IMG/VR virus record: IMGVR_UViG_3300047357_000359
Span: 9,728 to 73,727 of that record
DNA from: a virus
Length of the DNA: 64,000 bases
Reading direction: 5' to 3' (one strand)
Each line of letters starts with the position of its first letter. The stretch's first letter is position 1. Shown one piece after another: positions 1 to 64,000 of the stretch. The translations under genes were made by a program, and so were the position numbers. The notes under the pieces were generated by a model. That model was not told where the DNA came from, made no database searches, and worked only from the letters and a program-made list of their open reading frames with translations.

Positions 1-70
1 TAACTGTTATATACAGTATAAGGTCAGAAGGTTAGAAAGTCAACCGGTTTTGGTAAATTAAATTGAAAGA

Positions 71-337
71 TTAATAATGAAGCACGACCCTATCGGGTGA
101 AGTATCATTCCAATCAAATCCTTCTCTTTTGGCCTGTGCCTGGGCTCCCAATACTTCGTTAGGAATGAAAGTGAAATTCTCACCACATGATATGCAGACA
201 TCGCCATGAGTATCACCGTAGTGAGGACTCTCTGTAGTGAGCCATTCTAATCGTTTTGACTCCATTGTAGAGTGTAGTGACGAACAGCCTGTAGTGACGA
301 GGCCTATTAGTAAAATTAAACTTGCTTTTTTAATCAT
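71..337 (-). CDS. hypothetical lipoprotein
   Basis: Signal peptide with lipobox-like TTGC; GGAGG RBS upstream. Confidence 0.6.
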   Translation of the reverse strand: MIKKASLILLIGLVTTGCSSLHSTMESKRLEWLTTESPHYGDTHGDVCISCGENFTFIPNEVLGAQAQAKREGFDWNDTSPDRVVLHY

Positions 338-366
338 ATGTCTTAGGCCTCCATCCGCCTATTTAA

Positions 367-594
367 TTACTGAGCCTGTTTATTGAATAAAGATTTAATT
401 GAATTCCAAGTTCTACCTAGTTGTTCTTTACTGTCAGCCCAACTTTCTTTTTGGTATGCAATCGTTTTCTCTTTTTCATTAGTTGCCCAAGTGTTTACCT
501 TGTCAGCGATAGTATCGTGTGCCATAGCCTTAGTCGTTATCACAACCAAAAACACTATACAAGCGATCCATATCATTGTAGTTTTTGTTATCAT
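367..594 (-). CDS. hypothetical exported/membrane protein
   Basis: Hydrophobic N-terminus; start moved to 594 because the upstream part of the ORF overlaps a TTGACA-N17-TATATT promoter. Confidence 0.55.
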   Translation of the reverse strand: MITKTTMIWIACIVFLVVITTKAMAHDTIADKVNTWATNEKEKTIAYQKESWADSKEQLGRTWNSIKSLFNKQAQ

Positions 595-726
595 ACTATA
601 TAATATATACTCACTTGCCGTCATTGTCAACTGTTTTGGTTAAATTAAATCGACAGGCAGAGAAAGACTTCTAGAATACAACCTAAGATAGTTTTGGTAG
701 TTGTGATACGAGAATTGGGCTAGATG

Positions 727-1323
727 CTACAGCGGGGCCTTGGGTAATTCTTTGCCCGGATAGAACTCTGTAGTGGTCTTCCATTTTTCAACAGTAGGTT
801 CTGCTGATGCCACATGGTGTAAATGGATATTGGCCATGTCGTGTTTCTCTAGTTCTTCTAAGACTAGTGAGCTGTAGACAAATAGGTTAGTGATGTCTTT
901 TGCTGTAGTGATGACTTTATATAGTGAGGTGTTATTAGCACTCGTAGTGAAGGTCTGTATAGCAGTGACGCCATCAAACTTACTAAAGTCTTTGCTGTAT
1001 CTATTACCATGTAACCAAGTAATCTTATCAGGTATGCTGTTACTGTTCATTTTAATATCTTCTGCAACAAGTCCATGCATACTAACGTCTTTAAAGCCTG
1101 CTTCTATTAGTCTATCATATGTTATAGAGCCAATACAATGCACCTTTTGATCTAACAAAGGTTTAATATCGTGTTGATAGTGCCTAACGCAATCAATATG
1201 CGTGACAAGTAATGGTTGTATTGGTGCTACTATTTGGTCTGCTGTAGGTTCTGTTATTAAACATGGAAACCATTTACTATTGGCATCTAAACTAGGCTTG
1301 TTTAGCTGTGTGTAAACATTCAT
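727..1323 (-). CDS. uroporphyrinogen-III synthase (HemD)-like protein
   Basis: Ordered HemD-like segments: VYTQ, FPCLITEP, LLVTHIDCVR, VHCIGSITYDRLIEAGFKDV, ITWLHG, LFVYSS. Confidence 0.6.
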   Translation of the reverse strand: MNVYTQLNKPSLDANSKWFPCLITEPTADQIVAPIQPLLVTHIDCVRHYQHDIKPLLDQKVHCIGSITYDRLIEAGFKDVSMHGLVAEDIKMNSNSIPDKITWLHGNRYSKDFSKFDGVTAIQTFTTSANNTSLYKVITTAKDITNLFVYSSLVLEELEKHDMANIHLHHVASAEPTVEKWKTTTEFYPGKELPKAPL

Positions 1324-1469
1324 ATAGGTATTTACCACAAATTTGTAATATTATTAGTCATTATGATTGATGCAGAACAATCAAAATAGGCCCTTTCCAA
1401 ACCGTACAGCGGGGCCTATAATAAATACTATTACAAGCTGTTGTTCAACAGCACAAGAAGGAGAATCCC

Positions 1470-1694
1470 ATGTCAAACTTAAGAAACTTAAACATCAACC
1501 TAGAGGTTGGTCAACAGATCCTAGTGGGTCAAAACAACGAGCATGCCAAGATAACAAAGATTGAATACTTCGACAAGACTGGAGAGATTAGTATTAATAC
1601 TACTCGAGGTCCACGCAAAGCTCTAACATTTAAGTTATGTGATAACTCTGACAGTCAATCTTATTCTAGGAACCCTGCAGACAAATATAGATAA
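1470..1694 (+). CDS. hypothetical phage protein
   Basis: AGGAG RBS; preceded by ATAAATA late-type promoter. Confidence 0.65.
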   Translation: MSNLRNLNINLEVGQQILVGQNNEHAKITKIEYFDKTGEISINTTRGPRKALTFKLCDNSDSQSYSRNPADKYR

Positions 1695-1702
1695 ATATTT
1701 GT

Positions 1703-1942
1703 ATGAAGATATACGAAATAGACATTGAAGCTCTTGAAGAAGCGGCGGCAAGTGCAAAACTTTGTAAAAGCAATCGTTCAAACGATTCTTTAGGAGCAAG
1801 TGCTTTGGCCTCATGTAAGAGTCAAGGTTACCGAAGACGTGAAGGTGGTAAGTCACACAAGATAGGTGATAACCGCAAGAAGGTTGGAGGTAAGAAAATT
1901 AAAGGGAAAAAATATGGCGGGCCACTACCAGACTGGAGTTAA
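1703..1942 (+). CDS. small basic protein, putative head-internal protein
   Basis: N-terminal MKIYEI..LEE, Lys/Arg-rich; late-type promoter upstream. Confidence 0.55.
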   Translation: MKIYEIDIEALEEAAASAKLCKSNRSNDSLGASALASCKSQGYRRREGGKSHKIGDNRKKVGGKKIKGKKYGGPLPDWS

Positions 1943-1943
1943 G

Positions 1944-2486
1944 ATGGAAGACCTAAAAGGAAAACTTTTAGTTGCAACACCGGCGTTGGACAATGACGTT
2001 GTATTTCACCATAGTGTTGTTTACGTGTACGAGCATAGGAAAGACGGAGAACATGTAGGTGTTATCCTAAACAAACCTAGCGAGTTTCGTTGCACAAGCC
2101 TTGGAGCCCTTAAAGGAGTTGACTTTGCTCCTGCATTAGAAGATCAAGTTATCCACAAAGGTGGACCTGTTTCGGATACTTCAATTTTATTACTACACAC
2201 AAGTGAGTGGACCAGTACAAACACTATGACTGCAACAGAGGAAGTATGCATGACTAGTGATGCTTTAATGCTAGAAAAATTAGCAATGGGCAACGAGCCT
2301 AAGGGCTGGAGAATGTTTGCTGGTATGAGCGTATGGCAACGTGGGCAGTTAGAAGATGAGATCGCAAAAGGCGGTTGGTTAGTTGCAGAGCCTAGCAATC
2401 ATAGTATATTTGATTATGCTACTGAAGAACAATATGTTAAGGCAATTGATCTAGCGGCAAGTAAGACATTCTCTAACTACCTGTAG
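1944..2486 (+). CDS. YqgE/AlgH (UPF0301) family protein
   Basis: LKGKLLVATP, GVILNKP, GGPV, W..GQLEDEI..GGW motifs. Confidence 0.85.
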   Translation: MEDLKGKLLVATPALDNDVVFHHSVVYVYEHRKDGEHVGVILNKPSEFRCTSLGALKGVDFAPALEDQVIHKGGPVSDTSILLLHTSEWTSTNTMTATEEVCMTSDALMLEKLAMGNEPKGWRMFAGMSVWQRGQLEDEIAKGGWLVAEPSNHSIFDYATEEQYVKAIDLAASKTFSNYL

Positions 2487-2499
2487 GAAGGACTAAGCT

Positions 2500-2901
2500 A
2501 TGAAGAAGTTATTAAAAACATTTTCCACACTCGTCATTGCTTGTCTATTGTCTGGTGCGATGCTTACTCAATTGACTGCACAGGAACAAGACCAGCAACC
2601 ACAAGACCCAAATCAATACAAAATGCCAGGTATGATGAAACTACCTACATTTATAGACTGTGGACCATACGATGCTATACTAGGAATAGTACAAGGACAG
2701 TACGGTGAACAACCATTTGCAATATTTGAGTCATTCATTCAAATACCTAATGGGCAGATTATTACAGGGCCATCAGCACTATATGTTAATCAGCAAACAG
2801 GTACTTGGTCAGTTGTAGTTGAAATACAATCCGCAGGATTATGTATTGTTCAAATGGGTAAGAACTTTGGCCCTGCTAAAGCACCCGGCGTATCATTATA
2901 A
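2500..2901 (+). CDS. hypothetical exported protein
   Basis: Signal peptide, Cys pair, RBS. Confidence 0.6.
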   Translation: MKKLLKTFSTLVIACLLSGAMLTQLTAQEQDQQPQDPNQYKMPGMMKLPTFIDCGPYDAILGIVQGQYGEQPFAIFESFIQIPNGQIITGPSALYVNQQTGTWSVVVEIQSAGLCIVQMGKNFGPAKAPGVSL

Positions 2902-2974
2902 GCTAATATAATAAATACTCTTGTAGTAGAAATGTTGTTTAAATGCAACAATGCTACACATGGAAGGGTCTCTT

Positions 2975-3118
2975 ATGAGATTGCACAAGAGTTACGTGGA
3001 ACATGAAACTCAGCCAAAGAAAACAAGTATAGGGAATAACCATTCAAGAACAAAGTTTTCTTCGATGAATAAAAGTAAGAAGCGTAGTTATAAAAAATAT
3101 AGAGGACAAGGAAAATAA
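2975..3118 (+). CDS. small basic phage protein (47 aa, ends KKYRGQGK)
   Basis: Manually translated, not in ORF track; the C-terminal KYRGQG motif is typical of small proteins of marine T4-like phages. Confidence 0.6.
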   Translation: MRLHKSYVEHETQPKKTSIGNNHSRTKFSSMNKSKKRSYKKYRGQGK

Positions 3119-3122
3119 GAAC

Positions 3123-3563
3123 ATGTACACTTATAGAGCAGAGATAGTAAGAGTAGTAGACGGTGATACAGTTGATATTAATATTGACTTAGGGTTTGGC
3201 GTTTGGTTGAACGATGAACGTGTTAGACTTGCAGGCGTTGATACTCCAGAGTCTCGTACAAGTGATAAGGTTGAAAAGTTATTTGGTAAAGCCGCAGGTA
3301 GGTATGTTGAAGAACGTTTACCTGTTGGAAGTATGCAAGTACTTGTTACTAAGAAGTATGATAGTAAAGGTAAGTTTGGACGTATACTAGGTGACTTTGC
3401 ACTAGGAGAATCAAGTATCTGTAAACAGTTAATTGAGTCTGGTAATGCAGTTCCTTACAATGCACAAAACAAAGCTATGGTGCAAGAACAGCACATGGCT
3501 AATAGACAACGTCTTATCAATGAGGGTGTTGTTACACAAGATCAAATCAACGAAGTTAGTTGA
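3123..3563 (+). CDS. thermonuclease (SNase) family nuclease
   Basis: RVVDGDT, RVRLAGVDTPE, GKFGRILG. Confidence 0.9.
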   Translation: MYTYRAEIVRVVDGDTVDINIDLGFGVWLNDERVRLAGVDTPESRTSDKVEKLFGKAAGRYVEERLPVGSMQVLVTKKYDSKGKFGRILGDFALGESSICKQLIESGNAVPYNAQNKAMVQEQHMANRQRLINEGVVTQDQINEVS

Positions 3564-3572
3564 AAAGAAATG

Positions 3573-3608
3573 TATAACTCCAGCCGTTATAGTTAAGCTG
3601 GAGTTATA
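3573..3608. terminator. bidirectional intrinsic terminator
   Basis: 12-bp inverted repeat TATAACTCCAGC/GCTGGAGTTATA between convergent genes. Confidence 0.7.
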
Positions 3609-3613
3609 TTATT

Positions 3614-4084
3614 TTATTTAGATGTAGCCATATTACTCAAAGGATTTTCTAAAGCAAGTTTAATTTGCTTTTCAATCTTTTCCTCTAAGGCTCTCATATC
3701 TTCTTTGATAGATTTAACAGCATCATTAATATCTCTATTAAGTTCACGACTGTCTTCTTTAACTTTAGACTCTGTATCTTCTACAATAGTTTCAATGCGT
3801 CTAACATCTCCACGTAAGTCATTCTTTAGTTCTTTAGCTACTCCTGATACAAGTTCTACTTCTGCTAGTACCATGTCTAATTCACTTTGAATAACTTCTA
3901 GTCTTTTATCAAATCCACTAAGATCAGGTGCCACGTAAGCATCTATCTTCTTTTCCATCATAAGGTATCTGTTGTAGAGTTCAAAGCCTCCCCAAAGTCC
4001 ACCTATAATAGTACCAACTAAAGGCAAAACAAGTAACAATTTACTTCCGCCTATTTTGATACCTTTGTATTCTACTTCTGCCAT
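3614..4084 (-). CDS. membrane-anchored coiled-coil protein
   Basis: One TM helix followed by a heptad-rich region. Confidence 0.7.
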   Translation of the reverse strand: MAEVEYKGIKIGGSKLLLVLPLVGTIIGGLWGGFELYNRYLMMEKKIDAYVAPDLSGFDKRLEVIQSELDMVLAEVELVSGVAKELKNDLRGDVRRIETIVEDTESKVKEDSRELNRDINDAVKSIKEDMRALEEKIEKQIKLALENPLSNMATSK

Positions 4085-4094
4085 TTAGTATCTC

Positions 4095-6197
4095 CTATTG
4101 TTGTGTTTCGTATTGTTGCATGATCATCTCGTCCATGATTTTATCTTGCGCCATATCATACAGTATGCCTGCTGGGTCTAATAGCTGTGGCATGTCCGCA
4201 TAAATCTGTTCGCTTGTATACCAATCTAATGGTAAAGCGTTTTGTTTGTCTAAGTATGCCTTAAAGTTTTCTTGATCTGTTAAACTAGACATTAGTGCTA
4301 TCTTAGTAGCTTCGTTTATAGCACTATAAGTATCTGCCATTGCGGCTAAGATTCTAGTTGCAATCTTTTGTTTAGCCTTATCTACTGCCTCTTTGATGCG
4401 TTTTGCTTTTTGTTCTTTAGACTCAGTTCGTTTGGAAGCATTTCCTTTTTTAGCATCTCCGGATTTTCCTTTATCGTCGGCTTTGGATTCGGTTTTTGCT
4501 TCTTTGGTATCTCCTCCAGCATCAGACTCTCCACTATCTGACCCTTCACTTTCCTCTCCACTTTTATCCACTGACTGTTCCACATCACTACTGGACTCTT
4601 GGTCGGTCTCAGTTGTGTTCTCATCCGTCTCGGTTTCGGTTGATTCGCTTCCCTCACTTGTTTCCTCAGTTGATGTTTCCGTTTCTGCCGTAGTAGACTC
4701 TTCGCTACTTGCTTCACTTGTATTTACTTCTACTTCAGTAGTAGGTTCAGTTGTTTCTGTTGTAGTTGTTTCTACTTCAGCTGGTGCTGTCTCTACTTCT
4801 GCTACTGTAGTCTCTGGCATGTCTAATTCTGGTAGTTCTATTTCAGCTATAGCATCTGCAACAGCAACGTCAACTTGAGCACCAACATCTGCTTCAATTG
4901 ATTCTACACTAGGCATATCAACAGTTGTACTGCCAGAGTCAAAGCTATCAAGACTTGCTACTAGTGTTACTTCTGCTATTTGTTCTACTTGTACAACACC
5001 TGTTTCTAAGTTTGTTGAACTCATTTCTACAGTTGCTACATTGGCTGTTTCGTCTACTTCAACTGTAAATTCTAATTCAACGCCACCGCCATTACTGTCT
5101 ACTATTTCTATTTCAAATGACTCTACTTCTGCGTAGTTAATAGGTTCAATAACAGTATCAGCTACAGGATCGCCTATGTAAACACTTGTGAGTATTGACT
5201 CTTCTGAATTAAAAACTGTTTCTTGATTGCTTAAAATTATGTTTGTGATTGTTTCAGTGACTGACGTAATAGCATCATACGTTAATTTTATATAAGGATC
5301 AGAGAATATTGGTCCAAACATCTGTTGATGGTATCCTGCGTCAACTCCCCATAGATTCATCTTAGCCCAAACTGATTCGTATTGGTTCTGTGGTATTGTA
5401 TAGTTATAAGCGTAGGTTTGTGTTCCTGAATAAGTTAAAGTTTCGCGGTGGGTTAATGAAGCAACTCGAGTTCCGCCTTGTCCGCCAGGTGCTCCTGAGA
5501 ACATGTAAATAGATACTTTAATTAGATCTTTACAGTCTCCACTAGTACTAGAACAAACCGGCACAGTTGCGTTTGATTTGTGTGACTCAACAGTAACACC
5601 ATAATTTACATCAAAGCCTGCTTGTATCTCAGCTTCTGTCAACAGTTGGGTTATCTCAACATACTCAGAGCCAACTTGTCCACCACCTAGTGAATTAGAT
5701 CCATTAGGTTGCCAATTGATATCAGAGCTGGCATTTGAATTTGGAACATTTGCTTGTGGACCCATGCAGGCTTCACCTGTTTGTAATGTTCCACTATAGC
5801 TACAAGTACCACTGCCAACACTAACAGTACCTTGTGTACTCCAACCATTACTTGTGTCGATGGCTCCTAATTGATTAGCTGTGGTTGTTTCTACAGCAGT
5901 TGTAGTTGTAACTGTTTGTTGTTCTGATGTTGATATTTGTTCTATTACAGTTTCAGTGAATAGTGTAGTTGTAGTTGTTTCTTCGAAGCCACCATTTAGA
6001 CCAACTTCAGTGCCTGTAACAACAGATGTTACATCAACAGATGTTACAGTACCACCATTAGGTCCTGTGTCACCTACATTATACTGTTGGTCGTATGCTA
6101 AACTAGAGTAAGAATAACAACATAGCAAGACTACCAAGGCCCACGCCCCAAGTCGTTGCTTTGTTCTTCCATTCTTTTTCGTATGCTTCAAGATCAT
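4095..6197 (-). CDS. large exported acidic Thr/Glu-rich protein
   Basis: 700-aa ORF with signal-like segment, beta-rich N half and low-complexity acidic linker. Confidence 0.7.
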   Translation of the reverse strand: MILKHTKKNGRTKQRLGAWALVVLLCCYSYSSLAYDQQYNVGDTGPNGGTVTSVDVTSVVTGTEVGLNGGFEETTTTTLFTETVIEQISTSEQQTVTTTTAVETTTANQLGAIDTSNGWSTQGTVSVGSGTCSYSGTLQTGEACMGPQANVPNSNASSDINWQPNGSNSLGGGQVGSEYVEITQLLTEAEIQAGFDVNYGVTVESHKSNATVPVCSSTSGDCKDLIKVSIYMFSGAPGGQGGTRVASLTHRETLTYSGTQTYAYNYTIPQNQYESVWAKMNLWGVDAGYHQQMFGPIFSDPYIKLTYDAITSVTETITNIILSNQETVFNSEESILTSVYIGDPVADTVIEPINYAEVESFEIEIVDSNGGGVELEFTVEVDETANVATVEMSSTNLETGVVQVEQIAEVTLVASLDSFDSGSTTVDMPSVESIEADVGAQVDVAVADAIAEIELPELDMPETTVAEVETAPAEVETTTTETTEPTTEVEVNTSEASSEESTTAETETSTEETSEGSESTETETDENTTETDQESSSDVEQSVDKSGEESEGSDSGESDAGGDTKEAKTESKADDKGKSGDAKKGNASKRTESKEQKAKRIKEAVDKAKQKIATRILAAMADTYSAINEATKIALMSSLTDQENFKAYLDKQNALPLDWYTSEQIYADMPQLLDPAGILYDMAQDKIMDEMIMQQYETQQ

Positions 6198-6663
6198 TTT
6201 CCTTTAACCATTTCTCGTAATCGGGACGTTTCTCTGGATTCTCAGCCCATGCTTTCGCGGCTTCAATACCAATCTTCCCTTTGTACGGGCAAGGTGTTCC
6301 TGCCATCTCCATAGCGTTAAAGACTCTTGCATCTTGACATAATAAACTTACTGCCGCGACCTTCATACCCATACCATAAAGTGATCTAGATAGTTTTAGT
6401 CTTTCACAGTTTAAATCTCTGATTGTAGTACCACCGGCAATACCAAACACCTGTGTTTGTACTGCGGCACTAGTTCCTGTAGAACATACGTCTTGATTAT
6501 TAATCATCACGTTAGGAGCACTTGCTGTAGGCGGTGTTTTATCAACTGTAGTTGTACCAGTAACTGTTGATGTTACTGTATTAGTCTCAGCACTAACTGT
6601 CGTAGCTAGTGAAACAAACAAGCCAATCATCATGGCAGTTGTCAGTGTTACAATCTTATTCAT
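6103..6663 (-). CDS. conserved marine-phage exported Cys-containing protein
   Basis: Signal peptide, PPTASAP..C..D.NCERLKLSR..LLCQD..GTPCP, C-terminal TM. Confidence 0.7.
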   Translation of the reverse strand: MNKIVTLTTAMMIGLFVSLATTVSAETNTVTSTVTGTTTVDKTPPTASAPNVMINNQDVCSTGTSAAVQTQVFGIAGGTTIRDLNCERLKLSRSLYGMGMKVAAVSLLCQDARVFNAMEMAGTPCPYKGKIGIEAAKAWAENPEKRPDYEKWLKENDLEAYEKEWKNKATTWGVGLGSLAMLLFLL

Positions 6664-6710
6664 AAATTTAAAAACCCTATATTAGTAGCCCATACATATT
6701 TATCATTTAG

Positions 6711-6728
6711 GTGTAAATATATTTACAC
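6711..6728. promoter_or_regulatory. 18-bp perfect palindrome GTGTAAATATATTTACAC (candidate operator, copy 1)
   Basis: Identical copy at 16095-16112; both intergenic and near late-type promoters. Confidence 0.6.
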
Positions 6729-6791
6729 TTCAGCATTAAACACTAGGGTTTATCCAAGAATAAATACACTTACAGCCAGAGGATTAGTGAT

Positions 6792-7058
6792 ATGGAACAA
6801 ACTTATAAGGAAATTAAACAATATACACCACAACAAGAACAAGATATGCTTTGGAGTATGTTTGATGATCTTTGGCCGGAACATGAGATTGAAGTAGAGC
6901 GAACTCTATCAGCAGAATTAGCAGATGTAGAACGTAAAGCAATAGTGTTAGCCTTAGAAACTAACTGCGGAAATCAATCAAAAGCGGCAAGACAATTAGG
7001 AATGGGACGTACTTTATTAATACATAAGATTAAAAAATACGAATTAAATTCTATCTAA
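6792..7058 (+). CDS. Fis-like (HTH_8) DNA-binding protein
   Basis: VERKAIVLALETNCGNQSKAARQLGMGRTLLIHKIKKY. Confidence 0.85.
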   Translation: MEQTYKEIKQYTPQQEQDMLWSMFDDLWPEHEIEVERTLSAELADVERKAIVLALETNCGNQSKAARQLGMGRTLLIHKIKKYELNSI

Positions 7059-7140
7059 ATTGAACCCCAACCGGGTTTACAAAACTAAATAATTGTGTTA
7101 CATTAGTGACACTACACACATACACACAAAGGAGAACATA

Positions 7141-7440
7141 ATGAGCGTAGATACAAAATACGGTGAAGCCATCTTTAAACAGACCCAAGAGGTTGCAGAA
7201 ATGTTTAAATCGGCAATGCCAAAAATTACAACAAACAAGAACGGTTACGAAATTCGAGCTGAAGTATTAAAACTTGCTAGTGTTTCAGTCTGGAAGGACT
7301 ATTATGCTAAGTGGGACGGATATACTTTTTCTAAGGAAGGTGACACAGTTAAAGTTCAAATTGATGCACCTGTAGTACCTGGTACTGAAGAAGTCTTAGA
7401 AGCGGCTGAGAAGTTCTATGCTTTCATAAATCAAAAGTGA
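7141..7440 (+). CDS. hypothetical phage protein
   Basis: AAGGAG RBS before ATG 7141. Confidence 0.65.
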   Translation: MSVDTKYGEAIFKQTQEVAEMFKSAMPKITTNKNGYEIRAEVLKLASVSVWKDYYAKWDGYTFSKEGDTVKVQIDAPVVPGTEEVLEAAEKFYAFINQK

Positions 7441-7567
7441 AAGTAGTATAAGCCGAATTATAAGTAGGATATACAAAATGGTAGTGCATAGCACGGTACA
7501 AAACATATAGAGAGTAGCGAGGTCCTGTTAACACAAACGCATAGAGATTCATTGTTTACATGTCAAC

Positions 7568-8395
7568 ATGCAGTTAACAGGACTAAACCCTATTATGAAT
7601 GAATTAACACAAAAAGAATTAGATGAAGTATTTGCAAGGCTTGGCGCACAAGCTGAAGATAATATACGAGAATCTAAAGTTAAGCCAATGAACCCTGTGC
7701 TTAACTTATCACACCCAGACTTCTTTGAACAGTATGTAAAGAACATAGACTGGAAGCCCTTACAGAATCACGGCCTAGAACAATTACACAATAAATTTAA
7801 TTTAGAAACTATTGATCAAGACTGGCCAGGACAAATCAATGCGTACTTGGATTTGTTAACAGACATTAATTTAGATGGAGCCAAGATACTTGATGTTGGT
7901 TGTGGATGGGGTCGCGGAATTGATGTCCTTAGAAGATATTATAACATAAAGGTTCACGGCATAGACAATAACAAAGAGTTTATAGAGTATGCTAGAACTA
8001 ATTACCCTAACAACATTTACTTTACTAGTGGTAATACAGAGTTGAAAGACTATAACGTGCTATTGTTTTTAGATAGTATGCATGTGATGTTTGAGCAAAA
8101 ACTGTTTCATAGTGTTGCTCCGGATACACTATTAGTTGTATCAGACTTCTTTACAACAGACACATACGAGCAATTTAAGAACATGATTGAGATTGAAAAG
8201 TTTACTTGTTTGCTCGAAAAAGACCAAACAGAAGAAGTAATGAAAGCTATGACTAGAGACATAGACACACTTAAAACAAGGTTTAATAGCATAGAGCCAC
8301 ATATCGTTAATACATTTAAGCATATACAACTCAACCAATTACACCAGTTTGAGATAGGTCATACCAAACAATACAAGTTCGTTATCCAGACTTAG
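7568..8395 (+). CDS. class I SAM-dependent methyltransferase
   Basis: ILDVGCGWG motif I, HGID. Confidence 0.8.
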   Translation: MQLTGLNPIMNELTQKELDEVFARLGAQAEDNIRESKVKPMNPVLNLSHPDFFEQYVKNIDWKPLQNHGLEQLHNKFNLETIDQDWPGQINAYLDLLTDINLDGAKILDVGCGWGRGIDVLRRYYNIKVHGIDNNKEFIEYARTNYPNNIYFTSGNTELKDYNVLLFLDSMHVMFEQKLFHSVAPDTLLVVSDFFTTDTYEQFKNMIEIEKFTCLLEKDQTEEVMKAMTRDIDTLKTRFNSIEPHIVNTFKHIQLNQLHQFEIGHTKQYKFVIQT

Positions 8396-8424
8396 TATAA
8401 AATACGCACATAAATAGCTGTGCA

Positions 8425-9603
8425 ATGATTGACAAAACCCCATTTGAAAACACAGTTGATGATTTGAAAAAGTCAGGTAACTATCGAGTCTTTAACGACA
8501 TCTTACGTGAAAGAGGAGAGTTTCCTAATGCCATCTGGTATGGGAAGTATGCTATAAAAAATATAGTAAACTGGTGTTCAAATGATTACCTAGGAATGGG
8601 TCAGCATAAGGTGGTTCTAGACGCAATGCATACTGCACTTGATCAAACAGGAGCAGGATCAGGCGGGACTAGAAATATTGCGGGTACAAGTCATTATCAC
8701 GTTGCCCTAGAGAACGAACTCGCCCAACTGCATAGCAAAGGAGCGGCTTTACTCTATACATCAGCATATGTAGCAAATGAATGGACTCTAATTGCGTTAA
8801 AACGTATCATTCCCGACATTGTTTTTATTAGTGATAGCAAGAATCACGCTTCCCTCATTCAAGGAATACGAAACAGTGGTGCAGAAAAGAAAATATTTAG
8901 GCACAATGATCTTGAGCATTTAGAAGAACTACTGCGAGACGTCAAAGGCACACCTTGTATTGTCTTTGAGTCCGTGTATAGCATGGATGGATACGTCAGT
9001 GACATACCAGGCATTGTTGCTCTTGCTGAGAAGTACGGTGCTATTACATATCTCGATGAAGTCCACGCCGTTGGCCTGTATGGTGAAACAGGTGCAGGAT
9101 ATTCTGCAGAGCAAGGATCACAGGACAAAATCGATATACTGAATGGCACCTTAGGGAAAGCCTACGGAGTGCAGGGAGGATACATTGCAAGTGATAGTAT
9201 TATCATTGATGCTATTCGCTCTGTTGCTTCGGGGTTTATTTTTACTACTTCAATGAGTCCTGTTATTTGTGCAGGAGCATTAGCTAGTGTAAAATATTTG
9301 AGAGACCATAACGAACTACGAGAACAACACCAGGAACGAGCCAAAAGACTTAAGAAACTTCTTACCAACAGGGACATCCCTATCTTCGAAAATGTGACCC
9401 ACATCGTTCCTATTAAGATCGGAGATGCTAAGAAGTGTAAAGCTATAAGTGACGAACTTATAAATGAGTATGGAATTTACTGTCAAGCAATCAACTATCC
9501 AACAGTTGAAGTAGGTACGGAGCGCCTACGACTTGCGCCGACACCTTTCCATTCGAATGCAATGATGCATCAATTAATTGAAGCTCTACAGAAAGTACTA
9601 TAA
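8425..9603 (+). CDS. hemA: 5-aminolevulinate synthase
   Basis: WCSNDYLGM, GSGGTRNI, FESVYSMDG, DEVHAVGLYG, GTLGKAYG (PLP Lys). Confidence 0.95.
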   Translation: MIDKTPFENTVDDLKKSGNYRVFNDILRERGEFPNAIWYGKYAIKNIVNWCSNDYLGMGQHKVVLDAMHTALDQTGAGSGGTRNIAGTSHYHVALENELAQLHSKGAALLYTSAYVANEWTLIALKRIIPDIVFISDSKNHASLIQGIRNSGAEKKIFRHNDLEHLEELLRDVKGTPCIVFESVYSMDGYVSDIPGIVALAEKYGAITYLDEVHAVGLYGETGAGYSAEQGSQDKIDILNGTLGKAYGVQGGYIASDSIIIDAIRSVASGFIFTTSMSPVICAGALASVKYLRDHNELREQHQERAKRLKKLLTNRDIPIFENVTHIVPIKIGDAKKCKAISDELINEYGIYCQAINYPTVEVGTERLRLAPTPFHSNAMMHQLIEALQKVL

Positions 9604-9605
9604 CA

Positions 9606-10034
9606 ATGATGAAAAACTTTAATATAAAGAAAGCGTTTTGGTTTACGCTAGGATGTCTACTATTAGGTGTAGCGTTTGTAGGAATCTACCTACCAGGCTT
9701 ACCTTGGAGTACACCCGCAGTTGGTGCCGCATATTGTTTTGCGAAGTCAAGTGATAGAATGCACAACTGGATTATGAACCATAAACTATTTGGTCCGTTT
9801 CTACGTGGCTGGAGCGAGAAGAGAGTATTTCCAACTAAAGGAAAATATTTAATGATCGTAACAATGTGTTCAAGTTTAGTTATTATGTGGTTTACTACAG
9901 GTAACTTAAAAGCAATAGCATGGACTGGCGGCTTCATGGTCCTTGTTGCTATTTGGGCGTGGAGATATCCAGGTTCACATAAAGAACATGCTCTTAGAAA
10001 AGCAGAAGGCCGAAAGATAGCATGGCTGAAGTAG
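9606..10034 (+). CDS. YbaN/DUF454 inner-membrane protein
   Basis: G..LPGLP.STP...AAYCFAKSS.R.HNW..NHKLFGP. Confidence 0.85.
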   Translation: MMKNFNIKKAFWFTLGCLLLGVAFVGIYLPGLPWSTPAVGAAYCFAKSSDRMHNWIMNHKLFGPFLRGWSEKRVFPTKGKYLMIVTMCSSLVIMWFTTGNLKAIAWTGGFMVLVAIWAWRYPGSHKEHALRKAEGRKIAWLK

Positions 10035-10204
10035 ACTTTAATCAAATGAACGGCTTGGAGGTATTAGTGTATCTCCTTGCCAACGAACCAGCACTATGGG
10101 GAATAATTGGACTTGGTGTTATTGCATTTATAGGTAGTATGATATTTGATAAATGGAATGACAGAGAGCAAGTAAATCAAGATAACTACCCACATATGCA
10201 TTAA
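10022..10204 (+). CDS. small membrane protein
   Basis: Single TM; overlaps the end of ybaN. Confidence 0.5.
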   Translation: MAEVDFNQMNGLEVLVYLLANEPALWGIIGLGVIAFIGSMIFDKWNDREQVNQDNYPHMH

Positions 10205-10329
10205 TAGTTGGTAACCCACCTAGCTTTAACATACCTTAGACCATTTATGCTAGTTTAACTTATAAACTTCCTTCTTTAAATAATTGACTGAGTCGACGTT
10301 GACTTAGTATTTTAGAAAGGAGATCTTAT

Positions 10330-10563
10330 ATGGAAATCTTAAATAAAGTAAAAACTTGGGCAAGTGCCATTACTGAGGTAGGTGTATCACTTATCGCTTT
10401 AGGTATCGTGCTTGAAGTTTTATTCAACGGGCAGAACATTCCGTTCTGGCCAAACATCAGCGTAGTAGACAACATCACTGGAATGATAACAGCGTTATCT
10501 GCACAGGGCTTAGTTGGTCTAGTTGCTGTATGGGTGTTATATTCAATTTACAATCGCAAGTAA
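10330..10563 (+). CDS. small two-TM membrane protein
   Basis: AAGGAG RBS; followed by a terminator hairpin. Confidence 0.7.
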   Translation: MEILNKVKTWASAITEVGVSLIALGIVLEVLFNGQNIPFWPNISVVDNITGMITALSAQGLVGLVAVWVLYSIYNRK

Positions 10564-10585
10564 GAAAGCATAACACTTTTAAGTT

Positions 10586-10623
10586 ATGGCAGAGCCGTCT
10601 TGGCGGACAGCTCTGTCATTTTT
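10586..10623. terminator. intrinsic terminator
   Basis: ATGGCAGAGC...GCTCTGTCAT followed by a T-run, between convergent operons. Confidence 0.6.
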
Positions 10624-10673
10624 AATTTATCTTCCTGATACCCAGTCTTGTTCGTCTTCAGTGTAAGGCCACA

Positions 10674-10778
10674 TTAGTGAAAATACCCTCCCCAGAACAA
10701 TCCGTTAACAAGCATTACGCCTACTAGGATTGACATCATAATACTAAATGGAATTAGTGCAGATATAACATTACGCAT
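10674..10778 (-). CDS. 34-aa hydrophobic peptide (MRNVISALIPF...GGYFH)
   Basis: Manually translated; overlaps the upstream DUF1127 stop and the start of a further 15-codon ORF (10627-10674). Confidence 0.45.
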   Translation of the reverse strand: MRNVISALIPFSIMMSILVGVMLVNGLFWGGYFH

Positions 10779-11013
10779 GAGCTTTACCTTTCCAAGTTGC
10801 TACAGGTTTCCCTCGCATATAATGGTCGCCAGCTTCATATTTGTCCTTGGCTTCCATATCACGAATTGGTTCATCAGCAATATAATCTATATCACCACGT
10901 TTGATTCCTATATCTCTCAAGTCATGATCAGTTAGGCTATGTAATACTGCTCTAGTATTTCTAGCACGAGTGTGGGCTTTTGAAATTTTAAATAATCTAG
11001 CGAAGAATGACAT
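10771..11013 (-). CDS. DUF1127 (YjiS-like) protein
   Basis: TRAVLHSLTDHDLRDIGIKRGDI. Confidence 0.85.
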   Translation of the reverse strand: MSFFARLFKISKAHTRARNTRAVLHSLTDHDLRDIGIKRGDIDYIADEPIRDMEAKDKYEAGDHYMRGKPVATWKGKAHA

Positions 11014-11219
11014 TACTTAATCCTCCCTTGATCAACCATTAAGTTACGTGCTTGTTCGTGATAGCCTTGACGTGATAGTTCAGCGGCCGCTCTAGCTCTG
11101 CCTGCTGATTCACCAAACGCAATCAGTCCAATCCACATACCTAATAGTACGTTTCTAATTACTACACACGTTTTGCATGTAAAGTCCCAAGTTGTTTCTC
11201 TTAATTCTATAGCAGTCAT
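11013..11219 (-). CDS. small alphaproteobacterial-type protein
   Basis: GRARAAAELSRQGY; coupled TAATG overlaps on both sides. Confidence 0.65.
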   Translation of the reverse strand: MTAIELRETTWDFTCKTCVVIRNVLLGMWIGLIAFGESAGRARAAAELSRQGYHEQARNLMVDQGRIK

Positions 11220-11482
11220 TATACCCATCCTCTTAAATTTTTGTTAGTTGTAGCGTTGCTCATTCTTTTATCATGAAAATTGCCTAAAGCAATTGATGTA
11301 ATATCAGAACGTCCAATGCCTAAATCACGTAGTTCGTGATCTGTTAGTTGGGATAATTCCTTGTGTGTTCTACGAATCGCGGCTTTGTTAGCTCTGTTTC
11401 GTTTCCATTCCTTTACTAAATCCATCAAGCCAGCTATAGCGTCTTGAATCACAGTTGATACTGTCATAATTGCTTGTGTCAT
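11219..11482 (-). CDS. DUF1127 (YjiS-like) protein
   Basis: RRTHKELSQLTDHELRDLGIGRSDI. Confidence 0.9.
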   Translation of the reverse strand: MTQAIMTVSTVIQDAIAGLMDLVKEWKRNRANKAAIRRTHKELSQLTDHELRDLGIGRSDITSIALGNFHDKRMSNATTNKNLRGWV

Positions 11483-11661
11483 TAGTTATGTACTCCCATC
11501 TTAGGACCTTTGCCCTGGTGGGTTAACATATAGTGAAAGGCATATTGCCAATCTTTTCCGTACTCTGTTTTGGCGTAAGTGAGCATCTCTTTTTCGAAAG
11601 CCTTGGACGGGCTTGGGTTTCCAAGTAAACTCACAAGGCCGTTGAATAGCATAGTAGCCAT
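11482..11661 (-). CDS. hypothetical protein, first gene of the DUF1127 operon
   Basis: AAGGAG RBS before ATG 11661. Confidence 0.65.
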   Translation of the reverse strand: MATMLFNGLVSLLGNPSPSKAFEKEMLTYAKTEYGKDWQYAFHYMLTHQGKGPKMGVHN

Positions 11662-11684
11662 TTTACTTCTCCTTATATAAGTTT

Positions 11685-11795
11685 TGTGGATGCTTGAGGA
11701 AAGCAATACCCCGGAACTTCCCCGGCGGTGCGTGAACCTTTGGTCCCCGTCAATCACTTGTAACGGATGGATAATCCGCATTGTCTATCCAATGT
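11685..11795 (-). ncRNA. candidate structured leader RNA/sRNA
   Basis: GC-rich run of about 5 consecutive hairpins in an AT-rich genome, between a late-type promoter and the RBS. Confidence 0.45.
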
Positions 11796-12084
11796 GTCTG
11801 TGTGTGGAAGCTTCAAAATCATTGCAACTTTTCTACTTCACCTGTATTTATTAAATACGCACAAAAGTCGGGCCTTAAAAGAGTGTGATTTCCATGTTTT
11901 TTTTGTAAAGGCTGTTATGCTCTTAGTGCATGGATAAGTTGTTGCTAATATTAGCATGTTCTTATAAGAACCGTGTTTTTGCTTTGGTAGTATAAGTATT
12001 AATATGCACTTGACTTTTTAAGTTATTGTGTTACTATAATAAACATTGTGATTAACTATCAGGTGAAAGCCGGGAGACAACACA

Positions 12085-13149
12085 ATGAATAAACTTTTCG
12101 TAAACATAAGGTACTTCATTGCACCATTGTTAATACTTGTAACACTCGCAGGAGTGTTGGCAGGTGGAGCATGGGCATGGACAGGTGTAGGCTTATTGGG
12201 AGTAGGCATTATACTTGACACACTTATCACTAAACACACTCGTGGAGCAGTTGATGAGAATGGAGAGACCTTAGGTATCCCCTGGTTACAGAATACAGTA
12301 ATGTATTTGATGTTACCAGTCTTTGTAGCATTACAGTTAGCTCTTGCTTACCAAATATTTAATGGTATGGCAGGTGCAGAACTATTAGGTGCTACACTAT
12401 CAACAGGTATATTTGCAGGCATAGGTATAATCTATGGGCATGAACTATCGCACACCAAAGGCATTGCATTTGTAATAAGCCGCTGGATGATGGGACTATC
12501 AGGTTCAGCACATTTCTGTTATGCTCATGTGTACAATCATCATTTGGAATTAGCAAGTGAAGATGATCCTGCAACTGCACCAAGAGGACGTGATATCTAT
12601 TCACACTATATCAAATCACACTTAGGACAATCTAAGTTCTTGTTTGAAATGGAAAGAGGTAGATTGAAACGTTTAGGTAAACCTTTCTTGTCCGTAAGTA
12701 ACAGATGGATAAGAGGTTACATGATGAGTGTACCTACACTTGCATTGTTCTTCTTTGCAGGTGGTTGGTTAGGTGTCGCATGTATCGGACTTGTTTGGTT
12801 AATATCAAACTTCGAACTTGAAGCACTTAACTATCTAGAACACTATGGTTTGATTCGTGTTAAAAGCGAACCAATAGACTATAGACACTCATGGGATAAC
12901 TCAACATTATTCACAAGCTGGTTCTTCATAGAGATTGGTCGCCAGGCTGATCATCATGACAGAGGTGAAACACACTTCTGGGAACTTGACGAAGTAGGTG
13001 CACCTAACACAGGTGTAGGTTACTTCACACTCTTTGCATTAGCATTAGTACCACCAGTGTTCAATAGCTTTATGAAAAAGCATTTGGACAAATGGGATAA
13101 AGAAATGGCTACTGAAGCAGAAAGAGAAATAGGAAAACAGTTCGTTTAA
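12085..13149 (+). CDS. alkB: alkane 1-monooxygenase (AlkB/XylM family membrane di-iron hydroxylase)
   Basis: His boxes HELSH, HVYNHH, NYLEHYG, ADHH; DDPATA; multiple TM helices. Confidence 0.85.
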   Translation: MNKLFVNIRYFIAPLLILVTLAGVLAGGAWAWTGVGLLGVGIILDTLITKHTRGAVDENGETLGIPWLQNTVMYLMLPVFVALQLALAYQIFNGMAGAELLGATLSTGIFAGIGIIYGHELSHTKGIAFVISRWMMGLSGSAHFCYAHVYNHHLELASEDDPATAPRGRDIYSHYIKSHLGQSKFLFEMERGRLKRLGKPFLSVSNRWIRGYMMSVPTLALFFFAGGWLGVACIGLVWLISNFELEALNYLEHYGLIRVKSEPIDYRHSWDNSTLFTSWFFIEIGRQADHHDRGETHFWELDEVGAPNTGVGYFTLFALALVPPVFNSFMKKHLDKWDKEMATEAEREIGKQFV

Positions 13150-13157
13150 CCCTGTTG

Positions 13158-13188
13158 GGGTGCAATCACAAGTTGCACCCTTTCTTTC
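13158..13188 (+). terminator. intrinsic terminator
   Basis: GGGTGCAA/TTGCACCC followed by a T-rich tail. Confidence 0.7.
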
Positions 13189-13214
13189 TAATTGCTGGAT
13201 AAATACATATACAA

Positions 13215-13261
13215 CGTTCAGCCGATATAGGCCGGAAGTAAGCAACTATGCTGAAGGAACG
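13215..13261 (+). promoter_or_regulatory. glutamine riboswitch (glnA motif)
   Basis: CGTTCA-[GCC..GGC]-CGGAAGTA-[AGCA..TGCT]-GAAGGAACG; three-stem junction with E-loop. Confidence 0.8.
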
Positions 13262-13287
13262 CACTTAACTGTAAAAAGGAGAGTGTA

Positions 13288-13479
13288 ATGAACAGATACG
13301 ATTACCTACTTAAATCATACCGTGAGCAAAAAATGAGAGAACGCAAGGAGAAAATCCTTATGAAAACTCGTAGTGAAGTAAACGTGTATGGAAATGGTAC
13401 GACTGGATATACTGTTACTGCTGGAGAAAATTCTGGTAAAGTTTTAAAACATATATCTATTAACCACGACAACAAATAA
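13288..13479 (+). CDS. small basic protein downstream of the glutamine riboswitch
   Basis: AAGGAG RBS; own terminator. Confidence 0.7.
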   Translation: MNRYDYLLKSYREQKMRERKEKILMKTRSEVNVYGNGTTGYTVTAGENSGKVLKHISINHDNK

Positions 13480-13484
13480 ATTGG

Positions 13485-13514
13485 ATAGGCGAGTTAACTC
13501 AGCTCGCCTATTTT
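13485..13514 (+). terminator. intrinsic terminator
   Basis: ATAGGCGAG/CTCGCCTAT followed by TTT. Confidence 0.7.
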
Positions 13515-13517
13515 ATC

Positions 13518-13546
13518 TTGACATAATAGATAATTAAGTATATACT
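13518..13546 (+). promoter_or_regulatory. sigma70-type early promoter
   Basis: TTGACA-N17-TATACT. Confidence 0.7.
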
Positions 13547-13571
13547 AGTAGCACATTACGAGGATTGCTTA

Positions 13572-14327
13572 ATGAAACTAATCATTGCAGGGTATGGGTA
13601 TGTTGGTAAGGCATACCATGCTATACTTAAAGAGTCTTGGGACGTTGAAATTCATGACCCGCGGCTTGGGTATGTCGCTGATTTTGATAAAGTTTGCCAA
13701 GGAATCATTTGTTGTGTGTCAACGCCGTCTAACGCAGACGGATCATGTGATGGCAGTAGTGTCATTGACGTTGTTAATCAAGCAAGACAGTTAGATAATA
13801 TTCCTGTGCTTGTTAAAAGTACTATTGATCTTCAAGTCTGGGATCAAATCAAAGAGTTCAACACAACCTTTAGTCCAGAGTTCCTACGTGCTGAAACAGC
13901 CGTAAAGGATCTGTGCAATGCAGAAACACACTATCTTGCTAAAGGCGATACAAACTTTTGGGCAACTATATTAATAGAAGCTCTTGGTAAGATTAACGTG
14001 AATACTAAAAACTCCCCTGAAGAACTTATACTAATAAAGTATCTAAGAAATAGTTTCTTAGCGACTAAGGTAAGTTTCTTCAATCAAGTGTATGACTTAT
14101 GTGAAGCAAGTGGTGTTAACTATACTTCAGTTGCTAATGGTGTAAGTGTAGACAAACGTATTGGTGAAAGCCATACAAGTATAACGACAGAGCGTGGCTT
14201 TGGAGGACATTGTTTTCCTAAAGACACACTAGCTCTAACAAAGTTGGCAGAACAACATGGTGTTGATCTGTCGTTAATTGAATGTGCTATTAAGTACAAT
14301 TACCAAGTAAGGAAGGACAACGTTTGA
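13572..14327 (+). CDS. UDP-glucose/GDP-mannose dehydrogenase family protein (short form)
   Basis: GYGYVG, KST, SPEFLR, K...[22 protein letters not shown]. Confidence 0.85.
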
Positions 14328-15283
14328 AAATGAAAATTATCACAGGAAATGCTAATCCAGATTTAGCACAACAGATTGCAGAACATTGTTTTGCAACACT
14401 AGTACCGGCTAACGTATCGACGTTTGCTGATGGAGAAAGTAGCGTAGAGTTTTTAGAAAATGTACGTGGCGAAGATGTGTTTATTATACAGAGTACCTGT
14501 ACACCTGTTAATGATAGTGTTATGGAACTTATGATTATGATTGATGCGGCACGTAGATCAAGTGCAAGTAGAATTACAGCAGTCATTCCTTACTTTGGTT
14601 ACGCAAGACAAGATCGTAAGAGTGCTTCACGTACTCCTATCACAGCAAAACTTGTTAGTAACTTATTAACAACAGCAGGTGCAGATAGAATCTTAACAAT
14701 GGATTTACATGCAGGACAGATACAAGGCTTCTTTGATATTCCTGTGGACGATTTAACAAGCCGTGTAGTCTTTGCAAAAGATATCAAACGTTCAATTGGT
14801 TGGAGAGATGATCCAGAAGTACAACAACAAGGAACAGTATTTGTATCACCAGACGCAGGTGGTGTTGTTCGTGCTAGGAAGTTTGCTGATATGTTTGGTG
14901 GCGACATTGCTATAGTAGACAAACGTAGACCAGAAGCAGGTAAGAGCGAAGTAATGAATCTAATTGGCGATGTACAAGGCAAACATGCTATCCTAGTAGA
15001 TGACATTGTAGACTCAGGCGGGACATTATGCAATGCGGCCAAAGCAATTATGGATGCAGGTGCTAGTAGTGTTCGTGCTTATATTACACACGGAGTATTA
15101 AGTAACGAAGCATGTCAAAAGGTTGAGAAGTCAGTACTAGATGAATTAGTAGTTACTGATACTATTCCTAATCGTTGTCCTAAGAACTGTAAGAAAACTA
15201 GACAAGTAAGTGTTAGTAACCTATTTGGCGAAGCAATACGCAGAGTTACTAATGAAGAATCAGTAAGTAGTCTGTTTGTATAA
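14324..15283 (+). CDS. prs: ribose-phosphate pyrophosphokinase
   Basis: [44 protein letters not shown]. Confidence 0.95.
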
Positions 15284-15507
15284 TGAATTGGGAAGTACAA
15301 GATTTTAGACCAAAGAAACCAGTACCAAGTTGGGCTGAATGGATTTGGCCAAGAGACATGGCTATGTTTATCCTATGGCGATTATTCTTTTGGACTGTAA
15401 TAATTCCTTTTGTTTTATTTGGTGCAGTACTAACTCCATTAGGACTCTTAATACAAATTCTCGTAATAGATTACTTTACATATCTTCAGTGGAAGAACCA
15501 ACAGTAA
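15283..15507 (+). CDS. small membrane protein
   Basis: TAATG coupling to prs; hydrophobic. Confidence 0.55.
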   Translation: MNWEVQDFRPKKPVPSWAEWIWPRDMAMFILWRLFFWTVIIPFVLFGAVLTPLGLLIQILVIDYFTYLQWKNQQ

Positions 15508-15543
15508 TAAATACATACACAGCATAGCAAAGGAGACAATGAT

Positions 15544-16053
15544 TTGTCTGACGTACTTGTACTTAATGCAGACGCACAACCATTATCATATCTACCCCTA
15601 TCAGCAATTCAATGGAAAGAAGCAATAACCTATCTGTGGATGGATAAGGTTACAGTATTAGATTGGTATGATGATTGGATTGTAAGTTCTCCTACTTGGG
15701 AAACTCGTGTACCGGCTGTGATCATGCTAAAGCAACAACAACGTAAACGGCGGAAGCCTCGCTTCTCTAAAGTAAACTTATACATTCGTGACTTATACAC
15801 TTGCCAATACTGCGACATACAATTAATTAAAAAAGAACTTACCCTTGATCATGTTATACCTTTGAGTAAAGGTGGACGTACATCTTGGGAAAACATTGTG
15901 GCGGCTTGTATGCCTTGTAACACTCGTAAGGGTAACAAAACTGCAATGAAACCTAAACGTGAACCATATGCTCCAGACTATTACGATCTAGTTAACAAGC
16001 GTAAACAAATGGATCTAAAGATCAAACACCCTTCCTGGACCAACTACATATAA
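15544..16053 (+). CDS. HNH endonuclease
   Basis: VLVLNAD, RD..TCQYC, TLDHVIP.SKGG..SWENIV.AC..CN..KG. Confidence 0.9.
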   Translation: MSDVLVLNADAQPLSYLPLSAIQWKEAITYLWMDKVTVLDWYDDWIVSSPTWETRVPAVIMLKQQQRKRRKPRFSKVNLYIRDLYTCQYCDIQLIKKELTLDHVIPLSKGGRTSWENIVAACMPCNTRKGNKTAMKPKREPYAPDYYDLVNKRKQMDLKIKHPSWTNYI

Positions 16054-16094
16054 TAGTAGTATTTAATTATACAACTTAAAGCCATTAAATAAGA

Positions 16095-16112
16095 GTGTAA
16101 ATATATTTACAC
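16095..16112. promoter_or_regulatory. 18-bp perfect palindrome (candidate operator, copy 2)
   Basis: GTGTAAATATATTTACAC, immediately after TAAATA. Confidence 0.6.
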
Positions 16113-16133
16113 CTAACATGAGAGGGCTCTAGG

Positions 16134-16277
16134 ATGGATTTTCGTTTTACATTGATACTTCTATTTGCTCTTGCCATGTTAGCATTATTTGTCAAGCCAG
16201 GACATGTCCCCCAAGAAAAAATTTATGATCCAGACGAAAAGGCTTGGAACGAAGTTGACGAAATAATAAACAAATAA
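16134..16277 (+). CDS. 47-aa membrane-anchored peptide
   Basis: Manually translated MDFRFTLILLFALAMLALFVKPG... Confidence 0.5.
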   Translation: MDFRFTLILLFALAMLALFVKPGHVPQEKIYDPDEKAWNEVDEIINK

Positions 16278-16305
16278 GAATGCCCCCGAACACTTCCGAG
16301 TGTTC

Positions 16306-16343
16306 AGAAAACCCTCTATAATGATGTAGAGGGTTTTCTTTTT
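16306..16343 (+). terminator. intrinsic terminator
   Basis: AGAAAACCCTCTA/TAGAGGGTTTTCT followed by a T-run. Confidence 0.7.
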
Positions 16344-16502
16344 GTTTCACTCTTGACTTTTGCTAAAACCTGTGCTATAAATAAAACTGTTTGTATAATT
16401 GTTCGAATTATGCAAAGCATGGAAGTTGGGCAACGTTGAGCCCAATCTCTTTTAACTTGTGAGCGATGTGGTAAAAGCATCAAGCAGATAGGAGAAATAA
16501 TA

Positions 16503-17462
16503 ATGGACGCACTCACCCTATGGATGGCAATCGGATTTCTTTTCGCGGCCTATTCAGTAATAGCAAATGATTCAGTACAAACACTAGGTACATGGATCGC
16601 AAGTAATAACGATAAATTCAATTGGAAAATTATGTGGGGGTGTGCAAGTGCAGTTCTCCTTTATACATTGTGGTACGGTTGGACAGTAAATGGTGGAGAC
16701 ATCAGTTACGGTAGACTTAACAAGATACCGTTCCAAGAAATACAATGGTACCATGCGGCGGCACCAGGACTACTATTAATACTAACAAGAATTGGCGTAC
16801 CAGTGAGTACGTCATTTTTAGTTTTAAGTGCCTTTGCAAGTACATTTGTATTAGAGAAGATGCTCGTAAAGAGTATGATGGGATATGCAGTCGCGGCTGT
16901 GGCGGCATATTGTATTTGGATAGTGGTTACTAAACTACTAGATGAAGCAAAGCCTGTTAAAGAAGAACATAAGAAAGCATGGCGTGTAGCACAATGGGTA
17001 ACAACAGGCTTCCTGTGGTTTACTTGGCTCAGTCATGACATGGCAAACATTGCCGTGTTCCTACCTAGAGAGATACCTTGGGACTTAATGGTTATTATCT
17101 CACTTGTATTTGTAGGCGGACTTGCTTATATGTTTAAAGAAGGCGGAGGTAAGATACAAAAGATTGTTATTGAAAAGCACAATACAAGATATGTTCGTAG
17201 TGCTACTATCATTGACGGTGTGTATTGGTTGATCCTTTGGTTCTTCAAAGAGTATAACGATATACCTATGTCGACAACTTGGGTGTTCGTTGGACTATTA
17301 TGTGGACGTGAACTTGCTATGGCAACTATGACAGGCAAGGAAAAGTTCAAGACAGTATTTCCACTTGTAACTAAAGACTTCATTAAGATGATGATTGGCT
17401 TGGGTGCTTCTGTGGGAGTAGTGTTAATGATACACTATGTTATCGTACCAAACGGATATTAA
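16503..17462 (+). CDS. polytopic membrane protein, remote PiT/PHO4-like transporter
   Basis: About 10 TMs; ANDSVQTLG and SHDMAN resemble the duplicated PiT GANDxAN signature. Confidence 0.55.
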   Translation: MDALTLWMAIGFLFAAYSVIANDSVQTLGTWIASNNDKFNWKIMWGCASAVLLYTLWYGWTVNGGDISYGRLNKIPFQEIQWYHAAAPGLLLILTRIGVPVSTSFLVLSAFASTFVLEKMLVKSMMGYAVAAVAAYCIWIVVTKLLDEAKPVKEEHKKAWRVAQWVTTGFLWFTWLSHDMANIAVFLPREIPWDLMVIISLVFVGGLAYMFKEGGGKIQKIVIEKHNTRYVRSATIIDGVYWLILWFFKEYNDIPMSTTWVFVGLLCGRELAMATMTGKEKFKTVFPLVTKDFIKMMIGLGASVGVVLMIHYVIVPNGY

Positions 17463-17830
17463 AGTTTAATTTCTGTTAAACCATTTTCCCTATCAAGGTA
17501 TTTAAAATCTATCTTGGTAGGGTTATATTTTTGCAACCAATCAAATACTATATTAGGATCAAATACTCCGCAAGTATATACATCAAGTTGTATCATAGCA
17601 GGATCTGTTTCATCCCATGTGTGTATTATAACATGACTAGTTTCTATAATAGTAGCAACAGTCAACCCTCTATTACCTTTCATATTACAATATTTGGCAT
17701 ATGGTCCCATTAGGATCTTCATACCTATTGCTTCTATCAAGGCTTTTACATCATTACTTGTAAGGGTTTCATCTGTTGGCGGATTAGTAACTTCCGCTCG
17801 AATTATCACATGTTTGTGAACTAACTGCAT
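17459..17830 (-). CDS. speD: S-adenosylmethionine decarboxylase proenzyme
   Basis: GLT..IIETSH..IHTWDE..QLDVYTC. Confidence 0.85.
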   Translation of the reverse strand: MQLVHKHVIIRAEVTNPPTDETLTSNDVKALIEAIGMKILMGPYAKYCNMKGNRGLTVATIIETSHVIIHTWDETDPAMIQLDVYTCGVFDPNIVFDWLQKYNPTKIDFKYLDRENGLTEIKL

Positions 17831-17892
17831 TTATGTCAGAGTTATTTATAACAAAGTTCTAATAAATACTCATATTACTGAGAGGGAAAACG

Positions 17893-18687
17893 ATGATACC
17901 AGAACAAGGGATTATGACTATGAACTTCAAGCAAAGAAGTTTATTGTTTGCAAAAATAAGCCAAATTGCTTACTTAAATAAAGCCAATGCTACAAAGCAG
18001 GCTAAAAAAATAGGTTTTACAACTGTAGAGTACTACGATGTAAAAGGAGCTCAATCTTACCGTTTTATGAATAAACGTGATTTAGTTATAGCTTGTAGGG
18101 GAACAGAGCCAACACAATATGCTGATATTAAAGCTGATGCCAATGCATTGCCAGTTATAGCAGAAACAGTTAGTAGAGTACACAAAGGATTCAAAGGGCA
18201 AGTAGACGAGCTATGGCCAGCTATTAGAGAAGACTTAACTCGTACACAAAATAAAAATAAAGATGTGTGGTTTACAGGACACAGTTTAGGAGCGGCAATG
18301 GCAACTATTATGGCTAGTCGTTGTATGTTCTTTGAGCTAGTACCTAACCCAGAAGAACTTTACACATACGGATCACCAAGAGTAGGTTGGAAAGGTTACG
18401 TTGATAGTTTAGGCATTACCCATCATCGTTGGAAGAACAATAACGATATAGTAACAACTGTTCCTCTTGCAATTATGGGTTTCAAACATCACGGAACTAT
18501 GCACTACCTAAACAGTTATGGAAATGTACGTAGACCTACTGGTTGGCAAATGATTAAAGATAGATTACGTGGCATGTGGACAGGAATCAAAAAAGGAAAA
18601 ATAGATAACTTTTCAGATCATTTGATTCATAACTACATTGAACATTTACAAAACTACAAAGACGGAAAAGAAAACCCACAAAAATAA
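17893..18687 (+). CDS. class 3 lipase
   Basis: ACRGT, VHKGF, TGHSLG, YTYGSPRVG, NNDIV..VP. Confidence 0.9.
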   Translation: MIPEQGIMTMNFKQRSLLFAKISQIAYLNKANATKQAKKIGFTTVEYYDVKGAQSYRFMNKRDLVIACRGTEPTQYADIKADANALPVIAETVSRVHKGFKGQVDELWPAIREDLTRTQNKNKDVWFTGHSLGAAMATIMASRCMFFELVPNPEELYTYGSPRVGWKGYVDSLGITHHRWKNNNDIVTTVPLAIMGFKHHGTMHYLNSYGNVRRPTGWQMIKDRLRGMWTGIKKGKIDNFSDHLIHNYIEHLQNYKDGKENPQK

Positions 18688-18690
18688 AAT

Positions 18691-18879
18691 ATGACTCGTA
18701 AAACAAATACCATGTTGATAGGCCTACTTGGTACTATACTTCTAGGCTTAGCTTCATGGACATTGATTACATTGATGGAGTTACAGATACTAGTTAGTAT
18801 GATTGAACAAGACCTAATAAGTATTGACAAACAGTTTGGTCGTGTGTACAACTTTATAGATAGTATTAGACAACGTTAA
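18691..18879 (+). CDS. small membrane protein
   Basis: TM plus short coiled coil. Confidence 0.55.
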   Translation: MTRKTNTMLIGLLGTILLGLASWTLITLMELQILVSMIEQDLISIDKQFGRVYNFIDSIRQR

Positions 18880-18881
18880 GT

Positions 18882-18955
18882 TGGCATAGGTGGAGGGAAT
18901 CGAACCCCCATTAACTGGTTTGGAATCAGTTGTGTTACCATTACACCACACCCAT
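18882..18955 (-). tRNA. tRNA-Trp(CCA)
   Basis: Cloverleaf; anticodon loop TT-CCA-AA; GTTCGATTC; encoded CCA. Confidence 0.9.
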
Positions 18956-18990
18956 AAAAAAAGCCCCTAATAAAATTAATTACTAGGGGC
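18956..18990 (-). terminator. attenuator terminator immediately 5' of tRNA-Trp
   Basis: GCCCCTAGTA/TATTAGGGGC followed by T7. Confidence 0.8.
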
Positions 18991-19021
18991 TTCGCAATAT
19001 AACTTTTTTTAGAAAGTCACA

Positions 19022-19075
19022 TCAAGACATACCCCTCAAGGGCCAACATAATTGTGTTCTGATAGTCTTTGACAT
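19022..19075 (-). CDS. putative Trp leader peptide MSKTIRTQLCWPLRGMS
   Basis: 17 codons, AGGA upstream, own promoter; its 3' part can pair with the terminator 5' arm. Confidence 0.6.
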   Translation of the reverse strand: MSKTIRTQLCWPLRGMS

Positions 19076-19110
19076 GTTTGAAATTTTCCTGTGTTCTTAG
19101 TTATACATAT

Positions 19111-19139
19111 AATATAACATCTGTATTTAGTGTTGTCAA
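19111..19139 (-). promoter_or_regulatory. sigma70-type promoter with embedded TAAATA
   Basis: TTGACA-N17-TATATT on the minus strand. Confidence 0.7.
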
Positions 19140-19516
19140 CCTTTTATTTTAGATTTATAATCTTTTATTGCAGATTTAATTGCATCTTCGGCTAGAACTG
19201 AACAATGTATTTTAACTGGCGGTAATGCAAGTTCTTCTACAATGTCCATATTCTTTACTGCTGATGCTTCGTCTAGTGTCATACCTTTAACCATCTCAGT
19301 TACTAAACTTGAACTTGCTATTGCACTACCGCAACCATAAGTTTTAAATTTAGCATCTGTTATTATACCTTCTTCAACTTCTATCTGTAGACGCATAACA
19401 TCACCACATGCTGGTGCACCTACCATTCCTGTTCCTATATTATCTTTCTTTGGATCAAATGTTCCGACGTTGCGTGGGTTTTCGTAATGGTCAAGTACCT
19501 TTTCAGAGTATGCCAT
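19136..19516 (-). CDS. iscU: Fe-S cluster scaffold IscU
   Basis: MAYSEKVLDHYENPRNVG, GAPACGDVM, FKTYGCGSAIASSS, LPPVKIHCSVLAEDA. Confidence 0.95.
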   Translation of the reverse strand: MAYSEKVLDHYENPRNVGTFDPKKDNIGTGMVGAPACGDVMRLQIEVEEGIITDAKFKTYGCGSAIASSSLVTEMVKGMTLDEASAVKNMDIVEELALPPVKIHCSVLAEDAIKSAIKDYKSKIKG

Positions 19517-19559
19517 ATTAGCCTCGTGTAGTTATACTACATCTATTTATAACTTATAT

Positions 19560-19659
19560 TGGCTCTGGGGGAAGGACTCGAACCTCCACGATAAATAATT
19601 TGCCGTCATTTACCACACGAGAAACAATCGTGCGTGTCTACCAATTTCACCACCCCAGA
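19560..19659 (-). tRNA. non-canonical class II tRNA with GTT (Asn) anticodon and 9-bp variable arm
   Basis: 7-bp acceptor TCTGGGG/CCCCAGA, G73, CCA; Leu-like D arm; loop TT-GTT-TC; T arm GGAGG-TTCGAGT-CCTTC. Confidence 0.8.
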
Positions 19660-19665
19660 TTATTC

Positions 19666-20496
19666 TTATACTTTGTTAATCTTTTCTAGTGCAGGAATCA
19701 TACGTGTTATACCTATGCCTCCGCCTACTCTTTGAAAGAAGTCAAACTCTAAGAACTTTTCTAGTTCCGCTTCAACTCTTTCCTTACCGAATAGTTTGAA
19801 TAGTAACTCTGAATAAGCACCGTCTGTAATACTATGGAATGTATCACGCATCATATCAACATCACATGAACGTTCTGCTGATCCAATAGTTTCCATACCA
19901 CCTAGTATAACGTCCATCTTCTTTGCAGTATTTCCGTCATCGTTTCTAGCCATGTTCCAGAAAGGTGATGTTAGTTCAGGGAAGTTTGTAATAAGTGTTT
20001 GACCAAACTCTTTTTCCATTGCAAGTTCGTGTTCTGCTTCCATTTCTGTATCAGCACTTAGTCCAAAGTGTTGTTGCCATTCAGCATAAGTCTTTTCTGT
20101 AATGTTGCCAAAGCCTAAGTATTCACATAGTTCATACTCCATTGCTTTTAGATCATCTACATTACCTGGCATTTCAAATTCAAACATTGGAAATATTATA
20201 TCATGTCTGCCTGGTATTGCGTTTGGTTCCTGTCTATAGGAAGTGGAGACACAAAAAAACCCCTTACTATCGGGGCTACTTAATAATTCATGTTCTAACC
20301 ACATCTGGCCTGTTTGCGGCAATGGCCAAACCTGGCCTGCGTAATTGTATGTTGCTACATTGAATGGATCTTCACATGCGGCAAGTATGCTTAGTCTGTT
20401 TTGGGTATGGACTTCTAAAAATCCTTTATCCAAAAAAAATGACCTTAAAAGGCCAACTGTCTTCGTAAATTTATTTGGGGATATCAACTGCGTCAT
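19666..20496 (-). CDS. class IIb aaRS catalytic core (AsnRS/AspRS-like, no anticodon-binding domain; AsnRS2/AS-AR-like)
   Basis: Motif 1 RSFFLDKGFLEVHT, motif 2 YRQE..GRH..F.MFEFE, motif 3 GGGIGITRM; 276 aa. Confidence 0.85.
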   Translation of the reverse strand: MTQLISPNKFTKTVGLLRSFFLDKGFLEVHTQNRLSILAACEDPFNVATYNYAGQVWPLPQTGQMWLEHELLSSPDSKGFFCVSTSYRQEPNAIPGRHDIIFPMFEFEMPGNVDDLKAMEYELCEYLGFGNITEKTYAEWQQHFGLSADTEMEAEHELAMEKEFGQTLITNFPELTSPFWNMARNDDGNTAKKMDVILGGMETIGSAERSCDVDMMRDTFHSITDGAYSELLFKLFGKERVEAELEKFLEFDFFQRVGGGIGITRMIPALEKINKV

Positions 20497-20550
20497 TTTC
20501 TTTTTTTCCTTTTCATTAGTCAAAAAAAATTTGCTCAACAAGTGCCGAGC

Positions 20551-20721
20551 TTAATTTTCCTTCTCATTATTTATCCTCGCGCCTCCTGTTTTGCCGCAAT
20601 GCGGACAATGGAAAGTGTAACGTTCAATACGTAACTTTTCTTCCATTGTCGCATAGGTGAACCAGTTAGAACAACTAGTGCAAGTTAAATGCCATATGAT
20701 CTCTTTAACAGCATTAAACAT
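20551..20721 (-). CDS. 56-aa zinc-ribbon protein
   Basis: Manually translated; CTSC...CPHC. Confidence 0.6.
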   Translation of the reverse strand: MFNAVKEIIWHLTCTSCSNWFTYATMEEKLRIERYTFHCPHCGKTGGARINNEKEN

Positions 20722-20883
20722 CTAATCTTGTAATCCTATACAAGGAATAAGAATAGATTGCTTACAGTTATCTGGATAAGCAATAGCTGAACCAAGTATA
20801 GGCATACCTACCATACCAATAATGATAATCAAGAACGCCCATCCTAGTCCTTTTAGTGTGCAATAATTAGTTTGCTCACTCAT
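20722..20883 (-). CDS. small membrane protein
   Basis: TM plus Cys pair; overlaps the upstream stop. Confidence 0.55.
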   Translation of the reverse strand: MSEQTNYCTLKGLGWAFLIIIIGMVGMPILGSAIAYPDNCKQSILIPCIGLQD

Positions 20884-21169
20884 GTTCGCCACCTGCTCCG
20901 CGACCAAAGCCGCCAAAGTACTCTGGCTTACGTTTTGCAGTTTCAAATGTTGCAACAGTGACCGCTATGGCACCAAGTAATAATGTGTGTAGTACCATAC
21001 TGAACACACCCATGTACATGCTACCTACAATGATACCAAATACTGTACACCACATCCATGCAAGAACTTGCATAATCATATGTCGTGTACTAAAGTCTGG
21101 AATAACACTTAACGGATTCTTTTCATGATCCATTACTACATTCCAACTGTCGTATACCCATTTCCTCAT
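20876..21169 (-). CDS. conserved marine-phage membrane protein
   Basis: W..VMD..KNPL..IPD...RHMIMQVLAWMWC; AGGAG RBS. Confidence 0.65.
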   Translation of the reverse strand: MRKWVYDSWNVVMDHEKNPLSVIPDFSTRHMIMQVLAWMWCTVFGIIVGSMYMGVFSMVLHTLLLGAIAVTVATFETAKRKPEYFGGFGRGAGGEHE

Positions 21170-21240
21170 AAGAGTCTCCTTTTGCTTGTCTATACGTACG
21201 ACTAATGTAACATAGGAATTGACGGTTGTCAACCTAAAAG

Positions 21241-21316
21241 TGGTGCCGGCACACGGACTCGAACCGCGGACCTACTGATTACAAATCAGTTGCTCTACCA
21301 ACTGAGCTATGCCGGC
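21241..21316 (-). tRNA. tRNA-Thr(TGT)
   Basis: Canonical cloverleaf with CCA. Confidence 0.95.
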
Positions 21317-21318
21317 CT

Positions 21319-21392
21319 TGGAGCGGGTGAGGAGAATCGAACTCCTATCATTAGCTTGGAAGGCTAAGGTCTTACCATTACACAACACCCGC
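21319..21392 (-). tRNA. tRNA-Gly(TCC)
   Basis: Canonical cloverleaf, U73, CCA. Confidence 0.95.
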
Positions 21393-21499
21393 TCATGTGT
21401 TTAATATACATACTATATAGCATGTGTTCGGCTTAGTCAATCTCTTTATGAACAAGTTTGTTTATTTCTTTACTAAATACAACATAGGAACTGGATAAT

Positions 21500-21775
21500 A
21501 TGAGAAAACGTACAAGATCAATACTAGAAGAACTTAGTAGCTTTAGACAAACTACAGACAATGAAGCACTCGTACAAACTACGGGTAATAACCTTATTGA
21601 AAGTTCTATTAACTTACTTAATCGCATTGCAGAACAATACGATGCTGAAACTGCTTCGGACTTAGAAAGACGATTCATTAACAGTATACGTAGTGGCGAC
21701 CCTCGCAAGTTCAAACGTGGTGTAGATAAAATTGTTGAATCACGCAACAAAAAGGATACAAACAATGATTCTTAA
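21500..21775 (+). CDS. hypothetical late protein
   Basis: TAAATA promoter; first gene of the late block. Confidence 0.7.
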   Translation: MRKRTRSILEELSSFRQTTDNEALVQTTGNNLIESSINLLNRIAEQYDAETASDLERRFINSIRSGDPRKFKRGVDKIVESRNKKDTNNDS

Positions 21776-22469
21776 TGAAGGCGGAAACATATTCAAAGAT
21801 CCAGAGACTAAAGAACCTGTAACACAGCGTATCAATCAAGCTGACGTTGATCCTACACTTGCATGGTTAGAAAAGATTACAGGACTACCACATAAAGATT
21901 TTAAATTAGGTAGCACAGGAATTAGAAGTACAAGTGGCGATATGGATATTGCTGTTAACCAAGATGAAGTTACCAAAGATGAAATGGTTGCTAAACTTGC
22001 GGCATGGGTACAAAAGAATCACCCAGGAGACGATCTTAAAAAATGGATTAGAAAAAGTGGCATCAACGTACACTTCCTAACTCCAATCAATGGCAACCCT
22101 GAAGAAGGCTATGTACAAACAGATTTAATGTTTGGTGAGCCTGAGTTCATGAAGTTCGCACTCAAAGGCAGTGGCGACAACACACCATACAAAGGACAAC
22201 ATAGAATGATCCTTATTAGCAGTATTGCTAAAGCACAAGGATACAAGTTTAGTAGTGGAGCAGGATTAGTAGATAGAATTACAAATCAAACTATATCTAA
22301 AAACCCAGATGAGATTGCAAAAACATTAATGGGCGATACTGCTACAGCAAAAGATATGGATAGTGTTGAAACAATCATTGCAAAAATTAAAACAGACCCT
22401 AACTACGAAAACTTAGTTAAAGACGCTAGAGACAACTTCGAAAAGAACGGACTAGAGTTACCCAAATGA
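21765..22469 (+). CDS. Pol-beta-superfamily nucleotidyltransferase-like protein
   Basis: LGSTG...SGDMDIAV and VQTDLM; N-terminal ILNE. Confidence 0.6.
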   Translation: MILNEGGNIFKDPETKEPVTQRINQADVDPTLAWLEKITGLPHKDFKLGSTGIRSTSGDMDIAVNQDEVTKDEMVAKLAAWVQKNHPGDDLKKWIRKSGINVHFLTPINGNPEEGYVQTDLMFGEPEFMKFALKGSGDNTPYKGQHRMILISSIAKAQGYKFSSGAGLVDRITNQTISKNPDEIAKTLMGDTATAKDMDSVETIIAKIKTDPNYENLVKDARDNFEKNGLELPK

Positions 22470-23608
22470 GATTTAACGAAATAATAAACGAAGCAGAAGC
22501 TCGAATACAACATGCTGAAGACTTAATCTTCTTCCATGGTAGTGCAGGTGCCAAACGTGCATTGGATTCAATTGCCAGCATGGGTACAGGAGGACATACT
22601 AATGCAACAATTAAATGGGATGGATCTCCCGCAGTCATTTTTGGCCGCGATGAAAATGGAGAGTTCATACTTACAGACAAGTCAGGCTTTGGTGCAAAAG
22701 GATACGACGGCAAATCAAAAAGTGCTGATGACCTTGAGCAAATGTTCCTCAACCGTAGTGGTGGAAAGAACAGAGATAAACCAGGCTATGTAGCATTCGC
22801 AGGTAGAATGAAAGCTCTGTTTCCTATTGCAGAAAAAGCTGTTCCAATTGAACACAGAGGATTCTTTAAAGGCGACATGCTTTACTTTGATACACCAACT
22901 AACAACAAAGGCGTATTACAGTTTACTCCTAACACAGTAACTTACACAGTACAAGCAGACAGCGATGTAGGTAAGAAGATACTAGCAAGTCAAGCTGGTG
23001 TAGTTATTCACAGAGTAGTAGATGCGGCAGGTGCTGAAAGTCCTTTAAAAGATTACGACATGTTCCAAGGATCAAAACTATTAGTGTTACCTCCAGTAGT
23101 TGCACAAACGGCTCCAGAGGTTGACCTAACTAAACTAAAAAGTTTACAAGGTGTTGTTGCTAAGAATGGTCCTGCTATTGATAGTCTGTTAGACACAGCT
23201 ACATTACAGCAAATGCAAGTTAGTGACTTTGCACAAATACTTTATGCTTATACAAATAGTAAAGTAGACTCAGGATTAGCCAACTTAGGTAAAGACTTTG
23301 TACAATGGTTAACAACTAGCAAAGTATCTAAGAAGAAACAAGCAAAAATTATTGAGTATATTAAAACGCACATGAAGGCGTTTCAGGCAATGTGGCAAAC
23401 TGTTTCAGGGATAATGGAAGTCAAGGACGACATTATTACACAAATGGAAAGCAAACAAACAGACATTAAGGCATCTATCGCAGGGAAGCCAGGTGGCGAG
23501 GGCTATGTATTAGCCAACCCAGGCGGCGATATTAAATTAGTAAACCGCTCTGAATTTAGTAAAGCTAACAGAGCAATTAAACGGGAGAGTAAACATGAAA
23601 GCATCTGA
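22466..23608 (+). CDS. RNA/DNA-ligase-fold protein (DUF6267-like)
   Basis: Motif I TIKWDGS, FKGD, GEGYV, IKLVNR. Confidence 0.6.
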   Translation: MRFNEIINEAEARIQHAEDLIFFHGSAGAKRALDSIASMGTGGHTNATIKWDGSPAVIFGRDENGEFILTDKSGFGAKGYDGKSKSADDLEQMFLNRSGGKNRDKPGYVAFAGRMKALFPIAEKAVPIEHRGFFKGDMLYFDTPTNNKGVLQFTPNTVTYTVQADSDVGKKILASQAGVVIHRVVDAAGAESPLKDYDMFQGSKLLVLPPVVAQTAPEVDLTKLKSLQGVVAKNGPAIDSLLDTATLQQMQVSDFAQILYAYTNSKVDSGLANLGKDFVQWLTTSKVSKKKQAKIIEYIKTHMKAFQAMWQTVSGIMEVKDDIITQMESKQTDIKASIAGKPGGEGYVLANPGGDIKLVNRSEFSKANRAIKRESKHESI

Positions 23609-24002
23609 TTTTGATAGCGACTTCGCCGACATGAAAAAAGGGTTTGACCCAGCGGACGATGATAATGCAGATATGGATAAAGAATTTAAGCAAATGCCAA
23701 TGATTACACAGATTGGTAAGATTTTAGATTCAAGAGGTAACCCTAATCCAGTTACACATTTAACAAGTGAAACTGGCAAGAAATACAAAGCTAGTGTTAC
23801 ACATGCACAAACACTTAAAATGATGTTAACAACTGATGCAGTTAAGCCTGCAATCAAACGTGAGTTTACATTAGACATTGCACAAGACGAACTGTTAGGT
23901 AAAATGTTAAGTGCTAAGAGTCAAGAAGAAATGGTCAACATCTTTAAAGACAAGTATATGAAAGATGGTGGCAACACAGAACGCAGAAGTAATTACGCAT
24001 AA
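23595..24002 (+). CDS. hypothetical late protein
   Basis: Coupled ORF in the late operon. Confidence 0.65.
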   Translation: MKASDFDSDFADMKKGFDPADDDNADMDKEFKQMPMITQIGKILDSRGNPNPVTHLTSETGKKYKASVTHAQTLKMMLTTDAVKPAIKREFTLDIAQDELLGKMLSAKSQEEMVNIFKDKYMKDGGNTERRSNYA

Positions 24003-24874
24003 TGGAACTTAACTTTTTAACAGAACTACACGAAGCGAGGATGACTCGCAACACGTCTGATAACTCTAAATTAAGTTATACAGATTGTTGTGAGCGTCTT
24101 TACTTGATGACATTAGTGTTAGAACTGTTAAGAAAGTTTTCAGAGTTCAATGGTACCGTAGCAGGATACGCAACAAAGACTACACAGAATCAAAACTATA
24201 GACAGTTTAGGATGCATGGCACTGATCTCTATAACTTAATATATTTTGTTAGTGGAGACGATGATGCAATGATGAAACTCAAAGACTTTGAAAGTGCAAA
24301 GAAAGTTAGAGCTAGTACATTTTTACCTGTAATGGGATTAAACAGATGGCTAATAACTTTAAAAGGTACAAGCAAAACATCAGGCAGTGAAATGCTTATG
24401 TCAATTGAACGTGCTTGTAAAATTACTAATACTGATTACAAAACAATTAGACGAGCAGTAACTAATTGGGATAGGCTTAGTGGCGCAGATAAAAAGAAAT
24501 GGGTAACTAAACTATTACTTGCTTCAAGAGCTAAACTTCGTAACAGTGATATTATTATGTACCTTGAAGAACTAGCAAGAAAAGCTAACCTTGAAGATAC
24601 TAAAGTAAAAGACAACGAACCTACAGTAAGTAAGCCAGACATGGTTCCAACTACTGCACAAGACCTAGCACTATACAGATACATTGTTGGTGCAAAGAAC
24701 GTAATGGGAACTAAAAAGTTTTTAGATGCGGCAAAGAAAGGTCAAAGTATGTCACCTGCATTCGTTAAAGCATATCTACCAGCAGTAGAATTAATAGACG
24801 ATATCGTAAAAGCAGGCCCAGGATACATACAAATGCTACGAGCATTGCAAAAAAGAGCTAAAAACAGCCGATAA
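24002..24874 (+). CDS. hypothetical late protein
   Basis: Coupled ORF; N-terminal FLTELHE. Confidence 0.7.
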   Translation: MELNFLTELHEARMTRNTSDNSKLSYTDCCERLYLMTLVLELLRKFSEFNGTVAGYATKTTQNQNYRQFRMHGTDLYNLIYFVSGDDDAMMKLKDFESAKKVRASTFLPVMGLNRWLITLKGTSKTSGSEMLMSIERACKITNTDYKTIRRAVTNWDRLSGADKKKWVTKLLLASRAKLRNSDIIMYLEELARKANLEDTKVKDNEPTVSKPDMVPTTAQDLALYRYIVGAKNVMGTKKFLDAAKKGQSMSPAFVKAYLPAVELIDDIVKAGPGYIQMLRALQKRAKNSR

Positions 24875-24983
24875 TCCACCCATTTTCCTAAAACGGATAA
24901 ATAAAAGTAACCACAATACACGAGAAAAAGTGTGTGGCCATTAGAGCCGAGGGAAACCTCATTTATAACATAGGAGAAATAAA

Positions 24984-25322
24984 ATGGCTGGAGTAGCAAG
25001 AACAACTGGACTAGGACATGCACACGCAACGTTATATAGTACAGCAAATTTAGGATTTTACGTAGTTGACGCAGGAGCTTCATTAGCGGCTGAAGGCGGA
25101 ATTGGTAAAGCATTAGAACTAATTGCACAAGCAATTAACCCAATCGCAATGAACAGTGAAGGTACTGCTGGATTGTTAAACATTGTAGTTGACGACACAC
25201 AGTGGGACGCGGCTTCTTTACAAGCGGCAATCAGACACTTAGGTGCGGCGGCTGGATCAGGCGACTATGACGCGACTGGTGCAACTGTAACTGCAGGTGG
25301 ACAATTCATCGTAAGTGCATAA
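24984..25322 (+). CDS. putative virion structural protein (Ala/Gly-rich)
   Basis: Own late promoter, strong RBS, own terminator. Confidence 0.6.
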   Translation: MAGVARTTGLGHAHATLYSTANLGFYVVDAGASLAAEGGIGKALELIAQAINPIAMNSEGTAGLLNIVVDDTQWDAASLQAAIRHLGAAAGSGDYDATGATVTAGGQFIVSA

Positions 25323-25347
25323 TAGTACTAACGTAAATTAAAACTTA

Positions 25348-25380
25348 GAAAGGGCTCAGTTTTTACTGGGCCCTTTTTTT
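25348..25380 (+). terminator. intrinsic terminator
   Basis: AAAGGGCTCAGT/ACTGGGCCCTTT followed by a T-run. Confidence 0.8.
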
Positions 25381-25398
25381 ATGGCCATAAATAGATGC

Positions 25399-25803
25399 AT
25401 GGACACATTCATCATTGAAACACTCGTAGACATAACCAATACTGGATTGAACAAGTTCAAAACTGAAGATCGTCATTTGATTAATCAACAGTCTAACTGG
25501 AATACAGCACAGCAAGTTATGAGTATGAGAGCAAACATATACTTTGATACAAAGCCCACAGTTGAAAAAAGAGATATTAAAGACTTTGGTACAGCGTTTA
25601 AGGGCAAACATAATGTATGGTCGTTTCGTTTTGATGTTGAACAAGAAGGTGCCCTAAGTGTTGATGCACTAAAAGATGACTTTGATTTAATACCAGTTAT
25701 ACCTGGTTTAGATAGCACAATTACTATAAATAATAGTGCGTTCAGAACAAAAGATTCAGAGCGTATTAATATTATTTTTAAAGTAGTAGATAAAGACGTA
25801 TAA
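25399..25803 (+). CDS. hypothetical phage protein
   Basis: Follows ATAAATA; TLVDITNTG...QQSNW. Confidence 0.65.
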   Translation: MDTFIIETLVDITNTGLNKFKTEDRHLINQQSNWNTAQQVMSMRANIYFDTKPTVEKRDIKDFGTAFKGKHNVWSFRFDVEQEGALSVDALKDDFDLIPVIPGLDSTITINNSAFRTKDSERINIIFKVVDKDV

Positions 25804-25920
25804 ACTGCTAATAAATACTATAGTAAAAAGGCACATATAACATCTCGCATATAAACACATTAGGCTAACAGAAAAGTTTACTAATCACCATTTGAGCAAT
25901 GGGTTTAAAGGATAAAATAT

Positions 25921-26154
25921 ATGGCAACGCCGTTAGAAAAAAAGAACTTAGAAGCACACGTTGATTTGTGCGAACAACGATATATACGTTTAGAGTCACG
26001 TTTAGCCAGCGTTGAGGACAAGCTAGAGCATGTCCATAATGATATTACACATGGCAACAAAGCTATGTTTAAAGTTTTAATTGGTGCAACAGGAACCATT
26101 GTTGCAGGACTACTTAGTACTATTGTAGTCATACTAATGAACTTTACCAACTAA
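25921..26154 (+). CDS. coiled-coil plus C-terminal TM protein (holin/XhlA-like architecture)
   Basis: LEAHVDLC..RY..LE.RL..VE.KL followed by a TM. Confidence 0.55.
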   Translation: MATPLEKKNLEAHVDLCEQRYIRLESRLASVEDKLEHVHNDITHGNKAMFKVLIGATGTIVAGLLSTIVVILMNFTN

Positions 26155-26188
26155 TTACACTTCCCTACTTACATAGATAAATACACGT

Positions 26189-26473
26189 ATGCTGATACGT
26201 GAAGTCACATCAATAGACGAAAAACAAATTTGGGCACGTTCTGGAAAGAAAGTAGTCCGCAAGTACCGTTGTACCCAAGGTCCTCGTAAAGGACGTATAG
26301 TGAAGAAGATGTCGCAATGTTTTGCGGCACCTAATATTAAAGCAAGAATTAACATGAAACGCTTACGAGCTAAGATAGGCGGCAAGATGATGCGTAAGGC
26401 TCGCAGAACTAAACGTGTTAATCCTGTTTCACGCAGAGTACAAGCGTTAAATAAAGCTGGACGCAGAAGATGA
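26189..26473 (+). CDS. very basic protein, paralog A
   Basis: W...GKKVVRKYRCT.G.RKGRIV.K..C. Confidence 0.7.
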   Translation: MLIREVTSIDEKQIWARSGKKVVRKYRCTQGPRKGRIVKKMSQCFAAPNIKARINMKRLRAKIGGKMMRKARRTKRVNPVSRRVQALNKAGRRR

Positions 26474-26799
26474 AGATAGCAGAGATTAAAGAAGGCGTTA
26501 TCGGCATATGGGGCAAGACAAAAGGCAAGTTAGTACGTAAATACAGATGTACAAGCGGAACACGTAAAGGGCGTATTGTTGCTAAGCCGGCAACATGTAA
26601 CGCAACTAAAAGAGTTGGAAGTGCGTTAAATATTAAACGTGCTAAGGCTAAAAGAGGTAGTACAATGCAAGTCAGATCCTCTCGTACTAAACGTGCAAGT
26701 GGATTAAGTAAGAGAGTTGCTGGGGCAAATAAGCCACAGTCACAAGCAAGGTATAAAAAGCCTACAAGAAAAAAGAGTTTTAAAAAGAGATCTAAATAA
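26470..26799 (+). CDS. very basic protein, paralog B
   Basis: W...GKLVRKYRCT.G.RKGRIV.K..C. Confidence 0.7.
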   Translation: MKIAEIKEGVIGIWGKTKGKLVRKYRCTSGTRKGRIVAKPATCNATKRVGSALNIKRAKAKRGSTMQVRSSRTKRASGLSKRVAGANKPQSQARYKKPTRKKSFKKRSK

Positions 26800-27257
26800 T
26801 GAGAGCAGACGAGTTTACAAAACCAAAACAAGAACAACAGGTTGTTGAAGTAGTTCCGGCTATTGCGGCGGCAGTTGGTAGAGTCGGTGCTCAAATGGGT
26901 ACAGCGGCCGCGAAGGCCGGTATGAAAGTTGCTACTGCTGGAATGAAAGCAGGTGCTAAAGCTGGAGCCAATCTAGCTAAAGGTGCAGGTAAAGCGGCAA
27001 TGAAATCAATTGGCAAGGCACAGGCTAACATAACAAAGAGCATACTTAAAAAAGGTGCCAAGTTAGCAATGCCAACAGCAGGGCCAGGTGGCAAAGAACA
27101 AGAATTTGATATAGATGACGTCCAAGGCGATCAAGTCATCTTAAAGAATCCAAAACCAAAAGCAGGTGAACCACAGTCGTTTGTCTATAACAAAAAAGAC
27201 TTAGACGATGTAGTAAAACAAAAAGCTGATGCAATAGCACAAATGGGTAAAAGTTAA
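26799..27257 (+). CDS. Ala/Lys/Gly-rich late protein
   Basis: Coupled ORF. Confidence 0.65.
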   Translation: MRADEFTKPKQEQQVVEVVPAIAAAVGRVGAQMGTAAAKAGMKVATAGMKAGAKAGANLAKGAGKAAMKSIGKAQANITKSILKKGAKLAMPTAGPGGKEQEFDIDDVQGDQVILKNPKPKAGEPQSFVYNKKDLDDVVKQKADAIAQMGKS

Positions 27258-27472
27258 TGAAACTAAAACAAGTGCTAGAGGGATTTACAATACAAGTAAG
27301 CAATGAGGAACAGGAAATTCTAGATAGAATGACTCATATTACTCCTCTCAATGCTTTTCCTCAGAGGGAACAATTTATTATTGAGAATTTGATTAGAAAA
27401 GCGTTGGTAACAAAAGTTGCTAACAAAGGTATGACAATGGTGATCGCAAATGAACTCGAAACGTATAATTGA
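27257..27472 (+). CDS. hypothetical late protein
   Basis: Coupled ORF. Confidence 0.6.
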   Translation: MKLKQVLEGFTIQVSNEEQEILDRMTHITPLNAFPQREQFIIENLIRKALVTKVANKGMTMVIANELETYN

Positions 27473-27878
27473 AGATTTAGATAGTATTATGGAAGAAGGC
27501 CTTAATAGGGTACATGTTCCATATGCAAAGGGTAAGAGTGTTCGTATAAAGAACACCGTGATTAGACAGACGAAACAAGGATTTTTAGTGTTTGACGTAA
27601 AGACACATACAAGAATAGCAGAAACATTTAGTAAGCGTGGAGCCATTGCTTATGCAAAAGCTCGTGCTAAAGGATATGATGCAAAGTGTAGTGAAATACT
27701 AGATTTAGATGCAGGATTAAGCAAACATTACATGGATAGCTTGTTCCATAAGCATAGCATTGAACAAACGAACGACGAAATGCGTAAAATGGCGTTAGAA
27801 ACTAGGTTTGAGATAGCAAAAGACCGTACTTTTCAATATATGGACCAAATCGACAGGTTCATCTTTAACGAAGAATGA
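27450..27878 (+). CDS. hypothetical protein
   Basis: Overlapping ORF in the operon. Confidence 0.65.
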   Translation: MNSKRIIEDLDSIMEEGLNRVHVPYAKGKSVRIKNTVIRQTKQGFLVFDVKTHTRIAETFSKRGAIAYAKARAKGYDAKCSEILDLDAGLSKHYMDSLFHKHSIEQTNDEMRKMALETRFEIAKDRTFQYMDQIDRFIFNEE

Positions 27879-27908
27879 TAAATAATATTAATGTAAGGAA
27901 CAACTGAT

Positions 27909-28850
27909 ATGAAACTTAACGATTTGAAAAAACCTTTAACAGCTAATGCTTTAAATGAAAGCCTAGCTAAAACTTTTGGAACAAGAATTGCTCTTGATAA
28001 ATTTACTGTGGAGCAACTAGAAGATGCACGTAATAAATTACGTACACAGCTAAGCCAAGTTGAAACAAGCGAACAGTTTGAAAGCGTACATTCAAGTGAT
28101 ACATATCAGAAAGCTAAAATGTTCCTAGACGTTATCAATCAAGAGATGCTTGAAAGAGAAACTGCTAACGAAGCGAAACCAGACTTTTTAGATTTAGACA
28201 AAGACGGCGACAAGAAAGAGCCAATGAAGAAAGCCGCAAAAGAAAAAGGCGATTCAAAAGATTCAGACTCAAAAGGCTTATCAGCAAAACAAAAGAAACT
28301 TCCAGCAGGTTTGCAAAAAGCTATTGCAGGCAAAAAGAAAACTAATGAAGGCGCAGAAGAAGCGGCCACTTTAGTTATGGCGGCCAAAGACATGGTAGAC
28401 CGTGTTACAGGTTGGATGGAAGACACAGCAGAAATGCAAACAGAAAGTATGCTAGAACTAGGCGACAAAATTAGAGATGAGATGGGTTCAGAAGCATCTG
28501 AAACATTTATTGGAACTGTAAAACCAGCACTAGAAAATCTTTACACAGTATTTGAAACAACCAGAGAAGCATTAACAGGTGGCGTAGCTATCGTAACAGG
28601 CGAAGGCGCTCCAGAGACTATGGGAACAGACGTTGAGGCTCCTGCAGAGGACCCAGCTATGGAACCAACAGTTGACCAAGACGCCGATGCTGAAGCACCA
28701 GTAGATGATGAATTTGGAGCAAGTGAACCTGCAACAGGCGGAGAAGAAATTGCGGACAGAGGTAAACGAGAAAGTGTTTTACGCTCACGCAGACTAGCTC
28801 AGTTATTAACTGATTCAAAAAAAAAGGTAGTACCTCAAGCAAAAAAGTAG
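27909..28850 (+). CDS. putative prohead core/scaffold-like protein
   Basis: Late promoter; multiple (L/T/A)xE sites; AKPDFLDLDKDGDKKEPMKKA element; acidic C-terminal part. Confidence 0.55.
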   Translation: MKLNDLKKPLTANALNESLAKTFGTRIALDKFTVEQLEDARNKLRTQLSQVETSEQFESVHSSDTYQKAKMFLDVINQEMLERETANEAKPDFLDLDKDGDKKEPMKKAAKEKGDSKDSDSKGLSAKQKKLPAGLQKAIAGKKKTNEGAEEAATLVMAAKDMVDRVTGWMEDTAEMQTESMLELGDKIRDEMGSEASETFIGTVKPALENLYTVFETTREALTGGVAIVTGEGAPETMGTDVEAPAEDPAMEPTVDQDADAEAPVDDEFGASEPATGGEEIADRGKRESVLRSRRLAQLLTDSKKKVVPQAKK

Positions 28851-29185
28851 CTGAGGCTTCCGATTCAGACACCAAGTCTTCCTTAATAAACGTATTTAGA
28901 AATGTGATAGGTAGTGCCGATACTCAAAATCAGCCTGCCTATCTTTCATTTGATGCAATGAACACTATCATGAAGAACTTAAAAAAGCCACAGTTTGATT
29001 ACGATGGCTTCAAAAGAATTTATGATGAGAATCCAGAGATACAACCATTAGTTAAAAACTTTGATTCAAAAGGTATTACTCTTTACACAAAGAAAGAAGC
29101 ACCTAGCGATGCACCAAAAGGTCAAAAGACTGACGGCGAAGTAGATAAAATGGCTCAACGTGCAACATCAAAAGCAACTGCATAA
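28814..29185 (+). CDS. -1 frame extension of the 27909 ORF (or independent ORF from GTG 28904)
   Basis: Frame is open from 28814 through two A-AAA-AAG sites; no SD before GTG 28904. Confidence 0.6.
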   Translation, partial: FKKKGSTSSKKVAEASDSDTKSSLINVFRNVIGSADTQNQPAYLSFDAMNTIMKNLKKPQFDYDGFKRIYDENPEIQPLVKNFDSKGITLYTKKEAPSDAPKGQKTDGEVDKMAQRATSKATA

Positions 29186-29194
29186 CAAAACCAC

Positions 29195-29223
29195 TTGACA
29201 ACGTAGAACACTTCCTGTATACT
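29195..29223 (+). promoter_or_regulatory. sigma70-type early promoter
   Basis: TTGACA-N17-TATACT. Confidence 0.75.
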
Positions 29224-29245
29224 ATATAATGTATAGGAGGAAACT

Positions 29246-29839
29246 ATGAATGAAGTATCTATTGTACCTAATCTAGTTTGGAAATATAATTATAGTCCAG
29301 GCTTTGATGTACAAGCATTTAAAGACTACCAATCCACAGAAGCACAGTTACATCAAACAGAAGCTGATGGTGGCAAGAGTACGGCAGGTCATGCTAACCC
29401 TCCTCACGAATGGGAATGTAATAGAGATTTTATGATTTGGTTACGTCCAAAGATTGAAATAGCTCTAGCTGAATGGGATATACAGTACACAGATATTATT
29501 GCTACAGGTAGTTGGACTAATTTACACAAACGAGATGCACATACATTACCACATGATCATGGTAGTGCAAACGTAGTAGTGTCTGCATACGTACAAGTTC
29601 CACCACAAAGTGGTAACATAGAGTTTGAACAGTTACTAAGAACTAACTGGTCAGGTTATTCACGTATTCCTACTAACACAATACACGATTACTGGAAAGA
29701 AGTAAGTGTACAAACTAATGACGTTGTAATATTTCCGGGTTGGCTAACACACAAGACTCAAGCAAGTAACAGCGATGAAGATAGAATTACATTTACTATT
29801 AATACCAACGGCAGAGATAGGAACGATATACCACTATGA
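29246..29839 (+). CDS. 2OG-Fe(II) oxygenase (TIGR02466-like)
   Basis: SW.N, HDH, IFPGWLTH, RITF. Confidence 0.8.
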   Translation: MNEVSIVPNLVWKYNYSPGFDVQAFKDYQSTEAQLHQTEADGGKSTAGHANPPHEWECNRDFMIWLRPKIEIALAEWDIQYTDIIATGSWTNLHKRDAHTLPHDHGSANVVVSAYVQVPPQSGNIEFEQLLRTNWSGYSRIPTNTIHDYWKEVSVQTNDVVIFPGWLTHKTQASNSDEDRITFTINTNGRDRNDIPL

Positions 29840-30597
29840 CACAACGTATGGACCTAGGCACATTAATGAGTGCAAGTAATCAATGGATAGTAGATATTAG
29901 ATGTCCTTTCCATGAACAGTTTTTACAGCTATTTGAAAATGACAAGTTTAGGGGTGAAGACCAAAGCAAAGTTAAAACAACATTCAATGGTTACCAATAT
30001 GATATTACTCCTCCTAACTTACCTGCATGGGGTGGCAAAGTTGTAAGGTCAGATAAGATGAATCCTGACACACCTGAACAACAAGGCTTTCCAAGCAGTA
30101 AACTTCTTAAAGAAACAAGATTTGAACCATCAGTACAGTCAAACTTTCCTCCTATAGACAAAGAAAAGTTTGATAACATTGATTGGAAACAACTAATGGA
30201 ATGGGTAATGAAAGTTGTTAGACGCAACGGCATTCCTGTTAAAACTATTAAAGTAAGTAAGACTTGGTGTGTTGACTATAGTGATGGCGGATACCAAGCA
30301 ATACACAATCACGGAAGTGCATGTATTAGTATGGTAATGGCTATGGATGAAACTCCTGTTAACGACAGTGACCATAAAACTATGTCACCTGACAACGGTA
30401 TGCTTTACACACTAATGCCTAATCCAGATGGTACACAAGAATACAATCAATTTGCACCATATCCAGGTAGAACAGTTATTATGGATGGTAGAGTGTGGCA
30501 CGGAGTTTATCCTTGTAAAGCACCAAGGCGTACATGGGTAGTTGACTTTGACTTTGATTACTTTGCACCAGACGAGGAGTTTGATCCTAATGAGTGA
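29836..30597 (+). CDS. 2OG-Fe(II) oxygenase-like protein
   Basis: GYQAIHNH...VWHGVYP..RR. Confidence 0.7.
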   Translation: MTQRMDLGTLMSASNQWIVDIRCPFHEQFLQLFENDKFRGEDQSKVKTTFNGYQYDITPPNLPAWGGKVVRSDKMNPDTPEQQGFPSSKLLKETRFEPSVQSNFPPIDKEKFDNIDWKQLMEWVMKVVRRNGIPVKTIKVSKTWCVDYSDGGYQAIHNHGSACISMVMAMDETPVNDSDHKTMSPDNGMLYTLMPNPDGTQEYNQFAPYPGRTVIMDGRVWHGVYPCKAPRRTWVVDFDFDYFAPDEEFDPNE

Positions 30598-30757
30598 AAC
30601 ATGTGAAACATGTCGTATTGCAATCAGCGAGGACGGCATTGAAATAGATTCAAGTCAAGGTGATATTATATTAGAAGCAACAGTACTTGGTGGTATTGTA
30701 ATTGTTATAGCATTATTATATGTAGGCAAGAAGTGGATAGACAGGAAATTTAAGTAA
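30590..30757 (+). CDS. small membrane protein
   Basis: C-terminal TM; coupled. Confidence 0.5.
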   Translation: MSETCETCRIAISEDGIEIDSSQGDIILEATVLGGIVIVIALLYVGKKWIDRKFK

Positions 30758-31299
30758 TGGATAAAGTATACACAGGATACAATCAAGCTGTAATTGAAAC
30801 ACACTATGACGGATGGTCTGTTGTACATCAACAAGCAAACAATCACGTTACAGAAGTTAAAGACTATCCTAGACGAATACAAAGTACTATTGATCCTAAC
30901 TGTTTTGTAGGTATGGAAAACTGGGTTAGAGATAAAATGAATGAACATAACATACCCGTAAAGAAAGTAACAGTAGACGAAAGCTGGTTGCACAACTACA
31001 AACCACACGAGTATCAGAGTGTACATAATCATACAGGCAAACCTAATCTAATTAGTTTAGTAATGTATGCACAAGATTTAGAATTAGATCTACCAAACGA
31101 TAATTCGGGTTCGTTATACACGATTATTGCAGAAAGAGATCTTACCCTTAGTATTAATGAAGTAGTACCTACACCAGGTAAGACAGTACTAATGACAGGC
31201 AACGTTAATCATGGAACGTACCCTTACCACAACGTAAGGAGTGCATTGGTTATCAATTTTGTAACAGAATGGCTAGAGCCAGAGGAAGAAATTAAATGA
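30757..31299 (+). CDS. 2OG-Fe(II) oxygenase-like protein
   Basis: SW..Y...YQSVHNH...HGTYP..R. Confidence 0.7.
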   Translation: MDKVYTGYNQAVIETHYDGWSVVHQQANNHVTEVKDYPRRIQSTIDPNCFVGMENWVRDKMNEHNIPVKKVTVDESWLHNYKPHEYQSVHNHTGKPNLISLVMYAQDLELDLPNDNSGSLYTIIAERDLTLSINEVVPTPGKTVLMTGNVNHGTYPYHNVRSALVINFVTEWLEPEEEIK

Positions 31300-31976
31300 G
31301 TTTAATAACCGAACAGTATGATTATAAAGAGCTAAAAAGAGAAAGCGTAAACGGCAAGCGTTTGTACGCTTGTCCAGATGGTAACCATGTAGCAAGTGTT
31401 ACAACAATCCTTAGTAAAACGAAGGATATGACGCATTTAAACGCATGGCGTAAGCGTGTTGGAGAAAAGAAAGCACAAGAGATTGTAACAGAAGCCGCTA
31501 GTGTTGGAACACGTATGCACAAGTTCTTAGAGGATTACATACTAGAAGGCGAATGGCCACAACCAGGCAGTAACCCTTACAGTCAACAAGCAAACAAGAT
31601 GGGTGAACAAATCCGTGATAATGCTATGGTTGACGTAGATGCTATATGGGGTACAGAAGTGATGCTTTATCACCCTCAAATCTACGCAGGAACGACTGAT
31701 CTTGTAGGAACATACAAAGGCCAGCCTTGTATTATGGACTTTAAACAATCTAACAAGCCTAAGAAGAAAGAATGGATTGAAGATTACTATTTGCAGTTAA
31801 CAGCCTATGCCTTAGCACATAACGAAATATACGGCACAGACATTAAAGAAGGGCATGTATTTGTATGCTGTCGCGACTTAACGTATCAGCAGTTTGATCT
31901 ATGGCCAGACGAATTTAAGGAGTGGGAATCTAAGTGGTGGGACCGTGTATATCAATATTATGACTCCATGAAGTGA
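31296..31976 (+). CDS. PD-(D/E)XK exonuclease (Cas4-like, marine T4-type)
   Basis: SVTTIL, GTRMH, YAGTTD, IMDFKQS, QLTAYA. Confidence 0.85.
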   Translation: MSLITEQYDYKELKRESVNGKRLYACPDGNHVASVTTILSKTKDMTHLNAWRKRVGEKKAQEIVTEAASVGTRMHKFLEDYILEGEWPQPGSNPYSQQANKMGEQIRDNAMVDVDAIWGTEVMLYHPQIYAGTTDLVGTYKGQPCIMDFKQSNKPKKKEWIEDYYLQLTAYALAHNEIYGTDIKEGHVFVCCRDLTYQQFDLWPDEFKEWESKWWDRVYQYYDSMK

Positions 31977-32007
31977 TAAATACTAATAGCAAATTAGGAG
32001 AAATATA

Positions 32008-33636
32008 GTGGCGATTGTACAAATTTCACGTATACAGGTTAGACGCGGACAAAAGAATGCAGGTACTGGCATACCGCAATTAGCTGGCGGTGAGTTTGGC
32101 TGGGCTGTAGATGCTAGAGAACTTTACATTGGTAACGGTTCAGTATCAGAAGGTGCACCAGCAGTTGGTAATACAAAGATTATTACACAACATGATAACT
32201 TGTTTACGTTTGCAGACACATACAAGTACAAAGCAACGGATGAAACAATCCAAACAGGTGCTACTGCTACAACTCCAGTTACTAGAACATTACAAGAAAG
32301 ACTAGACGAAACAGTAAATGTATTGTCGTTTGGTGCATTAGGTGATGGTTCAGATCAAACAACAGTTTTACAAAGAGCTATTGATCAACTATACCTAAAC
32401 AATGCATCAAAAGGAAGTGTTACAAGTAGAGTAAAATTATATTTTCCAGCAGGTAATTACACATTATCAAACAGTTTAAAAGTTCCGCCACATGCTACAC
32501 TAGTTGGTGAAGGCAGTGAAAGAACAATCATTACACAGACTGGTGCGTTTCCAATTATAGAAACTGTTAATAGCACAAGTACTCCAGGTACATATGCCAG
32601 TGATGCAACTAGCTCATTTATTAATCAAGCACAAGATATTAAAGTGTCAGGCTTTACACTAGTACAACAAACTGTTAATACAGGACTAGCATTGACTAGT
32701 TGTAGAAACAGTACGTTTGAAGATATTACTATTAAAGGCACTTGGTCAACAGGTACAGTAGTAACAGCAACACAAGTTGGTGTACTATTAAACAGTTTAT
32801 CAACAGCAGTAAGTTCAAACAATAATACGTTTACTAACTGTACTATCGAAGGACACTCATATGGTGTGTTTAGTGATTTTGATATTAAAGAAAATACGTT
32901 TAGTAATACAACATTTAAAACTTTAGACAGAGGTGTTGTATTTGGACAAGGAACTACTATTGGTGCTCAAGGACAATTAACAGGTCCACAGAAAAATACA
33001 ATTACTAGTAGTACATTTACAGACATTGACGAATACGGTATATTTGTTAACAAGGGTAACTATAATAGAAGCACACATAACACATTTACTAGTGTTGGTA
33101 ACAATGGTGGAGCAAACTCAAATGCTTCATTTGCTATTATTAAGTTTACAGACGGTACTGCATTAACTAATAGCAGTGACGGTGACTTCTTTGACAGAAC
33201 AGCAGATTTGTCATATAACCAAACATTGATTTCAGGCTACAAATATGTACCAGAAGTTGAAGGGCCAGGATTATTTAAAAATGAGTTTTCATATAGAATT
33301 CCTGTAGCACAACAGAATACATTTGTAAGAGTATTAAAGTGTAGTGGCGAAGTTAGTAAAAACGTACAAATTGCGTATGTATACAAATCAACAGCCGTTA
33401 ACGCAATTAGAGAAGGTGTACTAAACATCTTTGTTAACCTTGCAGACGGAACTACGCAAACAACAGACGAGTTTACATTTTTAGGAACTGACGCATACAG
33501 ACCTAATTTAGAATTTCAAACAGCATTAGCTGATGAGGATGGAGATGCAACTAACGAAACAATAGTTGTGCAGATGAAGAATACAACAACTAGTGATACA
33601 GGGTCAATATCCTTTAACGTTACATATAAGACTTAA
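32008..33636 (+). CDS. tail/baseplate-associated protein with pectate-lyase-like beta-helix
   Basis: N-terminal IQVRRG..PQLAGGEFGW..LYIG; NVLSFGALGDG..LQRAID..LYFPAG.Y. Confidence 0.75.
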   Translation: MAIVQISRIQVRRGQKNAGTGIPQLAGGEFGWAVDARELYIGNGSVSEGAPAVGNTKIITQHDNLFTFADTYKYKATDETIQTGATATTPVTRTLQERLDETVNVLSFGALGDGSDQTTVLQRAIDQLYLNNASKGSVTSRVKLYFPAGNYTLSNSLKVPPHATLVGEGSERTIITQTGAFPIIETVNSTSTPGTYASDATSSFINQAQDIKVSGFTLVQQTVNTGLALTSCRNSTFEDITIKGTWSTGTVVTATQVGVLLNSLSTAVSSNNNTFTNCTIEGHSYGVFSDFDIKENTFSNTTFKTLDRGVVFGQGTTIGAQGQLTGPQKNTITSSTFTDIDEYGIFVNKGNYNRSTHNTFTSVGNNGGANSNASFAIIKFTDGTALTNSSDGDFFDRTADLSYNQTLISGYKYVPEVEGPGLFKNEFSYRIPVAQQNTFVRVLKCSGEVSKNVQIAYVYKSTAVNAIREGVLNIFVNLADGTTQTTDEFTFLGTDAYRPNLEFQTALADEDGDATNETIVVQMKNTTTSDTGSISFNVTYKT

Positions 33637-34061
33637 TGCAAGAATTAAATTTTGAGAGCAGGCTCTTTGACTGGTCTAGATTTAGAAAGAAACTAGAAAC
33701 AAGTAATAAGCCCTTCCAGGACGCAATCTCCTACTATGATAGACACGAACGCTGTAAATTAAGCATTGATCCTTGGGATCGTGCAACATGGCCTAGTCCG
33801 TGGGAGATATTACTCCAAAATAAAATTTGTGACTTGACACATAGCCTAGCTGTGTGTTATACTTTACAATTAACTGATAGGTTTTCCCAAAGTGATTTTG
33901 AGATACATATCAGTACAGATAAGACAAGTGAGGTATTTTTTTATCCTGTATTCGTAGATAACCATGTATTGTGTTATGAATTTGACGAGGTTTGCCAAAG
34001 AGCAGATTTACCAACAGAATTTATATCACAACGCATATATCGAATGCCCCGGCTTCAATAA
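33636..34061 (+). CDS. hypothetical protein
   Basis: Coupled ORF; WPSPWE. Confidence 0.65.
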   Translation: MQELNFESRLFDWSRFRKKLETSNKPFQDAISYYDRHERCKLSIDPWDRATWPSPWEILLQNKICDLTHSLAVCYTLQLTDRFSQSDFEIHISTDKTSEVFFYPVFVDNHVLCYEFDEVCQRADLPTEFISQRIYRMPRLQ

Positions 34062-34112
34062 ATACACTTACATTAATATTAAAGATTAAGATTAAAGATT
34101 AGGAGATAGAGA

Positions 34113-36467
34113 ATGACAAACGGCTTGGGAATCCAAATCCAAAAAAGAGATGGGTCAAGTGTACCACTAGACATCAATAAAATTCACTTTGTTGTAGAAG
34201 AAGCGTGTGAAGGACTAGCAGGAGTTAGTAGTAGTCAAATTGAAATGAATGCAAACATTCAATTCTATGACGACATGAGTACAGCAGAGATTCAAGAAAT
34301 CCTAGTTAAAAGTGCAAACGATTTAATTACATTAGAAAATCCTAACTATCAGTTTGTTGCGGCACGTTTATTATTATACCCTATCTACAAAGAGTCATTT
34401 GGCCAATACAATCCTATTCCTTTAATTGATGTAATCAAACGTAACATTGACCGTGGTGTATACGATCCAGCTATCTTAGAAAAGTATACCGAAGACGAAC
34501 TTTCAACATTAAACAAATACATTAAGCATAAACGTGATGAGAACTTTACGTATGCAGGACTTCGTCAAGTAGTTGACAAGTACCTTGTACAAGATAGAAG
34601 CAGTGGTGACATTTATGAATCTCCACAAATGATGTACATGATGATCGCGGCAACATTGTTCGCAGAATATCCAGCACAATCACGTATGCAATATGTAAGG
34701 AGATACTACGATGCGACCTCCCTTTTTAAAATCAATATCCCGACGCCCGTTATGGCCGGCGTCCGCACACCTCTTAGACAATTTGCTTCTTGCGTACTTG
34801 TTGATAGCGATGATACCCTTAATTCCATTTTTAGTTCTGATATGGCTATTGGGCGTTATACCGCACAAAGAGCAGGAATAGGAATTAACGCAGGACGTAT
34901 TAGAGCAGTAAACAGTAAAATTAGAGGTGGTGAAGTAGCACACACAGGTGTTGTCCCATTCCTAAAGAAGTTTGAAGCAACAGTACGTTGTTGTACACAA
35001 AATGGTGTACGTGGTGGTAGTGCAACTACACACTTCCCAATATGGCATTACGAAATTGAAGACATCCTTGTGCTAAAGAATAACAAAGGTACAGAGGATA
35101 ACAGAGTACGTAAGTTAGATTATTCAATTCAGCTTAATAAAACTATGTATGAAAGATTATTATCCGGCGGCGATATAACTTTGTTCTCGCCACATGAAGT
35201 GCCAGACTTATACGAAGCATTTTATTCAGACCAAGATAAGTTTGCAGAGTTGTATGCAAAATATGAACGTAGCAAAACATTACGTACAAAAACTATTTCA
35301 GCAATGGACTTGTTTAGTGCATTAATTAAAGAACGTGCAGAAACAGGACGTATCTATATTATGAATGTTGATCATGCTAATACACACAGTTCATTTAAGG
35401 ACACAGTTTACATGAGTAACTTGTGTCAAGAGATTACATTACCAACTAAGCCACTACAACACATTGACGATCCAGAAGGTGAAATTGCATTGTGTATTCT
35501 TAGTGCTATTAACGTAGGTAAAATTAACAATCTAGATGAACTAGAAGACTTGTGTGATATGGCAGTAAGAGCATTAGATGAAATTATTGACTATCAGAAG
35601 TATCCAATTTTAGCCGCAGAAAAAAGTACTAAAGCAAGACGTAGCTTAGGTGTAGGTTACATTGGACTAGCACATTACCTAGCTAAGAATCAAGTTAAGT
35701 ATAGCGACAAAAAAGCATTAACAAAAGTACACGAGCTAACAGAAGCATTTCAATATTATCTGTTACAAGCGTCAAACAATCTAGCTAAAGAAAAAGGCAA
35801 GTGTGAATATTTTGACCGTACTAAATATAGCGATGGAGTACTACCCATTGACACATATAAAAAGGACTTGGATGACGTATGCAAGATTACACTAAAATAT
35901 GATTGGGAGACTCTTAGATCTTCAATTGTTAAGGACGGACTTAGGCACTCAACGTTGTCCGCACAGATGCCATCGGAAAGCAGTTCCATTGTGTCGAATG
36001 CCACAAACGGTATTGAGCCACCTAGAGGATTCTTGTCCATTAAGAAAAGCAAAAAAGGGCCTCTTAAGCAGATTGTTCCACAGTATCAGTCATTAAAGAA
36101 CTATTACACATTGCTATGGGATATGCCTAGCAACGAAGGCTATATTAACATAGTAGCAGTAATGCAAAAGTTCTTTGATCAAGCAATTTCAGGTAACTGG
36201 AGTTACAACCCAACACACTTTGAAAACAATGAAGTTCCAATGAGTGTAATGCTACAAGATATGTTAACTACATATAAGCTAGGTTGGAAAACTTCATACT
36301 ACCAAAACACCTATGACTTCAAGTCTGATCCTAACGATTTAGAAGATGAACAAGAAGAAGTTAAGTTAGAAAGCCCTATTAACGGCTTTGAACCACAGAT
36401 TGGACGTGCGGAGTTTAACGGCACAGACGATGAGTACGAAGAATATTGCGACAGTTGTGCAATTTAG
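34113..36467 (+). CDS. nrdA: ribonucleotide reductase class Ia alpha subunit
   Basis: ATP cone, PTPVMAG, QFASCVL, SNLCQEI, C-terminal CDSC. Confidence 0.97.
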   Translation: MTNGLGIQIQKRDGSSVPLDINKIHFVVEEACEGLAGVSSSQIEMNANIQFYDDMSTAEIQEILVKSANDLITLENPNYQFVAARLLLYPIYKESFGQYNPIPLIDVIKRNIDRGVYDPAILEKYTEDELSTLNKYIKHKRDENFTYAGLRQVVDKYLVQDRSSGDIYESPQMMYMMIAATLFAEYPAQSRMQYVRRYYDATSLFKINIPTPVMAGVRTPLRQFASCVLVDSDDTLNSIFSSDMAIGRYTAQRAGIGINAGRIRAVNSKIRGGEVAHTGVVPFLKKFEATVRCCTQNGVRGGSATTHFPIWHYEIEDILVLKNNKGTEDNRVRKLDYSIQLNKTMYERLLSGGDITLFSPHEVPDLYEAFYSDQDKFAELYAKYERSKTLRTKTISAMDLFSALIKERAETGRIYIMNVDHANTHSSFKDTVYMSNLCQEITLPTKPLQHIDDPEGEIALCILSAINVGKINNLDELEDLCDMAVRALDEIIDYQKYPILAAEKSTKARRSLGVGYIGLAHYLAKNQVKYSDKKALTKVHELTEAFQYYLLQASNNLAKEKGKCEYFDRTKYSDGVLPIDTYKKDLDDVCKITLKYDWETLRSSIVKDGLRHSTLSAQMPSESSSIVSNATNGIEPPRGFLSIKKSKKGPLKQIVPQYQSLKNYYTLLWDMPSNEGYINIVAVMQKFFDQAISGNWSYNPTHFENNEVPMSVMLQDMLTTYKLGWKTSYYQNTYDFKSDPNDLEDEQEEVKLESPINGFEPQIGRAEFNGTDDEYEEYCDSCAI

Positions 36468-36533
36468 TACTTGACAAATACATAAGACTAGTGTATATTA
36501 ATAAATACGCTATTAGAGAAAAAAGAGAGAGAC

Positions 36534-37637
36534 ATGGCAAAGACAGTATTTAATCGTGAAGCTGTAGACTTCACAAAGCAACATATGTTCTTCGGAGCAG
36601 ATCAAAACACACAGAGATACGATACATTTCGTTTCCCTGTATTTGACAAACTTAACCAAACAATGCTTGGTTACTTTTGGCGTCCTGAGGAAGTATCGTT
36701 ACAAAAAGATAGAGCTGACTTCCAAAACTTTCGTCCAGAAGAAAAACACATTTTTACAAGTAACCTAAAGTATCAAACACTACTAGATAGTGTACAAGGA
36801 AGAGGACCATGTCTTGCTTTCTTGCCTCATGTATCTTTACCAGAACTAGAAGGTTGTATTGTTACTTGGGACTTCTTTGAAACTATTCACTCACGTAGTT
36901 ATACACACATTATGAAGAATGTATATCCTAATCCAAGTGAAGTATTAGATCATATTTTAAATGACGATGAAATTATTAAACGTGCAGTTAGTGTAACTAA
37001 AAACTATGATGCATTTACAGGTGCGGCAGACGCATTCATTCATCGTAAAGAAGGAACCATGCGTGACGTTAAGAAAAAAATGTTCCTTGCTATGATGAAC
37101 GTAAACATCTTAGAAGGATTACGTTTTTATGTTTCGTTTGCATGTACATTTGCATTTGGTGAGCTAAAGAAAATGGAAGGCTCAGCAAAGATTATTAGTC
37201 TTATTGCTCGTGATGAAAGTCAACACCTTGCATTAAGTTCACACGTTCTTAAGAATTGGATGCGTGGCGATGACGATCCAGAGATGGCTAAGATTGCAAA
37301 AGAATGTGAAGCAGAAGTTTATGAAATGTGGAAGGCATGTGTTAACGAAGAAAAAGCATGGGCTAAACATTTAATGAAAGACGGATCAATTATTGGTCTG
37401 AACGAAAGACTGTTAGGCGATTACGTAGAGTACATTGCCAACCGTAGGCTTAAAGCATTAGGATACTCAACTATCTTTGATGCATCATCAACCCAAAACC
37501 CGCTACCGTGGACACAACATTGGCTATCTAGCTCAGGCTTGCAAGTTGCACCTCAAGAGACAGAAGTTGAAAGTTATATCATCGGTGGGATTAAACAAGA
37601 CGTGTCAACAGACAGTCTAAAAGGATTTAAACTATAA
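36534..37637 (+). CDS. nrdB: ribonucleotide reductase class Ia beta subunit
   Basis: FWRPEE, ETIHSRSY, EGLRFY.SF, RDE..H, APQETE. Confidence 0.97.
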   Translation: MAKTVFNREAVDFTKQHMFFGADQNTQRYDTFRFPVFDKLNQTMLGYFWRPEEVSLQKDRADFQNFRPEEKHIFTSNLKYQTLLDSVQGRGPCLAFLPHVSLPELEGCIVTWDFFETIHSRSYTHIMKNVYPNPSEVLDHILNDDEIIKRAVSVTKNYDAFTGAADAFIHRKEGTMRDVKKKMFLAMMNVNILEGLRFYVSFACTFAFGELKKMEGSAKIISLIARDESQHLALSSHVLKNWMRGDDDPEMAKIAKECEAEVYEMWKACVNEEKAWAKHLMKDGSIIGLNERLLGDYVEYIANRRLKALGYSTIFDASSTQNPLPWTQHWLSSSGLQVAPQETEVESYIIGGIKQDVSTDSLKGFKL

Positions 37638-37900
37638 TGCAAAAGGCAGACAACAACACCACAGTAGTATATTCAAAACCAAATTGTAGCTATTGTGTAA
37701 AAGCAAAACATCTATTAAAAAGTAAAGGCGTAGACTTTATCGAAATGATTATTGGTAAAGACATTCCAGTTGAACAGTTGATGGAAGAATTCAAAGTTAA
37801 TAATCTTCCAATGCCACGAACTGCTCCGCAAATTATTTTCAAGGGTAAGTATATGGGTGGTTATCACGAATTAGAAAAACACTTAGAAACTGGAGAATAA
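37637..37900 (+). CDS. glutaredoxin
   Basis: CSYC, TAPQI, GGY. Confidence 0.9.
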   Translation: MQKADNNTTVVYSKPNCSYCVKAKHLLKSKGVDFIEMIIGKDIPVEQLMEEFKVNNLPMPRTAPQIIFKGKYMGGYHELEKHLETGE

Positions 37901-37903
37901 TAT

Positions 37904-38221
37904 ATGTTAATTGAAGCACCTTACAAAAAAGGCGATATTGTTACTATTAAACTTATGTCAGGCGAAGAGCTTGTAGGTAGGTTTGAAAAAGAAGATGATA
38001 AACAAATCCAACTTCATTATCCACTAACACTAGTTGCTAGTGAAAAAGGTATTGGCTTACAACAGTTCTTGTTTACAGCAGAAGTAAACAGAAGCTATAC
38101 TGTTAAGCATACTGCTATTTCTTTATGTGTACCTACTGCAAAACAGTTTGCTGAAGCATACGAAAAACAAACATCACCAATCATCAAAGCACCTGCAGGA
38201 TTAGCTGACATCATTAAATAG
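37904..38221 (+). CDS. hypothetical protein (Sm-like fold likely)
   Basis: GDIVTIKL.SGEELVG. Confidence 0.65.
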   Translation: MLIEAPYKKGDIVTIKLMSGEELVGRFEKEDDKQIQLHYPLTLVASEKGIGLQQFLFTAEVNRSYTVKHTAISLCVPTAKQFAEAYEKQTSPIIKAPAGLADIIK

Positions 38222-38252
38222 CAGATAAATACTTTGTAAGAGGAGTATTAAT

Positions 38253-39218
38253 ATGCCAGAAATGATTTATAGACGTATTCAAGACAATGGTAGTATTGTT
38301 AACTTTAATGTTGAAAAAGAAGGTACACCATTTATTATTGTTACATATTTAGGAAAAGAAACAAGGGTACATGGCCCACAAGCCGCTCTTGATAAAAAGT
38401 TTGCAGGTGGAACACCTAAGTATGTTGATGATACTGTAGATGCTAAAGCAGTTAAACTTGAAACTGCCTGTGATGCTACAATGGCAACTGCAACAGATGC
38501 CTGTGCAGTTATGGGTAGTATTGGTTCATTAGCACCTGATGTTGAAACAGCTATATCAGCCTCCGAAACAGAAGAAAAAATTAACGAGTTACTAACAGAG
38601 TCTATGGACGTGGCAGGTGAGGCAACTGAAAAGATTTCTGAAATCAATACTAACATTACAGATGCAACAGCTAAGACAGAAGAAGTTAATGCTCTTATCG
38701 AACGTTTAGAAGCAATAGAACTTGACGATGATACTCCGGATCCGCAACTGTACACAGTAGCAAGAGAAGAATTAGAAACTGCCTTAGACAATTATATTAA
38801 TGGTGTGTCTGAGACAATGAACGACTTAAATGAAGTACTAGGTGATGAAGCACCAGACGTTGGACAAGAGATTAACGATGCGTGTGCAGTAGTGTCAGAA
38901 AACATTGGTGCATGTCAAGGTGAACTAAGTGCAATGGTTGCCGCAGTTAAAACAGGTAACTGTAAAGGAATAACAACTGCACTACAAAATACAAAGTTTA
39001 CACCTAGTGGACAAGCAGGTGAGATTAAAGAGAAAATGAAAAGCGATGTTCCGGCACAAACAAGAACTATACAATCAAATGGTAGTATTGTTAACTGGAA
39101 TATTGACAAGAAGAAACCTTTCAGAGATGTTATGCACCAAGGTAAGCTAACAAGAGTATATGCTACAACAGAACAACTAGACAAAGCATTTCCTGAATCA
39201 ATATTGGTAGCAGTATAA
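38253..39218 (+). CDS. protein with terminal repeat domains and acidic coiled coil
   Basis: IQ.NGSIVN(F/W)N repeat at both termini. Confidence 0.7.
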   Translation: MPEMIYRRIQDNGSIVNFNVEKEGTPFIIVTYLGKETRVHGPQAALDKKFAGGTPKYVDDTVDAKAVKLETACDATMATATDACAVMGSIGSLAPDVETAISASETEEKINELLTESMDVAGEATEKISEINTNITDATAKTEEVNALIERLEAIELDDDTPDPQLYTVAREELETALDNYINGVSETMNDLNEVLGDEAPDVGQEINDACAVVSENIGACQGELSAMVAAVKTGNCKGITTALQNTKFTPSGQAGEIKEKMKSDVPAQTRTIQSNGSIVNWNIDKKKPFRDVMHQGKLTRVYATTEQLDKAFPESILVAV

Positions 39219-39865
39219 TGAGTGCTATACCTAAAGTTCAATTAAAAGCTAACAGTCAACTTGTTAACTTTAATGTTAATACTAAGTTGAATAGTGAAAT
39301 CAAAGTTATAAATGGTGTAGAAACAGAAGTGTTTGGTGATCCTTCAATGATTGCTGAACGATTTCCTGACCTACCAGAAGCATCGTTACCCGACTTTGGC
39401 ATTCCTGATCCTGCGGCAGACTTACCTGTAATACCATCTGATCTAGGTGGACTTATACCAGATTCAATTAAAAATGCTACAGCTAACAAATTAGAACTAG
39501 CTAAACAATCAACAGCAAGTGCAAGTTCTAAGATAGGTAATTTGTTTACTAGCTTTGCTGGTTTAGATACAAGAAAGATATCTGAACTTGCATCATTAGG
39601 AGAACTAGAAGCAAAGATTCATAACGCTAAAGTATTACTTGGTGATGTTCCTGCATCAGCAGAACCTAAGTCAGCTGAACCAAGTAACAAGCCTGCGAAG
39701 TCATTACAGATACAAAGCGGTGGTGGCATTGTTAACTTTAATGTTAATAAGAAACTTCCGTACAAAGATGTTATGTATGATTACATGAGCGAAGGTTTAA
39801 AACTGTACAGAATATACGGTACACAAGCACAACTAGATTCACAATTTCCAACAGGGTCAGCATAG
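39218..39865 (+). CDS. paralogous protein with terminal repeat domains
   Basis: (L/I)VNFNVN repeat at both termini. Confidence 0.7.
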   Translation: MSAIPKVQLKANSQLVNFNVNTKLNSEIKVINGVETEVFGDPSMIAERFPDLPEASLPDFGIPDPAADLPVIPSDLGGLIPDSIKNATANKLELAKQSTASASSKIGNLFTSFAGLDTRKISELASLGELEAKIHNAKVLLGDVPASAEPKSAEPSNKPAKSLQIQSGGGIVNFNVNKKLPYKDVMYDYMSEGLKLYRIYGTQAQLDSQFPTGSA

Positions 39866-40915
39866 ATGGGACAACCAATAGCAAGAATTGGCGACAGGAC
39901 ACAAGGTACTTGTTATCATCCTAGTCATCCACCTTTAGACATTGGTGGTACTATTATAACAGGTAGTCCGAACGTGTTTACTAACAACATTCCTACAGCA
40001 AGACTAGGAGACCTAGTTGAAACTGACTGTGGGCATATAGGTAAAATTATAACAGGATCAACAATAGACATTACTAATGAGTTACTTACAGCAAGGATTG
40101 GTGATGTAATTGATACAGACGCTCCTTACAAGGCAGTTATTGTTACAGGTAGTACAGACGTAGCAGGTGATCCACAAGCAACAGCAGAAGAACAAGCGAA
40201 CGCAATAGGTAACGTAGTTGCACAAGCAATGGGCTTTGAAAAGGTTACACTTGATCCAGTAGAAGCCGCAGACATTATTATTGGTCGTAAGATTGAAAGA
40301 GATAACGGAGTTGATCCAGATACAACAGAAGCAGTAGAATATGGCGATGGTGGTATTCCAACTGCTAGACGTGGTAATGAAAGTCCTGTACTTACAGGTG
40401 GAGAATCCGGAGTAACAAATACAGCAGGACCACAACCGGCTCCAGCAAGTTCATCGTCAGATGGAGAGTTAGTTGAAGAAGTTCCAAGTAAACAACCATC
40501 AAATGCAGATGGACAATTTATTAAATGGTTACCACACGTTGACAGTAGAGTGAAACCACAAGTTGTAACAGGCTTAGAAAGAATATCTAGAGAGATGGGT
40601 TTCCAATTAGTTTGTACTAGTGGATATAGAAGTCCAGAATACAATTCAAGAGTTGGTGGATCTAAGAAAAGTCAACACATGTTAGGAAATGCTGTCGACA
40701 TTGTTCAGACAGGACTAACAACAGCACAACGTCAAAAGTTCATTCAAGCGGCTATTGACGCAGGGTTTACTGCAATTGGCATATACAATACATTTACGCA
40801 CATTGATATTAGAGGTGCAAAAGTGGCTTGGGGTTCCAATGGAAGTAGAACTGGCCTACCAAAATATCCATGGGCACAACAGACCTTAAAAGCTAATGGA
40901 TATGCTACTAGTTAA
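39866..40915 (+). CDS. PAAR spike-tip protein fused to peptidase M15 domain
   Basis: PIARIGD/PTARLGD/TARIGD repeats; TSGYRS..YN..VGG...SQH..G.AVD...FTHID. Confidence 0.85.
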   Translation: MGQPIARIGDRTQGTCYHPSHPPLDIGGTIITGSPNVFTNNIPTARLGDLVETDCGHIGKIITGSTIDITNELLTARIGDVIDTDAPYKAVIVTGSTDVAGDPQATAEEQANAIGNVVAQAMGFEKVTLDPVEAADIIIGRKIERDNGVDPDTTEAVEYGDGGIPTARRGNESPVLTGGESGVTNTAGPQPAPASSSSDGELVEEVPSKQPSNADGQFIKWLPHVDSRVKPQVVTGLERISREMGFQLVCTSGYRSPEYNSRVGGSKKSQHMLGNAVDIVQTGLTTAQRQKFIQAAIDAGFTAIGIYNTFTHIDIRGAKVAWGSNGSRTGLPKYPWAQQTLKANGYATS

Positions 40916-41018
40916 ACCACTTTAAAGATAAATGCACTCAAAGATAGCATAAATAAGCTCGAAGACTCTCCCGGAGTCTTTTTATGTTATAATATAGATA
41001 AGGATATAATAAAATAAA

Positions 41019-42092
41019 ATGAAAAAAGTAACGATGGTGTTAGCCGTCTTGTTCGCAACTCTTGCGACAGGAACCTTGGCTGACGATGCAGGTCTCGAAA
41101 GTAGAGTACAGGCCCTTGAAAGTAGTATGCCAAATTTACCAGCTGGACTTTATGTCAATGGTGAAATTGAGGGTATATATGACGATAAAACTTATGACTC
41201 TGGTTGGGACTCACGTGCTGAATTGCAAGTTGGTATTAGCCAAGACTTAGATATTGACAAGAACATGCTTAACCTTAACTGGGTTGGTGCAACTATGACG
41301 TATGATAGTGATTATGCATTAGATAGTACTCTTGACAATACTATTGTTGAAAAGCAATTAGGTTTTGGTAATGACTTCGCAACAATCTATGTTGGTGAAA
41401 CTGATGCACAACGCATTGGCTTTGCAAAAACATCAAAGATTGGAGCACCAATTATCATTACTGAATCAAGTAGTAGGTTGGATCACAATGAAAAGACTGT
41501 TTTAGTATTAGGCGGATTTGAAAAAGAAACTGAATTCGAATTTGATGCGTACAGACTTAAAAGAGAAAAGCCATGGGGTGTAGTTGTTGGTTACGATAAC
41601 AACGAAGACTCATTGTATGCAAGTGCAACAGTTAGCTTATTAGGTTTAGCTGATGTATCATACATGATCATTGACACAACTGCGGCAGGTTCAGCAAGTT
41701 ACACAACAGACACTCGTCAAGAAGGATACGCTATTGGCGGAACACTTCGTAGATGGGATATCCCAATGCAATGGGGTGTTGAGTTGTGGGACGACAAAGA
41801 CACAGGTCTTGCAAGTGATGACAGAATTGATATGGGTGTAATGTATAATGTTACTCCAGCAACTTATGTTACTGCTCATAGAACTATGAATGATGACTTA
41901 GGTTACGATGGTAACTATTACGGTGTTGTTCATAACGTGTATGCTAACTATGACGCTGGCAAACGTGCTGATAAGCAAGATGGATTAGAGATTGGTTTAT
42001 ATCTACACGATAAGAGTGGAACATCAACTATCACTGGTGCAGATTATGCTGATACAACATCAATCCTGGGATCTGTGAAATATAAATTCTAA
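41019..42092 (+). CDS. putative outer-membrane beta-barrel (porin-like)
   Basis: Signal peptide, short coiled coil, amphipathic strands, C-terminal VKYKF. Confidence 0.65.
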   Translation: MKKVTMVLAVLFATLATGTLADDAGLESRVQALESSMPNLPAGLYVNGEIEGIYDDKTYDSGWDSRAELQVGISQDLDIDKNMLNLNWVGATMTYDSDYALDSTLDNTIVEKQLGFGNDFATIYVGETDAQRIGFAKTSKIGAPIIITESSSRLDHNEKTVLVLGGFEKETEFEFDAYRLKREKPWGVVVGYDNNEDSLYASATVSLLGLADVSYMIIDTTAAGSASYTTDTRQEGYAIGGTLRRWDIPMQWGVELWDDKDTGLASDDRIDMGVMYNVTPATYVTAHRTMNDDLGYDGNYYGVVHNVYANYDAGKRADKQDGLEIGLYLHDKSGTSTITGADYADTTSILGSVKYKF

Positions 42093-42161
42093 ACCACATT
42101 TAACACGCCTTAAATGCTATGATAGTAAATAAAAGCGTGTTAAACACAATAGGAGATAATT

Positions 42162-42341
42162 ATGTCACAACATCACGAAGCGATTAAAGCGGCAATGGAA
42201 TCATACTTAGCTGAAAGCGAGTCTTTCGAAACTAAGGGTGTTAAAGCGGCCGCGGCAAGAGCAAGAAAAGCACTAGGTGAACTTGGTAAACTTACTAAGG
42301 CAAGACGTGCTGAAATTCAGGAAAAAAAGAACTCAATGTAG
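42162..42341 (+). CDS. histone H1-like Hc1-family protein (59 aa)
   Basis: Manually translated: KGVKAAAARARKALGELGKLTKARRAEIQ; AGGAG RBS. Confidence 0.75.
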   Translation: MSQHHEAIKAAMESYLAESESFETKGVKAAAARARKALGELGKLTKARRAEIQEKKNSM

Positions 42342-42350
42342 TTTATAATA

Positions 42351-42385
42351 TAGCACGGCCCCTCAAAAGGCCGTGCTATTTTTTT
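42351..42385 (+). terminator. intrinsic terminator
   Basis: TAGCACGGCC/GGCCGTGCTA followed by T7. Confidence 0.85.
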
Positions 42386-42406
42386 GGCTTAATTTTGACA
42401 TAAAGC

Positions 42407-42414
42407 TATAAATA
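42407..42414 (+). promoter_or_regulatory. T4-type late promoter TATAAATA
   Basis: Exact consensus; also at 16376, 43307, 55479 and 58242, with many ATAAATA variants. Confidence 0.7.
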
Positions 42415-42469
42415 CACTATACAACAGTAGCAATAATTAACATTGTTATATTAAGGAAATAATAAACTT

Positions 42470-42697
42470 ATGAGCGATAGAATACATGGCATTCTAAAGT
42501 GGTTTGATGCGAAAAAAGGTTACGGATTTATTACTCCGTCATCCGGTGGACAAGATGTGTTTGTACATGTCAGTGCTTTTAACGCCGCACAGATTACAAA
42601 TATCCAAAACAAGATGCAACTTGAATTTGAAATGGTTGATAACCGTGGACGAATGATAGCTGGTAACTTGGCAATACCCGACAGTTTTAATAGGTAA
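42470..42697 (+). CDS. cold-shock protein
   Basis: KWFD.KKGYGFI, DVFVHVSA. Confidence 0.92.
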   Translation: MSDRIHGILKWFDAKKGYGFITPSSGGQDVFVHVSAFNAAQITNIQNKMQLEFEMVDNRGRMIAGNLAIPDSFNR

Positions 42698-42700
42698 CAA

Positions 42701-42955
42701 TTAACGTAAGGCTTGTTTAGCCTTTAATGCCGCTCTCTTCTTCTCAGCTTCAATTGATTGTCTTACTTTTCTACCCCAAGGTAATTTAATTGTTTCTGCA
42801 ATTTCTTTACCTTTCTTACTGATATACTCAACACCAATAAACATATCTTTGAAGTCACTTTGCACAGCCTTAACTGCTCTTGTTAAACTTAATTGCTCTG
42901 TATCTTTTTCATCACCTGCTTCATTCCAAAAATGGAACTTTCTCATTTTAGCCAT
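42701..42955 (-). CDS. hypothetical protein
   Basis: GAAAGG RBS. Confidence 0.6.
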   Translation of the reverse strand: MAKMRKFHFWNEAGDEKDTEQLSLTRAVKAVQSDFKDMFIGVEYISKKGKEIAETIKLPWGRKVRQSIEAEKKRAALKAKQALR

Positions 42956-42994
42956 AACGACCTTTCTTTTAGTTTCTACTTATTAAATATAGAC

Positions 42995-43300
42995 ATGAAG
43001 TGTACTAAAGGCGACTTAGCCCAAATCATATATTCAGTACGTCCTGAGAATATTGGACGAATTGTCAAATGCGTAGATTATATTGGTAAATTCAAACAAG
43101 GAGAACAGTTTGAGTTTAGAGGTATGCCCTGCCAATGCCCTGTTACAGATCACTATTGGTGGATTGAAGCAGAAGACTTATCAAGCCTGTTTGGACCTAG
43201 CCCAAGAGCATACATTGCCGACAGTTGGTTAGAGCCTTTAAAGAATCCAAATTCCAAAACAAAAGAAAAAGTAGAAAAAGAACTTGACATAGCCGCATAA
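42995..43300 (+). CDS. hypothetical protein
   Basis: MKC..GDLA.I...ENIG.IV; D..L.P. Confidence 0.65.
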   Translation: MKCTKGDLAQIIYSVRPENIGRIVKCVDYIGKFKQGEQFEFRGMPCQCPVTDHYWWIEAEDLSSLFGPSPRAYIADSWLEPLKNPNSKTKEKVEKELDIAA

Positions 43301-43319
43301 TGAGTGTATAAATATACTC

Positions 43320-43585
43320 ATAACGTTGAAGCAATTCAAACGCTATACAGGACTCGGGGGCAGTACCCGACGCCTCCACCATAAACACATTAAGCACAGG
43401 AGTGTGCTTATGATGGGGGCGAACTAGGATCGACTGGTAGTTAATAGAGTTAGTGGAGTTATCCGGATCTAAGCACGGTTATCGCGAAGAAAACTACAGA
43501 CGCAAACGAAAACTTTGCTCTTGCGGCCTAGTAATTAACTAGGTTACGGGGTTGGCAACTTACCTGGCAACAGAAAAGTTGCGTT
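43320..43585 (+). ncRNA. ssrA: circularly permuted two-piece tmRNA
   Basis: Acceptor piece ending ...CGACGCCTCCACCA (43381) precedes coding piece GGGGGCGAA..GGATCGAC (43415); tag ANENFALAA* at 43502-43531. Confidence 0.9.
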
Positions 43586-43603
43586 TTTACTATTGGGGGC
43601 AAT

Positions 43604-43792
43604 GTGAAAGAACCTGGGCAAACAACACAAGATGCTATTAAAGATCTAAAGATGGTTATAATGTCTTTAGGAATAACATTTTCAGTACTAATGTTCTTTG
43701 AGCCAGAAGACCCAGAGACAGTAGGTTTCTTAGTTGGCCTTCCTAGCTACATAATACTTCGTTGGTTACAGTTAGAAAATATTGGCTTATAG
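43604..43792 (+). CDS. small membrane protein
   Basis: Two hydrophobic segments. Confidence 0.45.
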   Translation: MKEPGQTTQDAIKDLKMVIMSLGITFSVLMFFEPEDPETVGFLVGLPSYIILRWLQLENIGL

Positions 43793-43859
43793 ACACAGCC
43801 TATTAGACTTAGGCATTTTTCTGTGTTATAATAATTTAAATATAGCATAAGGAGAAAAC

Positions 43860-44915
43860 ATGCCACCACGTAATCATAAGAGTTGGTTAGCACAACCAAA
43901 CGTAGAATCAATCAGCAGTTCAGCATATAACGATCCAGAAATATTTGCACAAGAGCAAGAACGTATCTTTAGTAAAGTATGGGTACCTATGTGCCACATC
44001 TCTGAGATGTATAACAAACTAGACTACCGAACAACACAGATAGCAGGTGTTAATGTTATTGCATACAACACAGGCGATGGTGTTCGAGCATATCGTAACT
44101 ATGGCAGTTGGGCACCTAGTGGTACTCTTGGAGCACCTATTGTAACTGTTGAACCACAGTTGCATTGTGAAGTAAAGCACGGAGGCATGGTATGGGTAAC
44201 ACTTGATCCTAATCCAACGCAGAGTGTTGAGGAATGGACAGCAGGTGCATTTGATTGTATTGCTGATGCTATTGACACAGAAGAAATGGAAGTGTTTCAT
44301 TATCACAAAGCAATTATAAATACCAATTATAAGTTATGGCATGATACCAATAGTGAATTCTATCACGACTTCATGCACTACTTCAATAGAGTAAGTGGGT
44401 TCAATGATGAGTACTTCGCACGTAAGAATATACCTTTTGATAATGGGCATGTTAATGTGTCTAGTTTTACTGTCAACTATGAGGAGTACGAAGGCTTTGA
44501 AGATAGAGGAGAATTATCATTCCCAAACTTGCCACCCAATCAATGGTACATGGTTGATCTGTTCCCTGGATTCAACTTCAACCTTCGAGGCTCCGCCTAC
44601 CGTAGTGATTCAGTTACTCCCCTAAGTTGTAACAAAGTTCTTATTGAGTTTAGAGGTTATGGACTGCGTAAGGATACACCTGAAGAAAGACTAACACGTA
44701 TCAAACATCACAACAGCATATGGGGACCGTTTGGACGTAACCTACATGAAGACCTAATTGGTGTAGCAGGACAAGGTACTACAATGCGTGAAGGTACAGA
44801 AGCACGTAACATATTACATGGTAGACATGAAAATGGAACTATACATGATGAAGTAGGTATGCGTCATTACTATTCAGAATGGGGCAAGTATTTGGATGTT
44901 GACCCGTATCAGTAA
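43860..44915 (+). CDS. ring-hydroxylating oxygenase alpha-subunit homolog lacking Rieske ligands
   Basis: Y.DPEIF..EQERIFSKVW..CH.SE; NYKL...EFYH.DFMH; ED...GQ; no CxH/CxxH. Confidence 0.8.
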   Translation: MPPRNHKSWLAQPNVESISSSAYNDPEIFAQEQERIFSKVWVPMCHISEMYNKLDYRTTQIAGVNVIAYNTGDGVRAYRNYGSWAPSGTLGAPIVTVEPQLHCEVKHGGMVWVTLDPNPTQSVEEWTAGAFDCIADAIDTEEMEVFHYHKAIINTNYKLWHDTNSEFYHDFMHYFNRVSGFNDEYFARKNIPFDNGHVNVSSFTVNYEEYEGFEDRGELSFPNLPPNQWYMVDLFPGFNFNLRGSAYRSDSVTPLSCNKVLIEFRGYGLRKDTPEERLTRIKHHNSIWGPFGRNLHEDLIGVAGQGTTMREGTEARNILHGRHENGTIHDEVGMRHYYSEWGKYLDVDPYQ

Positions 44916-44931
44916 ATTGGTAAACTAACTC

Positions 44932-44960
44932 TTGACATAATGTTAACTCTGCGTTACAAT
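44932..44960 (+). promoter_or_regulatory. sigma70-type early promoter
   Basis: TTGACA-N17-TACAAT. Confidence 0.7.
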
Positions 44961-44994
44961 AATAGTATTAAAGTAAAGTAGAGGTAACATTATT

Positions 44995-45447
44995 ATGACT
45001 ATGAGTTTGGTACGTGGAATGACTTCCCTTAATACTAAGAAACGTAAAGCTACCAAGATGACTAAAGGCAGACTCGAACGTCTTGTCAAAGAGCATCGTG
45101 AACATAATAAGTCTATGAAACGTATTCATGCACACAGTAATATAATGACATTTGATGAATATGTTGAATACGTAAGTGGTAACTTTAAACCCAAAACAAA
45201 AACATCTACTAAGGCATGGACTTGGGAAGGTCCAAAAGTACGTGAAACAGAATACATTCCTAGTCGTGTTACTAAGGATAGTTTCGCTCCAGCAACCAAA
45301 AAAGAATCTATGCAATACACAGGTGAACGTAAACTTGTAGGTATTGCTATGATGCATAAAAGTAACTTGGTTCCTGTGTTTGCAGACGACGATGACAAAA
45401 CAGGATCAAAACAAGCAACTGAAATCGCACAGATGAGGAGAAATTAA
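44995..45447 (+). CDS. conserved T4-like phage hypothetical protein
   Basis: YTG..LVGIA.MHKSNLVPVF...A.MRR. Confidence 0.7.
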   Translation: MTMSLVRGMTSLNTKKRKATKMTKGRLERLVKEHREHNKSMKRIHAHSNIMTFDEYVEYVSGNFKPKTKTSTKAWTWEGPKVRETEYIPSRVTKDSFAPATKKESMQYTGERKLVGIAMMHKSNLVPVFADDDDKTGSKQATEIAQMRRN

Positions 45448-45625
45448 AATGGTTGAATTTATTGGTTTTGCACTTGTAGTTCGATTATTGAACGCACAAG
45501 ATTTACTAATGATTTGTGTGGCAAATTGTGGTTAAACATTTTGGTAAACAAAAGGTTGACCATTTGAATTAATGGTGCTATAGTATATACATAATTAACA
45601 AATAGGCAAAAATAGGAGGCTTATA

Positions 45626-46105
45626 ATGAAGGCAATAATGAAACTAGCAATGGCAGGTACCCTAGTATCTATGTTGGGTGCTTGTTCAAGTATGACTACC
45701 ATTGCTGAAAGAGACACGTATGCACAACCTAAGTGGTATGCATCATGTGCCCAAGCAGGAACCGAAGGTTGGTTCTGGTGGAAAGAAGAGTATGCATATG
45801 CATGTGGGGCAGGAGAAAGTATTTTCCAACAAGCCGCAGAAGAGCAAATGTATGCTATTGCAATGAATAACTTTGCAAAACGTATTAATGGTAGAGTGAA
45901 TAGTGAAACAACTATGAATTTTACAAATGATACTAAAGATACAAACACGTTTATTTCGTACAAGGTAAATGATACGGCAATTACACAACACCTTGAAGAA
46001 GAACGTTCAACGTTTGTATATGCAGGTAAACAGTATACCTTTGTCAAACTAAGAATGCCAAAGGCAGTATTCGATTCACTCGTAGCACAATCAAAGAGTC
46101 AGTAA
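45626..46105 (+). CDS. lipoprotein (LPP20-like)
   Basis: Lipobox LGAC; P.WY. Confidence 0.7.
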   Translation: MKAIMKLAMAGTLVSMLGACSSMTTIAERDTYAQPKWYASCAQAGTEGWFWWKEEYAYACGAGESIFQQAAEEQMYAIAMNNFAKRINGRVNSETTMNFTNDTKDTNTFISYKVNDTAITQHLEEERSTFVYAGKQYTFVKLRMPKAVFDSLVAQSKSQ

Positions 46106-46106
46106 C

Positions 46107-46442
46107 ATGAGGATACTCCTGTTACTTGGACTAATCCTCGGAGTGTCGGCTTGTAGCACGACACCTCCTTTGGGTAAAACTCAGATGCAGTATTGTGAAA
46201 CAGATCAAATCATTAAAAAATCTAATGATAAAACTGTTAGCAGTGAAACGACACTTACCTGTTCAGACAGCCCAGTAAAGAAGTTGATTCCTCCTAAAAT
46301 GGGATTAGGATCTAACTGTAGAGAACACTGGTATTCCGTTAATATTAATGGCAAGATGGTTGAAAGAAAAGGCTATGCTTGTTTATTCAAAGGAAAAGAT
46401 TATGAGAGCTCTCGTTGGTATATTGTTGATAGCCCTTACTAG
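46107..46442 (+). CDS. lipoprotein
   Basis: Lipobox VSAC. Confidence 0.7.
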   Translation: MRILLLLGLILGVSACSTTPPLGKTQMQYCETDQIIKKSNDKTVSSETTLTCSDSPVKKLIPPKMGLGSNCREHWYSVNINGKMVERKGYACLFKGKDYESSRWYIVDSPY

Positions 46443-46830
46443 TGCATGTAGCACAACTGGGTCTGACGTAACAACTTCTCAAACTACTAATGCAAGTGTA
46501 CAGTCAACATATCAGCCTAATAATGGATATGTTAATATATTAGTAAACGTTACTAAATGGCATTGGTATAGACTTCCAACTGAAGACCGTATGAAACAAG
46601 AACGAGCATTGTTCTTTGCACTAGATAACTCTGAAAACGGACAAACAACTAGTTGGTATAATAATACTACAGGAACAAATGGTGTAGTACAAATATTATC
46701 TACATTCCCACAAGGGTCAGGTTATTGTAGAACTGTAGTGACACGTTTACACTACAAAAGTAAAGAACGAATCTTCAAAGAAATTGCTTGTAAAGAATCA
46801 GGACACCCAGGTTGGCGGTTTCAAACTTAA
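46402..46830 (+). CDS. lipoprotein, RT0821/17-kDa surface antigen-like
   Basis: Lipobox TSAC; ALD...G...W.N..TG..G...YCR...AC....W. Confidence 0.75.
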   Translation: MRALVGILLIALTSACSTTGSDVTTSQTTNASVQSTYQPNNGYVNILVNVTKWHWYRLPTEDRMKQERALFFALDNSENGQTTSWYNNTTGTNGVVQILSTFPQGSGYCRTVVTRLHYKSKERIFKEIACKESGHPGWRFQT

Positions 46831-46888
46831 ATAGTAACTTAATTAACAATAAAAAGGCAGGTAAATAGTGTATACAAAAGGAAACCAT

Positions 46889-48853
46889 ATGTTAATAGGA
46901 ATACTAACTTTTTTATCTGCTATATCTATATCAGCAGTAGCAATATATTACTCCATAGCAGGACTAGTGGCTATCTTTGCCGCGGCGGCTATACCTATTA
47001 TGATTATGGGTGGTGTACTTGAAGTTGGTAAACTTGTTACCGCAGTATGGCTACACAGGTATTGGAGTCAAGCAACATGGTGGCTTAAAACTTATTTAAG
47101 TATAGCTGTCGTAGTACTCATGTTTATTACAAGTATGGGTATTTTTGGTTTCTTAAGTAAAGCTCACATCGAACAAACAAGTGCAGGCGAAGAAAGCATT
47201 GCAAAAGTAGAACAAATTGAAAATGAGATTGTAAGACTTAATGCAGTTATTGATAGAGCTGATGATAAAATTGAAGCATTAGAAACTAGTGGTTCAGGTA
47301 GTGACGCTAACATACAATCACAGATTGATAAAGAACAAGATCGTATTGACAAAGCATTTGAACGTATCAAACCTGCTATTGAACAACAGAACAAAATTAT
47401 TGAAGACGCTAGAGAAACTGACTCAGCACGTACTAAACCTTATGAAGAACAACTTGCAACTATTAGTGCAGAAGTCCTTCGTTTAGAAGCTAGTGCAAGA
47501 GAGTACGAAGATAAGATTGCATCACTAGAACAAGATACAAGTGCAGTACAACCATTATTAGATAGTATTGATACTATTGAAGCAGAGATTATTCGTGTTA
47601 CTAATCAACTACAATCAACAGAACAAAGCGAAGTAAGAGCAGGCCAGGCTATCATTGGTGTAAGTAGTGATGGACTATTTGGTGGCAACACTCGTTCAGC
47701 TCTTGCTAAATGGGTCAAAGCTCAACGTGATAGAATTACACAAATACAAAATGATGTATCTCAACTACGTGCTGATGCTAAGAAAACTGTTGACATGGAA
47801 CGTTTCCGTTTAGGCAACGTAATTAAAGATATTAGAGAAAAACAAATACCTGCACTCAAAGAACGTGAACTTGTAATGCTAGGTAAGATTGACGAAGTAC
47901 GTCAAACAGAATCTCCTGTTATACAGACAGCAAGAGATGAAATTAATAGACTACGTCAAAGTGCTGAAGATTCAGTTAAGAACAGTCAAGAACTAATTGA
48001 AAGACTACGTTCTCAATTAGCTGACACAAGTAATGCAGATGATATTGATGCACAAGTTGAAGAACAACTAGCTAAGATTAAAAATGCTGAAACAGAACTA
48101 GATACTATTATTGAAGAAAAATATAAACTACAAGGTGAGTATCGTCAGTTAGAAGCAGAAGTAGGACCTATCAAATACATTGCTGAATTTGTTTATGGCG
48201 AAACAGCCGATAACAATATGCTTGAAGAAGCAGTACGTTGGGTTATTATAATTATTATATTTGTATTTGATCCATTAGCAGTATTAATGCTTATTGCTTC
48301 ACAGTATACATTCCATTGGGTAAACAGTGGTAGTACAGGTGGAGGCGGCCGCCCAAAGTCAGACGAGGACGATCCACAAGACGATCCTGAGTTTGAAGAT
48401 GTTAGCCCAGAAGAACTAGCAGAAGAAGAACGTAGGGAATACGAACAAGCAAGAGCCCAAGCTATTGCTGACAATGTTCCACCAGACTTTGAAAAAGAAG
48501 AAGAACCAACTAAGAGTGAACATAGTGATCAATTATTATTGTTCCCAGACATTGACCCAGAACCTGTAGTACCTACAAAAATTGAAACTCCTGAAGTAGT
48601 TGCTGACCCAAATCAATTAGAGCTTGACTTTAATAAAAAACCTAGTCAAGAAGAACTTAATAACGAGATGATTGAAACGGACGATCTAGATAAATGGAAT
48701 GACTGGGTAGAGGCCGCTAACAAAGAAGCTGAATTAGAAGTTACCCAACTAGGTGAAGGCGAACAAGGTACTAGACAAAAGCTACCTCAAAAAAAAACTT
48801 CGTACATAACCAAAGTAGAGAACAAACAAGTCAGACTCAAGACTCAAGAATAA
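46889..48853 (+). CDS. membrane coiled-coil protein with peptidoglycan-binding-like motif
   Basis: 3 N-terminal TMs, long coiled coil, GVSSDGLFGGNTRSAL, TM with FVFDPLA, acidic tail. Confidence 0.75.
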   Translation: MLIGILTFLSAISISAVAIYYSIAGLVAIFAAAAIPIMIMGGVLEVGKLVTAVWLHRYWSQATWWLKTYLSIAVVVLMFITSMGIFGFLSKAHIEQTSAGEESIAKVEQIENEIVRLNAVIDRADDKIEALETSGSGSDANIQSQIDKEQDRIDKAFERIKPAIEQQNKIIEDARETDSARTKPYEEQLATISAEVLRLEASAREYEDKIASLEQDTSAVQPLLDSIDTIEAEIIRVTNQLQSTEQSEVRAGQAIIGVSSDGLFGGNTRSALAKWVKAQRDRITQIQNDVSQLRADAKKTVDMERFRLGNVIKDIREKQIPALKERELVMLGKIDEVRQTESPVIQTARDEINRLRQSAEDSVKNSQELIERLRSQLADTSNADDIDAQVEEQLAKIKNAETELDTIIEEKYKLQGEYRQLEAEVGPIKYIAEFVYGETADNNMLEEAVRWVIIIIIFVFDPLAVLMLIASQYTFHWVNSGSTGGGGRPKSDEDDPQDDPEFEDVSPEELAEEERREYEQARAQAIADNVPPDFEKEEEPTKSEHSDQLLLFPDIDPEPVVPTKIETPEVVADPNQLELDFNKKPSQEELNNEMIETDDLDKWNDWVEAANKEAELEVTQLGEGEQGTRQKLPQKKTSYITKVENKQVRLKTQE

Positions 48854-48955
48854 GACCTGACTTTACTGAAGTAATAGAACCAAACTATAAACAAAATTCA
48901 GAACAGAGCCAGAATAGTGTTTGGCAAACAATCCACAAGAATAAGTAATATTACT

Positions 48956-49387
48956 ATGTCTAAGCCAACAGTAAATCTAATTACCTCACCTGACAAGTTA
49001 TTAAACGATAACCTTAGTTTCTTATTGCTTAATCCGTCTGTTACAGTTAAAGAACAATTTAACGATATGTTAAAAGAACTTTCAGACGCACCTATCAATT
49101 TGTATCTTTCGGAAGACGAGAATGACATTGCTTGGGTACTAGACGTTGCTCAAAGTGTTAACTATATTATTATTGATATTGATAACACTAAAGAGTCGCA
49201 ATGGATAATTGGTCATTTGTTAAGTTTTGATAAAACATATTACTTGACAAACCAGGCAGAGATGCAGTATAATATACTTAATATCAATAGAGTTTATGAT
49301 ATTAGACAGATAGCAGAAGGAGAAAACTATTTTGTCAAAGTACAGCAACGACAGGCCAAAGACGGGTCTAAAAGTAGAAGTGCGTAA
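48956..49387 (+). CDS. hypothetical protein
   Basis: VNLITSPD. Confidence 0.65.
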   Translation: MSKPTVNLITSPDKLLNDNLSFLLLNPSVTVKEQFNDMLKELSDAPINLYLSEDENDIAWVLDVAQSVNYIIIDIDNTKESQWIIGHLLSFDKTYYLTNQAEMQYNILNINRVYDIRQIAEGENYFVKVQQRQAKDGSKSRSA

Positions 49388-49571
49388 TGGTGACTTTGCA
49401 GGGGCTTTAAGAAAGTTCAAAAAGAAAGTTGCATTAGAAGGTGTGTTGATCGAATACAAAGAAAAACAACACTATGAGAAGCCAAGTTTAAAGCGAAAGA
49501 AAGCCAAGGCGGCTGGACGAGCTAGACACTTGAAAGCGATGAGAGAACGTAATAAAGAACTAGGATTTTAA
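49332..49571 (+). CDS. rpsU: ribosomal protein bS21 (copy 1)
   Basis: VEVRNG...ALRKFKKKV..G...YEKPS.KRK. Confidence 0.85.
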   Translation: MSKYSNDRPKTGLKVEVRNGDFAGALRKFKKKVALEGVLIEYKEKQHYEKPSLKRKKAKAAGRARHLKAMRERNKELGF

Positions 49572-49572
49572 T

Positions 49573-50175
49573 ATGAGTTTAAAAGCTGACCTTTGGTTTC
49601 CATCGATTGTATTTGCAGGTTATGTAGAATCAATTGATAGAGATTCATTAAAACAAATTGCTCTTGCATGGCAGGCAAAAGAACCTAACCTTGGTGGCAA
49701 CAGTAATATGAATGGTTGGCATAGTCGCAGTATTGAGAACATTAATTTAGTTGATCCTAACTATGTGTTTGCTCTTAATACGTTTGTAAAAGAACTAGAT
49801 GCACAAGTAGACTACTGTCGCAAAACTATGGGACTACCTGAATTAGAATTCCAAAACTTCTGGATTAACATTAATGGTCCGGGAGCATATCATACATTAC
49901 ACAACCACCAAGATGCTATGTTGAGTGGTGTATTTTATATAGACGTTCCTGCAGAGAATATGGGTGACTTACAATTTTTTAGAGGCGATGATGCACAGTA
50001 TTATATTCCAGATAACTTTGATTCATATAATACAATAACAAGTACAATGGCAACGTATCCTCCAAAAGACGGAATGATAGTAATCTTTCCTAGCTGGGTC
50101 AAACATCAAGTTAAATCAAACCAAAGTGATTTGCAACGGATTGCAGTCTCTTTTAATTACGGAGTTAAAAAGTGA
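49573..50175 (+). CDS. 2OG-Fe(II) oxygenase (TIGR02466-like)
   Basis: WININ, HNH, SGVFY, FPSWVKH.V, RIAVSFN. Confidence 0.85.
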   Translation: MSLKADLWFPSIVFAGYVESIDRDSLKQIALAWQAKEPNLGGNSNMNGWHSRSIENINLVDPNYVFALNTFVKELDAQVDYCRKTMGLPELEFQNFWININGPGAYHTLHNHQDAMLSGVFYIDVPAENMGDLQFFRGDDAQYYIPDNFDSYNTITSTMATYPPKDGMIVIFPSWVKHQVKSNQSDLQRIAVSFNYGVKK

Positions 50176-51287
50176 GAATTGAACAAGACATTAAGTTAGA
50201 CTATAAAGACGTACTGTTTAAACCTAAGAGATCAAAATTAGAAAGCAGACGTGATGTGGATCTAACTCGTACATTTAGATTTCATCACGGTAATGAATGG
50301 ACTGGTGTACCTATCATGTCAAGTAACATGGACGGTGTTGGTACATTTGAAATGGCCAAAGTATTACAAGAACACAAAATGCTTACTATTATGAGAAAGC
50401 ATTACTCCGTTGATGACTGGAAAGAACAGAGTCAAGGTGTTAAGATGAAGTACCTAAGTGTTTGCACAGGTACAGGAGTTATTTGGGATAAAGATGCAAA
50501 AGACTATGCTACTATGAAAGCAGTCTTAGAAATGTATCCAGACATTAAATTTATTACAGTTGATGTTGCAAATGCTTATCATGAAAACTATGCAGACTTT
50601 ATTGCACGTTTACGTGATGCATATCCAGACAAAACTATTATTGCTGGTAATGTTATTTCAGCAGAGATGACAGAAGAACTTATTATTAAAGGTGCTGACA
50701 TTGTTAAGTGTGGTATTGGTCCAGGATCAGTATGTACTACACGACTAATGACAGGTGTTGGTGTGCCACAACTATCAGGCATTATTGAATGTGCTGATGC
50801 GGCCAACGGTATTGGTGGACACATTATTGCTGATGGCGGTTGTGTGTATCCAGGAGATGTAAGTAAAGCCTTTGGAGCAGGTGCTCACTTTGTTATGCTT
50901 GGCGGTATGTTAGCAGGACACAAAGAAGGTGGCGGTAACATTATTACAAAACATACTGCAACAGGTGGTGCTCACAAGTTAGACAACGGAACTTATGTTC
51001 CACGTTTTGAAGAACAAAACTTTGTTGAGTTCTACGGTATGAGTTCAGATGCGGCAATGGCAACACATGGTACACGTAAAGATGGATACAGAGGTGCTGA
51101 AGGCAAACTTGTTTCTATTCCTTACAAAGGAGAAGTAGAAGGTACACTAACAGAGATACTTGGTGGACTAAGATCTACTTGTACTTACATTGGTGCTAAA
51201 CGTATTAAGGACATGCCAAAGTGTACTACATTCGTAAGATGTACACAACAGGTAAATCAAGTGTTCAATCAGTTTAATGCAAGTTAA
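50172..51287 (+). CDS. guaC: GMP reductase
   Basis: KLDYKDVL.KPKRS.L.SR, NMDGVGTF, GIGPGSVCTTR, FYGMSS. Confidence 0.95.
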   Translation: MRIEQDIKLDYKDVLFKPKRSKLESRRDVDLTRTFRFHHGNEWTGVPIMSSNMDGVGTFEMAKVLQEHKMLTIMRKHYSVDDWKEQSQGVKMKYLSVCTGTGVIWDKDAKDYATMKAVLEMYPDIKFITVDVANAYHENYADFIARLRDAYPDKTIIAGNVISAEMTEELIIKGADIVKCGIGPGSVCTTRLMTGVGVPQLSGIIECADAANGIGGHIIADGGCVYPGDVSKAFGAGAHFVMLGGMLAGHKEGGGNIITKHTATGGAHKLDNGTYVPRFEEQNFVEFYGMSSDAAMATHGTRKDGYRGAEGKLVSIPYKGEVEGTLTEILGGLRSTCTYIGAKRIKDMPKCTTFVRCTQQVNQVFNQFNAS

Positions 51288-51834
51288 ACATTTCAAAGAA
51301 CCCTTTTATCATACGATTATATACGATTACTTTTCACCAAGTGAACTATCAGAAGTATGGCAAGAAATAGATGAGTTGCAACAGTATTGCAAGGACACTA
51401 GAGATGAAGGTGATCCTAGAGCAATGAATATGACTAGTGTGCATGTGGATAGACACTTTGCTGATAATCGTGGCAAAAGTAAAATCCTTAAACACAATAG
51501 AAAAATATTCAATTTAGAAGAAGAATTAAAAGAAAACATATTTTCACAGTTTATTTGGCAAAGTAATTTTGATGTTACTCAGCTGAATATGTACGAAAAT
51601 GGACTATACCATGGGCATAGAGATAGTGCAGTTATGTCAGCAGTTAGCTTGTTTTATAGGGAACCAAAGCCCTATAAAGGCGGAGAACTAGTGTTTACGG
51701 AGCATCGTTACACACCTGATATAGTAAACAATAGCATTATGATATTCCCTAGTTTTGAGCTACATGCTGTCAATCCTGTACAAGGACCAGGCAGATTTAG
51801 CCTAAATCAGTTCTTTTTTGTCAATATCTCGTAA
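51277..51834 (+). CDS. 2OG-Fe(II) prolyl-hydroxylase-like oxygenase
   Basis: H.D, GGEL.F, FPS..LHAV.PV, RF. Confidence 0.8.
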   Translation: MQVKHFKEPFYHTIIYDYFSPSELSEVWQEIDELQQYCKDTRDEGDPRAMNMTSVHVDRHFADNRGKSKILKHNRKIFNLEEELKENIFSQFIWQSNFDVTQLNMYENGLYHGHRDSAVMSAVSLFYREPKPYKGGELVFTEHRYTPDIVNNSIMIFPSFELHAVNPVQGPGRFSLNQFFFVNIS

Positions 51835-51911
51835 ATCCGAGATAAATAAATGTGTACAAAGAGAAGAGCTCAATGTACATGATGTGTCCAAAAGGAACAT
51901 CGTAATATAAA

Positions 51912-51931
51912 TCTTGCTTATTATAAGGAGA
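51912..51931 (+). promoter_or_regulatory. ROSE-type RNA thermometer
   Basis: TCTTGCTT pairs with AAGGAGA (SD) with a bulged G, directly upstream of the small HSP gene. Confidence 0.7.
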
Positions 51932-51937
51932 AACAAA

Positions 51938-52396
51938 ATGACAAGACAAAGACTAACAACTCTAGACCTACCACACTTCCACAGAGCAACAATTGGCTTC
52001 GACCAAATGTTTACCGAACTTGAAAGACAGTTTGCTAATAGCCCTAACGGAAATGGTTATCCCCCATACAACATTGCACAAATCAACGAAGATGAGTATA
52101 TGATCTCATTAGCAGTTGCAGGATTTGGCATGGACAACTTAGAAATCGAAAAAGATGGAAAGATGTTACGTATTGAAGGGACTGCTCCTAAAGGAGATGA
52201 CGAAGTTAATTACCTACACAAGGGTATTGGCGGACGCAACTTCCGTAGAGAGTTCACACTTGCTGACCACGTTGAAGTAGAAAGTGCAGGCCTTGAACTA
52301 GGTATGCTTAATGTACACTTAAAACGTAATGTACCAGAAGAACTACAACCAAAGAAGATTAAGATTGTAGATAATTCAGTTATCGACAGTAAGTAA
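51938..52396 (+). CDS. small heat-shock protein Hsp20 (IbpA-like)
   Basis: IGFD, YPPYNI, LAVAGF, YLHKGI..R.F.R.F.LAD. Confidence 0.92.
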   Translation: MTRQRLTTLDLPHFHRATIGFDQMFTELERQFANSPNGNGYPPYNIAQINEDEYMISLAVAGFGMDNLEIEKDGKMLRIEGTAPKGDDEVNYLHKGIGGRNFRREFTLADHVEVESAGLELGMLNVHLKRNVPEELQPKKIKIVDNSVIDSK

Positions 52397-52448
52397 TCAA
52401 GTCTAGGGGGAGGGCAACTTCCCCCTAATTACTACCAACGGAGCAAAC

Positions 52449-52760
52449 ATGATGATAAGTAATAGTATGGACGTAGAAATAGACGAAAAGATCAAGATTA
52501 AGGTTACTGAACCAAATATGTATAAAGTAATCTTCCTCAATGATAACGCAACCCCAATGGATTTCGTGATTGAGATACTTACTGGAATTTTTAGGCATTC
52601 GCCAGATACTGCTAGAGATATAACTATGGAGATACACGAGCAAGGCTCGTCTGTAGTTGGTATTTACAACTTTGAAATAGCAGAACAGAAAGCCGTAGAA
52701 GCAACCACTTTGAGTAGAAGTCATGGATTTCCATTACAAATCAAAGTGGAGCAAGAATGA
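52449..52760 (+). CDS. clpS: Clp protease adaptor ClpS
   Basis: YKVIFLNDN.TPMDFV, IH..G..VVG.Y..EIAE.K, FPL. Confidence 0.92.
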   Translation: MMISNSMDVEIDEKIKIKVTEPNMYKVIFLNDNATPMDFVIEILTGIFRHSPDTARDITMEIHEQGSSVVGIYNFEIAEQKAVEATTLSRSHGFPLQIKVEQE

Positions 52761-53305
52761 GCTTAAAAGACCTTACTTGGGAACATCATAAGAACGCAGA
52801 AAGACAAGAATTTGTAAAAGTCTTAATGGGCGGAGATATTAGCCCTGAGACTTATGCTACATTTTTATTCAATCAACACCCGTGTTATAACCTATTAGAA
52901 GTAATTGCTATGACACATGGATTGTTCGACGACATTCCTGAAGTGCGTAGAGCACCTCGTATCTTTGCAGACTATGAAGAACTATGGGAAGATAAAGATA
53001 ATACGCCAACGTTATTAAACGTAACAAAAGAATACACCGATCACATTATGTCTATTAAAGACGATAAAGAAAAAATTATGGCTCACTTGTATGTTAGGCA
53101 TATGGGCGACCTAAGTGGTGGTCAAATGATTAAGAAGAAAGTTCCTGGTAAAGGAACTATGTACGAGTTCGATGGAGAAGTCAACGACCTTAAAACAAAG
53201 ATTAGAGCAAAGATACACGACGAGTTGGCTGACGAAGCTAAAATATGTTTTGACTTTGCAACTAAGGCATTTAAGGAAATGATGGAACACGAACGCAATG
53301 ACTAA
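52757..53305 (+). CDS. heme oxygenase (HemO/Ho1 type)
   Basis: LK..T..HH..AE, AHLYVRHMGDLSGGQ, EA..CF. Confidence 0.9.
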   Translation: MSLKDLTWEHHKNAERQEFVKVLMGGDISPETYATFLFNQHPCYNLLEVIAMTHGLFDDIPEVRRAPRIFADYEELWEDKDNTPTLLNVTKEYTDHIMSIKDDKEKIMAHLYVRHMGDLSGGQMIKKKVPGKGTMYEFDGEVNDLKTKIRAKIHDELADEAKICFDFATKAFKEMMEHERND

Positions 53306-54791
53306 CGTATCAAGTATTTGTATTGTTGGAGGTGGCACAGCAGGTTGGATGACAGCCGCTTATGCTTTATATAACTTACCCAACGTAAACGTTACCCTTG
53401 TAGAAAGTCCTAACATTCCAACAGTAGGAGTAGGTGAAGCAACTATACTAGGCTTTGACCATTACTTAAAAGACTGTGGCATTCCAATGGAGTTATGGAC
53501 CAAGGCATCAGACGCAACTATTAAATGCGGAACATACTTTCCTAATTGGAAAGGCGACAATACAAATATTTGGCAACCGTTTTATTTTCCAGTAGGTACT
53601 AGTGACGAAGGACACATGGGCGACATTGTAAACTTAGCTCTTGATGCTGGTGCTACACAAACTGATATGGAAACGTACATGTCATGGTACAACACTTGTA
53701 TTACAAACAACGTTGTTCCAGAGAACACAAGTGTTAAAGGCGGCAACGCTCATGTAGGATATCATTTAGATGCTATCAAACTTGCAAACTTCTTATCAGA
53801 ATATCTAAACAAAAAGTATACTAAACTAACACACATTAAAAAACATATTAGTAAGCCTGTAATTAATAAATGTCAAGTTGAAAAAGTTATATTAGAAGAT
53901 GGACAAGAACTTGTTGCTGACTTCTTTGTTGACTGTACAGGATTTAAGAAACTATTATCAAACGCAATACCAGGTGCAGACTGGGTTGACAGAAGTCATA
54001 TGCTGTTTACTAATGCCGCGGTTGCAAGTCAAATTGATTACGAAACAGATGACGAACCACAAGTACCTTATGTTACTGCACAAGCAACTGACCTAGGTTG
54101 GATATGGAAAACTCCTGTTAGAGATAGAATAGGTAGTGGGCTATGTTACAACAGTGACCTAACAACTAAACAAGAAGCAGAAGATCACTTTGTACAACAT
54201 TGGGGAGAACATAGACTACGTACAGGTAAGTTTAACCACATACCGTTTGAGCCTAAGTATAATAGAAAGAATTGGAGAGGTAATTGTTTTAGTGTAGGAC
54301 TTGCTAGTGGATTTATTGAGCCATTAGAAAGTACAGGACTTGCATTACTAATCATTGGTGCTACTGGACTTAGATGTTTACAAAAAGGACATTTTACACA
54401 AGAAGATGTAGATGGTTATAATAACGACATTGAAACAGTATACGAAGATAGCATGAACTTTGTAGCATTGCACTACTTTAATAATCCAAGACAAGGTAAG
54501 TTTTGGAAACACGTTTACGAAAACTTTAAAGAAACACCTAAGCTAGAAGAATTGGCAACAGGGTATGCAAGAACGTATACCCCAACACTAGACGAATCGC
54601 AGTTCTTTCCACGTAACACGGAAATATTTGCAGAAACTAACTGGAAGTTATGGCTACATGCTACAGGCATTAATCCAGCAACACCAAAAATTAAAAAACA
54701 AAACGCAATTGACATAATTAAAAGTATGCACGAAGTTGAATTAAGGGAATCAATGCCAGGTATATCTAACAGAGAGTGGAGTAATAGATGA
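53298..54791 (+). CDS. flavin-dependent tryptophan halogenase family protein
   Basis: GGGTAGW, GVGEAT, DCTGF, GWIWKTP, GFIEPLEST. Confidence 0.88.
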   Translation: MTNVSSICIVGGGTAGWMTAAYALYNLPNVNVTLVESPNIPTVGVGEATILGFDHYLKDCGIPMELWTKASDATIKCGTYFPNWKGDNTNIWQPFYFPVGTSDEGHMGDIVNLALDAGATQTDMETYMSWYNTCITNNVVPENTSVKGGNAHVGYHLDAIKLANFLSEYLNKKYTKLTHIKKHISKPVINKCQVEKVILEDGQELVADFFVDCTGFKKLLSNAIPGADWVDRSHMLFTNAAVASQIDYETDDEPQVPYVTAQATDLGWIWKTPVRDRIGSGLCYNSDLTTKQEAEDHFVQHWGEHRLRTGKFNHIPFEPKYNRKNWRGNCFSVGLASGFIEPLESTGLALLIIGATGLRCLQKGHFTQEDVDGYNNDIETVYEDSMNFVALHYFNNPRQGKFWKHVYENFKETPKLEELATGYARTYTPTLDESQFFPRNTEIFAETNWKLWLHATGINPATPKIKKQNAIDIIKSMHEVELRESMPGISNREWSNR

Positions 54792-55483
54792 GCGTAATAT
54801 GGAATAAACTAATTGAAACACAGGATCGTATACTTGGTATTTTTGATGAGTTTGCAGTTGAGAAAGAAGAAAAAACACTAAACAAATTTCACCAACCAGA
54901 GAATGGATGGCTTAATAAAGTATGGGCTAATCCGCATGTACGCAGAGCTCACATTGATGTAGTTGATGTACGTGATAGCAAAGGCTTATGGATGATGCAT
55001 GTATGTTGTTTTCCTACACTAACTAACGATGCTCCTATATACGGCTTTGATGTTATTGCAGGTAAGAACAAGATGACAGGTGCTTTCCATGACTTTAGTG
55101 CAAGTAGTGGTGGAGAAGACCATCCGTTAGTTGATTGGTATCAAGATGCAGTTGCAGACTTTATTCCAAGTAAGAAACGTGAACTACCTGAATGGGCTCG
55201 TAATATTTTTAGTCCAAGTATGATTGCCGCTGGTAATGTAAACACAGTAGAAGAAGCTACTGCAATATGCGACCTAGCAGTAGATAACTTAAGAACATGG
55301 TTTGAAAGTGTTCCTCAGTATACAGGCAATGCTAATATTGAACTTACCGCTGGAGCACAGAACTATTACTGTCATAACCAGCAACAAAACCCACATACGC
55401 CACGTACAATGAAGTCTTTAGGATTACCTGAAGCTGATGTTGATGAGTTTTGTGCAGATGCTCTGTTTCCTAAAATAGTATAA
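54788..55483 (+). CDS. ferredoxin-dependent bilin reductase (PcyX/PcyA-type)
   Basis: RRAHID, MMHVC.FP, PIYGFD, AFHDFS, RELPEWA.IFS, QQQNPHT. Confidence 0.88.
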   Translation: MSVIWNKLIETQDRILGIFDEFAVEKEEKTLNKFHQPENGWLNKVWANPHVRRAHIDVVDVRDSKGLWMMHVCCFPTLTNDAPIYGFDVIAGKNKMTGAFHDFSASSGGEDHPLVDWYQDAVADFIPSKKRELPEWARNIFSPSMIAAGNVNTVEEATAICDLAVDNLRTWFESVPQYTGNANIELTAGAQNYYCHNQQQNPHTPRTMKSLGLPEADVDEFCADALFPKIV

Positions 55484-55494
55484 ATACTAGTGTT

Positions 55495-57087
55495 ATGAGA
55501 TTCTTCGAGTTTAAAAAATACAATAAGCCAGTCATTGAAAGCACTAGAGGCATCAAAGGTGCAGTAGACGATGTTAACGACAAAGGAATGGAAAGTCCTT
55601 TTAGTACTAAAGAAGGTGGTAAGTTTATCCCTTCTAATAGTTGGTTCTTTCCTTTAGAGGCTAGTCAAGCACAATACGTTCCAGTAGAAGCACAACAATC
55701 AACTGATCCAGCTGATGCACAAAACGGTTCAGCAGTAGGACCAAAGAGCGAAACACCAGCAGAACAATTCCAAAACGATTTAGCAACAGCCGGTGTAGCA
55801 ACAGCAGACTTAAAAGAAGTAAACAAACAACCATTAGGTCCATTTGCGGCTATTGTTGTTGAAATTACTACAGACTCAGGAACACTCCATTTTGTAAGAT
55901 ACTATAAACAAAAAACTAGTAATTACATCAAATGGGAACAAACAGATTTTATGAGAAACATTGCTCCATTAGGTTTTGACATTGTTAAAACTAAAGCAAA
56001 GAACTCAAACAAAGCACACCCTAACATTAGAATGTTTCCAAACAGACTAGGTGTTACTAATGGACCAATGCAAGTTGACGCAGTTGCTAACGCAATTAGA
56101 ACATCAACATTGTATCCAGATGATGTGCCGGCAGAAGAAAGAAAAATTGTTGCAGACATAATTGATAACTTAGATGAAGTAATGCCTGCTACTAAAGACT
56201 ATAAAGGAAACTACGAAGTACAGATTGGTGAGATAGCAGGGCCTATTGCGTTATCACAAGGGTCTAGCATCGTAACAGGTAGTGTAAAAGAAGCTGAAGA
56301 AAATCTTTTACAGGTACTAGAGCCAGGGTTGACATGGGGTGCAATGAAAACAGTTGATTACCCTGCAGACGAAACACAGAAACTTATTGATAGCTTTTTA
56401 ATATCACCTAAAGGAACTAGAGTTGGTATTAGTGCTAAAGACGGTAAGGGTGGTGCAAAAGCAAGTGCAATTAGTATTGCAGAAACTATTGACAACAAAC
56501 CAGATCAGCTTAAAAAGGCTAATCCTAAATTCTTTGAAGAGTTTGCAGAATACCTTTCTTGGATGAACATCATTAAAGAGAAAGATAAGAAACATCAAAT
56601 TTATAAACTTGCGGCATCAGTTGGAATTTTAAATGAAACTGAATTAGAAGCAGTTAAAGGTTTAGTTAACGATCCTAATACATGGAATGACGAAGGTGCT
56701 ATTAGTAAAGCACTACCAAGACACTACAATTCATATATGAATTCAGACACATATCGTCCTAAGGATTCATCTATTAACAATGCCAAGTACAAGAAGCTAT
56801 GGCATTGGACAACAGTTCTTGCAAAAGCAACACAGAATGCAATGAACAAAAACCCAGAAATGTTAAACAGGTTCTTTAAAACAGTACTTGAAAGTTCTAA
56901 CATGATTCAAATTAAAAGTTCATTCCAAATGCAAGGTGATGATAAAGGTAAGTTTACTAAAATGGCTGTCATTTATCCACCAGTGTTTGAAGGACAAATT
57001 AGATTTGATTCGGGCAAAGAGTTTTATGCTACTATGGCATTACCAGGTTCAATGAGTTTTGGATTTGGTAGAATGATTAAAACTTAA
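55495..57087 (+). CDS. large late protein with possible PD-(D/E)XK-like nuclease motif
   Basis: TATAAATA promoter; MRFFEF N-terminus; E..GPIAL...LIDS....GISAK. Confidence 0.55.
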   Translation: MRFFEFKKYNKPVIESTRGIKGAVDDVNDKGMESPFSTKEGGKFIPSNSWFFPLEASQAQYVPVEAQQSTDPADAQNGSAVGPKSETPAEQFQNDLATAGVATADLKEVNKQPLGPFAAIVVEITTDSGTLHFVRYYKQKTSNYIKWEQTDFMRNIAPLGFDIVKTKAKNSNKAHPNIRMFPNRLGVTNGPMQVDAVANAIRTSTLYPDDVPAEERKIVADIIDNLDEVMPATKDYKGNYEVQIGEIAGPIALSQGSSIVTGSVKEAEENLLQVLEPGLTWGAMKTVDYPADETQKLIDSFLISPKGTRVGISAKDGKGGAKASAISIAETIDNKPDQLKKANPKFFEEFAEYLSWMNIIKEKDKKHQIYKLAASVGILNETELEAVKGLVNDPNTWNDEGAISKALPRHYNSYMNSDTYRPKDSSINNAKYKKLWHWTTVLAKATQNAMNKNPEMLNRFFKTVLESSNMIQIKSSFQMQGDDKGKFTKMAVIYPPVFEGQIRFDSGKEFYATMALPGSMSFGFGRMIKT

Positions 57088-57446
57088 CCAATAGCTAATC
57101 TAACAATTATATAATATCCAAAGAAGTGTACCATCTGATCAAACATGTTCAGTACCCAAAATGCTCTTTGGTTTGACTTCCATTGCATCTTTTCTCTTAT
57201 ATGGGTCTTAATGTAGTCGGTATGCCAGTGTAGTACGTAATCAAGTATTCCCAACAGTATAATAAGCTCTAAGGACCCTTGCAAGGTCATTGCAAGTGCG
57301 ACCATAGTTAGTAAACCATGTGGAATATAATGTTGTTGATGTGCCGCCCAACCAAAATATCTTAATTTGGTTGCTCCTAAACCAAAAGGCTGAAAGCCCA
57401 AATCTACAATAGCGTGTTTGAGCATTAATAATAGAAAAATTTCCAA
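57084..57446 (-). CDS. DUF3307 membrane protein
   Basis: KH.IVD..FQ, H..PHG, HWHTDY.K, FW....DQ..H. Confidence 0.8.
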   Translation of the reverse strand: MEIFLLLMLKHAIVDLGFQPFGLGATKLRYFGWAAHQQHYIPHGLLTMVALAMTLQGSLELIILLGILDYVLHWHTDYIKTHIREKMQWKSNQRAFWVLNMFDQMVHFFGYYIIVRLAIG

Positions 57447-57529
57447 CTTGACTTTGCCTCCAGTTTATAGTATATTTATTATATACTGTTGATAAGTATT
57501 TTTAACAGGAACTAACCGAAAGGACATGT

Positions 57530-57718
57530 ATGTTACATAAGATTAGCGATTTGTGTGCAAAAGTAGATGCCATGCACAAAGTATCACAAGAACTTTACAA
57601 GTTAAAGTATGAAAGCCCGGCACCAAAAGACCAAGTACTAATACAAGCTAATATTGAAAACCTTCAAGCATTAGCAGGCGACATATACCATGATAGAAGC
57701 CCTTACGAAAAAGGTTGA
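57530..57718 (+). CDS. hypothetical protein
   Basis: AAGGA RBS. Confidence 0.55.
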   Translation: MLHKISDLCAKVDAMHKVSQELYKLKYESPAPKDQVLIQANIENLQALAGDIYHDRSPYEKG

Positions 57719-57743
57719 CATTACTTACTAACGAGTGTATAAT
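57715..57743 (+). promoter_or_regulatory. consensus sigma70 early promoter
   Basis: TTGACA-N17-TATAAT. Confidence 0.8.
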
Positions 57744-57769
57744 ATATACAAACGTTGAGAGGAATAGGT

Positions 57770-58246
57770 ATGAGAATCAAACTTAGAGGTGCATCGGATT
57801 TTGAAAAAGAATACGCTATCGATGTAGTTAATTTCTGCTGTTCATTATTAATGAGCAAACGCCTACAAGAAAATCTTGATATTACTGTTAAATTTATACC
57901 AGGACTATTTGAAGCATCACGCCAATGCGGTAACTGTATTTGGGAAGATGATTATGTACGTCCAAAAGAATTCACTATTGAAATTGACCCAACCCAAGAT
58001 AAACGTACTATTATTGAAACATTGTGTCACGAGTTAGTACATGTAAAGCAATTTGCTACAGGCGAAATGCGTGATTTACAATCTGATACTGATATAGTAA
58101 ATTGGAAGGGTAAGCGTTACAACCGTACAAAATACCACTATTTTGACCTACCATGGGAAATTGATGCACATGGCAGAGAAGTTGGGTTATTTGTAAGATG
58201 GGCTGAAAGTAGAAACCTAGGCCACTTGCAATGGACTCAGGTATAA
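57770..58246 (+). CDS. zinc metallopeptidase-like protein
   Basis: HELVHVKQ, Y..LPWEIDA. Confidence 0.8.
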   Translation: MRIKLRGASDFEKEYAIDVVNFCCSLLMSKRLQENLDITVKFIPGLFEASRQCGNCIWEDDYVRPKEFTIEIDPTQDKRTIIETLCHELVHVKQFATGEMRDLQSDTDIVNWKGKRYNRTKYHYFDLPWEIDAHGREVGLFVRWAESRNLGHLQWTQV

Positions 58247-58264
58247 ATACGTATATAATAAATT

Positions 58265-58828
58265 ATGCCTAAATACGATAATTGGAATAGCTCAGATGCA
58301 GTAGAACGATCGTTATTAGATAACGACATACACTATCTGAATGGAGAACTTACAGGTGAAAATGTAGGTGAAACAATTAAATGGATCCTTAGTGCTAACC
58401 TAACAAAAAAGCCCAAAAGAACACTTGAACTTTATATTAACACTACAGGCGGAGATCTCTATGAGATGTTTGCTCTTATTGACGTAATGAAGAATAGCTA
58501 TCACAACATAAGCACAGTAGGCGTAGGTGCTATTATGAGTGCAGGATTTATGCTATTTGCAAGTGGTACAAAAGGATATCGTTGGATTGGTAAGAACACA
58601 GGTATAATGAATCATCAACACAGCGACAACATGGATGCCAAAATGCATGATATGAAAGCACAGATGAAAGAGAATAAAAACTGTGAAATGAGATGTATGC
58701 AAATACTACGTGAAGCAACGGGTATGACTATCCAAGAAGTAAACACCAAATTCATCAAAAATCCAAGTGATCAATACTACACAGCCAAACAATTGGTTGA
58801 TCTTGGTATAGCCGACGAAATATTATAG
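58265..58828 (+). CDS. ClpP-like protease subunit
   Basis: LYINT.GG, IMSAG (Ser), MNHQ (His), D.YYTA...GIADEI. Confidence 0.85.
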   Translation: MPKYDNWNSSDAVERSLLDNDIHYLNGELTGENVGETIKWILSANLTKKPKRTLELYINTTGGDLYEMFALIDVMKNSYHNISTVGVGAIMSAGFMLFASGTKGYRWIGKNTGIMNHQHSDNMDAKMHDMKAQMKENKNCEMRCMQILREATGMTIQEVNTKFIKNPSDQYYTAKQLVDLGIADEIL

Positions 58829-58886
58829 GTTGACAAGTTTAGTTTTTGATGTTATTATATTAACATAATTAGGCAAAAGGCAACTT

Positions 58887-59576
58887 ATGGCACAGGCAAA
58901 CGAATACTTAACACACGAAATATTAGCAGTAGCATTCGCAGTACACAGAGTTAATGGCGGATACTATAAAGACACACGTAGGTTTTCAGAAGACACTCCT
59001 ACATTGTTTAGTAATAAAGAAGCAGTGAAGTTTCAATTAGAGTCTAATGGCCCTAATGACTTTTCTTATATTACTATTACTGACGAAGATTATTCAAACG
59101 CAAAAGAAAGTGTAGAATGGTTGCACAAAGATAATGCACTTGCTATTATCGGAGGAACACTAAACGATTTCATGCAAAACATAATGTCAAGTATTTCAAG
59201 CACTACATCAACTACACAGAATATTGGTTTATTATCTGTTGTACCTAAAGTTTATTTTGAATCTCGTGAACGAAAAGAACATAAAAAGGATCTTAAGACA
59301 AACTTTGGTGAGTCAAAATTGATAAGTACTATTGGGAGTAGAGTTGAAGGTAACTTTACCCTACAAGGAATAAAGTTTGTTGACAAGTTTTCTTGTTACG
59401 TTTTGAATGGACATATTGAAGGTGACTTAATTAGTTTTTTCAAGAATTTCGATCAAACTAATGAACTTCCCATTAAAGGAAGCACTTTCAAAATCAGCGG
59501 TAAGGTTAAAAGACATGGTCAGCACTATGTTACCAAACTGCCTGAGACTATACTCAATTACGTAAAGATAGGTTGA
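58887..59576 (+). CDS. hypothetical early protein with OB-fold-like C-terminus
   Basis: Promoter TTGACA-N17-TATTAT at 58830; GKVKRH...T.LNYVK. Confidence 0.65.
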   Translation: MAQANEYLTHEILAVAFAVHRVNGGYYKDTRRFSEDTPTLFSNKEAVKFQLESNGPNDFSYITITDEDYSNAKESVEWLHKDNALAIIGGTLNDFMQNIMSSISSTTSTTQNIGLLSVVPKVYFESRERKEHKKDLKTNFGESKLISTIGSRVEGNFTLQGIKFVDKFSCYVLNGHIEGDLISFFKNFDQTNELPIKGSTFKISGKVKRHGQHYVTKLPETILNYVKIG

Positions 59577-59629
59577 CAATTAACTTGAACTCTTGTATTA
59601 TTAATATAATGTTAGATCAGGAGAGAGGT

Positions 59630-59863
59630 ATGTCAAACGAATACAAGTATGAGGATAGAACTGTAGAATGGGCCGATGACGACTGGGGATTGATTATTGC
59701 AAATGACGGAAGTTTACGTGGACTATATATTCCACCCGGATTTGAAGATGAAGATGTTCCACACTCTATTGTTGTAATATGCAACAAATATTTTGGAGTA
59801 GACCCTAATGATGCAACAGAAGATTTAATTAAACAACCGATGGTAAGTGTAGCCATCCACTAG
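59630..59863 (+). CDS. hypothetical protein
   Basis: GAGG RBS. Confidence 0.55.
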   Translation: MSNEYKYEDRTVEWADDDWGLIIANDGSLRGLYIPPGFEDEDVPHSIVVICNKYFGVDPNDATEDLIKQPMVSVAIH

Positions 59864-59878
59864 TAACAAAGGAGACTA

Positions 59879-60076
59879 ATGAAGATAGAAGTAAGAAATG
59901 GCAACGTAGAAAAAGCCCTAAGGGTAATGAAGAAAAAGTTAAAAAATTCAGGCATGATGCTTGAGCTTAAAGAAAGAATGTATTATAGTAAGCCAAGCGA
60001 AAAGAAAAGAGAAGCGAAGAAACGTGGTATTAAAAGACAAGCCAAACTTCGTAGAGAACGTGAACAAAATATGTAA
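59879..60076 (+). CDS. rpsU: ribosomal protein bS21 (copy 2)
   Basis: IEVRNGNVEKALRVMKKKL..G...ELKER.YYSKPSEKKR. Confidence 0.9.
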   Translation: MKIEVRNGNVEKALRVMKKKLKNSGMMLELKERMYYSKPSEKKREAKKRGIKRQAKLRREREQNM

Positions 60077-60088
60077 GGAGTACATATA

Positions 60089-60730
60089 ATGAAGGCAGAG
60101 ATTCTAGCAAAAAATATCGCAAACGGAAGTGGCGGTCACGGATTAAAACAAGAGATACTAGAACAAATCTTTGCTCAACACGAGGACAAGCTCGACGACC
60201 TGTGTTATACTTTTCAAAAAGTTATTTCTTTAAGTGGTTCTGATTTTTTCAGTACACAGGATATCTCCATTGGTGAGCCACAATCAGGTGATTTTACAAA
60301 GTGGCATCACATTGATTCTAAACATGATGCATCTTGGGGATTTAGTAAAAAAGATGCCGGCTGTTACCTATATGGATATTTTCCGTTAGGTGAACCAGAA
60401 GGTCCCGCAGACTTTCTTAGTAATGAAGTCATTTACATAGGCGAAAGCAGAGCAGTGAGCAGAAACTGTATGCTAGGCAGACGCACAGACTTTAAAGGTA
60501 CTATTCGAAATGAACGCCTTAGCCCTTATGGCTGTGGTACTGCATTTAAGAATAACTATAACATTGAAGACCTTGACCATTGTTACCAGGCATATCTTCC
60601 AATGCATAGTAGCCTAGTTAAGTCATATGAAATGAACTTGTTGTCAGACTATTATAAAAAATATAACAGAGTACCTTTATGTAATCCAGACAACGATTTA
60701 CGTAGAGTTAAATTATTATTAGGTGTATAA
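60089..60730 (+). CDS. GIY-YIG-like protein
   Basis: GCYLYG...VIYIGES..R..E..L...P.CN. Confidence 0.5.
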   Translation: MKAEILAKNIANGSGGHGLKQEILEQIFAQHEDKLDDLCYTFQKVISLSGSDFFSTQDISIGEPQSGDFTKWHHIDSKHDASWGFSKKDAGCYLYGYFPLGEPEGPADFLSNEVIYIGESRAVSRNCMLGRRTDFKGTIRNERLSPYGCGTAFKNNYNIEDLDHCYQAYLPMHSSLVKSYEMNLLSDYYKKYNRVPLCNPDNDLRRVKLLLGV

Positions 60731-61226
60731 ATTGAAATTATTTAAAGATAAGAGTGAAGAGTTTTTTCGCTGGGTAAAGGGTACTGAGCTCGTTGAACTA
60801 GACGATATCGACGTAAGCGAAGATCCTGTTAGACCAGAACTAACTCTTGGCTGGCGTATCACTAACGGTCGTAAGATTTACGGTTTGAAATATGACGATA
60901 CTGTTGAAGGTATTATTTGTATTGCATATACAAACGATATTCCGCATAGTGTTAAAGAACTTGATATGATGAGCGAACTTGCACATTTAAAAGACGAAAA
61001 GAATATTGCTATTGCATATACTGTTTGGTCACGTAAGCGAGGTGCAGGTAAAGAAATTATACACAAAGTATTAGAGTTTGCAAAGAAGGAAGGGATTAAC
61101 CAAGTAGTAACACTAAGTCCTTTAACTCCTATGGCAACACATTTCCATATACGTAATGGTGCTAAACAAATTAGTATCAATAAAGAAACACAGAATTTTG
61201 AATATAACCTAAAGGAGAAGAAATGA
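60723..61226 (+). CDS. GNAT-like hypothetical protein
   Basis: AYTVWS.KRGAGK; VTLSP.T.MA..FH..NGA. Confidence 0.6.
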   Translation: MYKLKLFKDKSEEFFRWVKGTELVELDDIDVSEDPVRPELTLGWRITNGRKIYGLKYDDTVEGIICIAYTNDIPHSVKELDMMSELAHLKDEKNIAIAYTVWSRKRGAGKEIIHKVLEFAKKEGINQVVTLSPLTPMATHFHIRNGAKQISINKETQNFEYNLKEKK

Positions 61227-61456
61227 CGAGAACTGAATACGACAAAACGTGCGAAGTAGTATGCACGGACAATGATAGAGTTGCACAAGCAGATGTTGAC
61301 CATTTTGAAAGTAAAAAGTTTTTAAATATCTTCATGGCAGGTAACAAAATTAAAATGATGTGGAATGGTAGAGTATTTGTAGGAAATGCATTTGGGTTTG
61401 AATTTACTACACCTGGTCCACGTGAATATAAAGTCAACCCTGGAAGAGGATTCTAA
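61223..61456 (+). CDS. hypothetical protein
   Basis: AAGGAG RBS. Confidence 0.65.
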   Translation: MTRTEYDKTCEVVCTDNDRVAQADVDHFESKKFLNIFMAGNKIKMMWNGRVFVGNAFGFEFTTPGPREYKVNPGRGF

Positions 61457-61457
61457 T

Positions 61458-61766
61458 ATGGAAGTTGCAGACAAAATTGCAGAAATGAAGGGCATACCTA
61501 CTAAGGATGACCTCATGAAAATGCTAGAAGAGAATGTTGTAGTTGTTACATTCTTAAAACTAGACGGAGACCAAAGGATAATGACCTGTACACTTAAAGA
61601 GGACATTAAACCAAAAGCAACTAAAACTGATACATTAAGTCAAAAGAAAGTTAGAGAAATTTCTGATAAAGTGTGTTCAGTATGGGACGTGAATGCCAAT
61701 GGGTGGCGATCTTTTAGATATGACAGAGTTCAAACTGTCGAGCTGAAAGATACCGCTAATGATTGA
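61458..61766 (+). CDS. SH3/Sm-like (WYL_2/DUF2693-type) protein
   Basis: VTF.K.DG..R.M.CTL; VWDV...GWRSFR.D. Confidence 0.75.
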   Translation: MEVADKIAEMKGIPTKDDLMKMLEENVVVVTFLKLDGDQRIMTCTLKEDIKPKATKTDTLSQKKVREISDKVCSVWDVNANGWRSFRYDRVQTVELKDTAND

Positions 61767-61983
61767 TTCGCATATACATAATAAATACGTTTCATTAGGC
61801 AAATATACGTTCGTTCATATTTGTCGTTATATGGTTAAATCAGGAATGGTAAAAACTCCAAAAGCCGCAGTAGACTTAATTAATACAGATACTATTGATC
61901 TAAACGAGCTAGTCAAAATAATGTCTCAGCCACCGGCCCCAGAAATAAGTACTACTGAAGATGAAGAATCAACCGACGAATGA
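61759..61983 (+). CDS. hypothetical protein
   Basis: Overlapping ORF. Confidence 0.45.
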   Translation: MIDSHIHNKYVSLGKYTFVHICRYMVKSGMVKTPKAAVDLINTDTIDLNELVKIMSQPPAPEISTTEDEESTDE

Positions 61984-61984
61984 T

Positions 61985-62149
61985 ATGATAGATGGATTGC
62001 GTAGAACAATCCAATCTAAAGCAGATGAAGTTCAGCGAATGCGTCAAAATGGTGCAAAAGCTCAACGGATTTCTGCTGTTCGAGAAGAAGTGTTTAGATT
62101 ACAAAGACAATTAGGAGAGGAGTTAAAAAGATTTAATGCAACACGATAA
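61985..62149 (+). CDS. hypothetical protein
   Basis: Fills gap in the operon. Confidence 0.5.
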   Translation: MIDGLRRTIQSKADEVQRMRQNGAKAQRISAVREEVFRLQRQLGEELKRFNATR

Positions 62150-62861
62150 TAAAGAACTAATCGATTTTTACGATGCACACAAAGACAAGAGCTTTGACTT
62201 TCCTATATTACCTGATAACATTCAACCTTGGGACGGAGTAAGTGTTGCTAAATGGTTTATAGACCAAATGCTACACAGTAATGTAGGTTGGTTAAACATC
62301 GCAGTACGTACAGTTAACGATCCAGGCTACGAACATCTTCCACAACACTTTACAGGTCGAATTGAGTGCGACAAAATTAAAAACCAGTACAAGGGTAAAG
62401 AAACAAATTTAAATTTAGCTAACCATTGGACATTAGCAAGAGAAACAGCACCAGCTTCAAAAGATTGGTGGCATAAATGTTTTCCTTCTGAAAAATATAA
62501 CTTTATTAAAGTAAACTTCATTGAACCATTGCAAGGATTAGGACCACGTATTGATTTAGGTCCTAAAGGTGATAATGTATTTGAAGTAATTGATCACGGA
62601 CTACCTGTTCATTTAGCTATGAAGCGACCTGGACATGATTGTAAGTTAGTAGTAGAAGATTGTGGCATTGTACCAATGAATGAAGGATCAATGTATCTAT
62701 TAAATCCTACTAAACAATATGCATACATTAACACATCATCAACTCAAGATGCACATACACACATTGCTAGTGTTACCTTAGGAGACCAGTTTACAAGATT
62801 TTGTGATCTTATAGCTAGAAGCTACGACATACAAAGTAGGTTACACAATGACCATCAGTAA
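62136..62861 (+). CDS. hypothetical protein (possibly degenerate 2OG-oxygenase fold)
   Basis: C-terminal VP..EG..YLLN......IN pattern without His ligands. Confidence 0.5.
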   Translation: MQHDNKELIDFYDAHKDKSFDFPILPDNIQPWDGVSVAKWFIDQMLHSNVGWLNIAVRTVNDPGYEHLPQHFTGRIECDKIKNQYKGKETNLNLANHWTLARETAPASKDWWHKCFPSEKYNFIKVNFIEPLQGLGPRIDLGPKGDNVFEVIDHGLPVHLAMKRPGHDCKLVVEDCGIVPMNEGSMYLLNPTKQYAYINTSSTQDAHTHIASVTLGDQFTRFCDLIARSYDIQSRLHNDHQ

Positions 62862-63033
62862 AGAATACAAGTACGAAGACCTATTTCACGTTGAAACCAA
62901 AGGACCACGTGCAGGTGAAACTATTTTAACTCTTCCTCCAGAGCTTCTTAAAGAAAAAGGATGGGACGAAGGAACTAAACTTAAAATTGAAGTAGGTGAT
63001 ATGGGTACTCTAATATTAACGGAGATAACATGA
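62848..63033 (+). CDS. AbrB/MazE-like DNA-binding protein
   Basis: ILTLPPELL..KGW.EG..L.I. Confidence 0.7.
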   Translation: MTISKEYKYEDLFHVETKGPRAGETILTLPPELLKEKGWDEGTKLKIEVGDMGTLILTEIT

Positions 63034-63809
63034 GAATTATTGCAGGGCCTTGCCAACACGAATCATACGAACACAGTTTAATGATTGCCAAACATTGCAA
63101 AGCAATTTGTGATAAGTTAGGTATTGACTATTACTTCAAAGCAAGTTTTGACAAAGCAAATAGAAGTAGTATGCAAGGTAAACGTGGTGTTGGACTTATT
63201 AATACACTAAACGACTTTAGAAGATTAAAAGATGCAATACCAAATCTTAAAATTCTTACAGATGTACATGATGTAGACCAAATTGAAAAGTTAGAGATGG
63301 ATGAATTCTGTGACTTAGTAGACGTATTACAAATACCCGCATTCCTTTGTAGGCAAACTGACTTGGTACAAGCGGCATGCGAAACAGGCAAAATTGTTAA
63401 CATCAAAAAAGGACAGTTCTTAGCACCTTGGGACATGAAAGGTATTCTAAGCAAGTGTACTGATGCTAAACAAGTTTGGATAACCGAAAGGGGAACAAGT
63501 TTTGGATATAATACTTTGGTGGTTGATTTCACCGGCCTTAATTATATGCTTGATAATTTTAGCAATCCTATTATATTGGATGCCACACACTCAGTACAGA
63601 AGCCAGGCGGTAATGGAAGTAGTAGTGGCGGTAATCGCGATTATGTGCCTGGCTTATGTAGGGCAGGTAGTGCTTTGGGTATTACAGACTTCTTCTTAGA
63701 AGTACATGATGACCCTGATAATGCCCCAAGTGATGGTCCTAACATGCTACACTTAGATAATTTTGAAAGGGTTATAAATGACATCGTCAGCTATTCTTAT
63801 TCCGGCTAG
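63030..63809 (+). CDS. kdsA: KDO-8-phosphate synthase
   Basis: IAGPC, KASFDKANRSS, QIPAFLCRQTDL, KKGQFLAP, ERG.SFGY, DATHSVQ. Confidence 0.95.
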   Translation: MRIIAGPCQHESYEHSLMIAKHCKAICDKLGIDYYFKASFDKANRSSMQGKRGVGLINTLNDFRRLKDAIPNLKILTDVHDVDQIEKLEMDEFCDLVDVLQIPAFLCRQTDLVQAACETGKIVNIKKGQFLAPWDMKGILSKCTDAKQVWITERGTSFGYNTLVVDFTGLNYMLDNFSNPIILDATHSVQKPGGNGSSSGGNRDYVPGLCRAGSALGITDFFLEVHDDPDNAPSDGPNMLHLDNFERVINDIVSYSYSG

Positions 63810-64000
63810 ATTTGCTAGTACACGTTTTCCTGGCAAGCCATTAGCTATGTTGGGCAAAAAGACTATGATCAGACGTGTGTATGACGCTTGTATTGCGTCT
63901 AAGATACCAACATATGTAGTAACTGACAGTATGCAGATATACAACCAGTTCAATGCAGACACTTGTTTTATTGAAGAAACGGAGTATGAAAACGGAACTG
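63778..64000 (+). CDS. kdsB: CMP-KDO synthetase (partial, runs off window)
   Basis: Manually translated MTSSAILIPARFASTRFPGKPLA. Confidence 0.85.
   Translation, partial: MTSSAILIPARFASTRFPGKPLAMLGKKTMIRRVYDACIASKIPTYVVTDSMQIYNQFNADTCFIEETEYENGT

Follow-up and report, generated by a model that had tools for sequence, protein, structure and literature searches.

The locus described here, from an uncultured marine phage, raises the question of what governs the expression of a phage tRNA gene that lies directly behind a short open reading frame and a transcription terminator. The presence of tRNA genes in phages is commonly attributed to codon usage or to the replacement of host tRNAs that are lost in infection, and to our knowledge almost nothing is known about how such genes are regulated. 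A preliminary description of the window (the whole 64,000-nucleotide stretch of viral DNA that was analysed) had proposed that a Trp leader-peptide attenuator controls its tRNA-Trp gene. We followed this proposal from the anatomy of the unit and its relatives, via the RNA structures that the leader can form, to the codons that it carries.

The tRNA-Trp unit and its family

The unit runs on the minus strand throughout and starts with a sigma-70-type promoter, TTGACA-N17-TATATT with a TG extension (19139-19111; 11 of 12 consensus matches), which is dedicated to the leader and consists of a -35 box TTGACA (19139-19134), a spacer of 17 nt and a -10 box TATATT (19116-19111). This promoter is followed by a Shine-Dalgarno-like AGGA (19090-19087), 11 nt 5′ of the ATG (in the family usually about 8 nt), and by a leader uORF of 17 codons plus TGA (MSKTIRTQLCWPLRGMS*; 19075-19022) that contains a Cys codon TGT (19048-19046) and a Trp codon TGG (19045-19043). 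Downstream of the uORF, an intrinsic terminator (18993-18956) combines a stem of 14 pairs (GAAGCCCCUAGUAA / UUAUUAGGGGCUUU; 18993-18960) with a U7 tract (18962-18956), and position 1 of tRNA-Trp(CCA), the CCA of which is encoded (18955-18882; Rfam tRNA, 62 bits), lies one base beyond that U-tract. Because the tRNA is followed by convergent genes on the plus strand, tRNA-Trp is the sole gene of the unit. The promoter, the uORF with its one TGG, the terminator with its T7 and the adjacent tRNA-Trp were indeed all found where the preliminary description had placed them, and we regard it as likely that promoter, leader-peptide attenuator and tRNA-Trp make up a self-contained transcription unit.

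Directly upstream is a gene for an IscU/NifU-type Fe-S scaffold (19516-19136, minus strand), the stop of which overlaps the leader promoter in its -35 box. IscU relatives at 77-95% identity occur in more than 590 IMG/VR stretches, most of them without a nearby tRNA. Just downstream of the iscU of one relative lies a permuted tmRNA (L010:3420-3794; tag ANNNYAPEMALAA), which matches the tmRNA features that, together with glutamine-riboswitch features, have been reported for Melnitz-like phages and pelagimyophages (PMC9004378). Elsewhere in the window, a 100-nt tRNA (19659-19560, minus strand), read by ARAGORN as Glu-CUC and alternatively readable as Asn-GUU with a giant variable arm, comes after an AsnA/AsnRS-core-like ORF (20541-19666, minus strand; PHROG 29758, E 1e-128). 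A tRNA-Gly(UCC)/tRNA-Thr(UGU) pair (21392-21241, minus strand) has a plain promoter, TTGACT-N17-TATAGT (21440-21412), 19 nt upstream and carries neither a uORF nor a terminator, leaving tRNA-Trp as the only tRNA of the window under putative attenuator control.

Two pattern scans of IMG/VR viral contigs, one keyed on the terminator and the other on the hairpin between uORF and terminator (hairpin 2), yielded 71 distinct copies of the leader, so that the arrangement of a conserved Trp uORF and terminator before tRNA-Trp recurs in related phages. A covariance model built from this family detected 98 copies among 100 loci, each locus holding at most one, with scores of 77-159 bits. It scored the window copy at 111 bits (E 2e-19) as the only strong copy in its own 73.7-kb record, and this score together with the single strong copy indicates that the leader is more than a chance match. 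Searching with the neighbouring IscU likewise reached loci with the identical promoter-uORF-terminator-tRNA-Trp module, two of them behind different upstream genes. Among the loci found in this way, the leader directly preceded tRNA-Trp in all six that held a tRNA-Trp, and it was absent as well from the two checked loci that lacked one (L007 and L008).

Across the family, a sigma-70-type promoter with at least 10 of 12 matches was present in 65 of 70 copies, the spacer being 17 nt in 64 copies and the end of the -10 box mostly falling 26-35 nt before the start codon. The first gene past the terminator was tRNA-Trp in 68 of the 71 copies, the three without a tRNA-Trp call being due to the end of a contig or, probably, to tRNAs that ARAGORN overlooked. 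The distance from the end of the U-tract to position 1 of the tRNA is 1-3 nt in most copies, which leaves no room for a second promoter. Behind the leader, arrays of one to six tRNAs always begin with tRNA-Trp, and its commonest companions in the 66 complete arrays were Cys (32), Pro (30), Ser (12) and Ile-UAU (9 by anticodon, or 10 when Ile(GAU) is counted too).

Two variations of the tRNA end were observed. About a quarter of the family carries a conserved insert of 80-95 nt between the U-tract and tRNA-Trp (e.g. L006:2609-2690; also in L095, L104, L124, L128, L149, L169, L180, L181, L212, L214, L219, L231, L233, L236, L242, L258 and L261). Neither ARAGORN nor Rfam called this insert, the fold of which (-29.9 kcal/mol, z -3.55) is a cloverleaf-like four-way junction that is closed by a stem of 10 bp and bears three hairpins. 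It may represent a degenerated tRNA-like element that serves processing or stability. In L088, L096, L108, L133, L169 and L183, the usual 74-nt tRNA-Trp is replaced by a first tRNA of 84-88 nt with anticodon CCA (position 36, ARAGORN). Between the terminator and the start of this putative tRNA-Trp lie about 13-29 nt, or about 98 nt in the case of L169, and the tRNA possibly contains an insert or a long variable arm.

The uORF itself was open with TGG in frame in 71 of 71 distinct copies, all of which have an AAGGA-type Shine-Dalgarno before the start codon (ATG in 52, GTG in 19). Its length ranges from 17 to 22 codons, its stop (UGA in 52 copies, UAA in 19) is at a fixed place in 70 of 71, and the distances from ATG to TGG (27, 30, 33 or 36 nt) and from TGG to the stop (21, 24, 27 or 30 nt) vary only in steps of 3 nt, all uORF indels across the 71 copies being multiples of 3. 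Since an untranslated RNA is unlikely to be so confined, this strict pattern and the Shine-Dalgarno indicate that the uORF is read by ribosomes. The leader peptide is not conserved: most residues vary, and the frame in which the motif AUACAACA is read differs between the ATG and the GTG class. Judging from this pattern, selection acts on translation itself and not on the peptide. The UGG is invariant in all 71 copies with variable flanks (11 different preceding codons and 22 following pairs), and as the only Trp codon of the leader it implies a lower sensitivity than tandem control codons would give.

Competing helices and ribosome positions

Folding of the leader revealed a helix, referred to here as P1, that the preliminary description had missed. 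P1 joins the start-codon region (19076-19065) to the stop-codon region (19028-19018), with CAUG and the next 8 nt pairing with GUCUUGA and the next 4 nt at the end of the uORF. Segment 1 (CAUGUCAAAGAC; 19076-19065), with the start codon inside, forms the 5′ arm of the outer part of P1. Segment 2 (AGGGGUAUGUCUUGAUGUG; 19036-19018), with the stop codon inside, is the most invariant stretch of the alignment and has a dual role, as it can serve either as the 3′ arm of P1 or as the 5′ arm of the antiterminator. Within P1, the inner GGGG of segment 2 pairs with CCC, and the outer GUCUUGAUGUG with the start region. An alternative pairing just after the Trp codon had been proposed earlier, and its CCC does pair, the CCC-TTGA-GGG hairpin being seen in the whole-leader fold, but the main competitor of GGGGUAUGUCUUGA turned out to be the start-codon region.

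Register shifts between the leader classes made RNAalifold on MAFFT sub-alignments uninformative, and the structures were tested as explicit structures and as cognate versus non-cognate duplexes. In P1, the first base of the start codon (pair 15:90) and a base after the stop form A-U in 52 copies and G-C in 19 and are never unpaired, and the exchange of G and A at the second position of the stop codon is accompanied by an exchange of C and U in codon 2 or 3. Cognate P1 duplexes averaged -12.4 kcal/mol against -10.0 for non-cognate ones, and cognate terminators -17.8 against -15.7, none of 2000 permutations being as good in either case. The terminator had 97% of its cells paired, with five pairs in which both sides had changed. 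For the complete 'off' structure (P1, the CC.CC:GGGG hairpin and the terminator), 92% of the cells were paired, and 11 pairs had changed on both sides versus 4.1 in shuffles (0/500).

The antiterminator is a single long helix from AGGGGU to GCCCCU (19036-18985) with hairpin 2 (GAUGUGACUUU / AAAGUUAUAUU) at its tip. The pairing of AGGGGT (19036-31) with GCCCCT (18990-85), as originally described, was recovered in the minimum-energy fold of 19036-18985 (-19.4 kcal/mol). Throughout the family, GGGG:CCCC closes the long helix in 69 of 71 copies at a mean of -18.9 kcal/mol, next to a mean of -17.6 for the terminator hairpin. When the linker that joins hairpin 2 to the terminator was shuffled, this mean shifted to -13.9, a loss of 5 kcal/mol, and 88.6% of the antiterminator cells were paired versus at most 66% when the partners were slid. 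Covariation of the antiterminator did not exceed that of shuffles in the 71-copy family, because both of its strands are nearly invariant; it is conservation and energy that suggest its existence. P1 (-19.2 kcal/mol) and the antiterminator (-18.9) are moreover nearly isoenergetic, which fits the expectation for a switch.

Some of the leader codons take part in these structures as well. A small hairpin, P1a, takes up the UG of UGG and covaries with the codon before UGG, and the C-run with which GGGG pairs is provided by Pro codons. Part of the 'C-W-P' conservation may thus be due to RNA structure.

To place the ribosome on these structures, a footprint of -15 to +12 was masked around each A-site codon and the nascent RNA was folded up to the terminator loop. 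In this model, the consensus copy (L217) keeps GGGG:CCCC with stalls at codons 1-12 and loses it from codon 13 on, so that UGG, as codon 12, is the last position at which a stall is permissive. Permissive stalls reach through W, C and P in the W-C-P class (L088), and in every case the antiterminator is blocked once the ribosome has reached the stop codon. The preliminary description had considered that a ribosome stalled at TGG might occlude AGGGGT. This holds in the model for the window copy, where the spacer between UGG and GGGG is only 7 nt, a Trp stall covers GGGG and stalls are permissive only up to the Cys codon. It does not hold for consensus copies, since the 7-nt spacer is unique to the window copy and the rest of the family has 9-16 nt. 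As the edge of the footprint is uncertain by a few nucleotides, the window copy is probably best seen as borderline rather than refuted. The ribosome-free equilibrium folds of the window and L088 leaders contained the antiterminator and not P1, indicating that the off-state needs kinetic, co-transcriptional folding in which P1 forms first.

These structures suggest the following switch. Host RNA polymerase would start at the sigma-70-type promoter, and a host ribosome would load on the 17-22-codon uORF. In P1, the start-codon region and the C-rich codons past UGG would pair with GGGGUAUGUCUUGA; in the antiterminator, GGGGUAUGUCUU from the same segment would pair with AAGAYAAGCCCC around hairpin 2; and in the terminator, AGCCCCUAG would pair with CUAGGGGCU, followed by U7, so that P1 would exclude the antiterminator and the antiterminator the terminator. 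A ribosome reaching the stop codon would cover GGGGUAUGUCUU, upon which the terminator would form and no tRNA would be made. Without translation, P1 would hold GGGGUAUGUCUU and lead to termination likewise, provided that it forms first. A stall at or before UGG, when the decoding tRNA is short, would break P1 and set GGGG free, and the free GGGG would let the antiterminator form first and the polymerase read into the tRNA genes. RNase P would then free the tRNAs from the leader precursor, and the new tRNA-Trp would relieve the stall in the manner of a negative-feedback supply. In relatives, the same loop would also supply tRNAs for Cys, Pro, Ile(UAU), Ser, Gln and Tyr, the codons of which are written in the leader. 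The function of the antiterminator, the direction of the switch and tRNA shortage as its natural signal are predictions of this scheme.

Leader codons and the proposed signal

If the leader senses decoding, its codons might be expected to relate to the tRNAs behind it. For 99 of the 122 non-Trp tRNA types in the 66 complete arrays, the leader of the same array contained a cognate codon, whereas permuting leaders among arrays gave 75.7 +/- 3.5 (maximum 88, with 0 of 5000 permutations reaching 99), shared ancestry being ignored in both counts. Specifically, and again with shared ancestry ignored, AUA was present in the leaders of 9 of 9 arrays with tRNA-Ile(UAU) versus 16 of 57 without, and a Cys codon in 32 of 32 arrays with tRNA-Cys versus 23 of 34 without, while tRNA-Cys occurred behind 32 of 53 leaders with a Cys codon beside the Trp codon and behind 0 of 13 others. 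After phylogenetic correction, the Cys-codon/tRNA-Cys association was represented by two independent pairs, both in the expected direction, on a 170-nt tree too poorly resolved for significance. The leader codons thus appear to track the tRNAs of the array, which argues for codon-specific sensing.

This bears on the possibility that the leader is a general gauge of translation, sensing prompt leader translation as such (e.g. host shut-off or a shortage of ribosomes), with UGG conserved mainly for structural reasons. Such a gauge would agree with the footprint model, in which a stall at any codon from 1 to UGG yields the antiterminator and the UGG of the window copy falls outside the permissive zone, with the pairing of the UG of UGG in P1a, where it covaries with the preceding codon, and with the presence of a single Trp codon. 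However, UGG is retained in 71 of 71 copies despite its variable flanks, tRNA-Trp is always the first tRNA, and the remaining codons of the leader vary with the tRNA content of the array. Moreover, zero translation should favour termination via P1 and not induction. We therefore consider a gauge without Trp specificity unlikely.

There might also be no switch at all, the promoter, uORF and terminator being an independent gene for a micropeptide or for a trans-acting sRNA like rnTrpL, and the tRNAs being made only by constitutive leakage past the terminator or by transcription that reads through from upstream genes. The strength of the terminator (14 pairs and U7) and an antiterminator that lacks covariation support would suit this reading, as would the ability of terminated attenuator RNAs to act in trans, described for Sinorhizobium (PMC6614838). 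Against it stand the unconserved peptide, with its AUACAACA frame differing between the classes, and the constant fusion of the unit to a tRNA-Trp gene so close that a second promoter would not fit. The leader also travels with tRNA-Trp behind different upstream genes, and its codons co-vary with the content of the array. A strong promoter firing only into a terminator before a tRNA would furthermore be wasteful unless read-through is regulated, and we judge this reading to be very improbable.

Finally, we rejected as hardly credible any sensing that bypasses decoding speed, either by a TnaC-like arrest peptide responding to free tryptophan (compatible with the conserved W then P and the UGA stop of 52 of 71 copies) or by T-box-like binding of tRNA-Trp via a UGG located at the junction of two small hairpins, because the former needs a fixed spacing to the peptidyl-transferase centre whereas W and stop are 7-10 codons apart with varying residues between them and a UAA stop in 19 copies, and the latter is contradicted by the lack of an Rfam match to T-box, Trp_leader or any other family and by multiple-of-3 indels and a Shine-Dalgarno that show ribosome reading.

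The proposal of a ribosome-sensed attenuator on the phage tRNA-Trp gene is in this way supported by the reading frame, the order of the tRNAs, the covariation of P1 and the tracking of tRNAs by leader codons, and we think it likely, on these sequence features, that a working ribosome-mediated attenuator gates these phage tRNA genes. With less confidence we hold that a shortage of Trp-tRNA is its only or main natural signal, and the earlier suggestion of a defence nuclease as trigger is pure speculation.

Known systems, occurrence and meaning

An Rfam search of positions 17500-22500 and of one relative, at E up to 10, returned only tRNAs and sub-threshold leader-type noise (at best PyrR with 27.3 bits against a gathering score of 54, PyrG_leader with 26.1 against 65 and L10_leader with 23.6 against 44), with no match to Trp_leader (RF00513) or, at E up to 10, to the T-box. 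The phage leader nevertheless appears to share the design of the ribosome-mediated attenuators (trpL of enterobacteria, his, phe and leu, the multivalent thr and ilvGMEDA leaders, and pheST) that have been described in general terms (PMC1183508). Like trpL, it has a short translated leader ORF with control codons, and it would form three mutually exclusive structures (1:2, 2:3 and 3:4) that end in an intrinsic terminator with a U-tract. As in trpL, a stall at the control codon would free segment 2 for the antiterminator, and a ribosome at the stop codon would cover it. Like the thr and ilv leaders, the leaders of relatives are multivalent. Unlike this class, however, the phage leader would control tRNA genes instead of amino-acid biosynthesis or synthetase genes, so that the product relieving the stall would be the decoder itself. 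It further differs from trpL in being viral, in having one Trp codon rather than tandem ones, in lacking any sequence or Rfam similarity, and in a segment 1 that is mainly the start-codon region, as a consequence of which P1 also hides the start codon.

A full-text literature search found no published attenuator of tRNA genes. The nearest published idea is the trn operon of Anabaena sp. PCC 7120, a long tRNA array that is induced under translational stress (PMC8421152, PMC10272220). Both are supernumerary, horizontally spread tRNA arrays that are silent until translation is impaired, silence in the phage case being predicted. However, the Anabaena array is controlled at its promoter by the repressor TrcR and not by a leader (PMC8421152, PMC10272220), and the words attenuator, leader and terminator are absent from PMC8421152, whereas the phage control would act in cis and codon-specifically through a translated leader and terminator. 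T-box riboswitches resemble the phage leader as cis-acting terminator/antiterminator switches that read the state of a specific tRNA via a codon-like triplet. They differ from it in that they bind uncharged tRNA directly, are untranslated and control synthetase and amino-acid genes, the phage leader of about 110 nt being translated and having neither Stem I nor T-box sequence.

With regard to its origin, NrdA shares 69% identity with its counterparts in marine T4-like cyanophages and in Pelagibacter phage Mosig. The window stretch was present in seawater metagenomes from at least 11 studies. Among metatranscriptome contigs from four studies, one spans the 3′ end of iscU into the leader (19219-19028), and another, from a relative, covers tRNA-Trp and 12 nt of the terminator (18967-18881). 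Such contigs, for which DNA carry-over is possible, give no transcript ends, strand or level. A pattern scan of 185,579 prokaryotic genomes (596 Gb) did not find the leader, its nine matches being due to chance, as none had GGGG, a terminator or a tRNA. When the region, and also the leader by itself, were compared by blastn with 50,697 phage records, no cultured phage was found to carry the leader, the only matches being to iscU, to tRNA-Trp and, in Pelagibacter phage HTVC010P, to a terminator-like stretch of 40 nt. This stretch of the cultured SAR11 podophage (KC465898.1:296-335) is 90% identical to the family terminator (AAGCCCCTAG...TAGGGGCTTTTTT), which means either that the two have a type of terminator in common or that there is a weak hint at the host. 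The covariance model found no copy in the cultured relatives Melnitz (MZ577097) and Mosig (MT647606), a 23-bit match in the latter not being a leader. The leader family is abundant in ocean and lake viromes and absent from Melnitz and Mosig, which may explain why it has been overlooked.

As a leader-peptide attenuator, this element would be the first case of a tRNA gene controlled by the very decoding step that its tRNA performs, in a feedback loop that would need only about 150 nt and no protein. On the sequence pattern of the family, the production of spare tRNAs in these phages is probably limited to times when the corresponding codons are read slowly by ribosomes. Their leaders would name the tRNAs that they treat as limiting, always Trp and then Cys, Pro, Ile-AUA and Ser, and would make it simple to test whether phage tRNAs are a response to the depletion or cleavage of host tRNAs. 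For synthetic biology, the leader would provide a compact, codon-specific sensor of tRNA supply.

We lean slightly towards the broader view that the phages of this T4-like group from marine and fresh waters run a codon-resolved homeostat for their own tRNAs, in which the leader is a programmable 'test message' that is rewritten as tRNAs join or leave the array. If so, each phage would gauge, one ribosome at a time, exactly those decoding steps that its array rescues and would transcribe the array only then, its tRNA genes would be autoregulated through their own decoding activity, and the leaders would form a readout of which host tRNAs are limiting or attacked during infection.

What the first reader, a model, noticed from the sequence alone, without database searches (positions are those of the whole stretch)
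19560..20496. Minimal AsnRS-like enzyme paired with a non-canonical long-variable-arm tRNA(GTT): candidate phage orthogonal aaRS/tRNA system
Seen: the class IIb synthetase core (motifs 1-3, no N-terminal OB anticodon-binding domain) stops 6 nt before a 100-nt tRNA gene on the same strand. The tRNA has a perfect 7-bp acceptor stem, G73, encoded CCA and a Leu-like D arm (GTG-AAATTGGTAGA-CAC). Its variable stem is 9 bp (GGTAAATGA/TTATTTATC), and its anticodon loop is TT-GTT-TC with pyrimidines at 37/38. Known: bacterial tRNA-Asn has a short variable loop and A37. Long V-arms belong to Ser/Leu/Tyr/Sec tRNAs, and SerRS in particular ignores the anticodon. Truncated AsnRS paralogs (AsnRS2/AS-AR) are described as tRNA-independent asparagine synthetases. 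Many alphaproteobacteria make Asn-tRNA indirectly via GatCAB. Inference: the enzyme may charge this tRNA through the V-arm/acceptor, giving a host-independent or anticodon-nuclease-resistant Asn route. Alternatively, host SerRS may charge it (allo-tRNA-like Asn-to-Ser recoding), or it may be a non-ribosomal amino-acid carrier or decoy.
Basis: partly seen in the sequence, partly recalled or inferred. Interest (0 to 1): 0.9.

Follow-up and report, generated by a model that had tools for sequence, protein, structure and literature searches.

The report
Phage synthetase-like enzyme with captive tRNA
A very abundant ocean phage carries a stripped-down asparagine-tRNA-synthetase look-alike always followed by an oddly built asparagine tRNA, but the enzyme's relatives in bacteria and giant viruses belong to pyrimidine synthesis and replace its first three enzymes, so the pair is probably a new metabolic module and not simply a private tRNA-charging system.

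Summary
On the minus strand, a 276-aa stand-alone class IIb synthetase core (19666-20496) stops 6 nt before a 100-nt tRNA (19560-19659). The tRNA has anticodon GUU, U37, U1-A72, G73, an encoded CCA and a 9-bp variable arm.

The pair is conserved in about 260 phage loci, including P-SSM2, P-SSM5 and P-SSM7. Stems covary strongly and GUU never changes. The tRNA was not found without the enzyme in 110 of 110 testable loci.

The reading "mini-AsnRS charges it through the V arm" is only partly supported. The enzyme family also occurs without this tRNA in Bacteroidota, Alphaproteobacteria, Myxococcota, Chlamydiota, CPR, DPANN, huge phages and giant viruses. There it coexists with a normal AsnRS (30 of 48 genomes). 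It is fused or adjacent to PyrD or PyrF at least 12 times. It marks genomes that have PyrD, PyrE and PyrF but lack CarB, PyrB and PyrC (PyrB 0/10 against 48/60 relatives, p = 1.6e-6).

The phage clade shows no enzyme change that accompanies the tRNA.

Best reading (inferred): a carbamoyl-phosphate-independent dihydroorotate-forming enzyme, with the tRNA as an Asn-carrying partner.

This scan found the same pair before on other DNA, and two earlier follow-ups also saw the pyrimidine link. No paper on it was found.

The parts
19666..20496 (-). Gene for a 276-aa stand-alone class IIb synthetase-like core (called X here), from ATG at 20496 to stop TAA at 19666-19668. An in-frame TTG at 20541 would add 15 residues, but homologues start at the ATG.
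   Evidence: Pfam PF00152 core only. PHROG 29758, function unknown. AF2 pLDDT 96.8. Nearest folds are AsnRS and AspRS cores. Residues shared with AsnRS are kept: E42, Q64, E68, R88, E90, R97-H98, E106, D195, E202, R209, R265.
19660..19665 (-). 6-nt spacer between the stop codon and tRNA nucleotide 1.
   Evidence: In related loci the spacer is usually about 5-20 nt. L069 has the tRNA about 130 nt downstream.
19560..19659 (-). 100-nt type-II (long variable arm) tRNA with anticodon GUU. It has U1-A72, G73 (19563), an encoded CCA (19560-19562), a 3-bp D stem and a Leu-like 11-nt D loop.
   Evidence: Rfam RF00005 44.7 bits. Fold. Covariation over 46 homologues. Model R1 finds it after the gene in 75 of 80 loci of the P-SSM7-like clade; the other five contigs were not examined and some end at or just after the gene.
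19623..19625 (-). Anticodon G34 U35 U36 inside the loop UUGUUUC (U37, C38).
   Evidence: alignment. G34-U35-U36 is invariant in about 98 distinct homologous tRNAs, while positions 32, 33, 37 and 38 vary.
19590..19614 (-). Variable arm: a 9-bp stem GGUAAAUGA/UUAUUUAUC capped by CGGCAAA.
   Evidence: In homologues the variable region is always long, about 13-29 nt. In the window clade it is often capped by GAAA or GCAA, and its base pairs covary.

Best explanation
The gene encodes a phage member of an uncharacterised family of stand-alone class IIb synthetase cores, called X here.

Shown by comparative evidence: in bacteria and giant viruses X works in de novo pyrimidine synthesis. It stands in for the carbamoyl-phosphate-dependent front half of the pathway (CarAB, PyrB, PyrC) and feeds PyrD.

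Inferred reaction: X binds asparagine, or an aspartate derivative, in its AsnRS-like pocket. It uses ATP, giving AMP and PPi, to close the substrate into dihydroorotate. The atom balance fits: Asn + CO2 - H2O = dihydroorotate.

Shown: one clade of X, in T4-like marine myophages, acquired a dedicated tRNA(GUU) once and has been inherited with it ever since. X itself did not change.

Inferred role of the tRNA: it is a partner that carries the amino-acid moiety, not a decoding tRNA that X recognises through its V arm. It keeps every determinant that host enzymes use to build Asn on tRNA: G34-U35-U36 and G73 for ND-AspRS or AsnRS, and U1-A72 for GatCAB. The most likely working is that the host loads and amidates it and X draws Asn from it. 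This would give the phage a pyrimidine precursor route even in hosts with no free-Asn synthesis. The long V arm and U37 would then serve to keep it off other machinery.
For: Pair is real and obligate for the tRNA:
- The tRNA lies directly downstream in 74 of 80 window-clade loci and in 75 of 80 P-SSM7-clade loci.
- The same holds in the isolates P-SSM2, P-SSM5 and P-SSM7, in different genome neighbourhoods.
- A search that started from the tRNA found X upstream in 110 of 110 testable loci.
- Stems covary and GUU, U1-A72 and G73 are invariant.
- U1-A72 is the GatCAB determinant (PMC9976931).

X is not the housekeeping AsnRS:
- A full-length AsnRS is present in 30 of 48 X-bearing genomes.
- X scores far below the asnS cut-off.

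Pyrimidine link:
- There are three independent kinds of fusion: DHODH-1A-X in at least 8 protein clusters, X-DHODH-2, and X-PyrF.
- PyrD or PyrF lies next to X in at least 12 bacterial loci, from Bacteroidota, Pseudomonadota (mostly Alphaproteobacteria), Myxococcota and one unclassified bacterium.
- In 28 X-bearing genomes, PyrE is in 28, PyrF in 26 and PyrD in 22. PyrB is over cut-off in only 2, CarB is in 7, and dimer-type PyrC is in none. Multi-type PyrC is over cut-off in 3 of the 48 genomes searched.
- Within one family, X-bearing genomes have PyrB 0/10 and CarB 0/10. X-free relatives have 48/60 and 55/60 (p = 1.6e-6 and 7.6e-9).
- A giant-virus bin with X also encodes PyrB.
- A window-clade phage contig has a DHODH-like ORF and phosphoribosyltransferases 9 kb from X.
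- The window phage encodes PRPP synthetase.

Same enzyme in phage and cells:
- About 95 positions are conserved family-wide.
- Only 5 positions are phage-clade-specific, and none is basic.
- The tRNA-bearing phage X sequences form one clade with SH-aLRT support of 99.
Against: - No biochemistry exists for any member, so the reaction and substrate are inferred.
- X keeps the AsnRS residues that position the alpha-carboxylate for adenylation. That geometry leads to an Asn ester, not to dihydroorotate, unless the substrate binds flipped as in AsnA/AS-AR.
- The five Chlamydiota carriers have PyrE and PyrF but no PyrD, so the dihydroorotate model does not cover every clade.
- Small genomes with AsnRS but no AsnB fit a plain asparagine-synthetase role.
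- The window's 73.7-kb record has no PyrD. P-SSM2 and P-SSM7 have none either.
- Cellular X needs no special tRNA, so a tRNA-borne substrate is not intrinsic to the enzyme.
- Hosts of the window phage are unknown. I could not verify that the hosts lack free-Asn synthesis.
- The long V arm and U37 have no tested explanation.
Confidence: 0.4

Rival explanations
1. Private translation pair. X is a minimal, anticodon-blind AsnRS that charges the adjacent tRNA with Asn, or with Asp for later amidation. The tRNA then decodes AAC/AAU independently of the host Asn system.
For: - Co-inheritance is obligate and the tRNA is never seen without X.
- The class II motifs and the AsnRS-type pocket residues are intact.
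- A long V arm faces the side from which class II enzymes approach, so it could exclude host AsnRS or AspRS (established knowledge, not tested here).
- An RNA-library contig spans the gene and the tRNA.
- A bacterial X (L264) has a canonical tRNA-Asn 240 nt downstream.
Against: - X predates the tRNA and did not change when the tRNA arrived: 5 clade-specific residues, none basic, and a net charge of about -20.
- Orthologues at 50-58% identity sit in pyrimidine operons and fusions, in genomes that already have an AsnRS.
- X has no anticodon-binding or other RNA-binding domain.
- V-arm length and sequence vary from 13 to 29 nt, which argues against specific arm recognition.
Confidence: 0.2
2. X is a tRNA-independent asparagine synthetase of the AsnA/AS-AR kind (Asp + NH3 + ATP gives Asn). 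The tRNA is an ordinary host-charged supplementary tRNA-Asn. The two travel together because both raise Asn supply for an AT-rich, Asn-rich phage proteome.
For: - All characterised truncated class IIb cores of this size are such enzymes (PMC9437257).
- About a dozen small genomes (Chlamydiota, CPR, DPANN) have AsnRS and X but no AsnB.
- The tRNA keeps all host Asn identity elements.
Against: - X is not a member of the AsnA/AS-AR models: 19.5 bits against a cut-off of 389, and 3p8t reaches only E = 6e-7.
- 21 of 48 carriers also have AsnB-type genes.
- An asparagine synthetase does not explain the PyrD and PyrF fusions or the loss of CarB, PyrB and PyrC.
- It does not explain the long V arm or U37, or why the tRNA never occurs without X.
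Confidence: 0.15
3. The tRNA serves a non-decoding or defensive role unrelated to X catalysis. It could be a decoy or a nuclease-resistant replacement for host tRNA-Asn, or it could be charged by host SerRS for Asn-to-Ser recoding. It could instead act as a 3' processing and stabilising element of the X mRNA.
For: - It has a type-II body with G73, and U37 removes the t6A site.
- It lies 6 nt after the stop codon on the same strand.
- Huge phages also carry long-arm versions of tRNA-Pro and tRNA-Arg, which suggests a general phage use of arm insertions.
Against: - GUU, U1-A72 and G73 are invariant under heavy covariation. That points to selection by the Asn machinery, not to a structural or decoy role.
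- Proteome-wide Asn-to-Ser recoding would be costly.
- None of these roles explains the exclusive linkage to X.
Confidence: 0.1

Closest known systems
Canonical asparaginyl-tRNA synthetase, class IIb (PDB 1x54, 9sh8, 2xti/2xgt, 8tc7)
   Same: - The catalytic-core fold is the same (Foldseek E = 2.7e-17, TM 0.79).
- Motifs 2 and 3 are present, and the AsnRS-type pocket signature is present: QTGQMWLE aligns with QSSQLYLE, and FEFE aligns with VEAE.
- E42, Q64, E68, R88, E106, R209 and R265 are shared.
   Different: - X has no N-terminal OB anticodon-binding domain.
- It scores 35 bits against the cut-off of 343.
- A very long branch separates the family from AsnRS.
- It coexists with a true AsnRS in 30 of 48 carrier genomes.
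- It sits in a pyrimidine-gene context.
Asparagine synthetase A and archaeal AS-AR (AsnRS2; PDB 3p8t, 1nnh)
   Same: Both are stand-alone class IIb cores of about 290 aa without a tRNA-binding domain. They set the precedent that such cores become ATP-dependent amide-forming metabolic enzymes (PMC9437257).
   Different: - The relationship is only distant (profile E = 6e-7; NCBIfam 19.5 bits against 389).
- AsnA and AS-AR have no tRNA partner.
- They have no PyrD or PyrF fusions.
- They show no anticorrelation with CarB, PyrB and PyrC.
tRNA-dependent asparagine synthesis (ND-AspRS plus GatCAB acting on tRNA-Asn)
   Same: The phage tRNA keeps G34-U35-U36, G73 and the U1-A72 pair that GatCAB requires. 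The idea of a tRNA acting as the scaffold on which Asn is made is established.
   Different: The tRNA has a Leu-like type-II body and mostly U37. It is encoded next to a metabolic synthetase paralogue. No transamidosome component is encoded nearby.
Natural idiosyncratic synthetase/tRNA pairs (PylRS lacking the N domain with tRNAPyl; ProRSx with tRNAProX)
   Same: The enzyme and an unusual tRNA are co-encoded, and the enzyme's architecture cannot read the anticodon.
   Different: Here the enzyme family exists widely without the tRNA and shows no adaptation to it. Charging has not been demonstrated.
Classical early pyrimidine pathway (CarAB, PyrB, PyrC)
   Same: It has the same inferred place in metabolism, supplying dihydroorotate to PyrD.
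   Different: The fold is unrelated (class II synthetase core). The presumed chemistry is adenylate-forming and needs no carbamoyl phosphate.

Membership tests
Asparaginyl-tRNA synthetase (asnS, TIGR00457) | Class II catalytic core with motifs 1-3. | tested here: met
   PF00152 E = 1.9e-16. Foldseek top hits are AsnRS. Motif residues are conserved.
Asparaginyl-tRNA synthetase (asnS, TIGR00457) | N-terminal OB-fold anticodon-binding domain. | tested here: not met
   The protein is 276 aa and only the core matches. Longer relatives carry PyrD, PyrF or homing-endonuclease domains and never an OB fold.
Asparaginyl-tRNA synthetase (asnS, TIGR00457) | Reaches the curated equivalog score. | tested here: not met
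   34.8 bits against a cut-off of 342.6.
Asparaginyl-tRNA synthetase (asnS, TIGR00457) | Is the enzyme that supplies Asn-tRNA in its genome. | tested here: not met
   30 of 48 cellular carriers have a separate full-length AsnRS over the cut-off.
Asparaginyl-tRNA synthetase (asnS, TIGR00457) | Aminoacylates tRNA-Asn. | not testable with these tools
   This needs an in vitro charging assay.
Asparagine synthetase A / AS-AR | Membership of the AsnA or AS-AR sequence models. | tested here: not met
   NF005055 scores 19.5 bits against 389. PDB 3p8t reaches E = 6e-7, behind 22 AsnRS and AspRS entries.
Asparagine synthetase A / AS-AR | Occurs where AsnRS is present but no other asparagine synthetase. 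| tested here: inconclusive
   About a dozen small genomes fit, but 21 of 48 carriers have AsnB-type genes.
Bacterial tRNA-Asn | Anticodon GUU, discriminator G73, U1-A72. | tested here: met
   Invariant in about 98 distinct homologues.
Bacterial tRNA-Asn | Short variable loop and A37 (the t6A site). | tested here: not met
   The variable region carries a 25-nt insertion and position 37 is U. Across the family, about 87 have U37, 9 have A37 and 2 have C37.
Type-II tRNAs (Leu, Ser, Tyr, Sec) | Long variable arm with a stem, and a 3-bp D stem. | tested here: met
Type-II tRNAs (Leu, Ser, Tyr, Sec) | Anticodon of Leu, Ser, Tyr or Sec. | tested here: not met
   GUU is invariant.
Co-evolved orthogonal synthetase/tRNA pair | The enzyme lineage shows changes specific to its tRNA partner. 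| tested here: not met
   There are only 5 phage-clade-specific conserved residues, none basic, and about 95 positions are shared with tRNA-less relatives.
New pyrimidine-pathway family (X) | Fused or adjacent to PyrD or PyrF. | tested here: met
   Met for relatives. Not met in the window's own 73.7-kb record.
New pyrimidine-pathway family (X) | Presence goes with absence of CarB, PyrB and PyrC while PyrD, PyrE and PyrF are kept. | tested here: met
   The exception is the Chlamydiota clade, which lacks PyrD.
New pyrimidine-pathway family (X) | Makes dihydroorotate. | not testable with these tools
   This needs an enzyme assay or complementation.

The most novel reading that the evidence does not exclude
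A tRNA-dependent, carbamoyl-phosphate-independent entry into pyrimidine synthesis. Host ND-AspRS and GatCAB (or AsnRS) build Asn on the phage's captive long-arm tRNA(GUU). The synthetase-derived enzyme X takes that Asn and, using ATP and CO2 or bicarbonate, closes it into dihydroorotate. An aminoacyl-tRNA would then be a nucleotide-precursor donor, and X would replace CarAB, PyrB and PyrC.
Probability: 0.2. Interest if true: 0.95.

Novelty: categorically new. Interest (0 to 1): 0.82.

Why it matters
If the comparative signal holds, a class II synthetase core has been recruited to replace the three textbook first steps of pyrimidine synthesis. This would apply in several bacterial phyla, in giant viruses and in some of the most abundant phages of the ocean. 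The family has at least 8,000 protein clusters at 90% identity and more than 590 IMG/VR loci. That would be a new pathway.

The phage version adds something with no precedent: a metabolic synthetase paralogue that is inherited with its own tRNA. The finding gives concrete bench tests that use two cultured cyanophages, P-SSM2 and P-SSM7, and their Prochlorococcus hosts.

If the rival is right instead, this is a natural minimal synthetase/tRNA pair of direct interest for genetic-code engineering.

Either way, the gene is mis-annotated in public records as "tRNA ligase".

Tried and rejected
Tools and searches that gave nothing:
- Alignment-based locus searches failed for lack of a conserved stretch.
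- Single distant representatives P0162 and P0229 have no IMG/VR relatives.

Readings rejected:
- ARAGORN's Glu-CTC call for the window tRNA. It needs a stem made only of G-U pairs, whereas Rfam and the fold give GUU.
- X as a replacement for PyrE. PyrE is present in 28 of 28 carriers.
- X as the housekeeping AsnRS.

Checks that were uninformative:
- I looked for a long-arm tRNA-Asn in the huge phages LR756501 and LR756508 and in giant-virus loci and found none near X. Only canonical tRNA-Asn genes occur elsewhere, plus long-arm tRNA-Pro and tRNA-Arg.
- L374, the one tRNA-pattern locus without X, holds only a tRNA-like 5' fragment inside a tRNA cluster.
- RNA-library contigs cover the gene and the tRNA. 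Contigs cannot show transcript ends, strand or processing, and DNA carry-over cannot be excluded. Parts without cover mean nothing.
- The ESM Atlas look-up only returned the family's own viral clusters.
- Literature searches found no study of the family or of the tRNA.
- I could not obtain a Prochlorococcus or SAR11 genome handle, so I could not test whether hosts lack AsnRS or asparagine synthetase.

Full report
**1. What is in the window**

On the minus strand an ORF runs from the ATG at 20496 to the TAA at 19666-19668. It encodes 276 aa. Six bases later a 100-nt tRNA gene begins (19659-19560).

The protein matches only the catalytic core of class II D/K/N synthetases. Pfam PF00152 gives E = 1.9e-16 over profile positions 27-293 of 308. 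The protein folds with pLDDT 96.8. Its closest solved folds are AsnRS (1x54, 9sh8), followed by archaeal/eukaryal AspRS.

The tRNA scores 44.7 bits on Rfam's tRNA model. Its features are:
- acceptor stem UCUGGGG/CCCCAGA, with U1-A72;
- G73 and an encoded CCA;
- a 3-bp D stem with a Leu-like 11-nt loop;
- anticodon loop UUGUUUC, which gives GUU with U37 and C38;
- a 25-nt insertion in the variable region that forms a 9-bp arm.

ARAGORN's "Glu-CTC" call is a mis-fold.

**2. The pair is conserved and under selection**

The three cultured Prochlorococcus myophages P-SSM7, P-SSM2 and P-SSM5 encode a 64-67% identical protein annotated "tRNA ligase". In each, an 85-89-nt tRNA-Asn(GTT) with a long arm follows about 10 nt later, although the three genome neighbourhoods differ. 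Sullivan et al. 2010 list the gene only as sporadic cluster T4-GC194 (PMC3037559).

In IMG/VR the tRNA sits directly downstream of the gene in three sets of loci:
- 74 of 80 loci closest to the window;
- 75 of 80 loci closest to P-SSM7. The other five contigs were not examined, and some end at or just after the gene.
- A reverse search that started from a tRNA sequence pattern returned 114 loci. X lies directly upstream in 110, three are cut by contig ends, and one holds only a tRNA-like fragment.

On 46 distinct tRNAs, 99.9% of cells pair and 17 of 23 pairs show compensatory changes. None of 500 shuffles reaches this.

Across about 98 distinct sequences, G34-U35-U36, U1-A72 and G73 never change. 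Other features vary:
- Position 37 is U in about 87, A in 9 and C in 2.
- Position 33 is C in 8.
- The variable region ranges from about 13 to 29 nt.
- CCA is encoded in one clade and not in the other.

This is a working RNA with Asn identity, not a decaying Leu or Ser tRNA.

**3. The enzyme is not simply a small AsnRS**

It scores 35 bits on the asnS model (cut-off 343) and 19.5 bits on the archaeal asparagine-synthetase-A model (cut-off 389). A family profile hits eukaryal AsnRS best (E = 1.5e-15) and AS-AR only at 6e-7.

The AsnRS-type pocket signature is kept. QTGQMWLE aligns with QSSQLYLE, where AspRS has Lys in place of the Leu. FEFE aligns with VEAE. The motif 2 and motif 3 arginines are also kept.

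**4. The family is far wider than the phages, and elsewhere it has no captive tRNA**

The family has 688 clusters at 50% identity. It was found in these groups:
- huge phages, at 46-49% identity, with no long-arm tRNA-Asn within 1.5 kb;
- giant-virus bins;
- 76 prokaryotic genome loci from Bacteroidota, Alphaproteobacteria, Myxococcota, Chlamydiota, Dependentiae, CPR and DPANN.

Among the 76 prokaryotic loci, two that ARAGORN calls tRNA-Asn (L192, L224) and a third with a 100-nt tRNA that it calls Asp-ATC (L194) carry a long tRNA at 63-82% identity. All three fall in the phage clade of the tree and are probably mis-binned phage contigs. One bacterial locus (L264) has a canonical tRNA-Asn 240 nt downstream.

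A quick maximum-likelihood tree shows the family as monophyletic and far from true AsnRS. All tRNA-bearing phage sequences form one clade with SH-aLRT support of 99. The tRNA was therefore probably acquired once.

**5. The family belongs to pyrimidine synthesis**

*Fusions.* Longer relatives are fusions with pyrimidine enzymes:
- class 1A DHODH-X, in at least eight protein clusters and on up to seven contigs;
- X-class 2 DHODH (P0283, and also locus L248);
- X-PyrF (P0138).

*Operons.* In bacterial genomes PyrD or PyrF lies beside X in at least 12 loci. These come from Bacteroidota, Pseudomonadota (mostly Alphaproteobacteria), Myxococcota and one unclassified bacterium, and include X-PyrF-PyrD operons.

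*Which step.* Presence of pathway genes in X-bearing genomes:

| Gene | Genomes with it |
|---|---|
| PyrE | 28 of 28 |
| PyrF | 26 of 28 |
| PyrD | 22 of 28 |
| PyrB (over cut-off) | 2 of 28 |
| CarB | 7 of 28 |
| PyrC, dimer type | 0 of 28 |
| PyrC, multi type (over cut-off) | 3 of 48 |

All 14 control genomes have PyrB and CarB.

*Anticorrelation within one family.* I compared genomes in the GTDB family of a Moheibacter MAG. The ten X-bearing genomes are the ones that share the PEPCK-X-GldC gene order; I did not verify that each belongs to that GTDB family.

| | X-bearing genomes | 60 sampled relatives, none with X |
|---|---|---|
| PyrB | 0 of 10 | 48 of 60 (p = 1.6e-6) |
| CarB | 0 of 10 | 55 of 60 (p = 7.6e-9) |

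*Not the housekeeping AsnRS.* A full-length AsnRS is present in 30 of 48 carriers, so X does not fill that role.

*Phage and virus context.* A giant-virus bin with X encodes a true PyrB. A window-clade phage contig carries a DHODH-like ORF and phosphoribosyltransferases 9 kb from X. The window phage itself encodes PRPP synthetase, an aminotransferase, an IMPDH/GMP-reductase-family protein and ribonucleotide reductase.

**6. What the enzyme probably does (inference)**

X marks genomes that keep the late pyrimidine steps but lack carbamoyl-phosphate synthetase, ATCase and dihydroorotase. It is often fused to PyrD. The simplest reading is that X supplies dihydroorotate by another, ATP-driven route.

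The atom balance Asn + CO2 - H2O = dihydroorotate, together with the AsnRS-like pocket, suggests Asn plus bicarbonate as substrates. An AsnA-like flipped binding of an aspartate derivative is an alternative. Neither has been shown.

Caveats:
- The five Chlamydiota carriers lack PyrD.
- Small AsnRS-positive, AsnB-negative genomes fit a plain asparagine-synthetase role.
- The retained AsnRS residues would normally activate the alpha-carboxylate.

**7. What the tRNA probably does (inference)**

About 95 positions are conserved across all X. Only five are specific to the phage clade (T2, L4, M119, W140, I169), and none is basic. Phage X carries a net charge of about -20. X therefore did not adapt to the tRNA, and recognition of the variable arm by X is unlikely.

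The tRNA never occurs without X, while X does occur without the tRNA. So the tRNA depends on X. It keeps exactly the determinants that host enzymes read: the anticodon and G73 for ND-AspRS or AsnRS, and U1-A72 for GatCAB (PMC9976931).

My preferred model is that the host builds Asn on this tRNA and X uses it. This would make sense in hosts that make Asn only on tRNA. I could not check the hosts: the window phage's NrdA is equally close to cyano- and pelagimyophages.

The rival that X charges the tRNA for translation stays open at about 0.2.

**8. Expression**

Marine metatranscriptome libraries from several studies hold the stretch. One 1169-nt contig covers 19361-20529, which is X, the tRNA and the start of iscU, with two differences. 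This is compatible with co-transcription but does not prove it.

**9. Novelty**

No paper on the family or the tRNA was found.

The scan's own notes show that the same pair was reported before on other DNA. Two earlier follow-ups also noted the pyrimidine link. I read these notes only after reaching the same point independently.

Noticed in passing
L086:4792-4881 (-), i.e. G000:C1:4795-4881, upstream of the window: A second type-II tRNA lies in the same phage record. It is 87-90 nt with anticodon loop UUACUAA, which gives ACU (Ser with A34). A34 is unusual for a Ser tRNA.
   Followed up: no
L081:2425-2622 (-): In one related phage contig that lacks the tRNA, a manA RNA motif (RF01745, 58 bits) lies about 100-300 nt downstream of the X gene, on the opposite strand.
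   Followed up: no
L093:2295-2391 and L178:39-136 (huge phage LR756508): tRNA-Arg(UCG) and tRNA-Pro(UGG) each carry an insertion of about 26 nt in the variable arm. Long arms on non-Leu/Ser/Tyr tRNAs may be a wider phage habit.
   Followed up: partly
L264:3021-3093: In a bacterial MAG at 44% identity, a canonical 73-nt tRNA-Asn(GTT) lies 240 nt downstream of X on the same strand. That genome has AsnB but no AsnRS was found.
   Followed up: partly
window 14324-15283, 8425-9603, 50172-51287: The window phage encodes PRPP synthetase, a class I/II aminotransferase and an IMPDH/GMP-reductase-family protein. Together with RNR (34113-37637) this is a rich nucleotide-precursor gene set.
   Followed up: partly
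window 39866-40915: A single ORF combines a PAAR motif with an M15 peptidase domain.
   Followed up: no
window 19136-19516 and 17893-18687: An IscU/NifU-like gene lies directly after the tRNA, and a class 3 lipase-like ORF (the earlier scan note's call; not scanned here) lies nearby. P-SSM2 and P-SSM5 also have a lipase next to the X-tRNA unit.
   Followed up: no
L190:5438-6343 (-) (giant-virus bin G006): A giant-virus bin that carries X also encodes a bona fide aspartate carbamoyltransferase (TIGR00670, 289 bits).
   Followed up: partly
G009, G020 and other Weeksellaceae-like genomes, e.g. G020:C9:41313-42590: In the X-bearing Bacteroidota, PyrE and PyrF lie in one open frame of about 456 aa, which is a UMPS-like fusion.
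   Followed up: no
AY939844.2 (P-SSM2), L002:3313-3400 versus the annotated 5325-5410: The GenBank record of P-SSM2 places its tRNA-Asn feature about 2 kb away from where the tRNA actually lies, which is directly after the "tRNA ligase" gene.
   Followed up: yes
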